NCBI GenBank assembly: GCA_028286485.1
Contig: JAQBRM010000030.1
Span: forward strand, 1-39,544
Length of the DNA stretch: 39,544 nucleotides
DNA from: Candidatus Nomurabacteria bacterium
GTDB taxonomy: Bacteria > Patescibacteriota > Minisyncoccia > Phycocordibacterales > UBA9973
Direction: 5' to 3'
Shown here: in pieces, positions 1 through 39,544 of the stretch
Position numbering within the stretch: the stretch's first letter is position 1
How the letters are laid out: each line of letters starts with the position of its first letter
Position numbers and translations under genes: made by a program
The notes under the pieces: generated by a model
The model's input: only the letters and a program-made list of their open reading frames with translations
The model's database searches: none
Told to the model about the DNA's origin: nothing

Positions 1-60
1 TGCGGCCAGCAATGAACTGGCCCCCAGCACCTCCGGAAAAGTTGTTGAAATAACCTACGG

Positions 61-453
61 TTATTTCAATTCAACTTTTCCTCCGGCTTCCTCAATGGAT
101 TTCTTGAGGGCTTCTGCTTCGTCTTTCTTCAAACCATCTTTCAATGTTGAAGGAGCTGCATCCACGAGATCCTTGGCTTCCTTGAGCCCAAGACCAAGCG
201 CTTCCTTTACTACTTTCATCACCGCGATTTTCTGTTCGCCGGCTGATGCCAGTACTACGGTGAAGCTGTCTTTTTCTTCCGCTTCACCGGCCGCTGCTGC
301 AGGACCAGCTACTGCTACTGCAGAGGCTGATACACCGAATTTTTCTTCGAACACTTTTACCAGTTCGTTCAGTTCAAGTACGCTTAGCCCTTCGATAGCA
401 CTAACGATGTCCTTGAATTTCTTAGGAACTTCTACGTTGTTATTTTCTTCCAT
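61..453 (-). CDS. rplL: 50S ribosomal protein L7/L12
   Basis: [53 protein letters not shown] are L7/L12 signatures; follows rplJ. Confidence 0.98.
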
Positions 454-484
454 ATGTTTAATTTAAAGTTTATTAATAGAAATG

Positions 485-973
485 CTATGCATTCTTCCTT
501 GCAATTTGATCGAGCGCAATTGCGAACCGCTGAATTGGTGAATTGATGATATTGACGAACATGCCACGAAGCGTTTGCAACGGTGGAATGGTAGCAATAG
601 CCATCATTTCTGTTTGGTTTTTGTATCCTTTTTCAAATACGCCGCCGACAATACTGATGATACCCTTGTTGGTAGTCTGGAAGTCATAGACTTCTCGTGC
701 TGCCGCCAATGGATCGGTACTGTATGCCACAGCCACTTCGCCTTCCAACGGAGGAAGTTCTCCCGTGTAGCCTTGCTCTGCGAGCACGCGCTTCAAGAGG
801 GTTTTCTTCCCTACCTTATACCCTACGTCTGAAGCACGAAGCTTGCGACGGAGTGCATTACTGTTGAGGACAGTTTGCTTGTTGAACTGGACGAATACCA
901 CTGACTCGGCCCCAGTTACAATATCTGAAAAAGAGGACACGATTTCGTGCTTTTTCTCTTTTGAAATTGCCAT
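485..973 (-). CDS. rplJ: 50S ribosomal protein L10
   Basis: LRRKLR...YKVGKKTLLKR, GGVFE, IATIPPLQTLRGMFVNIINSP; directly upstream of rplL. Confidence 0.96.
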   Translation of the reverse strand: MAISKEKKHEIVSSFSDIVTGAESVVFVQFNKQTVLNSNALRRKLRASDVGYKVGKKTLLKRVLAEQGYTGELPPLEGEVAVAYSTDPLAAAREVYDFQTTNKGIISIVGGVFEKGYKNQTEMMAIATIPPLQTLRGMFVNIINSPIQRFAIALDQIARKNA

Positions 974-1009
974 AATAATTTGTTTAATGAACGTGTAAGT
1001 AAATAGAGT

Positions 1010-1085
1010 TTGACCTCGGCAGGCATTTATTATCCCAGCATCCTTCGCTTGCGCTCAGGACCTGCGGCCTGCTGTCTCTGACCTA
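1010..1085 (-). promoter_or_regulatory. L10 ribosomal protein leader (autogenous control RNA)
   Basis: Minus strand reads GAGACAGCAGGC...ATAATAAATGCCTGCCGAGGTC, matching the GACAGYAGG...CCURCCGAGG core of the L10 leader, directly 5' of rplJ. Confidence 0.8.
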
Positions 1086-1094
1086 CACGCTGTT

Positions 1095-1122
1095 ACTGTA
1101 TCAAAAATGCCCGAAAAGTCAA
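1095..1122 (-). promoter_or_regulatory. Putative sigma70 promoter of rplJL
   Basis: Minus strand TTGACT-N16-TACAGT with extended -10 (TGa) just upstream of the L10 leader. Confidence 0.5.
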
Positions 1123-1226
1123 CGGTACCTGAAATAAATGGTACCAGGTACCTTTTTATAAAATCTTTAGTATTTCTCCAGCCAGAATTGATATTGAATG
1201 TGTATTATATTATGATGATTTTATAT

Positions 1227-1496
1227 ATGAAGTTACCGCTAACAATTTTTAAGGAAGGGAAACAATTCGTGGCGTATACGCCAGCGTTGGATATTGCTAC
1301 AGCCGGAAAAACCGAGAAGGATGCGCGGAGAATGTTTCGGGAATTGGTTTCCGTTTTCATGGAAGAAATAATAACAACCGGCACGGCAGAAGAAGTACTT
1401 ACAGAGCTTGGCTGGAAGAAAGAGCAGGAAAAATGGAATCCTCCCCAATTGGCATCTTCGGATTTTATTGATATCAATATACCAGCGTTTGCATAA
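1227..1496 (+). CDS. hicB: HicB-like antitoxin (short, RNase H-like fold only)
   Basis: MKLPLTIFKEGKQFVAYTPALDIATAGKTEKDARRMFRE matches the HicB N-domain pattern; adjacent to a HicA-like gene; start moved to ATG 1227. Confidence 0.78.
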   Translation: MKLPLTIFKEGKQFVAYTPALDIATAGKTEKDARRMFRELVSVFMEEIITTGTAEEVLTELGWKKEQEKWNPPQLASSDFIDINIPAFA

Positions 1497-1499
1497 TCA

Positions 1500-1733
1500 A
1501 TGCCGAAAATACCACTCACGCACTGGAAGGAATTCGAGCGATTTTTGCTATCAGTCGGTTGCGGGTTTAAAAGAGAGAGGGGCGATCATCGTATCTATGG
1601 AAAACCGGGGATTAAAAGGCCGATTGTGATTCCACGAAATAATCCCCTCCCCTTGTTCATTATCTTAAATAATTTAAAAGTATTGGGGATAACAAGAGAG
1701 GAATATATTCAAAAAACTATTGAATGCCGATGA
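1500..1733 (+). CDS. hicA: HicA family mRNA interferase toxin
   Basis: 77 aa, basic; F-x-R-x-x-G-D-H motif (FKRERGDHRIY), RPIVIP, ILNNLKVLGITREEY. Confidence 0.85.
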   Translation: MPKIPLTHWKEFERFLLSVGCGFKRERGDHRIYGKPGIKRPIVIPRNNPLPLFIILNNLKVLGITREEYIQKTIECR

Positions 1734-2157
1734 TGCCCACGTTGTGGAGTGAGTCACAGCTGACCGGATAGGTGTCGTGGGTACCGAATGATAAAACGAC
1801 ATGGCCGAATGCCCCCACACTATAACTTTGCGCCCCGACGGTAATGGATCGTTGATAGTTGGAACGGTTATCGAACATGATCGTGTCCCCCACCTGTACC
1901 GTCATGGTAGCCGGACTGGCCACGCAATTTTTATCAAACTGCATAATGTTGTTGCTGTATGACTGAGCGATATTTTGTATGGCATCATTTGTTTGCACCG
2001 GGTACGCTTTATTGTCATTAATAAAATGCTGCGGATTGGGTAGGAATACTATCGGACTCTGAAAGTAGACATGCTTACGATAGAGCGTCCACGTTACAGC
2101 AACCGCCAGAATCACCGCAATAGCGATAATGATGACTGTCTTGTGCTTGGCCCACAT
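1717..2157 (-). CDS. Membrane-anchored cupredoxin-like beta-sandwich protein
   Basis: N-terminal TM helix; SPATMTVQVGDTIMFDNRS is a cupredoxin-like strand pattern; C-terminal YPVSCD. Confidence 0.6.
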   Translation of the reverse strand: MWAKHKTVIIIAIAVILAVAVTWTLYRKHVYFQSPIVFLPNPQHFINDNKAYPVQTNDAIQNIAQSYSNNIMQFDKNCVASPATMTVQVGDTIMFDNRSNYQRSITVGAQSYSVGAFGHVVLSFGTHDTYPVSCDSLHNVGIIGIQ

Positions 2158-2167
2158 ACGGTGACTA

Positions 2168-2620
2168 CTATTCTACGCCGATATTTGCAACGTTCGGCTT
2201 GTTGTCGCAATTGATAATAGTAGTACCTTTGCCGGTGAGGACGATCGGTCGGTAATGCAATCCAGCCATCGGATATGACCGGCCACTGATCGTAATGGTA
2301 TGTGACACGGTACTGTTGTCCACCAAGAGCACGGTGGTGCCTGCCTTCAATGCTTGTGTAATAGGAGTAGCAGTACAATCAGCGGCAAACGTCACACTCT
2401 GGTTGGCATACTTTTTCAATGTAGCATTCCACGCCATCATGGCTGCAGAAGGAGTGGCGGTGTGTACAGGCTTGGCTGCGACAGGCACAGGGGTGGTCAC
2501 CGTGTCAGTCGTAGGCGCTACGGCTGTTTTTTTGAAATACGGCATAGCCAACGCTAGAATAATGACGACAATAATTGCCAGGCCGGCGTATAATAAATGC
2601 TTATTGTTATTTTGTTCCAT
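2168..2620 (-). CDS. Membrane-anchored cupredoxin-like protein (paralog of 1717..2157)
   Basis: TM helix, Pro/Thr linker, CTATPITQALKAGTTVLLVDNS...HTITI...INCD...NVANIGVE; start taken at ATG 2620. Confidence 0.6.
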   Translation of the reverse strand: MEQNNNKHLLYAGLAIIVVIILALAMPYFKKTAVAPTTDTVTTPVPVAAKPVHTATPSAAMMAWNATLKKYANQSVTFAADCTATPITQALKAGTTVLLVDNSTVSHTITISGRSYPMAGLHYRPIVLTGKGTTIINCDNKPNVANIGVE

Positions 2621-2658
2621 ATGGCCATATTGTACCACAAATGGTATATACTGGTTCA

Positions 2659-3939
2659 ATGTTCCAACACCAGCGTTCCATGCTTTTCTTGGGAGACTGT
2701 CTATCGTTATTACTGGCCTTTTGGGCCATGACCCTCCTACGATTTAACATTCATATTGACCATGCCTTTTTACTGCAGCAGGCGCGCCTCTTTGCGTGGC
2801 TGTTCGTCATATGGCTGGTAGTCTTTTTTGTTTTTGATCTGTACAACCTGCGCCGCATCAATCCCAACCCACTGAACATCGGTCTCTTGCTCGCCAGCAC
2901 GGCGGTGAACATCGTGCTCGGCGTGGTCTACTTTTATATTTTTTCCGCTAACAATGGCATCAGCCCGAAGACCAACCTGATCCTCGTGGCAGTATTCTCT
3001 CTCGTCTTGCTCATCATCTGGCGGCGCTTGTTCTACCATCTCTTCACCATGCGCTTCACGCGCTCTATTGCCATCATCGGCACCAGTCCCCTGATTGCCG
3101 AGCTGAAGGCGGAATTCCAAACCCATCCTCACTTTGGCGATTTGGCAACGCATTGGCAGACCAGTGAAGAAGTCAGTACCGAGAGCGACGTGAATATTCT
3201 AATCGCCGAACAGATTGATCCGCAGCTTTTCTTAACACTTGCCCAACAACTCAATGCCGAGCCAATGACCCTGATCGAAAGCTACGAAACATTCTTCGGT
3301 AAGGTACCGCTATCATTGATTGGCAATGAACATGCCACCGCCATCATGACCCGCCATGACAACAAAGCCCTCCATTTCTTCACCCGCGTCGTTGAAATAG
3401 TTTTTGCATCCTTTATTCTGATCATCACTTCCCCTTTTCTGTTGATTGCAATCATCGCGCGATTGATTGAGGACGGAAACCCGATCTTTTACAACCACCA
3501 ACGCGTTGGCAAGAATGGCACACTCTTCACCGTGTACAAACTGCGCTCCATGGTCAAGAAAGCCGAGAAGGAAGGCGCGGTTTGGGCCGATAAGAAAGAC
3601 CTGCGCATTACCCTCGTCGGAAAAATCCTGCGCAAGACCCACCTCGATGAAGTACCGCAAATGATCAATATCATCAAAGGTGATATTGCCCTCGTCGGTC
3701 CCCGCCCCGAACGCCCCGAGTTCGTCTCCCAGCTCGAGCAGCACATCCCCTACTACTTCCTGCGCCACACCATCCGTCCGGGCTTCACCGGCTGGGCCCA
3801 GATCAAATACCGCTACGCCCGCACCGTCGACGACGCCAAGGAGAAATTCGAATATGATTTGTACTATTTGAAAAACCGTACCCTTCTTCTCGATATCGGC
3901 ATCGTATTGAAAACGCTGCAAATAATCTTCACGCATTAA
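2659..3939 (+). CDS. Polyprenyl-phosphate glycosylphosphotransferase (priming sugar transferase, WcaJ/WbaP family)
   Basis: N-terminal TMs plus Bac_transf domain: RVGKNG, KLRSM, LRKTHLDEVPQ, LVGPRPERP, RPGFTGWAQI, YDLYY. Confidence 0.93.
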   Translation: MFQHQRSMLFLGDCLSLLLAFWAMTLLRFNIHIDHAFLLQQARLFAWLFVIWLVVFFVFDLYNLRRINPNPLNIGLLLASTAVNIVLGVVYFYIFSANNGISPKTNLILVAVFSLVLLIIWRRLFYHLFTMRFTRSIAIIGTSPLIAELKAEFQTHPHFGDLATHWQTSEEVSTESDVNILIAEQIDPQLFLTLAQQLNAEPMTLIESYETFFGKVPLSLIGNEHATAIMTRHDNKALHFFTRVVEIVFASFILIITSPFLLIAIIARLIEDGNPIFYNHQRVGKNGTLFTVYKLRSMVKKAEKEGAVWADKKDLRITLVGKILRKTHLDEVPQMINIIKGDIALVGPRPERPEFVSQLEQHIPYYFLRHTIRPGFTGWAQIKYRYARTVDDAKEKFEYDLYYLKNRTLLLDIGIVLKTLQIIFTH

Positions 3940-3942
3940 TAT

Positions 3943-5388
3943 ATGAATCGTCTAAAAAATTTCTTCTTTAAGAATACCAGTACCAAACAAACAGTTGCTA
4001 AAAATACCGTTTGGCTTTTTCTGGGAGAAATACTGGGTCGTATATTGAAATTAGTCGTCATTGTTTTTGCCACTCGCGTGCTCGGTGTTAATGGCTGGGG
4101 GGCCTTTTCGTATGCTTTGGCCTTTGTCTCCGTTTTTTATGTCTTTGGCGATATTGGTATCAATACGTTTATCACTAAAGAATTATCTCAAGGGGGTGAA
4201 GAAAAATATCAATACCTCACCGCTTCATTAGTGCTTAAATTGGGGCTCTTATTATTGTCACTGGTGGTATCTCTTTTTCTCATTCCTCATCTTGGAACCG
4301 TACCATTAAGTCTTAAAATCGTTTTAGCATTAGCACTGCTTAATTTCTCCGATTCGCTACGAGAATTTGTTTTATCAATCAATCGCGCGCTTGAAAGAAT
4401 GGAACGTGAAGCGTTCATAAAAATTCTAATTAATGCCATCACTACTATCTTGGGCATAATCCTCCTCATTGCTCATCCTTCCCCGCTTTCTTTGGCTGTA
4501 GCGTACGCCACCGGCAGTATCATAGGAAGCATTGCGGCAATATGGATCATTGCCGGTGATCTTAAAAATATACAATGGAAATTCTCCACCAAGACCATCA
4601 GAGTGGTGGTCGACTTTGCATGGCCTTTTGTTGCCACCACACTTTTTTCCGTCGTGATTGCAAACATTGATACTATCATGCTGGGCCAGATGAAATCGGT
4701 TACTGAAGTAGGTTTGTATGCTGCCGCAGAACGCATCGTGCAGTTCTTAGCAATTATTCCCATCTTTGTAGGTCTTTCCACCTTTCCTCTCATGGCAAAA
4801 AATAAAGAGGATCCTATTGCTTCAAAACGTATTTTTGAAAAAATTATGACCATTATTTTGGCGTTGGCGTTTCCTATCGCCATTGGAGGTATGCTGTTGA
4901 GCGGCGCTATTATGACCACTGTCTTTGGTGCTTCTTATACAACCGGATCAACAGTATTGATTATTTTAATGATTTCAGCATTCGTTGATTTTCCCAATCT
5001 TATTCTCAGCAACGCCATCTTTGCGCGAAATTTGCAAAAGAAATTTATTATTGCCACCGCAATCGGTGTCTGTGCCAATGTACTATTAAACCTCTATCTT
5101 ATCCCTCGGTATGGCGCTGTCGGAGCCGCTCTTTCTACTGTTGGCTCGCAACTTTTCATCATGATCATCAATTGGCAAATGCTTAAAAGTTTTTTCTCGT
5201 TCAGCGTGGTGCCGAAACTCGGCAAAATTATCGTCGCGAATATACTGATAGCGGGCGTAATAATTCTGTGTAGCGCACTAAGCATGTATTTCATCATTAC
5301 CATTGTTATTGCTGTCCTGCTATACATGCTCATATTATATGCATTAAAAGAACAGGTGCTGACTGATATCTTCGGCCTCATTTTATAA
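3943..5388 (+). CDS. wzx: Polysaccharide flippase (Wzx/MOP family)
   Basis: Many TMs; KNTVWLFLGEILGR, RVLGVNGWGAFSYA, IDTIMLGQM, VGLYAAAERI, LIPRYGAVGAA. Confidence 0.92.
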   Translation: MNRLKNFFFKNTSTKQTVAKNTVWLFLGEILGRILKLVVIVFATRVLGVNGWGAFSYALAFVSVFYVFGDIGINTFITKELSQGGEEKYQYLTASLVLKLGLLLLSLVVSLFLIPHLGTVPLSLKIVLALALLNFSDSLREFVLSINRALERMEREAFIKILINAITTILGIILLIAHPSPLSLAVAYATGSIIGSIAAIWIIAGDLKNIQWKFSTKTIRVVVDFAWPFVATTLFSVVIANIDTIMLGQMKSVTEVGLYAAAERIVQFLAIIPIFVGLSTFPLMAKNKEDPIASKRIFEKIMTIILALAFPIAIGGMLLSGAIMTTVFGASYTTGSTVLIILMISAFVDFPNLILSNAIFARNLQKKFIIATAIGVCANVLLNLYLIPRYGAVGAALSTVGSQLFIMIINWQMLKSFFSFSVVPKLGKIIVANILIAGVIILCSALSMYFIITIVIAVLLYMLILYALKEQVLTDIFGLIL

Positions 5389-5393
5389 TCAGT

Positions 5394-6164
5394 ATGAAAA
5401 AAATAAGTATTTGCATACCAACATATGAAATGAAAGGAAAGGGGCACGTATTCCTCGAGCAAAGCTTCGGCATATTTGCCGAGCAAACATATCAAGATTT
5501 TGATATCGTTATATCGGATCACTCCCAAGATACTGCAATCGAAGATCTGTGTAAAACATATGCTGATAAACTGGATATTTACTACTATCGCAATACGGAA
5601 AATCGCGGCAACTCCTCTGCTAATATCAACAATGCCATTAAAAAAGCTACCGGCCAACTCATTAAGGTGCTTTTCCAGGATGATTTTCTTTTTCATGAAA
5701 AAGCATTGGCGGAAATTGCAAACTGTTTTGATGTGGAAAAGGATCACTGGCTGGTCAGTGGTTGCACTCATACCACAGACGGTACGACTTTTTTCAAACC
5801 GTTTTATCCTCGTCCTGATACCATACATTCCATATGGATAAAAACAGTATACAGCTCACCCTCCACCCTTACTATAAAAAACGATAGCCCGCTGCTTTTT
5901 GACGAGAGTCTGATATGGCTGATGGATAGTGATTATTATCGACGCTGTTATGATAAATTCGGCGAACCAAAAATTTTACATACTATCAATGTGGTAAACC
6001 GCGTCGGGGATCATCAAGTAACTAATACCGTAGCCAGCAGGGCATTGCAAAAAAGAGAGTACACCATGATGCTCGAGCGATATGAAAGAGGTCTCAATTT
6101 CTGGTATTATAGAACCGTCGGCTGCCTGAAAGATTTCATAAAACACATGCTCGGCAAGATATGA
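5394..6164 (+). CDS. Glycosyltransferase family 2
   Basis: KISICIPTYE, DIVISDHSQD, LFQDD motif. Confidence 0.9.
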   Translation: MKKISICIPTYEMKGKGHVFLEQSFGIFAEQTYQDFDIVISDHSQDTAIEDLCKTYADKLDIYYYRNTENRGNSSANINNAIKKATGQLIKVLFQDDFLFHEKALAEIANCFDVEKDHWLVSGCTHTTDGTTFFKPFYPRPDTIHSIWIKTVYSSPSTLTIKNDSPLLFDESLIWLMDSDYYRRCYDKFGEPKILHTINVVNRVGDHQVTNTVASRALQKREYTMMLERYERGLNFWYYRTVGCLKDFIKHMLGKI

Positions 6165-8131
6165 TCGTAACTGAATTATACAAAGGCCAAGGGTTGGGCA
6201 ATCAGCTGGCTTGTTATATTTGTACTCGGGTTATCGCCTTGGATAAGGGCTATGCTTTCGGTATCCAGTCTCCTGAAAATTTCAAGGGCGCTGATTTTCT
6301 CGATGTGGATTTTGGAGAAACGGTCATTGGCGGCAGTGGGCCGGAAGGAGGACCCCCTGCCACATTGCCGCAAGGTATTGCTCAGTATTATACAGAACGC
6401 CTGCTCTTTCATCCGGAAAACGGATCCAATATCACCACATATGATCCCCTGTTGGTTAATGTGGCTGATAACACCAAAATCGACGGATTGATGCAAGACG
6501 AGCAATATATCATCCACCGAAAAGATCAGATTAAAAAATGGCTTGCCGTAAAACCGGAATATGAATGTTATGACTATGCCGATGAAAACACCTGCGTTAT
6601 TAATTTCCGCGGCGGCGAATATGCCCGCCATCCAGAATTCTTTTTGAGCAAAAAATACTGGGATGATGCGGTACGTCACATGCTGACCATAAATAAAAAT
6701 TTCAGATTTATCGTCATTACAGATGATGTGTTTACGGCAAAAAAGTTCTTCCCGACCTATGACGTTTTCCATTTTAGTATCGGAAAAGATTACACTATCA
6801 TTAAAAACGCTCACTATCTCATTCTTTCCAACTCAACCTTCGCTTGGTTCCCGGCGTGGACCAGCGACGTATTGAAATTTTGCATTGCCCCGAAATATTT
6901 CGCTCGCCACAACATATCAGACGGGTACTGGAGTTTGGGATATAACATCACCACCCGTTGGAATTACATGGATCGAGAGGGCGTATTGCATGATTATGCT
7001 GCTTGCCTGGTACAGCTGAAGGAATATATGGAAAGCCATGCTGATTTTTACTCCCCCGCTATTGGGATCCCTCCTCGTCCCCTACACAAAAAAAGCGCCC
7101 GCTCTTTTCTGGCGGCCCATACTCCTCCACGAATTAAAAATGTCATAAAATCCATAATAAATGAAAGCAATGATATTTATAATACTATCAAAAGGCCCTT
7201 TGATTTAATAGCGGAAAAAAAGCGACGCCAAGCATGGCTTTCCGCCATCGAGTCGGCCGAATACCGTAAAAAAATAAAAGTGTATGATGTTTTTAATTTT
7301 TTTAATGAACTGGAAACGTTGGATATTCGCTTGAATATCTTGAATGAATATGTTGATTATTTCGTCCTTATCGAATCCACTCTTACGCACTCTGGCATGC
7401 CGAAGGAATTGCTGTATGAAAAAAATAAGCATCTTTTCAAGCCGTTTGAAAACAAAATCATTCACTATGTCATCGATGCTCCATTAAAAGATTTTGACGA
7501 TGCCCGACAAAGGCTGCTGGATCCCGCTACGCCAGCCCTAGAAAAAAGGATTTTAAATGATGCCCTGACTTCCGATAATATTCCGCCGGGAGATGATAAT
7601 TACCTGCGTGATTTCTATGAAAAAGAATCGGTTAAGAAACCTTTGGCGGATCTGGCGGATGATGACATATGCTACATATCCGACTTGGATGAAATCTGGA
7701 ATCCGGAAGCGCCGATTGATTATTCCAAAGATGATATTTATAGATATAAGCAAGATGCGTATGTGTACTATCTTAACAACCGCTCCAATGAGGACTGGAG
7801 AGGATGGACAGGAACCATCGCTACTAAATATAAGAACATAAAGAACAATTGCGTAAATGACTTGCGCACCTTTGGTAAAACCGCATACACTGTTATCCGA
7901 AACGGCGGTTGGCACTTTACCTTCCAAGGAGGAGCGCAAAGGATCAAGGACAAATTGGCTTCTTATAGCTATCATGAGCTCAATACGAAAGATACGCGGG
8001 CACAGGTAGAAAGCCTGCTATCGAAAAACAAGGATATCAAAGGAAGATATATCCGGTTCTGGAAAGATGAAAGCAAATTGCCGAAATACTTGTTGGACAA
8101 TAAGGAGAAATATAAAAGTTTATTTAAATGA
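6161..8131 (+). CDS. Two-domain glycosyltransferase: GT11-like N-terminus fused to GT17 (MGAT3-like) C-terminus
   Basis: N-half GQGLGNQL, NFRGGEY, LSNSTFAWFPAW (GT11-like); C-half VYDVFNFFNELETLDIRL, VDYFVLIES..THSG, SDLDEI, GGWHFTF (GT17). Confidence 0.8.
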   Translation: MIVTELYKGQGLGNQLACYICTRVIALDKGYAFGIQSPENFKGADFLDVDFGETVIGGSGPEGGPPATLPQGIAQYYTERLLFHPENGSNITTYDPLLVNVADNTKIDGLMQDEQYIIHRKDQIKKWLAVKPEYECYDYADENTCVINFRGGEYARHPEFFLSKKYWDDAVRHMLTINKNFRFIVITDDVFTAKKFFPTYDVFHFSIGKDYTIIKNAHYLILSNSTFAWFPAWTSDVLKFCIAPKYFARHNISDGYWSLGYNITTRWNYMDREGVLHDYAACLVQLKEYMESHADFYSPAIGIPPRPLHKKSARSFLAAHTPPRIKNVIKSIINESNDIYNTIKRPFDLIAEKKRRQAWLSAIESAEYRKKIKVYDVFNFFNELETLDIRLNILNEYVDYFVLIESTLTHSGMPKELLYEKNKHLFKPFENKIIHYVIDAPLKDFDDARQRLLDPATPALEKRILNDALTSDNIPPGDDNYLRDFYEKESVKKPLADLADDDICYISDLDEIWNPEAPIDYSKDDIYRYKQDAYVYYLNNRSNEDWRGWTGTIATKYKNIKNNCVNDLRTFGKTAYTVIRNGGWHFTFQGGAQRIKDKLASYSYHELNTKDTRAQVESLLSKNKDIKGRYIRFWKDESKLPKYLLDNKEKYKSLFK

Positions 8132-8982
8132 CTAAAATAATTAAAAAAATAAAAAAAGCCGTTGCTCGCAGATTACCCGAAAACATAAAAGGAGCGCTGC
8201 GCCCGTTTGTCCGAGCGGTGATCAGGAACGGCAATCCCGCCATCCCGGCAGAAGAATTGAAAGTGTTTGACTTGCTAAAAGCTGATTTTAAAACGGTGTT
8301 TGATATAGGGGCACGGGAAGATTTGTCGTTTTATGAACTGAAAAAAGATTGCTCATATTATTTATTTGAACCGCATACGGCAGCCATTGCGTTATTGAAA
8401 CAAAAAATCGCTTCTCTGGAGAAACCCGACATTACCCTCAATGAGTTCGGGCTATCAGATGAAAACAAGGATGATTGCGTATATTATGAAGACAGTCAAT
8501 CGTTTGCTCCCAATCCTTTTCATAAAAACATCGATAAGGGCCAGCGCTATTCCCTGCGCCCGCTTGATGGGTACGTTGAGCAGCATGGAATCATGCATAT
8601 CGATTTCCTTAAGATCGATGCGGAAGGATTTGATTATAAGATCATTAAGGGCGGTATTTATACCATCACTACCAAGGTAGATTATATTCAATTTGAATAC
8701 TGGGACGGGGTGCAAAAATTCGTCGATATGCTCAGCGATGTGTTTCAGTTGTACCTTATGATGGAACCGCAGCTTTTGGAGGCAATCACGGAAGACCTAT
8801 TTGATTCATTGACGGAAAGCCAAAAAAGCAAGGTGTACACTCTATCAGTGATTCCTTTAGATGCCGATCTTATCGATTTGATTGATCGCGTGCTGATTCC
8901 TGCGGGATGCGGAGGAAATATTTTGGGAGTCAATAAAAATATCCCGGTTTCCCATATCGATGCCATTGTTTTTCCTATATAA
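8128..8982 (+). CDS. FkbM family SAM-dependent methyltransferase
   Basis: VFDIGA, LFEP, IDFLKIDAEGFDYKII, IQFEY. Confidence 0.88.
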   Translation: MTKIIKKIKKAVARRLPENIKGALRPFVRAVIRNGNPAIPAEELKVFDLLKADFKTVFDIGAREDLSFYELKKDCSYYLFEPHTAAIALLKQKIASLEKPDITLNEFGLSDENKDDCVYYEDSQSFAPNPFHKNIDKGQRYSLRPLDGYVEQHGIMHIDFLKIDAEGFDYKIIKGGIYTITTKVDYIQFEYWDGVQKFVDMLSDVFQLYLMMEPQLLEAITEDLFDSLTESQKSKVYTLSVIPLDADLIDLIDRVLIPAGCGGNILGVNKNIPVSHIDAIVFPI

Positions 8983-8994
8983 TTTTGACGGCAT

Positions 8995-9963
8995 ATGAAA
9001 AATTCCAAAAAAATTTTTGTGACTGGCGCAACGGGATACGTCGGCCGTCATCTTGTGCAAGATCTTATTAAAAAAGGCTATACATTGTATGTATTGACCC
9101 GTAATGACTCATCGATTTTTTCTGATGATCCCGCTATTACCGTCATCACCGGCGATATTACGGGCACTATTGATCTTCCTTCCGATGTATCCACTATTTA
9201 TCATTGTGCGGGGGTTATTTATGATGAAAAAGAAATGGATCGCGTGAATGTGCGGGGTACCAAAAACATTGCGGCATTGGCCTATAAACATGGCTGCAAT
9301 TTGATTCATCTTTCCAGCGCCGGCGTTATCGGCTCCACCGCGGAAACCGTCATTGATGAGCGCACTGCTTGCCATCCCGGCAATGCATATGAAATATCCA
9401 AGTACAAAGCCGAGCAAGTTATTAGCGATGCGGTCAAGCAAGGCCTGCGGGCGCAGATACTTCGTCCCACCAGTATTTTCGGACCACATATCGGCGTGAA
9501 AAAAGACAGCTTTTTTCAGCTGGTAAAAAGCATGCGCAACGGATTATACAAAGCCGTGGGTCACGGCATGTATAATATCGTCCATATTGATGAAGTAATA
9601 AAAGCATTGGAGCTGCTGGATAATCCTCGCCTTCCCTCCGGCAGCATCTATATCGTAAATAACCCAATATCATATGCGAATATGGATGTGTTGGTAAAAA
9701 ACATTCCTCCGGTCATAACGAGAAAAACCGTATCCGTTAGTTATCCTGTGGCGTGGGTCAGTGCCGCCCTGTTGACCGTAGTGTGCCGCATGGCAAACAA
9801 AAAAAATCCCCTGACTTTTTCACGATTGCGGGCATTAACAAGCAGAAAAACATATTCGCAATCCAAGATCGTGGAAACTCTTTCTTTTAAGAATGCATTT
9901 TCCATTGAAACGCATATCAGTAAAACCTGCGAGCAGTATATCGCCGAAGGCCTGCTGTCGTAG
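8995..9963 (+). CDS. NAD-dependent epimerase/dehydratase (extended SDR)
   Basis: VTGATGYVG Rossmann motif, HLSSAGV, YEISK (YxxxK), LRPTSIFGP. Confidence 0.92.
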   Translation: MKNSKKIFVTGATGYVGRHLVQDLIKKGYTLYVLTRNDSSIFSDDPAITVITGDITGTIDLPSDVSTIYHCAGVIYDEKEMDRVNVRGTKNIAALAYKHGCNLIHLSSAGVIGSTAETVIDERTACHPGNAYEISKYKAEQVISDAVKQGLRAQILRPTSIFGPHIGVKKDSFFQLVKSMRNGLYKAVGHGMYNIVHIDEVIKALELLDNPRLPSGSIYIVNNPISYANMDVLVKNIPPVITRKTVSVSYPVAWVSAALLTVVCRMANKKNPLTFSRLRALTSRKTYSQSKIVETLSFKNAFSIETHISKTCEQYIAEGLLS

Positions 9964-10779
9964 CTATATTTTCTTATGGATCTTTAAGAAAACTCCCTTC
10001 AGTTTTGTCGGCATACGATTGAAAATCGGTGTAAAAAATATTTTTGTCCACCCTATTATTAGGGCGTAGTAATAATGGGGATAAAAATCCTTGTGCTCTT
10101 CTGCGAAGAGCAGGTTCTGCCTGAGACGTAAAATCTTATTCTGCGAATTGTATCCACCGGGACTAAAAAGATATTGGGTGGAATATTCCTGAAGGTTGGT
10201 AAATTTGCCCGTTCTGCCAAGCCGCAGCCATAAGTCGTGGTCTTCCGACATCTTCTCCACGGTATAGCCTCCTATCTTCTTTACGGCCTCTTTCCTATAG
10301 ACCACGCTGGAATGAATGAAGCGGTTTGCCCGCAATATCTTTTTCCTGATTTCCTCATCGGTTTCCGGCATGAGATACCGAGCCAGTTCCCTGCCGGATT
10401 CATCCACCATGATTGCGCCCGTGCCGATCAAGACATAGCCTTTATGATTTTGTAAAAATTCTATCTGCTTTTTCAACTTATCCCTATCAAGCCACTGGTC
10501 ATCCTGGTCGATCTCCGCAATGTATTCGCCGCCGGCCAGCTCCAAGCTGATATTGCGGGTTTTTTGGATTCCCATATTGTGTTCATTTTTGACATAGCGT
10601 ATGCGCGGATCTCGGGCCGCCCATTGCAGGGCGATTTCCTCGCTTGCATCCTTGGACGCATCATTAATGATGATCAATTCAAAATCAGCGAAAGACTGGG
10701 CCAAGGCGCTTTCAATGGCTTTGCTGATCCATTGTGCGCCGTTATATACCGGCAAGACGATGGTTACTAAGGGATCCAT
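9964..10779 (-). CDS. Glycosyltransferase family 2
   Basis: MDPLVTIVLPVYNG, IIINDASKD, IDQDD, EDHDLWLRL; start taken at ATG 10779. Confidence 0.92.
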   Translation of the reverse strand: MDPLVTIVLPVYNGAQWISKAIESALAQSFADFELIIINDASKDASEEIALQWAARDPRIRYVKNEHNMGIQKTRNISLELAGGEYIAEIDQDDQWLDRDKLKKQIEFLQNHKGYVLIGTGAIMVDESGRELARYLMPETDEEIRKKILRANRFIHSSVVYRKEAVKKIGGYTVEKMSEDHDLWLRLGRTGKFTNLQEYSTQYLFSPGGYNSQNKILRLRQNLLFAEEHKDFYPHYYYALIIGWTKIFFTPIFNRMPTKLKGVFLKIHKKI

Positions 10780-12107
10780 TGTTGTAATGATAATGCCAAG
10801 ATTGCCCAAAAACAATAGAGCGACAAGCTGTCATCGAAGGCAATGGCAATGGCTAGCACCAATAATATGCCAAATAGCGCCAGTCCCCTGCGGGTAAATT
10901 GAGATCGTAATTGCCGCACGAGGTTAGTGAACGCGCTTCCCATGATATACAGGAAGCTGAATAATGCTAGCCAACCGCCCCAAAACCATATTTGGATATA
11001 AGTGTTATGCGGGCCGGAACTCAAGGTATCTCCGTTTTTATTGACGAAGTTTGATTGATAATGGGTGTCGGGCCCGATGCCAAAAGGGTGCCGCCATGCC
11101 AACCGTGCATAATATGGCCAGATTTCCAGGCGGGATTCGCCTGCCGACGCAACTGGTACTGAAACAGTGTTCGCGTCATTTACAGAATAACCACCGCTAT
11201 TCCTATTCAAAGAATTTCTCAAGATTGCGCCAAGGGATTCATTTCTAAGCACAGCGGCGGAAGACTGGTTGTTTTCATTGTTCAAAATCCTATCCAACCC
11301 TCTCTGCTTTCTTGAGTAGGGGGTCAAGATGAATCCCAAGGCCAGGATGATGAGGATGATGAGGGCGGTTTGTAAAAGCTTTTTCCATTGAAAATGGTGG
11401 AGTGAATACATCAATCCGATCACCAGCGCCCCGAGCCCCAGACTGAGCAATGCACCGCGGGAAGATATCCAGAACAGAAGGGCTACCAAGCAAACAGCAG
11501 CGAGCATGTAAAGGATTTTATGCCATGCCTTTTGTGAAGGGAATAGTGAGTAAGTTATAAAGAACAGCGCCGGAAGGAGAAGGACTTTCGAAATGATATT
11601 CACGTTATCGGTAAGACCTGTAAAATTCCCGTCCGGCGCCAGCAGGCCGGGAATATGAACAGCAAGTGCAGGCAGCAGGGCAAAGATTCCAAACAGGGCC
11701 GGTACCACCAAGGCGTAGAGATACCTGTCCGCCCAGTACTGATCGTTCTTGGTATAAAACAATATCAATAGAGACGTTACCAATCCGATGCTAAAAGTCC
11801 CGAATTCCAACACCATGTTGAACGTTGATGGAATACCGTATGCGTATACGGCCAAGAGCCAGCCGAACAAAATCGCGATAACCAATATAAAGACTGCTAT
11901 TAAAATTCTTTTCGGTATTGATCTGAAAAAATCAGTGATTTTGCGGAATCGTAGCATGTACACCAACGTTAAGCAGCATAGGATGACAAATGCCATTTCA
12001 TACGGCTTCGGCACGAAAGAATTGTAAAAATGCCCCACTCTGAAAATGAGCAATACCAATGCGACAAAGAAGAGGTTTTTATTAAATTTTTCCAGTGAAA
12101 AATTCAT
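10767..12107 (-). CDS. O-antigen ligase/polymerase family (Wzy_C) membrane protein
   Basis: Multiple TMs, SSRGALL, RLEIW...HPFGIG...GPHNTYIQI. Confidence 0.85.
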   Translation of the reverse strand: MNFSLEKFNKNLFFVALVLLIFRVGHFYNSFVPKPYEMAFVILCCLTLVYMLRFRKITDFFRSIPKRILIAVFILVIAILFGWLLAVYAYGIPSTFNMVLEFGTFSIGLVTSLLILFYTKNDQYWADRYLYALVVPALFGIFALLPALAVHIPGLLAPDGNFTGLTDNVNIISKVLLLPALFFITYSLFPSQKAWHKILYMLAAVCLVALLFWISSRGALLSLGLGALVIGLMYSLHHFQWKKLLQTALIILIILALGFILTPYSRKQRGLDRILNNENNQSSAAVLRNESLGAILRNSLNRNSGGYSVNDANTVSVPVASAGESRLEIWPYYARLAWRHPFGIGPDTHYQSNFVNKNGDTLSSGPHNTYIQIWFWGGWLALFSFLYIMGSAFTNLVRQLRSQFTRRGLALFGILLVLAIAIAFDDSLSLYCFWAILALSLQQWIP

Positions 12108-13000
12108 TATAGCTTATAGAATTTTTTTCGATTGCCGTCGATAATGGCTTTTACTACATAGAGCGGTATGCGCAATGAGCGGTTTCGGTAGGTATGCTTG
12201 GTGCATACATACAAGACATATAGGGTGAAGTACCAGTAGAACAGGTTCGGCTTGAAAAGCTCGTATTTTTTCAAATAATCCTTGACCAGGAACTGGTTCC
12301 TCAATGAGTAATAAAATGCCGTTGGTTTCATTACGGTGCCAAAAGGAATGAGCTTGTTGATAATGGCATCCTTTATGAAAATAACATTGGTATACAACGA
12401 GGCGGAAAAGCCATACATCGTATCATCTCCCCCGATAAAGAACCGCTTATCCGGAAATCCTATTTTTTCAACGATATCCCTGTGGATGAACATCCCCTCA
12501 AAGCAGCCGACGTTTACAAAAGTAAAGTCCTTGCCGTTCTTGAAAGACAGGTTCGGTATGAATGTCACCCGGCCCAAGGCTGTATCGAAAAGCGATTCCC
12601 AGAGGAACTCTTCTCCATTTACATCAAGCTTGCTCGGATGCATGCATTTTGAAATGTGCGAATATTCCAGCATCTTTTCCAAACAATTTGACCGCGGGGA
12701 AACATCATCATCCAAGAACCATATCCAATCCATCCCCTCTTCATAAGCTGCTTTGACGCCCTCATGAAAACCTCCGGCACTGCCGCTATTTTCCGGCAAT
12801 ATCGTATAACTTATTAATGGGTTGTTTTTATACAATTCTTCTACAATTTCTTTGGTGCCGTCAGTGGAAGCATTGTCGATTAAAAAAATGTGGTCTACGG
12901 GACGAGTCTGTTTAAGGATGCCATCCAGACATTTGGGCAACAAATCCTTTCTATTAAACGTGACAACTATTGCCGCAATTTTTTCCGCCTTATTATCCAT
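12107..13000 (-). CDS. Glycosyltransferase family 2 (GlfT1-like, possible galactofuranosyltransferase)
   Basis: AIVVTFNRKDLL, IDNASTDGT, NSGSAGGF, WFLDDD, FFIGGDD; directly downstream of glf. Confidence 0.85.
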   Translation of the reverse strand: MDNKAEKIAAIVVTFNRKDLLPKCLDGILKQTRPVDHIFLIDNASTDGTKEIVEELYKNNPLISYTILPENSGSAGGFHEGVKAAYEEGMDWIWFLDDDVSPRSNCLEKMLEYSHISKCMHPSKLDVNGEEFLWESLFDTALGRVTFIPNLSFKNGKDFTFVNVGCFEGMFIHRDIVEKIGFPDKRFFIGGDDTMYGFSASLYTNVIFIKDAIINKLIPFGTVMKPTAFYYSLRNQFLVKDYLKKYELFKPNLFYWYFTLYVLYVCTKHTYRNRSLRIPLYVVKAIIDGNRKKFYKL

Positions 13001-13031
13001 GATGAAATATACTGTATGCTATCATAAAACC

Positions 13032-14177
13032 TTATTTGACACCATTTTCAATGCGATCAAACAAGTCGAGAGCATTTTTGAAGGCCTGATCCATGTTGAA
13101 GTACTTATAGTTTGCTAATCGCCCCACGAAGAAGATATTTTGTTTTTCCAACTCTGTCGCGGCTTGCTGATATTTCTCATATATTATCCTATTACGTTCC
13201 GAAGGAATGGGATAGTACGGCTCCCCTTCAGAAGTTGAGTATTCCCGAGAAATAGTGGTTTTAGGATGAGTCTGTCCGGTCGATCGTTTGTACTCCACGA
13301 TACGCGTATAAGGAACTTCCAAGGAAGGGTAATTTTCTTGCGCATACTGTTGGTACCATTCTTGATCAAGCGTTTCAAATTCAAACCGCAAGGAACGGTA
13401 TTCCAAGCTCCCGTATTTCTCACTGAAATACTGATCGATTTTTCCGGTGAAAAAAAGTTTTTTGATGGAAGATAATTGATTCTTGCACTGATCCCAATCG
13501 GCAGAAAGCATGATGGTAATCAATGGGTTGTCTACCAGCGCCTCACAGAGTTTGGTATACCCATGGAGCGGCACTCCCTGATATGTATCGGTAAAATATC
13601 GATCGTCATCATTAGTGCGGAAAGGAATCCGGTTCGTTACTTCTGCGCCCAAGTCCCGTGGGTCCATACCCCACTGTTTCGTGGTATAGCCCTTAAAAAT
13701 CAATTCATACAATTCTTTCCCCATGCGAGCTAAAACCGCCTCTTCGGCATTTTGAGGTTCTGCAATTGGTATTTTGTGGGTATTAATCCACTCTTCCACC
13801 TCTTTTTCATTTTTTAAGTTCAGATCGAAAGCAGTATTAATAGTAATTCTATTTACCGGTATGGGAAAAGTCTTTCCTATATTGTGACCGACCACCCGGT
13901 GTTCATAGGGATGCCATTGTGAAAAACGGTTGACATATTGCCAGACTTTTTCGTCATTGGTATGAAAATAGTGCGGACCGTATTTTGATACCAGGATTCC
14001 CGCTTCATTGATGAAGTCATGGCAGTTCCCGCCGATATGGTGGCGTTTTTCTATTATCAGTAGCCTTTTACCGATGGATGCATAGCGTTCGGCCAACGTT
14101 AAGCCTGATATTCCCGCCCCTACAATCACAACATCATATTGGTCTTCAAGGGCAATTGTTTGTATATAATTCGCCAT
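13032..14177 (-). CDS. glf: UDP-galactopyranose mutase
   Basis: VGAGISG, HIGGNCHD, YGPHYFHT, GYTTKQWG, YRSLRFE, GRLANYKYFNMDQA. Confidence 0.96.
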   Translation of the reverse strand: MANYIQTIALEDQYDVVIVGAGISGLTLAERYASIGKRLLIIEKRHHIGGNCHDFINEAGILVSKYGPHYFHTNDEKVWQYVNRFSQWHPYEHRVVGHNIGKTFPIPVNRITINTAFDLNLKNEKEVEEWINTHKIPIAEPQNAEEAVLARMGKELYELIFKGYTTKQWGMDPRDLGAEVTNRIPFRTNDDDRYFTDTYQGVPLHGYTKLCEALVDNPLITIMLSADWDQCKNQLSSIKKLFFTGKIDQYFSEKYGSLEYRSLRFEFETLDQEWYQQYAQENYPSLEVPYTRIVEYKRSTGQTHPKTTISREYSTSEGEPYYPIPSERNRIIYEKYQQAATELEKQNIFFVGRLANYKYFNMDQAFKNALDLFDRIENGVK

Positions 14178-14180
14178 ATT

Positions 14181-15071
14181 TTATAGTCTCATCCAAGTTT
14201 CGGGAATAAGATCGGTGGTATCAATCCTACCACTAAACCACTGTTTCGGAGCAATGACAATTTTATTTGAGGTAGTGGAAAGCCAGGCCGCCCACCATGA
14301 AAAAGTGCTATTGGGAATAATGAAGTGCTTGCAGACAGTCATCAACATGAGATTTTCCTCACCTTTCTGACCGGCATATTCGGGACCGACATAGGTGGTG
14401 GGGAAAGAAAACTGCATATTGTCTTTACACCATGCGATATCATCCGAGAATACATACACCTTTTCTATAGTTTCGTGCAGGGCAATGTATTGCAGCGCCA
14501 CGTCATAGTAGCCCTTCCCTATTGTCCCATGAAAGGACTTGTGGGCAATATCGGAGCGACGGACATGTACACAGACAGAATTGCAGTTTTTTATCTCTAT
14601 CCGAAGTTTTTCGGAAGCTTCCGACAATGGTTTTATCAAAGTGAAATCTTCCAGAAGTGTTGATCGGATAGAATCAAAATATTTATAACTTTGCCAAAAT
14701 CCCGCCAAATAAACATCCGGCCCAAGTGATAGTATACGAGAATCAAACGTAAAGGACTTCTCCCAGCCGCGCAATATTCGCACTTTGCGAAGTAGTGCAT
14801 CGATGACCAGCATTATTTTGCCGGAGAGAATCGGTCGCTGCCACCATTTCATATCATCGGCTGTCGCAATGGTGGCAGCGACCTTGAACACATCCAGATC
14901 ATAATTTCTAAAAACAAAATGCGGGCGTAGCAGTGAAGGAAACGACTCTCGGTGCAATAAAAAGGTCGTATCCAGCTTCAGCGGCACGTTGTATTGCAAT
15001 GACAGCTTCCGCCCCAACGCATATTGAAACATTTGATTGCCCATGCCGCCCGATAGTCGTGAAATAATCAT
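14181..15071 (-). CDS. Alpha-1,2-fucosyltransferase family (GT11)
   Basis: LSGGMGNQMFQYA, GFWQSYKYF, HVRRSD, FSDDIAWC, NSTFSWWAAWL. Confidence 0.92.
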   Translation of the reverse strand: MIISRLSGGMGNQMFQYALGRKLSLQYNVPLKLDTTFLLHRESFPSLLRPHFVFRNYDLDVFKVAATIATADDMKWWQRPILSGKIMLVIDALLRKVRILRGWEKSFTFDSRILSLGPDVYLAGFWQSYKYFDSIRSTLLEDFTLIKPLSEASEKLRIEIKNCNSVCVHVRRSDIAHKSFHGTIGKGYYDVALQYIALHETIEKVYVFSDDIAWCKDNMQFSFPTTYVGPEYAGQKGEENLMLMTVCKHFIIPNSTFSWWAAWLSTTSNKIVIAPKQWFSGRIDTTDLIPETWMRL

Positions 15072-15072
15072 A

Positions 15073-17070
15073 TTACTTCAGTACACTTTTAAATTCCGCC
15101 GCCGCATGATAATCCGGATTTAAGGCCGTGGCTTTATCCAGCAATGCTTTCGCACCAGCCACATTCTTTTCATAGACCAATGTTTGCGCGTAGGTGAAGT
15201 ACAATTCCGGATCAGTAGCAGAAAGCACTACTGCTTGTTTGTAGTATGCATCGGCTTGAGCAAGATATTGAGCATCATTCGTCAGATAGAATTGCAGGTT
15301 ATCCAGCTGCATCAATGAGAGGATCAAGTGGTAGTCGTATCGATTGGTCTGCGCCAATGGGCTGACGGCGGTAAGCAATGATTGGATTTCCGTTGATGCC
15401 ACCTTTTGATAGAGCGGATTGCTTTTCAATATGGTTTTCTGGGCATCGTATGAATAAAACAACGGGGCGGTGAAGAATTCCGGATCGGTATCAATGGCGT
15501 ATGAGCCGGTCGAATGAAAGAGATGTTGGTATTGCTCCGCCCGTTTATCACTGGTCATGTTGGCCACTTGTTGAAATTCCGCCATCTTCTGAGCCGGCCA
15601 ATACACGGCGTAGAGTAATGCCGGAATTGCCAGCACGGTCACTGCTACCGCCCCCACATATCCTATCGGTGCAATAGGAGCAGCCAGCTGGCGACGCTCG
15701 TCGGTGGTATCGAGCAGGCCGGCCACTATCGCGATGACAGAGAAGAACAGGGCATAGCTGACAATGGAGTCATAGATCATTTGCTGCTGCAATATGAATG
15801 CCACGAGCATGCCGATGAATAATACATATGTCTTGCCATCAATCTTATTTCTGCGATAGAGCAGCCAGATGCCGCGGAACAGGCTTAGGAGTACCGCGAG
15901 GTACAGCACAAAGCCGATCACTCCCCCATCTACCAGCACTTCGAGCGTGTTGTTGTGCGGATGCAGTGCATATACTTCATTGCCCCGTCCCGCGCTATAC
16001 ACGATAGGATTGAAATAGCGCTGATACACGGCATGGGAATTTTCAGGGCCCCAGCCCAAAAGAGGTTTCTCTTTAATCCCTTGCAGGGAGGTCTGCCAGT
16101 CTACAATACGATTGCCCGACTCTTTCACAAAGAACGTGTGGGCGGCCGAGATAGGAATAATGATCTGCTGTATACCAATGACTGCTACGATGACCATGGC
16201 AATAATCCCCCCCATCCCTATCAATCGTGCCATCTTCTGATTCGTGCCGATCCACAACCATGTAAAAAGAGTGACAAATAATCCCACGATCAGTGCTCCT
16301 GTTGCCACCCGCGCTTGGCCGATCAAGAAAAATGATGAAGCCTTCAATTGGGCAAACGGCATGCCGGTCCACAAATGCGGATTGAAATAAATCGGTGAAA
16401 AGACGATGACCGCAATACTTACGGCATAGAATACTTTTTTCCATATACGTGATTCATGGCTTGCTAAATAAAGCGCCAAGAAAATACTGAAGATAAAGTA
16501 TGCCCCTGCCAGGAGCAGGTTGCCCATCATGGCTCCGCCGGATGATCCCACCAACATGGGAGACTGGGTAGTGAATACGCCATTCGGACCGGTGAAGAAT
16601 GTTGCTGCTGCCAGGATAACGGATGCAAAAAGCGTGGCCTGCGCAATACGCTTGAAGAAAACCTGCTGCTGCACGCGAATGAATGAGGTAAGAATGCAGG
16701 CCAACAAGAAAACGTGGTACAGCAGCAGCAACCCAGTCCCTGACTCTACCGTAGAGAAAAACGAGGTGGCAGGATCAACCCCCACGATAGCACTTACCGT
16801 TAGCGATACGAGGAATAATTTCAATGGCAGCAGCCACAGTATATTCTGCCGAGTGAGGCGATATCGCCTATCCTTCACCAAAAGCCACACCCACAGCACG
16901 GCCAGTACTTCTACCGCTCCCATCAGGAAGTATTGCTTGGAGGTGACGTAGGCGGCCGGCCAGCTGGAGAAGTACAGCAGCGGCAAGACCACAAATACCA
17001 GCACGATGCCCGCTCCCAGCCATTTCTCCAATGCCGACCTCTTGGTGGTCAATTTTCCTTTCTGGGCCAT
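15073..17070 (-). CDS. O-antigen ligase-family protein with C-terminal TPR-like helices (candidate O-oligosaccharyltransferase)
   Basis: Many TMs; RIVDW...KPLLGWGPEN...HPHNNTLEVLVDGGVIG; helical C-terminus (AQTLVYEKNVAGAKALLDKATALNP). Confidence 0.8.
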   Translation of the reverse strand: MAQKGKLTTKRSALEKWLGAGIVLVFVVLPLLYFSSWPAAYVTSKQYFLMGAVEVLAVLWVWLLVKDRRYRLTRQNILWLLPLKLFLVSLTVSAIVGVDPATSFFSTVESGTGLLLLYHVFLLACILTSFIRVQQQVFFKRIAQATLFASVILAAATFFTGPNGVFTTQSPMLVGSSGGAMMGNLLLAGAYFIFSIFLALYLASHESRIWKKVFYAVSIAVIVFSPIYFNPHLWTGMPFAQLKASSFFLIGQARVATGALIVGLFVTLFTWLWIGTNQKMARLIGMGGIIAMVIVAVIGIQQIIIPISAAHTFFVKESGNRIVDWQTSLQGIKEKPLLGWGPENSHAVYQRYFNPIVYSAGRGNEVYALHPHNNTLEVLVDGGVIGFVLYLAVLLSLFRGIWLLYRRNKIDGKTYVLFIGMLVAFILQQQMIYDSIVSYALFFSVIAIVAGLLDTTDERRQLAAPIAPIGYVGAVAVTVLAIPALLYAVYWPAQKMAEFQQVANMTSDKRAEQYQHLFHSTGSYAIDTDPEFFTAPLFYSYDAQKTILKSNPLYQKVASTEIQSLLTAVSPLAQTNRYDYHLILSLMQLDNLQFYLTNDAQYLAQADAYYKQAVVLSATDPELYFTYAQTLVYEKNVAGAKALLDKATALNPDYHAAAEFKSVLK

Positions 17071-17204
17071 GATAGGAGCATTATACCTATAATTAGAGGA
17101 ACAAAAAACTGATTACGATAGATGAGTGGAGTGAAGAAAATAAGAAAGCTTGATTCACCTTATTTTATAATGGTTTTACAGATTAATTATCTTATTTTCA
17201 ATAC

Positions 17205-18647
17205 CTATGAAAATAGACTGGCGGGTAGACCTTGTCCAGGTTTGTAATAATACATATCTTTTTTAGATCTTCCGTCAGCTTTTTTAAGCAAACCACTCTC
17301 AACCCATTGCTTTAATAAACGTGACATTCGGACTGAGTCTGGTACCCCGGTAATTTTTCTAGCTTGTTCATTTGTAATTCTATAATTTTCTTCTAAAAAA
17401 TTACTTACCGTATCCCAATACTCAATTTTCTGTAAATTATACAAAATCACCATTACCGAATTAGGTAAATAGGTTGGGGGTAAATATATAGGATCATAAA
17501 GATTTTTCTGTCGCATTGCTTTAAACATACGATCCACTCCTTCTCCTATATCAAGATTTGGTGCCGCATCAAACCTATTTAAAGTTCTTTGAATTATAGG
17601 ATTACGCGCAAATCTTTCAGATCGAATATTACTTGGAGTAACATGTCCTGGATAAGTACCGGGACTCTCAATTTCTATATGATCATCAAAAAATCTTACT
17701 TGTATATCATTTTGTATAGAATAATTTCTATGAACAACAGCATTTGTCACGGCTTCTTGAAAAGCTGATTCTGGAATCAATAGAGAAGGTTTGAATGTTG
17801 ATCCGCTTAATTTTGGAGGAGAATTTTTAACAACATCTTTAAAGTAATCTATTGCTTCATTAATTTGATATAGAAGTGGCCCTTCAATTGTAAAAGGTTT
17901 ATGGACCAAATTTGGAGTGCCTGTATAAGTTGCCCTACTTCCAAAAAATCTTGATATTTTTATACCAAATTTTCCGCTCAACAAAACAGAAGGATTTTTG
18001 CCAAAAAGCAACCCCCCTCCTTTGGTCAATAAAAACTTATTTCCTTTCTTTGAAGCTAATCCATTATCTTTCAAAAACTGCCAATCGCTAGTTGGCTTAC
18101 CGCCTGTATCTTTTTTAAATTGTCTTAAAAGATCCTTATCTATATCATTAAAAGTATCTATATTGATGATTTCTGCCTCGAGTTGAATTGATCCTTTTTC
18201 ATATTTAATTCTAGTAATTTCTTTTGCTCCAATTTTTTGATTCTGATTGCCTTTTCTGACAAATGTGTCTCCATTTTTCAGTGAATGGACATCGTCACTT
18301 TTTTCTATTTTCAATAAGATTAATTTATCTTCTTTACCTTCTGAATTTATTATGACTATTTCTTTTTGTGAATAAACAATCAAAGGAGGGTCGATTTCTT
18401 TTGCTAAAAGGGCTAAGAAGCTGGAAACATTATCAAGATTTTCACTTATACCGATTAAACGTTTTTCATCTTTAGCTTTCTTAGGATCTTCTAAACCCAG
18501 TACAATGGTTCCCCCATTAGTATTTGCAAAAGCAACTACTGTTTCTAGTAATTTCGCCGGTTTAATATTCGCCCTTTTACATTCAAAGATTTGCCACTCT
18601 TCAGTGCTAAGTATTATAGAAACTAATTCATCATTATCCTTGCTCAT
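17205..18647 (-). CDS. AlbA_2/Schlafen-domain protein with HATPase-like (RecG C-terminal-like) domain and C-terminal wHTH
   Basis: EEWQIFECKRA, VAFANTNGGTIVLG; EAVTNAVVHRNY, IEIESPG, RNPII, GEGVDRM; ITNEQARKITG; visibly AT-rich. Confidence 0.85.
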   Translation of the reverse strand: MSKDNDELVSIILSTEEWQIFECKRANIKPAKLLETVVAFANTNGGTIVLGLEDPKKAKDEKRLIGISENLDNVSSFLALLAKEIDPPLIVYSQKEIVIINSEGKEDKLILLKIEKSDDVHSLKNGDTFVRKGNQNQKIGAKEITRIKYEKGSIQLEAEIINIDTFNDIDKDLLRQFKKDTGGKPTSDWQFLKDNGLASKKGNKFLLTKGGGLLFGKNPSVLLSGKFGIKISRFFGSRATYTGTPNLVHKPFTIEGPLLYQINEAIDYFKDVVKNSPPKLSGSTFKPSLLIPESAFQEAVTNAVVHRNYSIQNDIQVRFFDDHIEIESPGTYPGHVTPSNIRSERFARNPIIQRTLNRFDAAPNLDIGEGVDRMFKAMRQKNLYDPIYLPPTYLPNSVMVILYNLQKIEYWDTVSNFLEENYRITNEQARKITGVPDSVRMSRLLKQWVESGLLKKADGRSKKDMYYYKPGQGLPASLFS

Positions 18648-18688
18648 ATTCTTATATTAACACTTAAAAATCGATACTATGCATGCGA

Positions 18689-18988
18689 TTAAAATGATGT
18701 TACCCGAGAGTGGAACGTCTGAGTGTAACCTTCAGTGCCTGATACGCACTGTTGGATTAAAAAACTGCCTAATTGAAAAGATTTTTGAGCCTCCGTGTAT
18801 GCTTCCATTTCAGAATCATACACGCCCTTTACGGCTTCATCTTTAATAACAAGAAATTTACCTTGATATTGTTGTACCAATTCAGCTTGATGCGCCTTAA
18901 AAAAGGCCAGTTCTTTTTCGAGCATAGGGTCAAACATACGTGAAGGCATTGTAGCAGGATGTGTATTAATTTGAAAGATGGTATTCAT
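18689..18988 (-). CDS. Small DUF5678-like protein
   Basis: ELAFFKAHQAELVQQYQGKFLVIKDEAVKGVYDSEMEAY pattern; TATAAT-N7-ATG supports start 18988 (alternative start 18925). Confidence 0.6.
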   Translation of the reverse strand: MNTIFQINTHPATMPSRMFDPMLEKELAFFKAHQAELVQQYQGKFLVIKDEAVKGVYDSEMEAYTEAQKSFQLGSFLIQQCVSGTEGYTQTFHSRVTSF

Positions 18989-19059
18989 AGAACCCATTAT
19001 ACACAACTACCTTCAATTTAATCCCAACTTTTTCTAAAGAAAATCTAAAGATTTCGTTA

Positions 19060-20058
19060 TTATTTGCTTGCGTCCAGCTGCGCCACACTCTTCCACGCAA
19101 TACCCGAAATATCACTGATCACTTTCTGCAATGAAGGAAAGTCGGTTCCTTTGGTCATGACACAAAGCAAATAGGGATCATTCGGTGCATAGATAATGCC
19201 GCAGTCGTGCAGTTCACGAACTGTTGGTGCACTACTGCCTGATGCAGGCACAATGGTACGTTCCCCGAACTTATGGGCTACCACTGTCCCACTGGGCACT
19301 CCCGCCACTAGCCCTTGCGTGAATGTGGTCTTACTCATTAATTCCAATGCTTGATTGGAAATATCATCAGAAAGATAGGCTCCATTATACAGAGAACGAA
19401 AAACGCGAGAAAACATTTTCGGCGAATACAGATCAATTGAATTTTTTTGATCAGGTGTAGGCATCTGCAAATCGGTATATGTCTTGTTGATAAGAGTTTT
19501 TCCTACAAATGCATCAACCGCGAGTGCAGAATTATTGTCGGAATCAATGATCATATCGGATAACAGTTCTTGAGCGGGATATGATTGACCCACTTGAGCG
19601 GGATGAGCCGGTGGATAGAAATCCTGACTAGTATCACTATTGGTAGTAACCGTAATACTTTTTGATAGTAATGTAGGATCTTTCTGTGCTTCCCGCAGAA
19701 AAGCTACCATAGAAACAACTTTCAGCATACTGGCAGGTGCATACAGTTCATCAGCATTAATACCAACCCAGCGATCGGCATTAAGTTGGCGAAAATAGAC
19801 TGATATGTTGGTAGCGTTATTTTGAGTAGTAGCACTAGCAATATAGTCGGATATATCCTTCTTTAGTGATTGGAATTGAGGGGTGGTCGTATCTTCCGGA
19901 ACCTGTAATAGTAGTACCGGATCAATGAACTTATAGTCTGCGGGATTCTCACGGACGAAGGCAGTGGTGCCGCCTTGCATCGGTTTATGCACATACCATC
20001 CTACTATTCCCCCTAGGGCAAATAATACAAGACTTGTAATAACAATTTTCTTAGTCAT
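19060..20058 (-). CDS. Class A beta-lactamase-related serine hydrolase, membrane-anchored
   Basis: PASMLK (SxxK), SDN, HKFG (KTG variant), HDCGIIY...PYLLCVMT; N-terminal TM. Confidence 0.88.
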   Translation of the reverse strand: MTKKIVITSLVLFALGGIVGWYVHKPMQGGTTAFVRENPADYKFIDPVLLLQVPEDTTTPQFQSLKKDISDYIASATTQNNATNISVYFRQLNADRWVGINADELYAPASMLKVVSMVAFLREAQKDPTLLSKSITVTTNSDTSQDFYPPAHPAQVGQSYPAQELLSDMIIDSDNNSALAVDAFVGKTLINKTYTDLQMPTPDQKNSIDLYSPKMFSRVFRSLYNGAYLSDDISNQALELMSKTTFTQGLVAGVPSGTVVAHKFGERTIVPASGSSAPTVRELHDCGIIYAPNDPYLLCVMTKGTDFPSLQKVISDISGIAWKSVAQLDASK

Positions 20059-20083
20059 ATAATATGACAATAGTATACCAGAC

Positions 20084-20119
20084 AAACAAAAAACCCGCCG
20101 AAGCGGGTTTTTTGTTTTT
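20084..20119 (-). terminator. Intrinsic terminator after the surface-protein gene (symmetric)
   Basis: AAACAAAAAACCCGC-CGAA-GCGGGTTTTTTGTTT; UUCG loop on the minus strand. Confidence 0.88.
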
Positions 20120-20147
20120 ACAGTCTAATTACTGTATCAATTCAATA

Positions 20148-22238
20148 TTATTGAGCTGATACGTAGTTAGTCTTGAATGAGTTTGAGTTCAATCCAGCTG
20201 TAAATGTACTGTAGGTAGACGCTGAATCAGTTAGATTCCAGTTCACGTTAACCAATGAAGCACGGTATGAAGCGGCGCCATTAGCTGTGTAAGTGATCTG
20301 AAGCGTAAAGTTCTTTGTCTGACCAGCAGGGATCAAGTAGTTACCATTACCATCAGCAGTAAGGTTATCAGAACCAGCGTAAGTGATTACGCCTGTTCCA
20401 ACTGCCTGACATGCACCGTTTGCATTATCAATACAGAATTGAATTGCATTAGTTGCAGATGCTGTTGCAGATGCTACAGCAGTAGATGGAATGTAAGCGT
20501 TCTGACCAAATGCTGTTACAGAGAAAGGAATTGTGAAGCCAAGCACACTGTGTGACTGTGCTCCACCTACTGAACTAGCAGTAGCTGTTCCCATAGCTGT
20601 AGAAGCTACTTGGATACCATTAACGTATACAGTAACAGTTGAACCAGTTGTAGAACCGATCAAAATGTTTTGGTTAGTGTTGTTCAAAACATTGTTGTTG
20701 CCATCGTATGCTTGCATAGCTGCAGTGTCGTTTGATGTAACATCAATACGAGCACTATCGCCACCAAGAACAGTTGAGCCATCAACAGCGTTGATATCAC
20801 CTTTAACTGTAAGAACTGCTGTAGTTCCTTTCGCGATCTTGAGGTTCAAGTTCTGGAAAGTAACCTGTGCACTAGTAGAAGCACCAACTGTTTCAGTATC
20901 AACCTGAGCTCCGTTTACGTATAGACGAAGAGTGTTAACAAGTACAGATGAGTTGATGATAGTACCAGATGGGTTCTTTACAATGATGTGAACAGGAAGG
21001 CGGTTAACAGATACATCTGAACCCTGAGCAGCCAAATCAATAGTTGCAAGAGTTACGTTTGTAGTGTTTGAACCAGTCTGACCTGCTACAACGTGGTCAT
21101 TGTAGTCATTAGTGTCCTTAGTAACTGTCAAAGTAATATTTTGAGCAGCACTTGCGTTAGCAAAGACAGCGTATGAGTTGATTCCTGCCATACTTGTTCC
21201 TGAAAGAGAACCAGTTCCAATGAAACCGTTTCCAGAAGGAATAGTGTAAGAGAATGAACCAGTACTATCTGTGTAACGAAGAGTATTCAAGTCAAATGCA
21301 AATGCATTACCTGCAAATGTACCTGAGTTGTATCCAAGGTTAGCACTATCGATAACAGGAAGAGCAGTAACAGAAAGCTGCAAGTCGTTTGTAGTAGATG
21401 GGTTAAGAACCGCACCTGATACAGGAACGAATGCTGAGTACTGACTGTTGTATGAAGTGAATGAAGAAGCTGGAAGAGATCCAACCTTAACACCATTCAA
21501 CCATACTGATACTGCTGAAGCGTACTTAGTGAACATGTAGTCACCAAGACCCTTGTTAGCAAAAGTAACGTTTACACCTGTAAGATTAGCTGAGCCACCT
21601 GCACCTGAAACGATGCGAAGATCACCGATAACCTTATCCTGAGAACCTACACCAACTTGGGTGTTAGCGTAACCAGAAATAGGAGTAACGCTGTTGATAC
21701 TGAAAGGACCACTAGTTACAACACCACCTGTTGAAGGTGTGCCTGTAGCACATGATACGCCAGTAGTTGAACTGTAACCAACTGATGATACGCATCCTGC
21801 TGGGTAAACAGTAGTAGATGGAGTTCCAGAACATGGAGCACCACTTACAGTACTGAAGCCAGATGTTGAAGCACATCCTGCTGGAAGACCAACGTTAACA
21901 GTTGTTGAGCCAGATACTGCTGCAAGCTTTGCACCAGTCATAGGACCAACTACGCCGTCAGCGGTAAGGCCGTTAGCAGCTTGGAAACACTTTACAGCCG
22001 CGCGAGTTGCAGGACCGAAGAAGTTTGTTTCGTTGCCAGGAGAACCAGCACCAGATACAGAAACTTTACATGCTGTCATGTTAAGAGTCTGTTGAAGTAC
22101 GATTACCTGCGTACTGTGTACACCGATTTTCAGTGTACCAGTTTGCTGGTAAGAGGAAGCGTTAGCTGAAGCACTTACTACAAGAGTAAGCGCAAGAGCA
22201 GCTACTGCACCTACGATAAATTTTGTAAATTTGTTCAT
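20148..22238 (-). CDS. Large secreted S-layer-like surface protein with N-terminal peptidoglycan-binding domain
   Basis: Signal peptide (ASA-NA), PG_binding_1-like (LQQTLN...FGPATRAAVKCFQAANGLTADGVVGPMT), Cys repeats, Ser/Thr/Asn/Gly-rich beta domains, strong codon bias. Confidence 0.8.
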   Translation of the reverse strand: MNKFTKFIVGAVAALALTLVVSASANASSYQQTGTLKIGVHSTQVIVLQQTLNMTACKVSVSGAGSPGNETNFFGPATRAAVKCFQAANGLTADGVVGPMTGAKLAAVSGSTTVNVGLPAGCASTSGFSTVSGAPCSGTPSTTVYPAGCVSSVGYSSTTGVSCATGTPSTGGVVTSGPFSINSVTPISGYANTQVGVGSQDKVIGDLRIVSGAGGSANLTGVNVTFANKGLGDYMFTKYASAVSVWLNGVKVGSLPASSFTSYNSQYSAFVPVSGAVLNPSTTNDLQLSVTALPVIDSANLGYNSGTFAGNAFAFDLNTLRYTDSTGSFSYTIPSGNGFIGTGSLSGTSMAGINSYAVFANASAAQNITLTVTKDTNDYNDHVVAGQTGSNTTNVTLATIDLAAQGSDVSVNRLPVHIIVKNPSGTIINSSVLVNTLRLYVNGAQVDTETVGASTSAQVTFQNLNLKIAKGTTAVLTVKGDINAVDGSTVLGGDSARIDVTSNDTAAMQAYDGNNNVLNNTNQNILIGSTTGSTVTVYVNGIQVASTAMGTATASSVGGAQSHSVLGFTIPFSVTAFGQNAYIPSTAVASATASATNAIQFCIDNANGACQAVGTGVITYAGSDNLTADGNGNYLIPAGQTKNFTLQITYTANGAASYRASLVNVNWNLTDSASTYSTFTAGLNSNSFKTNYVSAQ
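21732..21887 (-). repeat. Two tandem 27-aa Cys-pair repeats in the surface protein
   Basis: LPAGCASTSGFSTVSGAPCSGTPST and YPAGCVSSVGYSSTTGVSCATGTPST, 81-bp period. Confidence 0.8.
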
Positions 22239-22642
22239 ATAAGATATTAGTATGTTGTTAATCGTACGAAGTCCATTGCACTATCGACAAATAGTGCGAA
22301 CAACGACGTTTTCTCCGGTGAAAGTGTCTTTATCACACTCGCACAAAAGGATTGTAATTTGCAGATTGCAATGAATTACTGCATTGCGTATCTGCCGTGT
22401 CGACAAGGCCGATATCAAGTCTTCTACGTGAGCAGAAAACAAAAGAACGGTCGCCGAAAATTGTTCTAACGAATTTACATTTGTTATTGAATTTTCAATG
22501 ACCATTCATTTCGTGGTTTCTCGCGTATCCGCGAGACACGTACTCATTGCTGAATATATGTACACGTTTGTCTTCTGCACTCTCCATACTGCCACATTGC
22601 TGAGGTAGTATTTCAAGACAGAAAGACCCTACTATAGTAGCA
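22239..22642 (-). promoter_or_regulatory. Promoter plus ~390-nt multi-hairpin 5' leader (candidate structured RNA)
   Basis: Extended -10 TGcTACTAT at 22642-22634; hairpins at 22278-22297, 22361-22395, 22512-22540, 22541-22556 and 22586-22611. Confidence 0.55.
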
Positions 22643-22751
22643 CACTACCCCTAAAAGGAATAGTGGGGAAACCATATCGATACTGAAAAACCACTTATGA
22701 ATAAGACGAGGGAGGGATGAGGATATTACATCAAAATCTCAAGCTAATATA

Positions 22752-23411
22752 CTATTGAATTGATCTACCTTCGCTAACGCTGAGGTAGATGCTCCACCGC
22801 TTCTCTCCCCTCTTGGTGATTTTGCCACTGCTGACCAATGCACCGAGTTCGCGTTGAATTGTCTTCTCACTAGTGTCCGAAAAGAGTGCGGCAATGTCCT
22901 TAATACCGACAGACTTACGCTCATTGATAAAGGACAAAATGGTGTCTTGCCGTTTAGATTTATTATCATGTGAAATAAGCACTTTGGACGGGTTACTGAT
23001 TTTGAGTGGGCGAGCTGGGTAGGGAGGGCGTGAAGTGTTATAGGACAAATTTTGAGTAGTACTGTCGGGAGCACTATCGGACGCAAACAACGCACTGAGG
23101 GTGGTGGTCTCCTCTTTCGCGCTCGTGACATAGTGCCGCAACTCCAGAGAAATAATGGAGGCATTTTTTTCTGAAATCATGCGAGCCATTACCGCTGTTT
23201 GCAGTAATGTTTCAATCGTCTGCGCGAGGGCGGCAATGACGCTCTCTTGATGGGCGATGCTCAGTGTCACGGCATGGGTCCGTAACGTGTTCTTGAGCGG
23301 ATCACTATCGGACAAATGATGGCTGACCAAGTACACTGCGGCAGCAATCTTATGTCCCTTAGTGTTGTCTTTTTTATCAGATCCTTTATTTAAATAATTA
23401 TATGATTCCAT
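22752..23411 (-). CDS. Putative DNA-binding protein: four-helix-bundle-like N-domain, disordered linker, DeoR-type winged HTH
   Basis: C-terminal RQDTILSFINERKSVGIKDIAALFSDTSEKTIQRELGALVSSGKITKRGEKRWSIY is a wHTH; N-terminal HKIAAAVYLVS...PLKNTLRTHAV is helical. Confidence 0.75.
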   Translation of the reverse strand: MESYNYLNKGSDKKDNTKGHKIAAAVYLVSHHLSDSDPLKNTLRTHAVTLSIAHQESVIAALAQTIETLLQTAVMARMISEKNASIISLELRHYVTSAKEETTTLSALFASDSAPDSTTQNLSYNTSRPPYPARPLKISNPSKVLISHDNKSKRQDTILSFINERKSVGIKDIAALFSDTSEKTIQRELGALVSSGKITKRGEKRWSIYLSVSEGRSIQ

Positions 23412-23425
23412 TGGGGGTGTAGATT

Positions 23426-23505
23426 TGTCTCTTATATATGTCCTTTTTGTCCTATATAATTTTCCTGAATAAAACGAGTATAGCGTCCTTTACAATAAAG
23501 GACAA
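23426..23505 (-). promoter_or_regulatory. Promoter of the wHTH gene with overlapping GTCCTTTA-N3-TAAAGGAC inverted repeat and AGGACA direct repeats
   Basis: Minus strand TTGTCC-N17-TATACT (23505-23477); IR at 23485-23503; TGTCCT at 23439 and 23448, TGTCTC at 23426. Confidence 0.65.
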
Positions 23506-23588
23506 GCGTTCCGGCATGTCACAATAATCCTTGCAATATAATAGTTTTTCAATACTCCGAGTGATATACTGTTACAATATCGACCGCT

Positions 23589-25775
23589 ATGGCAAAGAAA
23601 CAATTCCCCAAGAAACAAGCTCCGCAAAAGAATCCGCCGCGCAACAACCACGTAGTCATCGGGCTACTGCTTATTTTGCTGGGATTGATCACATTAGGAG
23701 GAATCATTGGCACGGCAGGGGTAGCGGGGTTTGTGGTCGCTCAAGGCGCTGATGTGCTTTTGGGTACCGGCAAGTTCATTATTCCCATTATTTTCATTAC
23801 CGCCGGGGTATTAGTCATGCGTAAACGCAGCCTCGATGCGACCACGCGGGAAATCATTACCGGCACACTGGGACTACTGGCATTATTGACGCTACTCTCT
23901 TTATATAATGACAGTTGGGGTGGTTTAGTCGGTCATTTGCTGGCTACACCATTACTGGGTACCTTTGATATCCTCTTTACCACGCTTATCTTGATGTTTA
24001 TTACTGCTACCTCATTTATTCTCTTTTTCGATCGTACACCCAACCTTTTCCCCTTCTTCAGTATGTTGGTGGCCCGTATTCGCGCCCTGTTCACCAAGAA
24101 GGAGCCTTCGTATGAAGTTGAGACCACGATGGATGAACCGACAGAAGACTACCTTCCGGCCACTGCTCCAATGATGCCAGAAAAAAGTGTTGAGCAACCA
24201 AAGACGCCGAAAGAACTGACCGTCAATGATGCCTCAGTTGGTGGTGAGCTCATTATCGATCCCAAGAAGCGCGCCTCATTCGGCACCTATACTCCTCCCC
24301 CCTTGAGCCTGCTTGAAGGTGACCGCGGCAAGGCGAACGTCGGTGATGTCAAAGCCAATGCCAACATTATTCGTCGCACCCTCATGAACTTCGGCATTGA
24401 GGTGGAAATGGATGAAGTCACCATCGGACCGACCGTCACGCGCTATGCCTTGAAGCCCGCTCAAGGAGTGAAGCTGTCCCGTATTGTCGGCTTGCAGAGT
24501 GACTTGGCCTTGGCCTTGGCTGCTCATCCGATCCGTATCGAGGCGCCGATCCCCGGCAAGAGTTTGGTGGGTATTGAAATCCCGAACAAGACCAAAGCAA
24601 CGGTTGGTTTGGCCAGCCTGCTGTCTGACCCTTCATTTGCCCAAGACAAGAAGCCTCTCGTGGCTGCCTTGGGCCGAAATATTGCCGGCAAGCCCGTGTT
24701 GAAAAGCATTGCCAAGATGCCACACTTGCTCATCGCCGGTACGACCGGCTCCGGTAAGTCAGTTACTATTCACGCCATCATTACATCGCTCCTCTATCGC
24801 CATGGGCCGGATCAGCTGCGATTTATTTTTGTGGACCCGAAGCGTGTTGAGCTCACGCTCTACAACTCTATTCCCCACCTCCTCACGCCGGTCATCACTG
24901 AACCGAAGAAAGCCATCCTCGCCTTGAAGTGGGCGGCAACGGAAATGAATCGCCGTTACGATATTCTCGAAGGTGAAAGTGTTCGTGATATTGATTCGTA
25001 TCATAAGTTGTACGAAAAGGAACTAGCAAAGCCTGAAACAACCCAGGACCGCATGCCATACATCGTCATCATCATTGATGAGTTGGCCGATATCATGCAA
25101 GCCTACCCTCGTGAACTCGAAGCCGCTATCGTGCGCTTGGCGCAAATGTCCCGCGCCGTCGGCATTCACCTTATTCTCTCCACCCAACGTCCGGAAGTGA
25201 ATATCATTACCGGCCTTATCAAGGCCAACGTGCCGTCCCGTATCGCCCTTCGTGTGCCGACAGGCATCGACTCCCGTACCATTCTGGATACCACTGGCGC
25301 CGAGAAACTATTGGGTCAAGGAGATATGCTGGCCGTAGTGGGGGGTGACAGCCAGGCAGAACGATTGCAGAGTGCATATATCACTGAAGACGAGGTCAAA
25401 AATGTGGTAAAATACCTCAAGAACGCATTCAAAGATGATGTACGAGATACCATTGAACTGAGCGGTACCGTAGGCGGTGGAGGCGACAAAACCATCTTCG
25501 GAGCCGACATTGGTGACGAAGAAGACGATGAACTGTATGAGGAAGCCCGCACTTGCGTGATGGAAGCCGGCAAAGCCTCAACTTCCTATATTCAACGCAA
25601 GCTGAAAGTCGGCTATGCCCGCGCTGCCCGCCTGATCGACCTGCTCGAAGAACGCGGCATTGTCGGACCGGCTGATGGCGCCAAGCCTCGCGAAGTACTG
25701 ATTGGATCCCGCCCCGCCTCAATGGACACTGCGGGGCACGATTCTGCTGAATCGGACGCATCAGCGAACTACTAA
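23589..25775 (+). CDS. ftsK: DNA translocase FtsK/SpoIIIE
   Basis: N-terminal TMs; GPTVTRY, IRIEAPIPGKSLVGIEIPN, MPHLLIAGTTGSGKS, IIDELADIM, gamma domain STSYIQRKLKVGYARAARLID. Confidence 0.97.
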   Translation: MAKKQFPKKQAPQKNPPRNNHVVIGLLLILLGLITLGGIIGTAGVAGFVVAQGADVLLGTGKFIIPIIFITAGVLVMRKRSLDATTREIITGTLGLLALLTLLSLYNDSWGGLVGHLLATPLLGTFDILFTTLILMFITATSFILFFDRTPNLFPFFSMLVARIRALFTKKEPSYEVETTMDEPTEDYLPATAPMMPEKSVEQPKTPKELTVNDASVGGELIIDPKKRASFGTYTPPPLSLLEGDRGKANVGDVKANANIIRRTLMNFGIEVEMDEVTIGPTVTRYALKPAQGVKLSRIVGLQSDLALALAAHPIRIEAPIPGKSLVGIEIPNKTKATVGLASLLSDPSFAQDKKPLVAALGRNIAGKPVLKSIAKMPHLLIAGTTGSGKSVTIHAIITSLLYRHGPDQLRFIFVDPKRVELTLYNSIPHLLTPVITEPKKAILALKWAATEMNRRYDILEGESVRDIDSYHKLYEKELAKPETTQDRMPYIVIIIDELADIMQAYPRELEAAIVRLAQMSRAVGIHLILSTQRPEVNIITGLIKANVPSRIALRVPTGIDSRTILDTTGAEKLLGQGDMLAVVGGDSQAERLQSAYITEDEVKNVVKYLKNAFKDDVRDTIELSGTVGGGGDKTIFGADIGDEEDDELYEEARTCVMEAGKASTSYIQRKLKVGYARAARLIDLLEERGIVGPADGAKPREVLIGSRPASMDTAGHDSAESDASANY
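25710..25759 (+). repeat. 50-bp double-hairpin element, copy 1 (in-frame in the ftsK C-terminal tail)
   Basis: cGCCCCGC-ctcaatggacact-GCGGGGCa followed by CGATTCTGCTGAATCGGACGC; the last 21 bp are identical to the reverse complement of 32060-32080. Confidence 0.85.
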
Positions 25776-25778
25776 AAT

Positions 25779-26186
25779 ATGAGAAAAATACAAAAAATGA
25801 TGGGAAAAATTACGCTTACTACTGTCTTGATCGGCACATTGGCTGCGGCTTTTCTTAGCCTCGTGGCCTATAACGTCAAAGATATCGCCTTCGGTACCCC
25901 ATTCACCGTACAAGCGGCCGCTGTCGATGGTGCAACGGTCAACGGCATGTTCATGCCGATCAGCGGCAGCACCAAGCATGCCCAGCAGATCACGATCAAT
26001 GGCCGCACCGTCGGTGTTGATCCTCAGGGCAACTTCAAGGATGGCGTCGTGCTCTCCCCCGGGTATAATATAGTGGAGGTTACAGAACGAGATCAATTTG
26101 GTAAAACAAAAACCGTAGCCTATCACTGGGTAGTAGCACCCTCCGTCTCAGTCGCTCAGAACGATGTCTCCCCTTATCAACGATAA
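25779..26186 (+). CDS. Membrane-anchored Ig-like domain protein
   Basis: N-terminal TM; [18 protein letters not shown]...[25 protein letters not shown] is a bacterial Ig-fold pattern. Confidence 0.7.
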
Positions 26187-26200
26187 TCCTTTTAAACCGT

Positions 26201-27322
26201 ATGGCAAAAAAATCAACACCGAAAGAACATAACGCTTCCATCGAAGATACGATCAAATCAATTCAAACCAAATTTGGCGAAGGCGCCATCATGAAGCTCG
26301 GCGAAACACCGAAGGTAGCAATCGCGGCTGTCCCTACCGGCTCTATCGGCTTGGACATTGCGCTTGGTATCGGTGGCTTGCCTCGTGGCCGTATCATTGA
26401 AATATTCGGACCGGAATCATCCGGTAAGACGACGCTGGCACTGCACGTCGTGGCAGAAGCCCAAAAGCTGGGTGGTGTCTGTGCCTATATTGATGCAGAA
26501 CACGCCATGGATCCCGACTACGCCGCAAATATTGGCGTCAAAATCAATGAACTGCTCATTTCCCAACCAGACACTGGTGAACAAGGACTTGAGATTACCG
26601 AAAGTTTGGTACGTAGTGGCAAAATTGATGTCATTGTTATTGACTCAGTGGCTGCCCTCACTCCGAAAGATGAAATTGAGGGAGACATGGGTGCACAGCA
26701 CATGGGCAAGCAAGCTCGTCTGATGTCACAAGCCCTTCGTAAGCTGACCGCTATTGTTGCTCGATCAAACACGATTGTGATTTTCATCAACCAAATCCGC
26801 ATGCAGATCGGTGTGATGTTTGGTAATCCCGAAACCACTCCGGGCGGCAAGGCTTTGAAGTTCTACACGTCCGTGCGTTTGGATATTCGTCGTATCGCAC
26901 AAATTAAGAAAGGTGAAGAAGTTGTCGGCTCCCGTACCCGTGTGAAGGTGGTGAAGAACAAAGTCGCTGCCCCATTCAAGCAAACAGAGTTCGATATCAT
27001 CTATGGTGAAGGTATTTCCCTCGAAGGTGAACTCTTGGCATTAGGTGAAAGCCTTGGTGTGATCAAGAAGAGTGGTACTTCCTATTCATACATTCCGACC
27101 AACCCACCGAAAGTATCCGCCGCTAAGCCTGCCAAGAAAGGTAAGGGTGATGAATCCCCTGCTGAAGACGGCGAAGTAGGAGCAGATGGTGAAGTGAAGC
27201 TCGGCCGTGGCTACGATGCCTCCCGTATCTTCATGCGTGAAAATACCAAAATCCGCGACCATATCGAGAAAGATATTCGTAAGCGCATGAAAGAAGTAGT
27301 CATGAGCAGCTCCGTAGAGTAA
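26201..27322 (+). CDS. recA: Recombinase RecA
   Basis: [57 protein letters not shown]. Confidence 0.99.
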
Positions 27323-27342
27323 TCCCCTTCTTTTTATAAGCT

Positions 27343-27386
27343 AAAAAAGCAATACCTCTGTAGAATATTCTGGGTATTGCTTTTTT
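27343..27386 (+). terminator. Intrinsic terminator after recA
   Basis: AAAAAAGCAATACC...GGTATTGCTTTTTT inverted repeat with U-tract. Confidence 0.75.
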
Positions 27387-27432
27387 GTTGTTTTGTGTTA
27401 TTGTTATAAAAAATCACAAAAACACATTAATA

Positions 27433-27999
27433 ATGAGAAACGATATGACTGCGGATTTTAAAGCCCGCTACCCTGCTATTGCCCAATATGTTGATATTGT
27501 GTTGGAAACACCACGGGAATTCTACATGTATAACGCCACTGTAACCATTGAAGAGGCGTTCAAAAATGCGCTCATCGAAGACCCTGCAATAGAAGCGTTC
27601 GAGATATCCGCCTTGGGAAGCATTGCCGAATGGTTGGAATGGTTTATCTTCGCTGATAATCTGTCTCATAATGGACGTATTACGTTTGAGATAGAAACAC
27701 TTAAGAAGGAAGAACATGCCGCCTTACGCGCAATCGTGCAAAAGAACAAGGTACGGCGCAATCCTATGAATCAACTGCAAACGTTTTTGCTTGATGAACA
27801 CATAGGAAATCACAGTATTATCATACACGATAACAATCGCCGGCTTTTGGAAAAATTAGTGAAAACTATTACCCCCGAAAAAGGCCACCCTCATAGTGCC
27901 TACGATGAATTCGATAATAAGAGAAAAGTCCATTATGTAGGACTTTTTGCAGCAGTGATCAGAAGTATCTGCCTTGATTACATCAAATCGAAAGAGTAA
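27433..27999 (+). CDS. Hypothetical protein
   Basis: 188-aa open frame between two terminators; no recognised motif. Confidence 0.6.
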   Translation: MRNDMTADFKARYPAIAQYVDIVLETPREFYMYNATVTIEEAFKNALIEDPAIEAFEISALGSIAEWLEWFIFADNLSHNGRITFEIETLKKEEHAALRAIVQKNKVRRNPMNQLQTFLLDEHIGNHSIIIHDNNRRLLEKLVKTITPEKGHPHSAYDEFDNKRKVHYVGLFAAVIRSICLDYIKSKE

Positions 28000-28002
28000 C
28001 AC

Positions 28003-28027
28003 AAAGCCTCCCTTGGGAGGCTTTTTT
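28003..28027 (+). terminator. Intrinsic terminator
   Basis: AAAGCCTCCC-TT-GGGAGGCTTTTTT just after the stop at 27999. Confidence 0.8.
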
Positions 28028-28029
28028 AT

Positions 28030-28058
28030 TGGACAATTGTCCCCTATTCGGCTACAAT
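28030..28058 (+). promoter_or_regulatory. Putative efp promoter
   Basis: TGGACA-N17-TACAAT, 8 nt before the ATG; contains the palindrome GGACAATTGTCC (28031-28042). Confidence 0.6.
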
Positions 28059-28066
28059 CGAGACCT

Positions 28067-28648
28067 ATGGCAATGCTTGAATATAACGAGATCCGCGAAC
28101 GAAAAATCATTCTCTGGGAAGGCGAGCCCTATGAAGTCATTACCAGTCATGTCTTCCGCAAACAGCAGCGCAAGCCGGTCAATGCAACCAAGATCAAGAA
28201 TCTCATCACCGGCCGCGTGGCGGAAATCTCCTTCGGCTCATCCGAAAAGGTGCATGAAGCGGACATGATCAGCCGCCCGGCGATCTTCCTGTACAAAGCC
28301 AAGGGCGAAGTCTGGCTGTGCGATGCCAAGGACAAGAGCCAGCGCTTTTCATTGAAGGAGGATATTGTCGGCGACAAGCTGAAGTACATCAAGGATAACA
28401 GTGAAGTTGACCTGATCATTTTCACCAATGACGATGATGAAGAGCAGGTTATTGGCGTGAAGGTACCGATCAAAGTAGAGTTGGAAATTACCGAAGCTCC
28501 TCCGGTCATCAAAGGTGCCAGTGCCAACACCGGCAACAAGGTGGTCACGCTCGAAAACGGCGCGACCATCAACGCTCCCCTTTTCGTCGCTGCCGGCGAC
28601 CGCATCCGCATCAACACTGAGACAGGTGAGTATGTCGAGCGCGCGTAA
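28067..28648 (+). CDS. efp: Elongation factor P
   Basis: GEPYEV, KIKNLITGR, VELEITEAPPVIKG, KVVTLENGATINAPLFV..GDRIRINTETGEYVERA; start ATG 28067. Confidence 0.93.
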   Translation: MAMLEYNEIRERKIILWEGEPYEVITSHVFRKQQRKPVNATKIKNLITGRVAEISFGSSEKVHEADMISRPAIFLYKAKGEVWLCDAKDKSQRFSLKEDIVGDKLKYIKDNSEVDLIIFTNDDDEEQVIGVKVPIKVELEITEAPPVIKGASANTGNKVVTLENGATINAPLFVAAGDRIRINTETGEYVERA

Positions 28649-28666
28649 GCTACACTCGTCTAACCC

Positions 28667-28711
28667 CAAAACAAAAAGCCGATTCCCTTTGGGAATCGGC
28701 TTTTTGTTTTG
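28667..28711. terminator. Bidirectional terminator between efp and rpsR
   Basis: CAAAACAAAAAGCCGATTCCC-TTT-GGGAATCGGCTTTTTGTTTTG perfect 21-bp IR between convergent genes. Confidence 0.9.
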
Positions 28712-28912
28712 TTAGTTTACGATAAACGGCAAGAGTGCCATGAATCGTGAGCGCTTTACGGCTTCGGCCAGAGAACGTTGGTTCTTGGCACTGAGACCGG
28801 TGCGGCGACGAGACAGGATACGGCCATTCGGGTTCAAAAACCGTTTAAGGTTTTCTACATCCTTGTAGTCGATAAACTGAATGTTGTTTGAATTAAAGTA
28901 ATCGTTTTTCAT
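28712..28912 (-). CDS. rpsR: 30S ribosomal protein S18
   Basis: [13 protein letters not shown]...[28 protein letters not shown]. Confidence 0.97.
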
Positions 28913-28917
28913 ATGAA

Positions 28918-29394
28918 TTAGAATGGAATGTCTTCAAGGTTTATTTCTTCATCGGGATACTCAATGGTATCAAGATCAGCCGGAGCGCTCTTTTGAGGAG
29001 CCTCTCCGTCACTGATACCGCTGGCGGACTGGGGAGCAGTATTACTGTACCCTCCGGTCGCGCCGCCCGGCTTCGGGCCGAACTGGAATGTATCGATAAC
29101 GATTTCAGTACGGTAGTTTTTCTTGCCGTCCTGGCCATCCCAGCTGCGTGTCTGAATGCGGCCTTCTACGAACAGTGAGCTGCCCTTGCGAGCATACTGA
29201 GCGAGGTTCTCCGCCTGACGTCCAAATGACACAAGGTTGTGGTATTCGGTCGCTTCTTGGCGAGCGCCAGCCTGATCTTTCCAGACGCGGTTGGTAGCAA
29301 GCGCAATGCTGGCTACCTTGCTGCCTGAAGGCAATGCCTTCAATTCAGGATCGCGGGTAAGGTTACCGATGAGAAATACTTTGTTGAGATACAT
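28918..29394 (-). CDS. ssb: Single-stranded DNA-binding protein
   Basis: [31 protein letters not shown]-terminal EDIPF. Confidence 0.98.
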
Positions 29395-29437
29395 GGGATA
29401 AATGGGTAATTAGGGTAATAATTCCTATTATAGGATA

Positions 29438-29971
29438 TTACGCTTCGGTTGTCTCGCTAGGTGCTTCGACCGCCATATCCGCTGCCACGTCAGGGAGTTT
29501 TTCGTGGAGTTCCTTCACCTCTTCATGCGTGTCTTCGATGACGTCTTCATTTGCTGCTGCAAGTTCTTCTTCAGAAACTTCCATTTCATCAAATGAAACA
29601 TTGTCGCGCTTCGCTTCAATCTTCGGCTTTTTGAATTGCACCAAGTTTTCCGCGCTGGTCTTGATGAGCATGTAGCGCATCAATTCCAAATTTGCATCAA
29701 GCGCTTTCTTCAATACGGCTTGTGACTCGGGAGCTGCGGTGAATTTCATCCAACCGAAGTATCCTTGCGTCCATTTCATTTTCTTACTCTTCACGTTTTT
29801 TTCGATTCGGTATGCGAGATCGATGAATTCGGTAGTGCCTTCTGCACCAACGGTTCCACCAGCTGCTGCAACAGCAGCTTTCAGTTCAGCAACCTTTTGG
29901 TCTACTTCACTTTCAGGAACAGTGGGTACCAGAATGAATCCGAGTTCGTACGTACGATTTTCTTCTGACAT
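29438..29971 (-). CDS. rpsF: 30S ribosomal protein S6 with long acidic C-terminal tail
   Basis: RTYELGFIL, LAYRIEK, GYFGWMKF, LMRYMLIK; rpsF-ssb-rpsR operon; start ATG 29971. Confidence 0.92.
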   Translation of the reverse strand: MSEENRTYELGFILVPTVPESEVDQKVAELKAAVAAAGGTVGAEGTTEFIDLAYRIEKNVKSKKMKWTQGYFGWMKFTAAPESQAVLKKALDANLELMRYMLIKTSAENLVQFKKPKIEAKRDNVSFDEMEVSEEELAAANEDVIEDTHEEVKELHEKLPDVAADMAVEAPSETTEA

Positions 29972-30183
29972 TATTAATGATGAATTACACTTACTCACCA
30001 AAACATATATTTATACTCTGCGGGTTTTCGCCCACTTAGCATGTCCTCGAGTACAAATATATGTTTTGGGTCGTCGTGCAATTCTATTTTATTGCTAAAC
30101 GAGCCCGCTTCGGACCAATGCCCTGCTATTGCAGGGAACGGGGGCTACCGGCACATACTACCTTATAACGGCCGGTTTGTAAA
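29972..30183 (-). promoter_or_regulatory. rpsF promoter and ~180-nt structured leader
   Basis: TTTACA-N17-TAGTAT (30183-30155); 21-bp stem 29998-30069; outer stem 29982-29990 with 30076-30084. Confidence 0.65.
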
Positions 30184-30185
30184 AT

Positions 30186-30207
30186 AAAAAGCCCCTATTG
30201 GGGGCTT
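30186..30207 (-). terminator. Intrinsic terminator
   Basis: Minus strand AAGCCCCC-AAT-AGGGGCTTTTT right after the stop at 30213. Confidence 0.7.
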
Positions 30208-30212
30208 AGATT

Positions 30213-30674
30213 TTAGATGGCCTGAGGAACATTTATAGGCTTATAATTAACAGGTTTTGGGAAGGCTTTATACGCAGCGCGGGCCAGGATACGAACTTTC
30301 TTTTGGGGATAACAAGCGACAAGGATACGCATGGCGTCGAGTATGCCACCTTCTCCTTCATACTGCCTCCAAGTACCGGACCTTGCCTGAAGAACGATTC
30401 TGGAGCTGATAAACGGGAGAAAACGCTCCGGATAAAGGCGCATGGCACGAGTAACTATTTTTACTGCGGAATAAAAATTGATGTTTTGCTTCTGATAAAA
30501 AGAGGTATTTTTATCCATTATTCTCCTACTCATATCCTTGATCACTTGTATTGCGAACCAGGGCTCGGGTACATAAGTAATATCACCTATCCTGCCTTCT
30601 TTTTGAGGACTGTTATTTATTTTTGTCATAACGCTAGTTTTCCGCATACTAGCATCTTGTGTGCTGCTTAGCAA
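30213..30674 (-). CDS. Hypothetical basic protein (start uncertain)
   Basis: Open frame co-oriented with tatD and followed by a terminator; no recognised motif. Confidence 0.5.
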   Translation of the reverse strand: MLSSTQDASMRKTSVMTKINNSPQKEGRIGDITYVPEPWFAIQVIKDMSRRIMDKNTSFYQKQNINFYSAVKIVTRAMRLYPERFLPFISSRIVLQARSGTWRQYEGEGGILDAMRILVACYPQKKVRILARAAYKAFPKPVNYKPINVPQAI

Positions 30675-30695
30675 CGCATACTCTTTAGACCCGGT

Positions 30696-31481
30696 CTAAA
30701 GAGTGTGGAACAGGGTTTGGGCGTTTTGGAGAAGCTGAGCTTCTACGGTTTCTAGGGGCAAATCCTTTATTTCAGCGATTTTTTTGACTATTTCCACGAC
30801 ATAGGCCGGTTCATTGCGTTTGCCGCGATAGGGAGCAGGGGCGGCAAATGGCGCGTCTGTTTCGCTCAGAATACGGTCTAGGGGCACCATTGCCACAATA
30901 GCCTCATATTCCTTCACAAATGTAATAACGCCCGAGAAAGAAATATAGAAGCCCAGATCAAGAAATTCCTGCGCAATACGCTCATCCCCTGCAAAGAAAT
31001 GCGCGGTACCAGTCAGTTGCGGCGCCGCTGTTTTGTACTCTTTCAGAATGGCGATGGCGTCGTCGTAGGCATCCATAGTGCCGACTTCCGGACGGATGTG
31101 CAGCATCAATGGCAAGCCGCTCTCTATCGCCAATTCTATCTGCCGACGAAAAAGTATTACTTGCTCATTTTTGTACTCGCGCTCCGCTTCACGAAAATAA
31201 TCCAAGCCGCACTCCCCGATCGCCACGACATTTGTTCCTTCCGCCAACGCCGCAAATTCCACCGCATCCCATTCCTGTGACCATTCCGTCGGATGCTGCC
31301 CCACACAAGCCCAGATGTTTTCATTATCCCGGGCAATTTCTATCGCCAGCTTGCTCGTCTCCAAATCAATGCCGATACATATCGTGCCCACTTCCGCCTC
31401 ATTCATGCGTGCAATCGCCACTTCCCGATCTTCATCAAACTGCGCGAGGTTGTAATGCGAATGTGTGTCTATGGTTTTCAT
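30696..31481 (-). CDS. tatD: TatD family DNase
   Basis: IDTHSH, GQHP, AIGECGLDY, LMLHIR, HFF, LSETDAPF, RGKRNEP. Confidence 0.96.
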   Translation of the reverse strand: MKTIDTHSHYNLAQFDEDREVAIARMNEAEVGTICIGIDLETSKLAIEIARDNENIWACVGQHPTEWSQEWDAVEFAALAEGTNVVAIGECGLDYFREAEREYKNEQVILFRRQIELAIESGLPLMLHIRPEVGTMDAYDDAIAILKEYKTAAPQLTGTAHFFAGDERIAQEFLDLGFYISFSGVITFVKEYEAIVAMVPLDRILSETDAPFAAPAPYRGKRNEPAYVVEIVKKIAEIKDLPLETVEAQLLQNAQTLFHTL

Positions 31482-31524
31482 AAATTCATAGTAACAGAAA
31501 GTACCTTGTACCTCCAGTATCCAC

Positions 31525-31583
31525 GCTCCGTGGACAATTTAAAAGTCCTTGGCAAGCCGCGGATTTTAAATTGTCCAGCTCCG
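31525..31583. repeat. Small palindromic element with 14-bp terminal IRs flanked by GCTCCG direct repeats
   Basis: GCTCCG-TGGACAATTTAAAA...TTTTAAATTGTCCA-GCTCCG. Confidence 0.6.
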
Positions 31584-31764
31584 CCCAGCTATTGGTGGGA
31601 ATGTAATTGTAAGTGGTATCGGGGTCGTACGTTCTGAAGCACAAGCACCCCATAGAAAGAAAGTATCCCTGCACACCCGGCCGGAAGAATGAAAATTAAA
31701 TGGCAGCTGAATCCTTGGAAGATGACACTTTAATTTTTACTTCTGGAGCATGGGCCACACGGGT

Positions 31765-33297
31765 CTATTTATCCAACCGATTGAATAACGGCTTCTCTGG
31801 ACTCTTTTTTTCTTTCACTAATGTAAGAATGGTCTGGGCAGTATTTGGCATAAATGGTTGGAGGAGGAAGCCGATGATGTATAAACGGATCGCGAGATCT
31901 CCAACAATGCGTTGTGCTTCCGGCATGTCGGTTTTGGCCAGCTTGAACGGTTCCTTGTTTTGAATCAGCCAGTCGAGAGAATTTATTTCCCGCCAAATAT
32001 CATCCATAGCGGACTTCAAATCAAAACTTTCTATTTTCTGCGCAAATCCTTCCGGCACCGCGTCCGATTCAGCAGAATCGCGTCGCGTGGTGTCAATTGA
32101 AACGCGACGTTCTAGTAGGTCTTCATCAGTCGGCAGCAGGTAGGACACTTCATAACTCACCACCATTTTCATGATGCGTGAGACTAGGTTGCCCAGACCA
32201 TTGCAAAGATTTGCCGTATAAGCTTCAGCCAGTGATTCCAATGTCATGTCGGCATCTTCAAAAGAGTTCATGTGTCGTAGCAAGTAGTATCGCAAGACAT
32301 CACTGGCCAAATCCCCCGCCACTGCTTGGTATGCTTCAATAACAGCATAGGGATTGATAACATTACCAATTGACTTGGACATTTTTTCTCCGCCGGAATT
32401 AATGAAGCCGTTCACCACAATATGCGCGCTGTTCGGCAGATCAGCTGCAATGAGCATCGCTTGCCACATGGATGATTGCTGGCGGGTATTATCCTTGCCG
32501 CAGTACTGCACAGGTGTACCATTCGTCCAATACTTTTCAAATGTCTCTGTGTTTTCGGGCCAGCCGAGAGTGGAGATGTAGTTCACCAAGGCATCAAACC
32601 AGACATACATGACCTGCGTCTCATCATCCGGCACCGGTACGCCCCACGGCATCTTTTCCGCCACTCGGGAAATAGAAAAATCATGCAATCCGTTTTTAAG
32701 GAATGATTTCATCTCATTGTATCGAAAGTCCGGAATAATAAAATCGGGATGACTATCATAAAACGCTTGCAGCTTGTCTGCCAGTTTCGAATACGCGAAG
32801 AAGTAATTCTCTTCATTGATGTACTCCACCGGTCGTCCGGTGTGAATCAAACAACAATCGTTCTCATCAACTTCCGAGTCTGTTTTTTCCAATTCACAGC
32901 CCGTACAGTACTTTGTCTGATACTGCTTTTTATAAATGTAGCCATTGTCATTAACCTTTTGCCAGAAGGCTTGCGCGGCTGCCACGTGATGCGTATCAGT
33001 AGTACGGATGAAATGTACTTGTGGTGTGATATTCAATAATTCGGCCAAGCCGCGAAACCTCTCCGCGTATCGATCCACATATTCTTGTACGGGAATACCT
33101 TCTTTTTCAGCCGCTTTGTAGAGCTTGGCACCGTGTTCATCGGTACCGGTATTGAAAAAGACATCATAGCCTTGCAGTATTTTGTATCGTGCCACGACAT
33201 CGGCCCGGATGAACTCCATGGCAAAACCAACGTGCGGATCGGCATTCACGTACGGCAAGGTCGTCGTTATATAAAATGGTTTCTGATTGTCCGGCAT
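31765..33297 (-). CDS. metG: Methionyl-tRNA synthetase (short form, no C-terminal tRNA-binding domain)
   Basis: FYITTTLPYVNADPHVGF, TGTDEHG, YVWFDAL, KMSKS; start ATG 33297. Confidence 0.97.
   Translation of the reverse strand: MPDNQKPFYITTTLPYVNADPHVGFAMEFIRADVVARYKILQGYDVFFNTGTDEHGAKLYKAAEKEGIPVQEYVDRYAERFRGLAELLNITPQVHFIRTTDTHHVAAAQAFWQKVNDNGYIYKKQYQTKYCTGCELEKTDSEVDENDCCLIHTGRPVEYINEENYFFAYSKLADKLQAFYDSHPDFIIPDFRYNEMKSFLKNGLHDFSISRVAEKMPWGVPVPDDETQVMYVWFDALVNYISTLGWPENTETFEKYWTNGTPVQYCGKDNTRQQSSMWQAMLIAADLPNSAHIVVNGFINSGGEKMSKSIGNVINPYAVIEAYQAVAGDLASDVLRYYLLRHMNSFEDADMTLESLAEAYTANLCNGLGNLVSRIMKMVVSYEVSYLLPTDEDLLERRVSIDTTRRDSAESDAVPEGFAQKIESFDLKSAMDDIWREINSLDWLIQNKEPFKLAKTDMPEAQRIVGDLAIRLYIIGFLLQPFMPNTAQTILTLVKEKKSPEKPLFNRLDK
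32060..32109 (-). repeat. 50-bp double-hairpin element, copy 2 (in-frame in metG)
   Basis: Minus strand CGTCGCGT-ttcaattgacacc-ACGCGACG-CGATTCTGCTGAATCGGACGC; same geometry as the copy in ftsK. Confidence 0.85.
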
Positions 33298-33298
33298 G

Positions 33299-34363
33299 TT
33301 AGTCGAGGGTATTGTTAGTGGTGATAGGCACCAATTTTTCCTTTTCCACATCACTGAGGTATTCCAAAATAAAGACCGCTACCGGAATGGCGATCAGCGC
33401 GCCCCAGAATCCCGCCACCGTAATGCCGAATAAGAATGAGAGCAGCACGACCAATGGTGGAATGCCGACAGTGCGATGCGCCACGACCGGACTGAGCACA
33501 TAGTTCTCGATCTGCTGCGCTACGATATAGAAAATAAATACCTTCAATCCCAGCAATGCTCCTCCATCAATGACAGCAAATAGCACAGCGGGTACAGCGG
33601 CAAAATAAATACCGAACGGCACCAACTCAGCAATCCCGCTGATCACACCGATCAAGAATGCGTACTGCACACCGAGCAATGCCAAGACTACTGTCACAAT
33701 GGCCCCGATGATCAATCCCAGCATCAATTGTCCTTTGAACCACAAGCCAATCTTATGCTGCGTGCGATGCCACAAACTAATGACATAGCGTTCGTGTTTC
33801 AATGGTGTGAGAATGCGGAGAAATGATTCAATACCCTTCTCTTGAATAGACAGATAGAATGACATGACCGTCACCAATACTACATCCACCAAGCCGCCAA
33901 ACGTAGTGCCGATGACCGTTGTCGCTCCTTGCGAAAGATTACCGGTAGCATTTTTTATGCTACCCAAGATATCGGCAAACGAGGCGTGCTGCGTGATGCT
34001 GGCCACGAACTGTGTGGCACTTTGAATGGATTGATTAGTCACCGTCGGCGTATTCGGCAAGTACTGCAAGAGCGCCGTCAGCAACCCCGACAATTCCCGA
34101 ATCATAACCGGTACGAAGGTATAGAAAAGGGTGGCCAAAATCCCCACCACGACCAAGAAAATAAGCGGTACGGACAGTGTGCGGTCAATGCCGTGCTCCT
34201 TGAACATGCGTACCCAGGCCTCCACAAACGATGCAATGACGATGGACACAATGACGAGCAAGAGGATATTGCGGACTTCAAATAGGATAACGACTGCCCC
34301 TATCAGCAAAATACCCCGAATCATGGTATCGGTGCTGATTCTGATTAATCGGGAGTCACTCAT
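33299..34363 (-). CDS. AI-2E family (PerM) transporter
   Basis: Multi-TM; WFKGQL, AELVPFG, QQIENYVLSP, GFWGALIAIPVA. Confidence 0.92.
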   Translation of the reverse strand: MSDSRLIRISTDTMIRGILLIGAVVILFEVRNILLLVIVSIVIASFVEAWVRMFKEHGIDRTLSVPLIFLVVVGILATLFYTFVPVMIRELSGLLTALLQYLPNTPTVTNQSIQSATQFVASITQHASFADILGSIKNATGNLSQGATTVIGTTFGGLVDVVLVTVMSFYLSIQEKGIESFLRILTPLKHERYVISLWHRTQHKIGLWFKGQLMLGLIIGAIVTVVLALLGVQYAFLIGVISGIAELVPFGIYFAAVPAVLFAVIDGGALLGLKVFIFYIVAQQIENYVLSPVVAHRTVGIPPLVVLLSFLFGITVAGFWGALIAIPVAVFILEYLSDVEKEKLVPITTNNTLD

Positions 34364-34392
34364 AGTGCTATGGTACCATTGCCCCGTAAGGG

Positions 34393-35700
34393 TTACAAGG
34401 TAGTGAAAATAGCAGAAGTAACAATGCCCTTTTCAAACGGTCCTACTACGGAGAGATTGGCATTTTTGGCTACAAATAGCTTCCGTGCCACACGCTGAAT
34501 ATCGGCAGGGGTCACCGCCATGTATTCCTTGGTCATTTGCTCCGGTGTCTTATATTCACCCTTCAACAGAAGCTGCATACCATAAAATCCGGCAACGCTA
34601 TCGCTGGATTCCAAACCGAGACGCATCATGCCGACTGATTGTTCCTTGGCTTTGTTAAGTTCTACTGCGGATACCGGCTCATTTTTTATCTTTACCAATT
34701 CCGCAATGATGCTTTCCATGATTTCCGCGAAGCGGGTTTTATCAATACCGGCGGCAATGGAAAAAATACCATGGTCGGTGAATGTTTCCGTCTCGGTATG
34801 CACATAGTACGCCGCGCCCAATTCTTCACGCAATCGCAAAAACAATCGTGAGCTCATTCCCCCGCCCAGCAACGTGCTGAGCAATGATAGCGCCGGTCGA
34901 TCAGGATGGTTCAGCGGCAATGAACGGAAGCCCACTATGAGATGCGCTTGGTCGGTTGCTTTATGAAAGAGCACGCTCTGCGCTTTGATTTGTGTATCGA
35001 TGGTTTTTTTCTTTCCTCGATGCGCCGTAGCTTTAGCGGAGGCGATGCCCGCCTCCGCTCTGACGAGCTTCGGCGCGGTAAAAGCGGTCTTCACTTGCTG
35101 TTGCACCAACTTCGGATCAATGCCGCCCGCCACCATGACAATGGTATTTGCCGGCGTATAGTGCGCGCGCTGGTAGCGAATGAGGTCTTTGCGGGTGAAA
35201 CTATTGACGGTCGCCTTAGGACCAATGACACTCCAGCCGGCCGGCTGATCGCCGTACATCAATGCAAAAAGGTTCTCTCCGGCCTTGTACTGCGGCACAT
35301 CCTCGTACATGTTGATTTCCTCGATCACGACACCTTTCTCTTTGCCGATTTCATTTTCCGGAAATGTCGAGTGCAGATAGATGTCACTGAGAATATCAAT
35401 GAACTGATCGGTGTGGGCCGGATTGCCTTTGGCATAGTAGCCGGTGTACTCCTTATCGGTAAAGGCATTGGAAATGGCGCCCAAACCATCAAACGCTTCG
35501 GCCAAGATTTTGGCAGAGGGCCGACTCTCGGTACCTTTGAAGTACATGTGTTCCAAGAAATGCGATAGACCATTCTCTGTTTTCTTTTCGTATTTTGATC
35601 CCGTTCCTACTAAAATCAGCACGGTAGCGGTGGCTGCATCAGCTTGCGGTGCCATGACCAGTCGCAAGCCATTGGATAGTGTTTTCTGTATTATTTTCAT
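34393..35700 (-). CDS. M16 family zinc peptidase (pitrilysin-like)
   Basis: GLSHFLEHMYFKGT (HxxEH), NAFT, EEINMYED, LGGGMSSRLF..LREELGAAY. Confidence 0.95.
   Translation of the reverse strand: MKIIQKTLSNGLRLVMAPQADAATATVLILVGTGSKYEKKTENGLSHFLEHMYFKGTESRPSAKILAEAFDGLGAISNAFTDKEYTGYYAKGNPAHTDQFIDILSDIYLHSTFPENEIGKEKGVVIEEINMYEDVPQYKAGENLFALMYGDQPAGWSVIGPKATVNSFTRKDLIRYQRAHYTPANTIVMVAGGIDPKLVQQQVKTAFTAPKLVRAEAGIASAKATAHRGKKKTIDTQIKAQSVLFHKATDQAHLIVGFRSLPLNHPDRPALSLLSTLLGGGMSSRLFLRLREELGAAYYVHTETETFTDHGIFSIAAGIDKTRFAEIMESIIAELVKIKNEPVSAVELNKAKEQSVGMMRLGLESSDSVAGFYGMQLLLKGEYKTPEQMTKEYMAVTPADIQRVARKLFVAKNANLSVVGPFEKGIVTSAIFTTL
35022..35076. repeat. REP-like inverted doublet in-frame within the M16 peptidase gene
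   Basis: CGCCGTAGCTTTAGCGGAGGC-gatgccc-GCCTCCGCTctgacgAGCTTCGGCG; encodes APKLVRAEAGIASAKATA in the inter-domain linker. Confidence 0.7.
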
Positions 35701-35791
35701 CCCTTCATTAAAGCGGAAATCGCCGCTTTATGCAAAATTGACAAGATGGAAGGAAAAAAGGTATGGTAAGAAAAAACCAAATCAAAAAAAC

Positions 35792-35887
35792 ATGGAAGCT
35801 ATAAGAAATTGGGCCCTTATACTTTTGGCAGTGTATGGAATATTGTGGCTGATAGCCCTCAAAGACAAACCTTCAAAAGCACCCTAA
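35792..35887 (+). CDS. 31-aa single-TM small protein
   Basis: MEAIRNWALILLAVYGILWLIALKDKPSKAP; upstream TTGACA-N18-TATGGT (35738-35767); downstream terminator. Confidence 0.55.
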   Translation: MEAIRNWALILLAVYGILWLIALKDKPSKAP

Positions 35888-35913
35888 CCGGAAGAAAAAC
35901 AAAAAGTGTAATC

Positions 35914-35944
35914 AAAAAGTTCTCACATAGTGAGAACTTTTTTT
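35914..35944. terminator. Bidirectional terminator (glyQS / small ORF)
   Basis: AAAAAGTTCTCAC-ATA-GTGAGAACTTTTTTT. Confidence 0.85.
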
Positions 35945-37250
35945 ATTGCAATTTTTCTTTGAGAAACATTTCCAGATCGCCGATCGCGACACGATCTTGG
36001 GTGGCAGTGTCACGATCGCGAACCGTCACGGTATCATTCTCCAACGTATCGAAATCCACTGTAATACAGTACGGCGTACCGATTTCATCCTGTCGGCGAT
36101 AACGCTTGCCGATATTGCCGTTGTCGTCCCATGTGACATTACCAAATAGTTTTTTTAATCCACTGTAAACTACACGTGCTTTTTCCATCAACTCAGGTTT
36201 ATTGCGAAGCAATGGTGAGACACAGAGTTTGTAGGGCGCGATCGAAGGACGGAATTTCAAGACCACGCGTTTGTCATCCCCTTCTCCTTCTTCATGATAC
36301 GCACTGGCCAAGACAGCCAAGATAGTTCGGTCCACGCCAAATGTCGGTTCAATGCAGTGCGGTACGATTTTCTCACTGGTTTCGTCATCTACAATATAAA
36401 GTGGTACCTTGCTGGCTTCAGCGTGATTATTCAAATCAAAGTTGGTGCGATAGGCCAAACCGTATAATTCCTTTCGTCCGAATGGAAAATCAAATTCAAA
36501 ATCCACTGTACGTTTGGAGTAGTGTGCTAGGTCGTCCGGTGCTACCTCCAGCTCGTGCACTGATGGGCGAGGAATACCTACCAAATCCATCCATTGGTAC
36601 ATAGCATTCATCCAGTCGGCAAAACGTCCCTGCCAATCTTCTTCCTTTACAAAATACTCGATTTCCATCTGCTCGAATTCACGAGAACGGAAAATAAAAT
36701 CACGCGGTGCGATTTCATTGCGAAAGGCCTTACCGATCTGTCCCAAACCAAAAGGTAATTTCGGATGCAAACTATCCACGACATTCTTGAAATTCACAAA
36801 CATACCCTGTGCTGTTTCTGGGCGCAGGTATGCTGTCGCGTCTTCATCTTCCAATGCACCAACTGTGGTTTTGAACATCATATTGAACTGTCGTGCCTCA
36901 CCGAGACTGCCCTGACATTCCGGACAGACTTCGGTATTTTCCAAGTGATCTGCACGAAACCGTCGTTTGCATTTTGTACATTCCACCAATGGATCAGAAA
37001 ATCCTGCCACGTGTCCTGACGCTTTCCAAACATTTTGATTCATCAAAATAGCAGCATCGACACCGAACATGTCTTCGCGGCCGGTGATAAACATATTCCA
37101 CCACGCATTTTGAATATTGCGTTTCAGCTCACTGCCGAGCGGACCGTAGTCCCATGTACCGGCCAAGCCACCATAGATTTCAGATCCTTGAAAGATAAAA
37201 CCGCGGCGTTTGCAGAGACTGATCAATTGTTCCATTGAGACATTAGACAT
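35943..37250 (-). CDS. glyQS: Glycyl-tRNA synthetase, homodimeric (alpha2) type
   Basis: LCKRRGFIFQGSEIYGG, YLRPETAQG, FRNEIAPRDFIFRSREFEQME, IGKRYRRQDEIGTP. Confidence 0.97.
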   Translation of the reverse strand: MSNVSMEQLISLCKRRGFIFQGSEIYGGLAGTWDYGPLGSELKRNIQNAWWNMFITGREDMFGVDAAILMNQNVWKASGHVAGFSDPLVECTKCKRRFRADHLENTEVCPECQGSLGEARQFNMMFKTTVGALEDEDATAYLRPETAQGMFVNFKNVVDSLHPKLPFGLGQIGKAFRNEIAPRDFIFRSREFEQMEIEYFVKEEDWQGRFADWMNAMYQWMDLVGIPRPSVHELEVAPDDLAHYSKRTVDFEFDFPFGRKELYGLAYRTNFDLNNHAEASKVPLYIVDDETSEKIVPHCIEPTFGVDRTILAVLASAYHEEGEGDDKRVVLKFRPSIAPYKLCVSPLLRNKPELMEKARVVYSGLKKLFGNVTWDDNGNIGKRYRRQDEIGTPYCITVDFDTLENDTVTVRDRDTATQDRVAIGDLEMFLKEKLQ

Positions 37251-37261
37251 ATGTTGTAGGG

Positions 37262-39145
37262 CTATGGTACCACACGCTCCTTGCCGGCGCTATAGACCGG
37301 ATCACTGTCGAGCGAGGTGGTCAGCGGTGAGCGGGTAATGGTCAGGGGCGCATTCACTACCGTATCGGTGCCCACGATGGTGGTTTCTCCCAATAATGGC
37401 AAGGACTGTCCGATCTGCGAGGCGGTTGGCTTGGTCGTAAGCTGGAATGAGACGGTCTTGATTTGCGGCACGCTCGTCGCTTTCGGCAACACTCCGACGT
37501 TCCATGTCACCGTGCGCGTGTCAGGACTGTAGTTTACCGGTTCAGATTGCGGAGAGATTACTCCGGCCCATGTCACACCAAGCGGTAGGACTGCACTGGC
37601 AGTAACGTTAGTCAGGGAATTTTCTGATGGTCGGGCAGTCCATGTCACCGTGTAGCTGGTCGTTTGTCCGGCTTTTGGCGGAAACGGTCCGGTATTTTTT
37701 ATCGGTCCGACGGAATAAAATGCTTGTGACGCGAATTGCAGATGCCCGCTGAAGCGTATGGTCTTCACATCAATATCACTGATGGATTGCTGCGCATTAT
37801 TATTGTCTGGGAAGGTGCCTTGTACGGAGAGGTGAACGCCGATATCACTGGTGTCGGCTTTTTTCGGTGAAAAAGAGAATGCTAATTGTCCAGTTTGTCC
37901 CGGTGCCAATGAAGCCAGTGCCGGATTTGAATCGGCCGTCCATGTCATCGTATTACTGGTCGGATCATAGTAGCCATTCGTTGCCGTGACGGTACCAGTA
38001 TCAACACTGGTACCCGCCAATGAAACCGTGAACGTAGGATTCGTAATGGTTAATGCCGAAGTATTGGACCAAGACACGTTACCGGTAATAGCGTCTCCCA
38101 CCGGTATGGCGGCCACGTCAGTCGACTGTCCATTAAGATTGAGCTGAGCCGCAATAAAGGGTTGAGCCAGCGTAAAGGTGTGCAGCGCGGAATTATAGAC
38201 AGTGGCGATAGTGGTATCCGTGGCACTGACCGGCGTACCGACATAGACACGGAACGACTTCTGTTCATTTTCTTGTCCGGCCAGTTTGCCTTTAATGGTA
38301 ATAGTACGATTGGTGCCATTTTCCAAATCGCCCAATGCCCAGACATTGTTGCCGCCGGTGGGAGCAGGGGTAGCTGAAGCAAAGACGAAACCACTCGGAT
38401 ATTCTACACGGGTAATGGCATTACTGAGCGGTGTATCACCGGTAAAGGCATTATTGATCGTCAGCTCAAACGGCTGGTTGGCGGCAATACTATCGGGACC
38501 CGTCACGGTCAAAGCCAAAGGGCTGGAACTAATAGTGACTGCAAAAGTGGTCTGTTTCTGAAATACGGCGCTGGAATTCTGTAAGCTATAGCTCAGTGTC
38601 GCGGTAATAGTTTGAGTCGTGCCTTGCTGGCCGTACAGCATGATGGAAAAATCCTGACTTTTTGTTTGACCGGCCGCAATAGTGCCGATGACTTGTTCGG
38701 TGTGGACCGTATCATTACCATTGGGATCAGTAGCGCCTTTGGGATAATCAATGGCAACCTTGGCATTCAATAAACCGGCGGAGTTGCTGTTGGCGATTTC
38801 CACTTGGAGCGGCAGCGTGCTGCCGGCTGCCACGAACGCATTGCCTAAAATAGAGACGTCCACATTCTTGCTGGATAATGTCAGCGCACCGCGGTAGAAA
38901 CTAAATGCCGCGCCGCCCAATGCGATGAGGAAAAAAATAAATGAGAAAATAAAAAATCGTCGATAGCCGGTGACAGTACCGGCATGATTTTTTTTATCAT
39001 TCGGAATAGTGGTCTCTCCCCATGTCGAAGTGACATTCTGTCGGACCGGCCGCAAAATACCGAATGTTCGTTTCGGTACATTCTCGGGGTCACGGGCATA
39101 CAATCGCTTCTCCAGTTCGGCGATGTGATCGATTTCATCGGGCAT
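37262..39145 (-). CDS. Membrane-anchored extracellular protein with repeated Ig-like/DUF11-like beta domains
   Basis: Single N-terminal TM (FFIFSFIFFLIALGGAAFSF), Thr/Ser-rich beta repeats, GPFPPKAGQTTSYTVTW, RTVTWNVG. Confidence 0.75.
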   Translation of the reverse strand: MPDEIDHIAELEKRLYARDPENVPKRTFGILRPVRQNVTSTWGETTIPNDKKNHAGTVTGYRRFFIFSFIFFLIALGGAAFSFYRGALTLSSKNVDVSILGNAFVAAGSTLPLQVEIANSNSAGLLNAKVAIDYPKGATDPNGNDTVHTEQVIGTIAAGQTKSQDFSIMLYGQQGTTQTITATLSYSLQNSSAVFQKQTTFAVTISSSPLALTVTGPDSIAANQPFELTINNAFTGDTPLSNAITRVEYPSGFVFASATPAPTGGNNVWALGDLENGTNRTITIKGKLAGQENEQKSFRVYVGTPVSATDTTIATVYNSALHTFTLAQPFIAAQLNLNGQSTDVAAIPVGDAITGNVSWSNTSALTITNPTFTVSLAGTSVDTGTVTATNGYYDPTSNTMTWTADSNPALASLAPGQTGQLAFSFSPKKADTSDIGVHLSVQGTFPDNNNAQQSISDIDVKTIRFSGHLQFASQAFYSVGPIKNTGPFPPKAGQTTSYTVTWTARPSENSLTNVTASAVLPLGVTWAGVISPQSEPVNYSPDTRTVTWNVGVLPKATSVPQIKTVSFQLTTKPTASQIGQSLPLLGETTIVGTDTVVNAPLTITRSPLTTSLDSDPVYSAGKERVVP

Positions 39146-39157
39146 GCCTATAGTATA

Positions 39158-39544
39158 TCAAAGATGGCTGTAATGTATCGCATCGGTGGCGCTCTGTATC
39201 AATTTTTTAATGCGCCGGTCATCCATCTCTGCCAACGCTTGATCGAGTGGTAACGTGAACAGTATTTCATCTTCGGCCGGCACTGCCACGTAGCCCAACA
39301 ATACCAACACTTTCCACAGCGACAATGCGTCAAACGCGCGCGCGTCTCCCTGCTCGGCTTGTGCGATCAGGCCGCAGGCAATGATGTGATCGAATAATTC
39401 CGGATGAGTGCCTTCGCCGGTCAGGAAACGTTCCAACAGTCCCAAGGTACGGACATACGAGCGCCCCAAAGCACTTCGTGCTTTGGGGCGCAACACCACC
39501 TCCTTGACCCTCGCACTGATCAACCGCCAGGTACTTTTACCCTT
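39158..39544 (-). CDS. recO: DNA repair protein RecO-like (5'-truncated by the window edge)
   Basis: Frame is open to the edge: KGKSTWRLISA...LLERFLTGEGTHPELFD...VLVLLGY, resembling the short CPR RecO. Confidence 0.7.
   Translation of the reverse strand, partial: KGKSTWRLISARVKEVVLRPKARSALGRSYVRTLGLLERFLTGEGTHPELFDHIIACGLIAQAEQGDARAFDALSLWKVLVLLGYVAVPAEDEILFTLPLDQALAEMDDRRIKKLIQSATDAIHYSHL

Follow-up and report, generated by a model that had tools for sequence, protein, structure and literature searches.

A regulator of Candidatus Nomurabacteria, composed of a four-helix bundle and a C-terminal winged helix, is encoded within a dense and conserved array of the 10-bp word TGTC(C/T)TTTAT and divergently from the genes ftsK, orfX and recA. 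On the basis of sequence comparisons and predicted structures we consider the odds somewhat in favour of a self-repressing multi-site transcription factor, which possibly acts on the ftsK-recA operon as well.

The analysed stretch of DNA, termed the window, comprises positions 1-39,544 of the forward strand of contig JAQBRM010000030.1 (Candidatus Nomurabacteria bacterium, GCA_028286485.1); the host assembly amounts to 559,536 bp and is 88% complete. The relevant features are compiled in Table 1. The divergent linkage to ftsK pointed out in a preliminary description of this DNA is conserved in all 18 relatives fetched, 10 other families included, which keep a PG-binding gene co-directional with the regulator gene on one side and ftsK-orfX-recA on the other. 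That description had overlooked that ftsK is only the head of a conserved unit, followed by orfX (encoding a membrane anchor and a Glucodextran_B-type beta domain) and recA. Owing to intergenic gaps of 3 and then 14 nt the three genes likely form one operon (23589..27322), and no plus-strand promoter-like or terminator-like site was found between them. Downstream of the regulator gene, a 512-nt gap without long ORF (22239-22751) precedes the PG_binding_1 protein gene; this domain is carried by the corresponding co-directional gene in 11 of 12 relatives tested. Neither a partition NTPase nor sugar genes are found among these neighbours, and Rfam and tRNA scans of the whole window gave no match.

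Table 1. Features of the regulator locus (window coordinates; residue numbers refer to the regulator protein)
Feature	Position	Strand	Basis and remarks
PG_binding_1 protein gene, 696 aa	20148-22238	-	ORF and Pfam; downstream neighbour of regulator
Regulator gene, 219 aa	22752..23411	-	ORF
Winged helix-turn-helix	residues 141-213 (22773-22991)		AlphaFold2; helices 141-165, 170-174, 182-194 and strands
Facing motif pair in winged-helix coding region	22893-22906; 22925-22938	+; -	Matrix, 13.1 and 16.9 bits
Linker, disordered, Ser/Thr/Pro-rich	residues 110-140 (22992-23084)
Weaker motif copy in linker-coding region	23036..23049	-	Matrix, 7.6 bits; read as N-L-S-Y-N
Four-helix bundle	residues 17-109 (23085-23363)		AlphaFold2; helices 17-29, 38-52, 56-75, 81-109
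Tail, variable, Lys/Asp-rich	residues 1-16
Five same-strand motif copies, TGTC(C/T)nTTnT	23351..23459	+	Matrix
Regulator promoter-like site, TTGTCC-N17-TATACT	23477..23505	-	Consensus scan; -35 23505..23500, -10 23482..23477
Perfect inverted repeat, putative operator	23485..23503		Sequence; GTCCTTTA-caa-TAAAGGAC
Putative ftsK promoter region	23517..23570	+	MAFFT alignment of same-genus intergenic regions; consensus only
ftsK	23589-25775	+	Pfam; divergent from regulator
orfX	25779-26186	+	Pfam; membrane anchor and Glucodextran_B-type beta domain
recA	26201-27322	+	Pfam

Domain architecture of the regulator

The AlphaFold2 model of the regulator has a mean pLDDT of 84.6, with values of 54-66 in the linker. 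Its C-terminal domain, previously addressed as a DeoR-type winged helix, matches HTH_DeoR (PF08220) over residues 154-200 with 24.2 bits, above the Pfam cut-off of 21, and its homologues have been annotated as 'DeoR family transcriptional regulator'. Unlike in DeoR proteins, the HTH occupies the C-terminus instead of the N-terminus, and the DeoRC effector domain (PF00455; no Pfam match at E<=1) and sugar genes are missing. Because the DeoRC domain is absent, the protein is not a sugar repressor, in line with the preliminary description; against the NCBIfam equivalogs GlpR and FucR it reaches 15 bits, the cut-offs being 259-300. The winged helix bears a net charge of about +7 and the bundle of about 0. 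Six of the nine family-invariant residues (K183, T184, Q186, R187, R205 and W206) reside in the recognition helix and wing, which matches the invariant GTC core of the motif described below. Foldseek retrieved TubR and AspA among weak matches to this domain (E about 0.05), corresponding to generic winged-helix similarity. Pfam searches of the regulator gave no match to an S24 self-cleaving peptidase, a LexA-type HTH or a Rep-family domain, and no recognisable damage-sensing domain was found in it.

The N-terminal domain had been likened by eye to the 23S-rRNA-IVP/Avd family, and both structural and profile comparisons agree with this assignment. The four best structural matches are all IVP/Avd entries spanning 95-104 residues, namely 2gsc (Z 13.0, rmsd 2.4, 98 aa), 2rld (Z 12.1), 4dwl (Z 11.4) and 8ub7_B (Z 11.2), followed by the next helical match at Z 9.9, where, as the tool warns, helical-bundle Z values under about 13 can reflect a common arrangement. 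The top Foldseek match is likewise 2gsc (E 0.01), PF05635 clusters are among the results of the ESM Atlas structure search, and hhalign relates the regulator family to 29 PF05635 domains with 92% probability (E 5.9e-7, 88 columns) and a score of 44.2, compared to 11.2 for the reversed control and at most 17.8 for 20 column shuffles. Judged from these comparisons, the bundle is presumably a remote relative of the 23S-rRNA-IVP/Avd family (PF05635, PF22296).

Substantial deviations accompany this resemblance. The sequence identity is 3-12%, the regulator has no Pfam match to PF05635 at E<=1 and stays below its gathering score, and a solved-structure sequence search with the protein and the family profile returned nothing significant for the bundle. 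The invariant PF05635 columns are Q34, R37, S41, N45, I46, E48 and G49, and the hhalign alignment pairs the signature Q..RRA..S..SNIAEG with mismatched residues and a gap of the regulator family. PF05635 itself was not matched in the host genome and was matched in 118 of 201 genomes of the phylum (a tally that includes the unpublished genome G194). Moreover, the bundle is uncharged whereas Avd is strongly basic, and in contrast to IVP/Avd proteins it is joined to a DNA-binding domain. Avd is described in PMC6182149 as a pentamer, and its relatives as acting in RNA-protein complexes; the title of entry 8ub7 also refers to an Avd relative in such a complex. A 4-copy oligomer prediction scored 0.26 against a mark of 0.42, which speaks neither for nor against an oligomer. 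Searches yielded 210 homologues at E<=1e-3, and 3028 representatives at E<=1e-3 and 919 at E<=1e-10. The family is uncharacterised and its domain combination new; no description of it was found in the literature searched on Patescibacteria/CPR regulators, on LexA and recA of Patescibacteria, and on IVP/Avd proteins with a winged helix.

Motif array and putative promoters

The preliminary description had listed nine positions of a GGACA/TGTCC-like motif, and the stated words are present at all of them, as GGACA/TGTCC at 22895, 22932, 23043, 23310, 23353, 23439 and 23448 and as the variant TGTCT at 23366 and 23426; two unlisted copies were added at 22874 and 23500. Relative to the expectation from the assembly-wide rate (559,536 bp), the segment 22752-23520 contains 9 copies of GGACA (1.06 expected), 6 of AGGACA (0.24) and 4 of AAAGGAC (0.06), with GGACA/TGTCC about 9-fold above the genome rate, and accommodates 3 of the 10 genome copies of TAAAGGAC. 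The anticipated enrichment over the genome background is thus pronounced: the locus is the densest 770-bp stretch of the assembly for GGACA (9, next 6), AGGACA (6, next 3) and AAAGGAC (4, next 2). Over the entire window there is no enrichment (AGGACA occurs 18 times versus a shuffle mean of 14.2), yet 6 of these 18 copies fall within 22895-23504. While the motif is real, the word originally given was too short; the fuller word of about 10 bp reads TGTC(C/T)TTTAT. A weight matrix trained only on the loci of 29 other genomes, with the host locus left out, places 7 of the 30 best matches of the host genome in 22893-23506, and at >=10.5 bits the regulator locus, with 6 matches, is the only place of the genome exceeding 2 within 400 bp.

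The five same-strand copies are located at 23351-23364 (12.8 bits), 23364-23377 (15.5), 23424-23437 (16.3), 23437-23450 (16.1) and 23446-23459 (10.9) with spacings of 13, 60, 13 and 9 bp; across 30 loci, same-strand neighbours are 9-14 bp apart in 36 of 85 cases. On the sense strand of the regulator gene the five copies read A-rich...GGACA and extend over the putative 5' leader, the initiation codon and codons 11-20. The first two of them lie in the stretch aat aaa gga tct gat aaa aaa gac aac act aag gga cat encoding the peptide NKGSDKKDNTKGH; the N-terminal peptide is partly spelled by the repeats, as had been noticed, here and across the family. Further inside the gene, the facing pair is read as I-K-D-I (22893-22906) and I-L-S-F-I (22925-22938) and kept at an equal gene position (offsets about -465 and -430) in most same-genus loci, the GGACA at 23310 is read as H-L-S-D, and linker-region copies of either orientation are found in most orthologues. 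Over 29 orthologues the gene bodies contain 135 motif copies versus 47.0 in synonymous shuffles, a 2.9-fold excess; for the host regulator gene alone the strict 7-mer count of 2 versus 0.94 is not significant.

The inverted repeat over the regulator's own promoter, reported earlier, is perfect in sequence, and the consensus scan positions the promoter-like site as claimed. The repeat consists of two facing motif copies (23482-23495, +, 9.8 bits; 23493-23506, -, 14.5 bits) which lie over the -35 box and spacer and cover the -35 in part; its arms are the only two of the 10 genome copies of TAAAGGAC within 20 bp of one another. An automatic rule detected an equivalent TTGnnn-N16/17-TATAMT site in 18 of 20 same-genus loci, its picks at L011 and L020 being implausible. 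In the same-genus loci motif copies overlap the predicted -35, spacer, -10 or start site, their GTCC/GGAC cores being positioned within the -35, adjoining the -10 or shortly after it. On the ftsK side, the putative promoter region contains a genus-conserved block, tGTgTc.aAAT-AA.CC-TTa...cAATaGTTTTT, and an extended -10, TGaTATACT (23562-23570). The two predicted promoters are arranged back to back at a distance of about 75-85 bp.

Orthologous loci also carry the cluster, as the earlier proposal would require: several TGTC(C/T)TTTAT copies are found at the matching place in 28 of 30 loci, with same-strand repeats 9-14 bp apart and opposite-strand copies over the promoter. Of 30 loci, 24 have the word TGTCCTTT in their 5' region, embedded in non-coding sequence that is not conserved. 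The 8.1 kb of 5' regions contain this word 39 times in one orientation and 5 times in the other, as opposed to 3+2 copies in 72.6 kb of flanks. The regulator gene was detected in 34 of 41 relatives, and in all five genomes examined among those with no match the 5' end of ftsK is unassembled. Outside the order, proteins having just the winged helix in common with the regulator show neither an adjoining ftsK nor a motif excess. In more distant families the arrays are close to the regulator promoter and at least 200 bp from the ftsK start, which leaves synteny as the sole argument for control of ftsK-recA.

Further arrays and chromosome position

A second conserved array was detected in or beside the CCA-enzyme gene (cca) of relatives, at codons of about 147-170 in 12 of 12 same-genus relatives. 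These cca genes contain 50 motif 7-mers versus 23.4 +/- 3.5 in synonymous shuffles, and the enzyme motif RAVG of other families is RCVL in the host genus, thereby spelling TGTGTCCTT. As cca, like UPF0102, is absent from the 88% complete host assembly, the second array cannot be demonstrated in the host genome. Copies inside the coding sequences of the regulator and cca are odd for a control of transcription initiation and count against our best reading; copies between convergent genes in other families are odd in the same way.

At >=12 bits the matrix finds 52 matches in the host genome. Those outside the regulator locus are singletons, several within the first 40 nt of ORFs (gyrA, RNase J, an oxidoreductase and unknowns), and a wider host regulon was rejected, the single matches having no common theme. 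No further convincing target was found in the host genome or in the near-complete relative G017, the remaining matches being singletons or terminator hairpins; the paired matches in G017 are such hairpins. The genome of G017 (2 contigs) contains just two motif clusters; the cca array is about 27 kb and the regulator locus about 94 kb from the skew minimum and dnaA, the latter also about 231 kb from the terminus signal. With no GC-skew switch in the window either, a position at the origin or terminus, raised in the preliminary description, is not found. No DnaA box with at most one mismatch is present at the host locus or most same-genus loci (0 perfect in 20), and a replication origin at the regulator locus was discarded on these grounds.

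In other families, a perfect DnaA box is located 3' of the regulator gene in 9 of 10 loci, and 6 of 10 extra clusters have one among their motif copies. The extra clusters include copies in opposite orientations within 40 bp as well as palindromic pairs, features which point to double-stranded DNA as the probable target. Some arrays lie between convergent genes. Others are situated beside Exo_endo_phos (xth-like), Phage_integrase (Xer-like) and UPF0102 genes and equally often by tRNA-related genes (cca, class I tRNA synthetase, tsaD, dus and tRNA genes).

Proposed mechanism and alternatives

We tentatively propose the following scenario for this lineage-specific transcription factor, whose bundle is tethered by a flexible linker to the basic C-terminal winged helix. 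The winged helix most likely recognises the asymmetric word TGTC(C/T)TTTAT. The facing copies and the same-strand run, about one helical turn apart, would allow several DNA-binding domains to load side by side, and the bundle probably keeps them together. Loading would shut the regulator's own promoter, resulting in autorepression, and since this promoter is back to back with that of ftsK, the same complex may also set the level of ftsK-orfX-recA. The cca array of relatives would be a second target. Binding, repression and oligomerisation by the regulator, as well as regulation of ftsK-recA, are steps that we infer. An analogous case is MraZ, a protein built from SpoVT/AbrB-type domains. MraZ is likewise small, broadly conserved and encoded with cell-cycle genes, at whose head its gene stands; as an oligomer it binds a row of short direct repeats in its own promoter region. 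The folds, however, are unrelated (the regulator has no Pfam MraZ match), the regulator gene is divergent from the operon instead of being its first gene, and its arrays reach into coding sequence. The MraZ octamer is reported in PMC12957436 to engage four repeated boxes.

Alternatively, the arrays might constitute an iteron- or centromere-like structural landmark, where an oligomeric form of the regulator with several tethered winged helices, perhaps pentameric like Avd, would cover or link a small number of sites (its own gene by ftsK-recA and the origin-proximal cca) in replication, segregation or chromosome organisation, and autorepression would be a mere side effect. Known precedents are the Rep initiators of iteron plasmids (RepA, pi, TrfA), which combine a winged helix, direct repeats by their gene and an inverted repeat for autorepression, and the centromere-binding proteins TubR on tubC and ParB with parS inside its own gene. 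The regulator shares the winged helix, the gene-side direct repeats, the own-promoter inverted repeat and, in some relatives, DnaA boxes with the former, and short-repeat arrays within or beside the gene of a small winged-helix protein with the latter. This reading would also accommodate the arrays within genes and between convergent genes, the DNA-level selection that altered RAVG to RCVL, the two clusters of G017 with the one at cca about 27 kb from the origin signals, the DnaA boxes among the arrays of other families and, among the closest folds of the bundle, the pentameric Avd (as described in PMC6182149). Nevertheless we regard it as unlikely. The word of 10 bp at 9-14 bp spacing differs from iterons of about 20 bp, the locus is chromosomal, lacks a DnaA box and skew switch and is remote from origin and terminus in G017, a Rep domain and an adjoining partition NTPase are missing (a ParB_N gene is present elsewhere in the host genome), and the bundle is not basic, unlike Avd. 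The promoter layout fits plain autorepression best, chromosome organisation being possible as a secondary role. More specifically, and with a still smaller likelihood, an Avd-like ring with tethered winged helices might wrap 10-bp iterons at two landmarks, its own gene and the origin-proximal cca. If true, this would be a Patescibacteria-specific chromosome-cycle device with arrays interleaved with DnaA boxes in some lineages and with sites selected into coding sequence, in several frames, overriding a motif of the CCA-adding enzyme.

A dedicated stress or cell-cycle regulon, SOS-like and parallel to LexA, might alternatively comprise ftsK and recA together with xth, xer and UPF0102 in relatives. 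The synteny with ftsK-orfX-recA in all 18 fetched genomes, the lack of a Cheo-type LexA box upstream of ftsK or recA and the other-family arrays by xth-like, Xer-like and UPF0102 genes would be compatible with it. A Patescibacteria SOS network, reportedly treated by Sanchez-Osuna et al. in 2017, may bear on recA regulation. We consider such a regulon improbable: with extra arrays equally often by tRNA-related genes the recombination-gene theme is not clean, the arrays of distant families are not on the ftsK promoter, and the regulator has no recognisable damage sensor. PF01726 was not found in the host genome; however, a LexA-like S24-peptidase gene (positions 18883-19221 of contig C31) is present there, which likewise counts against such a regulon and led us to drop the notion that the regulator replaces an absent LexA.

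An RNA-level autoregulation, in which AUAAAGGACA repeats of the mRNA leader are read by the regulator or another factor to control translation or stability, much as repeat-binding ring proteins do, would explain the strand bias of the 5' copies and their location in the predicted leader and first codons, and recalls the RNA-protein complexes of Avd relatives (8ub7 title; PMC6182149). It is very improbable, however, in view of the opposite-strand copies upstream of the predicted start site, the mixed and palindromic clusters elsewhere, the uncharged bundle and the DNA-type character of the basic domain. Least credible of all is that the words are bound by another factor or reflect a coding or compositional bias, for although the A/T-rich matrix also matches Lys-rich gene starts and terminator hairpins and the family tails and linkers are rich in KD, KGQ and KGH, non-coding copies are conserved, one word is read in several frames on both strands (KD, KGQ, LSF, CVL), the excess over synonymous shuffles is 2.9-fold, and the word co-occurs with the regulator gene.

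For hardly any transcription factor of the Patescibacteria (CPR) is a site or target known. The regulator offers a testable pairing of a family with invariant recognition-helix residues and a 10-bp word that is conserved across an order, and two conserved candidate target loci are defined. Since one of these loci adjoins the genes of the FtsK translocase and the RecA recombinase, it may provide an entry to the control of the cell cycle and genome maintenance in organisms not yet cultivable on their own. The IVP/Avd bundle, widespread yet functionally obscure, gains a new context by its fusion to a DNA-binding domain, and the arrays are a clear case of putative binding sites that selection has placed inside coding sequence, read in several frames and at a cost to a conserved enzyme motif.

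Motif cluster and putative promoter of the regulator

Each motif word counted reaches its highest density in the genome, per 770 bp, at 22752–23520. This region contains nine copies of GGACA versus 1.06 expected at the rate of the whole assembly (559,536 bp), six of AGGACA versus 0.24, four of AAAGGAC versus 0.06, and three of the genome's ten copies of TAAAGGAC. Over the full window AGGACA is not enriched (18 versus a shuffle mean of 14.2), and the signal is a local cluster. The preliminary description of these repeats is confirmed as a whole: every position listed carries the stated word or its TGTCT variant, GGACA is in local excess, and two further copies are found at 22874 and 23500. The inverted repeat GTCCTTTA-caa-TAAAGGAC (23485–23503) is perfect and overlaps the −35 box and spacer of a promoter-like consensus match, TTGTCC-17-TATACT, on the minus strand. 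Most of the 177-nt spacer between the regulator and ftsK falls within the clustered region. Both scans of the window, for Rfam families and for tRNAs, were negative.

Coordinates of the regulator locus and of related arrays in relatives
Feature	Position	Strand	Remarks
Regulator ORF, 219 aa	22752–23411	−	single minus-strand ORF of region 22752–23520
ftsK	23589–25775	+	ORF, divergent from regulator
orfX, small membrane-anchored protein with Glucodextran_B-type domain	25779–26186		between ftsK and recA in 18/18 relatives
Motif copies flanking perfect DnaA box (TTATCCACA)	L081:2470–2530; L082:4766–4810 and 7332–7510		beside cca, xth or UPF0102; other families of the order
Same arrangement of DnaA box (TTATCCACA) and motif	L083:2067–2145; L084:2283–2335; L086:2471–2535; L087:2534–2590		beside cca, xth or UPF0102; other families of the order
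cca array	about codons 147–170; e.g. L138:1950–2018		same-genus relatives (L138–L149)

The regulator protein was detected in 34 of 41 relatives, and the 5′ regions of 30 loci have little in common beyond the longer word TGTC(C/T)TTTAT; this conserved cluster includes TGTCCTTT in 24 of the 30. Over 8.1 kb of 5′ regions the antisense strand of the regulator carries 39 copies and the opposite strand five, and 72.6 kb of flanking sequence just 3 + 2. With a weight matrix built from 118 sites in the 29 other loci, the window's own being excluded, seven of the 30 best matches in the assembly fall in 22893–23506, the only place with more than two matches of at least 10.5 bits per 400 bp. At 9 bits at least three sites occur in the 5′ region of 28 of the 30 loci, a count that is circular except for the window's own locus. 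It is highly improbable that the motif copies are not sites of this regulator.

Among same-strand neighbours 36 of 85 distances are 9–14 bp, most commonly 11 and 13. Within the genus, the −35 box on the regulator strand contains a GTCC core (TTGTCC), or else the core abuts or fuses with the −10 box (tGTCCtTTATAA); a second core often directly follows the −10 box, and three to four copies of opposite orientation (ATAAAGGACA) then span the leader and first codons. As read from the sequence, this predicted layout matches the textbook arrangement of operators placed on a gene's own promoter. The most economical account, which we favour with moderate confidence, is that the regulator would be a self-repressing, multi-site DNA-binding protein; such self-repression would predict promoter overlap, facing copies and a one-turn spacing of direct copies.

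The copies extend into the gene, as had been noticed from the partly repeat-spelled N-terminal peptide. Family-wide, the peptides KD, KGQ and KGH amount to 4.4 per 100 aa in the variable N-tail and linker versus 2.5 in the folded domains; they are translations of the motif in different frames, and L-S-F or L-S-Y results from the other strand. From codon 18 to stop, 29 orthologous genes (L029, a partial match only, left out) contain 135 motif 7-mers versus 47.0 ± 5.2, maximally 63, in 1000 shuffles preserving protein sequence and codon usage, although independence is overstated because the genes are related. The window's own gene alone shows no significant excess of the strict 7-mer (2 versus 0.94). 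Where the conserved core begins, clades differ in having KGQK or KKTEK as the protein motif, with AA(A/G)GACA retained in another frame, and selection on the motif copies thus acts at least partly at the DNA level.

Domains and fold of the regulator

The sole Pfam match is HTH_DeoR (residues 154–200, 24.2 bits versus a cut-off of 21), which corroborates the DeoR-type winged helix. Pfam detects no DeoRC effector domain, in agreement with the earlier view that this is not a sugar repressor, and scores against the NCBIfam DeoR-type equivalogs are far under their cut-offs. Six of the nine invariant family residues sit in the recognition helix and wing. The AlphaFold2 model (87-sequence alignment, mean pLDDT 84.6) comprises four helices (17–29, 38–52, 56–75 and 81–109, pLDDT about 98), a disordered linker (110–140) and the winged helix (141–211).

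In an unbiased structural search the top four matches belong to one family, 23S-rRNA-IVP/Avd: 2gsc (Z 13.0), 2rld (12.1), Avd 4dwl (11.4) and 8ub7_B (11.2), the last being Avd in a DGR complex; the next helical match scores 9.9. Foldseek likewise ranks 2gsc first, but at an E of 0.01, and PF05635 clusters among ESM Atlas structure-search matches provide a lead only. As the search tool itself warns that Z values of 11.2–13.0 can be common among helical bundles, sequence homology was tested too. A PF05635 profile from 29 domains of genomes of the phylum matched the regulator family profile over 88 columns with 92% probability, scoring 44.2 versus 11.2 for the reversed profile and at most 17.8 for 20 column shuffles. 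The SNIAEG signature of the IVP/Avd family is missing from the regulator family in the profile alignment, and the bundle is uncharged, whereas the Avd barrel is basic (PMC6182149). The resemblance proposed by eye thus holds as a predicted remote homology to IVP/Avd and not as Pfam membership.

Neighbourhood, distribution and chromosomal position

ftsK encodes 4TM, alpha, motor and gamma domains, and orfX is followed by recA; the three genes are spaced by 3 and 14 nt, and no plus-strand promoter-like or terminator-like site was found between them. Of 19 further same-genus loci, 18 have a divergent ftsK upstream, the exception having a flank of just 206 bp, and so do six of ten other-family loci within 1.5-kb flanks; longer fetches joined the regulator to ftsK-orfX-recA in 18/18 genomes (eight of the genus, ten of other families), so that the proposed ftsK linkage is conserved. 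In 11 of 12 cases tested the co-directional gene downstream codes for a PG_binding_1 protein; the gap before it (22239–22751, 512 nt; 330–700 nt in relatives) has no long ORF and may hold an extended leader, a promoter or a small RNA. The window's only perfect GAAC-N4-GTTC (GAACGTTGGTTC) lies at 28773–28784, in a gap flanked by ORF ends at 28648 and 28918.

In five examined genomes without a regulator match ftsK was not detected (three) or is cut at the contig start (two), and these absences are therefore attributed to assembly gaps. Two contigs of relatives, G021:C22:1–1642 and G029:C2:1–707, break off within ftsK or immediately upstream of it, precisely at the regulator locus. In an even draw of 201 phylum genomes 49 match at E ≤ 1e-5, mostly longer proteins sharing the winged helix only; ftsK adjacency and motif excess occur among them in G183, G035 and G112 only. 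The regulator-array module essentially belongs to this order, its homologues bearing the source names Paceibacterota, Minisyncoccia and Patescibacteria.

The ftsK side carries a genus-conserved block and an extended −10 box, TGaTATACT. The back-to-back promoters and unbroken synteny suggest that the regulator may control ftsK-orfX-recA as well. However, site positions in distant families, where motif copies keep a distance of about 200 bp or more from the start of ftsK, give this no support.

The earlier interpretation as a chromosome-organising binder is partly supported: conserved cluster, promoter repeat, remote fold and ftsK linkage stand, but the window has no skew switch at 23.4 kb. In a near-complete two-contig relative (G017) cumulative GC skew is minimal at C2:224 kb, adjoining dnaA (C2:228.6 kb), and maximal at C1:273 kb. 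About 94 kb separate the regulator locus (C1:42 kb) from this origin signal if the end of C2 joins the start of C1, as suggested by the balanced replichores (326 and 314 kb).

Further arrays and DnaA boxes

Pattern searches in relatives revealed a recurrent second cluster. All 12 loci fetched from the genus have it within cca, where the PolyA_pol head domain ends, with three to four copies in 60 nt reading IKDK, YKGQ, IKDK and CVL in different frames; these genes hold 50 motif 7-mers versus 23.4 ± 3.5 (maximum 37) in synonymous shuffles. The segment ...DIKDK.VRCVL corresponds to a motif-free ...DL..K.IRAVG in three other families, the conserved RAVG having become RCVL, spelling TGTGTCCTT. The present assembly lacks cca. 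Other families place the cluster beside cca: either it separates convergent cca and Exo_endo_phos genes, or it falls where a UPF0102 gene begins, a Phage_integrase gene being close by. Further clusters precede a class I tRNA synthetase gene, a tRNA gene adjoining tsaD, and dus; a dedicated genome-maintenance regulon is regarded as unlikely. The assembly also contains a Phage_integrase gene adjoining an RVT_1 gene (C13:29604–32333), the latter with two single matrix matches.

True clusters in G017 occur only at the regulator locus and at cca, the latter some 27 kb away from the origin signal. Its other paired matrix matches were rejected as terminator hairpins: AAAAAGACAgc...gcTGTCTTTTT, mimicking facing motif pairs, at C1:208541–208575, C1:219618–219657, C2:87892–87930 and C2:266739–266777, likely two-way terminators and false positives of the matrix.

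A perfect DnaA box stands among the motif copies in six of the ten extra clusters of other families, and in G038 a stretch of under 200 bp combines four motif copies with four DnaA-like boxes. At the regulator locus itself a perfect box in the same orientation lies 45–370 bp 3′ of the gene in nine of ten other-family loci, where AAAAGTCAA (TTGACT on the opposite strand) recurs close by, and in none of 20 same-genus loci. The assembly has just two perfect boxes in 559 kb; one of them accompanies the palindrome GAACGTTCGTTC (about C31:19850–19890) upstream of an S24-peptidase (LexA-like) gene (C31:18883–19221).

Intragenic and 3′-flank arrays, few loci and the DnaA-box association fit promoter control poorly, and a structural, iteron- or centromere-like role of the arrays is therefore kept as a minority possibility beside the favoured self-repression. 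Control at the RNA level is considered very unlikely. The literature covered on Patescibacteria transcription factors, CPR regulons, LexA/recA and IVP/Avd, incomplete for recA control in the phylum, contains no description of this regulator family. The family is uncharacterised, joins its domains in a new combination and has an unusually clear set of predicted sites.

What the first reader, a model, noticed from the sequence alone, without database searches (positions are those of the whole stretch)
25710..25759. A 50-bp covarying double-hairpin element sits in-frame inside two unrelated housekeeping genes (ftsK copy)
Seen: ftsK 25710-25759 (+) and metG 32109-32060 (-) share one architecture: an 8-nt stem arm, a 13-nt loop yTCAATkGACACy, the second arm, then an identical 21 bp CGATTC-TGCT-GAATCG-GACGC forming a second hairpin. 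The first stems differ at three base pairs and each change is compensated (C-G to T-A, C-G to G-C, C-G to T-A), which points to selection on nucleic-acid structure rather than protein. Both copies are on the sense strand and in the same frame (RPASMDTAGHDSAESDA vs RRVSIDTTRRDSAESDA). Established: Rickettsia palindromic elements insert in-frame into ORFs, and REPs are mobilised by HUH (RAYT/TnpA) enzymes. Inference: this is a possibly undescribed mobile or regulatory hairpin family that colonises coding sequences and adds DSAESDA peptides to proteins.
Basis: partly seen in the sequence, partly recalled or inferred. Interest (0 to 1): 0.85.

Follow-up and report, generated by a model that had tools for sequence, protein, structure and literature searches.

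The report
Tiny two-hairpin repeat inside housekeeping genes
The two look-alike 50-base stretches in ftsK and metG are copies of a small, two-hairpin DNA repeat family of ultra-small (Patescibacteria) bacteria that sits in frame inside essential genes as an extra 15-residue loop, much like the "selfish DNA in genes" of Rickettsia.

Summary
The ftsK and metG copies share an identical 21-mer (0 expected by chance). A covariance model built from them finds four copies in this genome, also in leuS and ileS. It finds 67 aligned copies in 19 genomes plus two metagenome contigs. Both stems covary strongly: 97.6% of 871 pair cells are paired, 12 of 13 pairs change on both sides, and 0 of 500 shuffles reach this. 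The core is 45 nt, or 15 codons. All 25 clear sense-strand coding copies use one frame, giving G/R-R-A/V-S-M-D-G-T-R-H-D-S-A-E-S. All four sites in this genome are empty in its closest relatives. In AT-richer relatives many copies are intergenic. Twelve put a start codon exactly one base after hairpin 2, and some are nested in each other. No partner enzyme was found: Y1/HUH and small GIY-YIG genes exist but none is flanked by the element, and the richest genome (27 copies) has no Y1 gene. Best reading: a REP/RPE-like selfish hairpin repeat. It is a new family of a known kind. My five paper searches found no description in Patescibacteria, but this scan has already noted similar families on other DNA.

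The parts
25710..25754 (+). ftsK copy, 45-nt core. Position 1 is C. Stem-1 5' arm 25711-25717 (GCCCCGC), 13-nt loop 25718-25730, 3' arm 25731-25737 (GCGGGGC), A 25738, hairpin 2 25739-25754 (CGATTC TGCT GAATCG). Read as RPASMDTAGHDSAES in the C-terminal tail of FtsK, after the gamma domain.
   Evidence: FtsK_gamma ends at residue 705; 74.9 bits, E 2.4e-17.
25755..25759 (+). GACGC. It is shared with the metG copy but not with the rest of the family. It probably corresponds to flank (D-A codons), not to the element.
   Evidence: ancestral GAT GCT GT at both sites; the last 3 alignment columns vary across the family.
32065..32109 (-). metG copy, 45-nt core on the minus strand. Stem-1 arms 32108-32102 and 32088-32082, loop 32101-32089, hairpin 2 32080-32065. 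Read as RRVSIDTTRRDSAES in a loop of the anticodon-binding helical domain of MetRS.
   Evidence: 29 of 29 orthologues lack it; 74.2 bits; residues 416-429 pLDDT < 50, coil between helices.
32060..32064 (-). GACGC flank shared with the ftsK copy. Here it is aligned with the ancestral GAY GCN (D-A) codons of metG orthologues.
23589..25775 (+). ftsK (728 aa). Its genus-wide conserved tail ...VLIGGMKDAVSDxVAEDMGL* is replaced here by ...VLIGSRPASMDTAGHDSAESDASANY*. The next gene starts at 25779, 24 nt after hairpin 2.
31765..33354 (-). metG (529 aa as the longest ORF; the true start is probably at Met19). It carries the insert at residues about 415-431.

Best explanation
Both window copies belong to a low-copy family of a 45-nt, two-hairpin DNA repeat of Patescibacteria. 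An earlier scan note calls this genome Candidatus Nomurabacteria.

The unit is N + 7-bp GC-rich stem with a 13-nt loop (YTYAANNGACRNY) + one base + a 6-bp stem (YGATTY/RAATCR) with a 4-nt loop.

I read it as a REP/RPE-like selfish or near-neutral element that is copied to new places as DNA. The strict Watson-Crick stems are what the copying step needs.

Because the genomes are almost all coding, surviving copies sit in two kinds of place. One is in frame in surface loops or tails of proteins, where frame 1 gives a small, hydrophilic, disordered 15-residue peptide. The other is in the short spacers at gene boundaries.

Shown: the family, its structure, covariation, frame, empty sites, patchy distribution, nesting, and decay of some copies.

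Inferred: that it moves, that it moves as DNA, and that the host does not need it. The enzyme or mechanism that copies it is unknown.
For: 1. Family size. There are 4 strong copies in the own genome and nothing between 58 and 15 bits. There are 17 copies in 9 of 51 genus genomes, 22 in 8 of 150 other order genomes, and 27 in one genome plus 1 in another of 150 other genomes sampled from the phylum. Two metagenome contigs also carry it.
2. Covariation. On 67 copies, 97.6% of 871 cells are paired, 12 of 13 pairs change on both sides (124 cells), 0 of 500 shuffles reach this, and slid controls give 23-54% paired.
3. Recent gain. All four sites of this genome are empty in relatives. For metG, 29 of 29 loci are empty. 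For ftsK, 28 of 28 readable tails lack it. For leuS, 25 of 27 loci are empty. For ileS, 23 of 25 loci are empty. These include the closest relatives (80-84% MetRS identity). A contig of a relative about 89% identical in run X3 shows the empty metG allele.
4. No gene-specific role. There are about 20 different host genes and many unrelated gene junctions.
5. Nested and partial copies: L075, L144, L152, and L212/L218/L226/L228.
6. Copies within a genome are more alike than copies between genomes (0.765 against 0.730, permutation p 0.0005; pairs up to 98% identical).
7. Decay. The LeuRS copies of G073 and G024 have two mismatches each in stem 1, so the host does not keep the stem.
8. Wobble pairs are not favoured. 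Among non-Watson-Crick cells there are G.T 6, A.C 11 and other 10. This is unlike typical structured RNAs.
9. The MetRS insert is a low-confidence coil between helices, and the FtsK copy lies beyond the last domain.
10. The same pattern is published for REPs: intragenic copies in repair genes and tRNA synthetases, and CGTC-type REPs without a dedicated transposase (PMC3733652; abstract and sections 6 and 15 read, plus passages from a term search).
Against: No transposition was seen and no target-site duplication or terminal inverted repeats were found.

No partner enzyme was found. Y1/HUH genes are in 6 of 9 carriers against 15 of 42 non-carriers in the genus, which is not significant. They are absent from G271 (27 copies) and G065 (3 near-identical copies). 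The four Y1 genes of this genome are bracketed by other palindromes. Small GIY-YIG genes are in nearly every genome of the genus, and none is flanked by the element.

Orientation is strongly biased towards the sense strand of the surrounding genes. There are 25 sense coding copies in one frame against 1 clear antisense copy (L116), although an antisense frame would also give a hydrophilic peptide. A selfish DNA model explains this only through a strand-specific copying step.

Twelve copies in 5 genomes place the ATG of an ORF of 60 or more codons exactly one base after hairpin 2. This precision suggests either a mechanism tied to start codons or a function.

The same loop of LeuRS (3 genomes), IleRS (2), GatA (2) and RecA (2) is occupied in non-sister genomes. 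This requires either hot spots or selection.
Confidence: 0.65

Rival explanations
1. A cis-acting RNA element. The two hairpins would act in the mRNA, for example on translation initiation, intercistronic processing, or protection of the transcript. Copies at gene starts would be the functional form, and coding copies would be by-products.
For: About 88% of copies point the same way as the surrounding genes (my tally). Twelve copies have the start codon exactly 1 nt after hairpin 2 with no room for a Shine-Dalgarno sequence, including the rpoB-rpoC and rpsL-rpsG spacers. An in-frame (A/G)TG lies at the junction of the hairpins, 18 nt upstream of that ATG, and a purine-rich AAGGA/ATGGAC sits in loop 1.
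Against: No Rfam family matches. There is no recurrent gene association. G.U pairs are not favoured over A.C (6 against 11). The distribution is patchy: present in 18% of genus genomes, 5% of order genomes and about 1% of phylum genomes searched. Stems decay in some copies. Coding copies are out of frame with the internal ATG.
Confidence: 0.15
2. A DNA recognition motif for a site-specific single-strand nuclease or another DNA-binding protein, in the manner of Ssn nucleases with their NTS/SRM hairpin repeats. It might modulate DNA uptake or recombination. Its spread would follow from that interaction.
For: Strict Watson-Crick pairing without a wobble preference fits a DNA hairpin. 17 of 65 copies start with CGTC, and the antisense strand of the two window copies reads CGTC + 6-bp stem + 4-nt loop, the layout of CGTC-tagged REPs/NTS (PMC3733652 section 6; PMC11893778 section 6). 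Small stand-alone GIY-YIG genes of 80-130 aa are present in all five top carriers, with 8 in G271. Hosts are rich in DNA repair and tRNA-charging genes, as reported for REPs (PMC3733652 section 15).
Against: None of 10 GIY-YIG loci examined carries the element. The best hit is 11.2 bits, E 0.17, with filters off. Where inverted repeats bracket the gene they are different sequences. Small GIY-YIG genes occur in nearly every genome of the genus whether or not it carries the element. The element does not fit the published NTS consensus or the CGTC-family stem and loop sizes. Copy numbers are 1-27, not hundreds.
Confidence: 0.12
3. A selected peptide module. The 15-residue segment (..RxSMDGTRHDSAES) would be what matters, for example as a phospho-site or docking loop, and the nucleic-acid symmetry would be secondary.
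For: All 25 sense coding copies use one frame and give similar peptides.
Against: About 40 of 67 copies are not in coding sequence. One coding copy is read on the other strand (L116). Third-codon positions keep the pairing. Orthologues do without it. The MetRS insert is predicted disordered.
Confidence: 0.03
4. A one-off local duplication between ftsK and metG, or a chance resemblance, with no family behind it.
For: The exact 21-mer occurs only twice in the genome and in 0 of 60 relatives at up to 2 mismatches. The single hit in 185,579 species genomes lacks hairpin 1.
Against: The structure-aware model finds 65 further copies.
Confidence: 0.01

Closest known systems
Rickettsia palindromic elements (RPE; Ogata et al. 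2000/2002, recalled; mentioned in PMC3733652, which I read in part)
   Same: Palindromic repeats inserted in frame in housekeeping genes of a reduced genome. They are read through as extra peptide segments, are also found between genes, and have no known transposase.
   Different: RPE-1 is about three times longer (recalled). This element is 45 nt with two separate hairpins. It occurs in a different phylum. Sequence relatedness was not tested, because no RPE sequence was at hand.
REP elements of the GTAG and CGTC super-families, including intragenic REPs (Di Nocera, De Gregorio, Rocco 2013, PMC3733652)
   Same: Short GC-rich hairpin repeats. Some copies lie inside genes, notably DNA repair or replication genes and tRNA synthetases. 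Some lie at gene ends or starts. CGTC-type REPs have no dedicated transposase. 17 of 65 copies here begin with CGTC.
   Different: Published CGTC REPs have an unpaired tag, 8-9 bp stems starting with A-T pairs, 4-5 nt loops and a CCA tail, and are often dimers in high copy number (section 6). Here GTC is paired, stem 1 is 7 bp with a 13-nt loop, a second hairpin is an integral part, and there are 1-27 copies per genome.
Ssn nucleases with NTS/SRM hairpin repeats (Chenal et al. 2025, PMC11893778)
   Same: Dispersed hairpin repeats, with small stand-alone GIY-YIG genes present in the same genomes. Recognition at the DNA (single-strand) level would fit the strict pairing.
   Different: In the paper, ssnA genes are flanked by their repeats: 71% with at least one SRM (section 7). 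Here 0 of 10 GIY-YIG loci carry the element. The consensus differs and copy numbers are far lower.
Double-hairpin elements of Allomyces mitochondrial DNA, and GC clusters and 'byp' elements of yeast mitochondria (recalled; not read here)
   Same: Very small mobile elements made of one or two hairpins that also land in coding or rRNA regions of compact genomes.
   Different: Those are organellar and unrelated in sequence. Byp elements are skipped by the ribosome, whereas these copies are open in frame and presumably translated.
Other in-frame hairpin repeat families of Patescibacteria noted earlier by this scan (e1-710945, e1-1022884, e1-1291205, e1-4505036; start-codon families e1-1299072, e1-1045454, e1-4874923)
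   Same: The same phylum and the same habit: in frame in housekeeping genes, compensated stems, and some families abutting start codons.
   Different: No look-alike of this sequence is on record in the scan. Those families are single hairpins of 30-95 nt or TIR elements with a GIY-YIG gene. This one is a fixed two-hairpin 45-mer with one reading frame.

Membership tests
CGTC/GTAG-tagged REP super-families (PMC3733652) | Unpaired CGTC (or TGTC/CCTC) or GTAG tag at one end of a single stem-loop | tested here: not met
   17 of 65 copies start CGTC and 4 start TGTC, but G-T-C are the first three paired bases of stem 1. Only the two window copies and L138 read CGTC next to hairpin 2 on the other strand.
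CGTC/GTAG-tagged REP super-families (PMC3733652) | Stem of 8-9 bp beginning with A-T pairs, loop of 4-5 nt, short CCA-like tail | tested here: not met
   Stem 1 is 7 bp, GC-rich, with a 13-nt loop. Hairpin 2 is 6 bp with a 4-nt loop. There is no CCA tail (paper section 6).
REP-RAYT (REPtron) systems | A Y1/HUH transposase gene flanked by the repeat, and co-occurrence of the two | tested here: not met
   This genome has four Y1 genes, none near a copy, and three have other palindromes at their ends. In the genus, 6 of 9 carriers have Y1 against 15 of 42 non-carriers. G271 (27 copies) and G065 have none.
Ssn-related motifs (SRM/NTS) with ssnA (PMC11893778) | Repeat flanks a small GIY-YIG (cd10448) gene and matches the NTS-like consensus | tested here: not met
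   0 of 10 small GIY-YIG loci hold the element with filters off. Small GIY-YIG genes are near-ubiquitous in the genus. Membership of those genes in cd10448 was not tested.
Rickettsia palindromic elements | In-frame insertion in ORFs, read through as peptide | tested here: met
   25 sense coding copies are all open in one frame within ORFs of 163-808 codons.
Rickettsia palindromic elements | Sequence homology to an RPE family, and a length of about 100-150 bp | not tested
The length (45 nt) differs from the recalled RPE-1 length.
MITEs | Terminal inverted repeats and target-site duplication | tested here: inconclusive
   The two hairpins are internal and the ends are not inverted repeats of each other. 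No constant duplication was seen at 65 junctions. At ileS the 3' junction repeats GAATCG.
Any Rfam RNA family | Match to a curated covariance model | tested here: not met
   There are 0 matches in the window at gathering scores. Nothing matches at the elements of L075/L116 at E up to 1.

The most novel reading that the evidence does not exclude
The element is not just junk. It is a phylum-wide, enzyme-independent DNA hairpin that copies itself by hairpin-driven template switching into a few structurally permissive hot spots: the same loops of LeuRS, IleRS, GatA and RecA, its own loop, and position -1 of start codons. The start-codon form has been co-opted as a portable initiation or processing signal in bacteria that lack Shine-Dalgarno sequences at those genes. 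That would be a new propagation mechanism for REP-like DNA, and a new kind of translation start context.
Probability: 0.12. Interest if true: 0.8.

Novelty: new variant of a known kind. Interest (0 to 1): 0.55.

Why it matters
It shows that essential genes of a 0.56-Mb genome (FtsK, MetRS, LeuRS, IleRS; in relatives RecA, RuvC, UvrB, SMC, PheRS-beta, GatA) tolerate recent insertions of a structured 45-nt repeat.

It extends the RPE/intragenic-REP phenomenon to Patescibacteria with an unusually small, well-defined unit. The unit has clean covariation, so it can be modelled and searched.

It repeats the unexplained published bias of such repeats for DNA-repair genes and tRNA synthetases.

For annotation, the family explains odd loops and tails in these proteins, and false N-terminal extensions at gene starts.

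The copying mechanism of transposase-less hairpin repeats is an open question. A 45-nt unit with nested copies and recurrent sites is a convenient test case.

Tried and rejected
- **Exact or near-exact 21-mer searches.** The own genome gave only the two copies and 60 relatives gave none. Viral contigs gave none. 185,579 species genomes gave one hit without hairpin 1, taken as chance. A stricter metagenome pattern gave none. These searches nearly led to the wrong conclusion of 'two copies only'. The covariance model was needed.
- **Rfam.** No match.
- **Inversion between the two inverted window copies.** No joint links them. One low-depth opposite-strand joint (25715 to 29047, run X4, at 85% likeness) does not involve the metG copy.
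- **Ancestral FtsK tail as an old decayed copy.** Local alignment scores were not above shuffles (p 0.067 to 0.96). Rejected.
- **Sigma-70 promoter reading of loop 1 plus hairpin 2 giving leaderless mRNAs.** I checked by eye. The -10-like hexamer lacks the key A(-11), or its spacing to the ATG is wrong. Dropped, and not tested with a tool.
- **Hammerhead, pistol, twister or CRISPR-repeat resemblance.** Considered from memory only. No fit, and no Rfam hit.
- **Translational bypass (T4 gene 60 / byp-like).** Not needed, because every sense coding copy is open in frame.
- **Partner enzymes.** RVT_1 is found only in this genome, with 2 genes and none in four other carriers. The TnpB zinc-ribbon family was found in none. 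Y1_Tnp and GIY-YIG show no association or flanking.
- **Expression.** No RNA holder is listed for this DNA. It was therefore not assessed.
- **Earlier scan notes by sequence.** Nothing found.
- **Supplementary tables.** Those of PMC3733652 (list of intragenic REPs) and PMC11893778 (SRM lists) could not be seen. They might hold a related element.
Full report
**1. The observation**

The two stretches are as described. They share an identical 21-mer, with 2 matches in the window at up to 3 mismatches and none in 100 shuffles. Beyond the 50 nt the flanks are unrelated.
- In metG, stem 1 is 8 bp.
- Three pairs differ and are compensated.
- Folding energy alone is not unusual: z -1.85 and -0.58.
- Both copies lie on the sense strand and in the same frame of ftsK and metG.

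**2. From two copies to a family**

Exact-word searches suggested that nothing else existed:
- The 21-mer, at up to 3 mismatches, occurs only twice in the 559,536-base genome (88% complete).
- It occurs in 0 of 60 relatives and not in viral contigs.
- It occurs once in 185,579 species genomes, without hairpin 1.

An 18-mer scan of metagenome contigs gave 57 loci. Two of them had the whole architecture with further compensated stem changes:
- L116 lies on the antisense strand inside a Y-family polymerase gene.
- L075 lies in an AT-rich spacer, nested inside another copy.

A covariance model from these four sequences then found more copies:

| Search | Genomes with copies | Copies |
|---|---|---|
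| Own genome, new copies | leuS-type gene (C18:7592-7639), ileS-type gene (C9:1474-1521) | 2 (58.9 and 58.3 bits; next best hit 15 bits) |
| Genus | 9 of 51 | 17 |
| Order sample | 8 of 150 other genomes | 22 |
| Phylum sample (second model) | 2 of 150 other genomes | 27 in G271 (1.1 Mb, complete), 1 in G272 |

**3. Anatomy and covariation**

The aligned family (67 copies) has this consensus:
- one unpaired base;
- a 7-bp stem (GTCGCGY/RCGCGAC type);
- a 13-nt loop YTYAANNGACRNY;
- one base (mostly A);
- a 6-bp stem YGATTY/RAATCR with a 4-nt loop.

That is 45 nt. The three positions after it vary.

Of 871 pair cells, 97.6% are standard pairs, 12 of 13 pairs show changes on both sides (124 cells), and no shuffle of 500 reaches any of these values. 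Sliding the partner by 1-3 columns gives 23-54% pairing. On the first 41 copies there was no single-sided change at all.

Among the 27 non-Watson-Crick cells of the 67 copies, G.T/T.G number 6, A.C/C.A 11 and others 10. Wobble pairs, the usual signature of selection on an RNA helix, are therefore not favoured. Several mismatches sit in low-scoring copies (LeuRS of G073 and G024), which looks like decay.

**4. Where the copies sit**

- *In the genus:* all 17 copies lie in long ORFs, on the sense strand, with the codon phase starting at element base 1.
- *In the wider samples:* eight more clear coding copies use the same strand and phase.

The peptide is (G/R)R(A/V)S(M/K)D(G/T)(T/A)RHDSAES.

Host proteins confirmed by Pfam:
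- DNA handling: FtsK (twice, at different sites), RecA, RuvC, UvrB, SMC, an RNase_T-type exonuclease, uracil-DNA glycosylase.
- tRNA charging: MetRS, LeuRS, IleRS (two sites), PheRS beta, GatA.
- Others: MsrB, an epimerase, phosphoglycerate kinase, a methyltransferase.
- Two ORFs have no Pfam family.

That makes about 20 distinct sites. Fifteen of 21 are in DNA-handling or tRNA-charging proteins if the antisense L116 copy in a Y-family polymerase is counted. I did not test this enrichment formally.

The AlphaFold model of MetRS (30-sequence alignment, mean pLDDT 83.8) puts the insert in a coil with pLDDT below 50 between two helices of the anticodon-binding domain. In FtsK the copy follows the gamma domain.

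An automatic sort of 65 copies gave 24 sense coding, 21 start-adjacent, 18 other intergenic and 2 antisense. By hand, the ftsK copy, which that sort called start-adjacent, also counts as coding, and L142 and L152 are not convincingly antisense-coding.

Twelve copies in five genomes (G110, G115, G181, G041, G271) have the ATG of an ORF of 60 or more codons exactly one base after hairpin 2. They include the rpoB-rpoC and rpsL-rpsG spacers. There is no room there for a Shine-Dalgarno sequence. An in-frame (A/G)TG lies 18 nt upstream, at the junction of the hairpins. Other copies follow stop codons or precede terminators.

**5. Evidence of gain, nesting and turnover**

Empty sites in relatives:

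| Site | Loci examined | Without the insert | Notes |
|---|---|---|---|
| metG | 29 orthologous loci | 29 | They read LLEF-DDAVPE |
| ftsK | 28 readable tails of 29 loci | 28 | They carry a conserved tail ..GGMKDAVSDxVAEDMGL, replaced in this genome |
| leuS | 27 | 25 | Filled in this genome, in G024, and in G073 |
| ileS | 25 | 23 | |

In each case the closest relatives of this genome are empty, so all four copies are recent gains.

Public contigs of another study (X2, about 96% identical) span both window copies without gaps. A relative about 89% identical in X3 shows the empty metG allele.

The same loops of LeuRS, IleRS, GatA and RecA are occupied in genomes that are not each other's closest relatives. 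This points either to hot spots or to a narrow set of permissive sites.

Net length changes are +12 to +14 residues rather than +15, so a few native codons were lost or overwritten.

Nested and partial copies occur in L075, L144, L152 and repeatedly in G271, where they take the form half unit + full unit + extra half of hairpin 2.

Copies within a genome are more alike than copies between genomes (0.765 against 0.730, p 0.0005). The leuS and ileS copies here are 96% identical over the aligned element, the highest pair in this genome.

**6. Search for a partner enzyme**

- *Y1/HUH (Pfam Y1_Tnp):* This genome has four intact genes with HUH and Tyr motifs. None lies near a copy. Three have other palindromes at their ends, and the fourth is bracketed by 38-nt inverted repeats. 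An earlier scan note (e1-999077) had called the fourth a TIRtron. In the genus, Y1 genes occur in 6 of 9 carriers and 15 of 42 non-carriers. G271 with 27 copies and G065 with three near-identical copies have none.
- *Reverse transcriptases:* found only in this genome.
- *TnpB-type zinc ribbons:* found nowhere.
- *Small GIY-YIG genes:* A lead from earlier scan notes pointed to the Ssn paper. These genes are present in all five top carriers, but also in nearly every genome of the genus. None of 10 loci examined holds the element. Where inverted repeats bracket the gene they are different sequences.

No partner is identified.

**7. What it most likely is**

Several features fit a small selfish or near-neutral DNA hairpin repeat of the REP/RPE kind, filtered by selection to in-frame, hydrophilic, loop-compatible positions and to gene boundaries:
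- patchy, low-copy distribution;
- recent gains;
- nesting;
- within-genome similarity;
- decay of some stems;
- lack of wobble preference;
- lack of any gene-specific association.

Three things are not explained by that reading:
- the near-exclusive sense orientation;
- the single-base precision at start codons;
- the recurrent sites.

They keep two alternatives alive: an RNA-level role (15%) and a DNA recognition role in the manner of Ssn/NTS (12%). I give the selfish-repeat reading 0.65.

**8. Comparison with what is known**

Di Nocera et al. 2013 (PMC3733652; abstract and sections 6 and 15 read, plus passages from a term search) describe the following:
- GTAG- and CGTC-tagged REPs;
- CGTC REPs without a dedicated transposase.

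That is the same biology. However, this element fails their structural definition on tag pairing, stem length, loop length and tail, and it has an obligatory second hairpin.

Chenal et al. 2025 (PMC11893778; abstract and sections 6, 7 and 10 read) tie CGTC-type NTS repeats to Ssn GIY-YIG nucleases whose genes are flanked by the repeats. That flanking is not seen here.

RPEs, double-hairpin elements of Allomyces mitochondria and yeast GC clusters are cited from memory only.

Five full-text searches listed no paper describing such elements in Patescibacteria.

This scan has already recorded several other in-frame hairpin families in this phylum on other DNA and start-codon-abutting families. None matches this sequence.

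**9. Verdict**

It is a new family (a new variant) of a known kind. It has three unexplained features worth following: strict frame and strand, start-codon abutment, and recurrent sites.

Noticed in passing
G000 contigs C18:57006-57737(+), C29:14968-15702(+), C21:4965-5630(+), C26:2176-2901(-) (outside the window): There are four intact Y1/HUH (IS200/RAYT-like) genes of 221-244 codons in a 0.56-Mb genome. Three have their own short palindromes at both ends, each a different sequence. The C18 gene is bracketed by 38-nt inverted repeats and sits next to an 86-codon GIY-YIG gene (C18:57784-57999).
   Followed up: partly
window 25690-25775 compared with loci L034-L062: FtsK of this genus has a conserved C-terminal tail beyond the gamma domain (..GGMKDAVSDxVAEDMGL*), seen in most of 28 relatives. 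This genome has lost it to the element-bearing tail. The tail's function is unknown.
   Followed up: partly
L130 (G024:C85) and L133 (G008:C22), IleRS-type genes: The IleRS-type ORFs show a histidine-phosphatase (His_Phos_1) domain match of about 170 residues upstream of the last part of the catalytic domain, in the same open frame. This is either an inserted domain or a fused neighbour.
   Followed up: no
L159 (G121:C1), PheRS beta chain: The PheRS beta ORF carries an NlpC/P60 domain match (residues 352-415) directly before the element copy at residue about 413. This is an odd insertion in an aminoacyl-tRNA synthetase subunit.
   Followed up: no
G000:C9:1474-1521 (ileS copy), 3' junction: The last six bases of hairpin 2 (GAATCG) are directly repeated after the element. 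In G271 many copies are followed by an extra half of hairpin 2. This may be slippage, or a trace of the copying mechanism.
   Followed up: partly
G000 contigs C23:7351-7962 and C13:31386-31919: This tiny genome has two reverse-transcriptase (RVT_1) genes. Four other carrier genomes have none.
   Followed up: no
L269 (G110:C25:920-1234): A 106-codon open frame with a GIY-YIG match is bracketed by 23-nt inverted repeats that are 96% complementary. It looks like the small nuclease-carrying mobile elements noted elsewhere in this scan.
   Followed up: no
Host genes of coding copies across loci L121-L231: 15 of 21 coding sites lie in DNA repair, replication or segregation proteins or in tRNA-charging enzymes. 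This is the same unexplained bias published for intragenic REPs. It was not tested against gene length or abundance.
   Followed up: no
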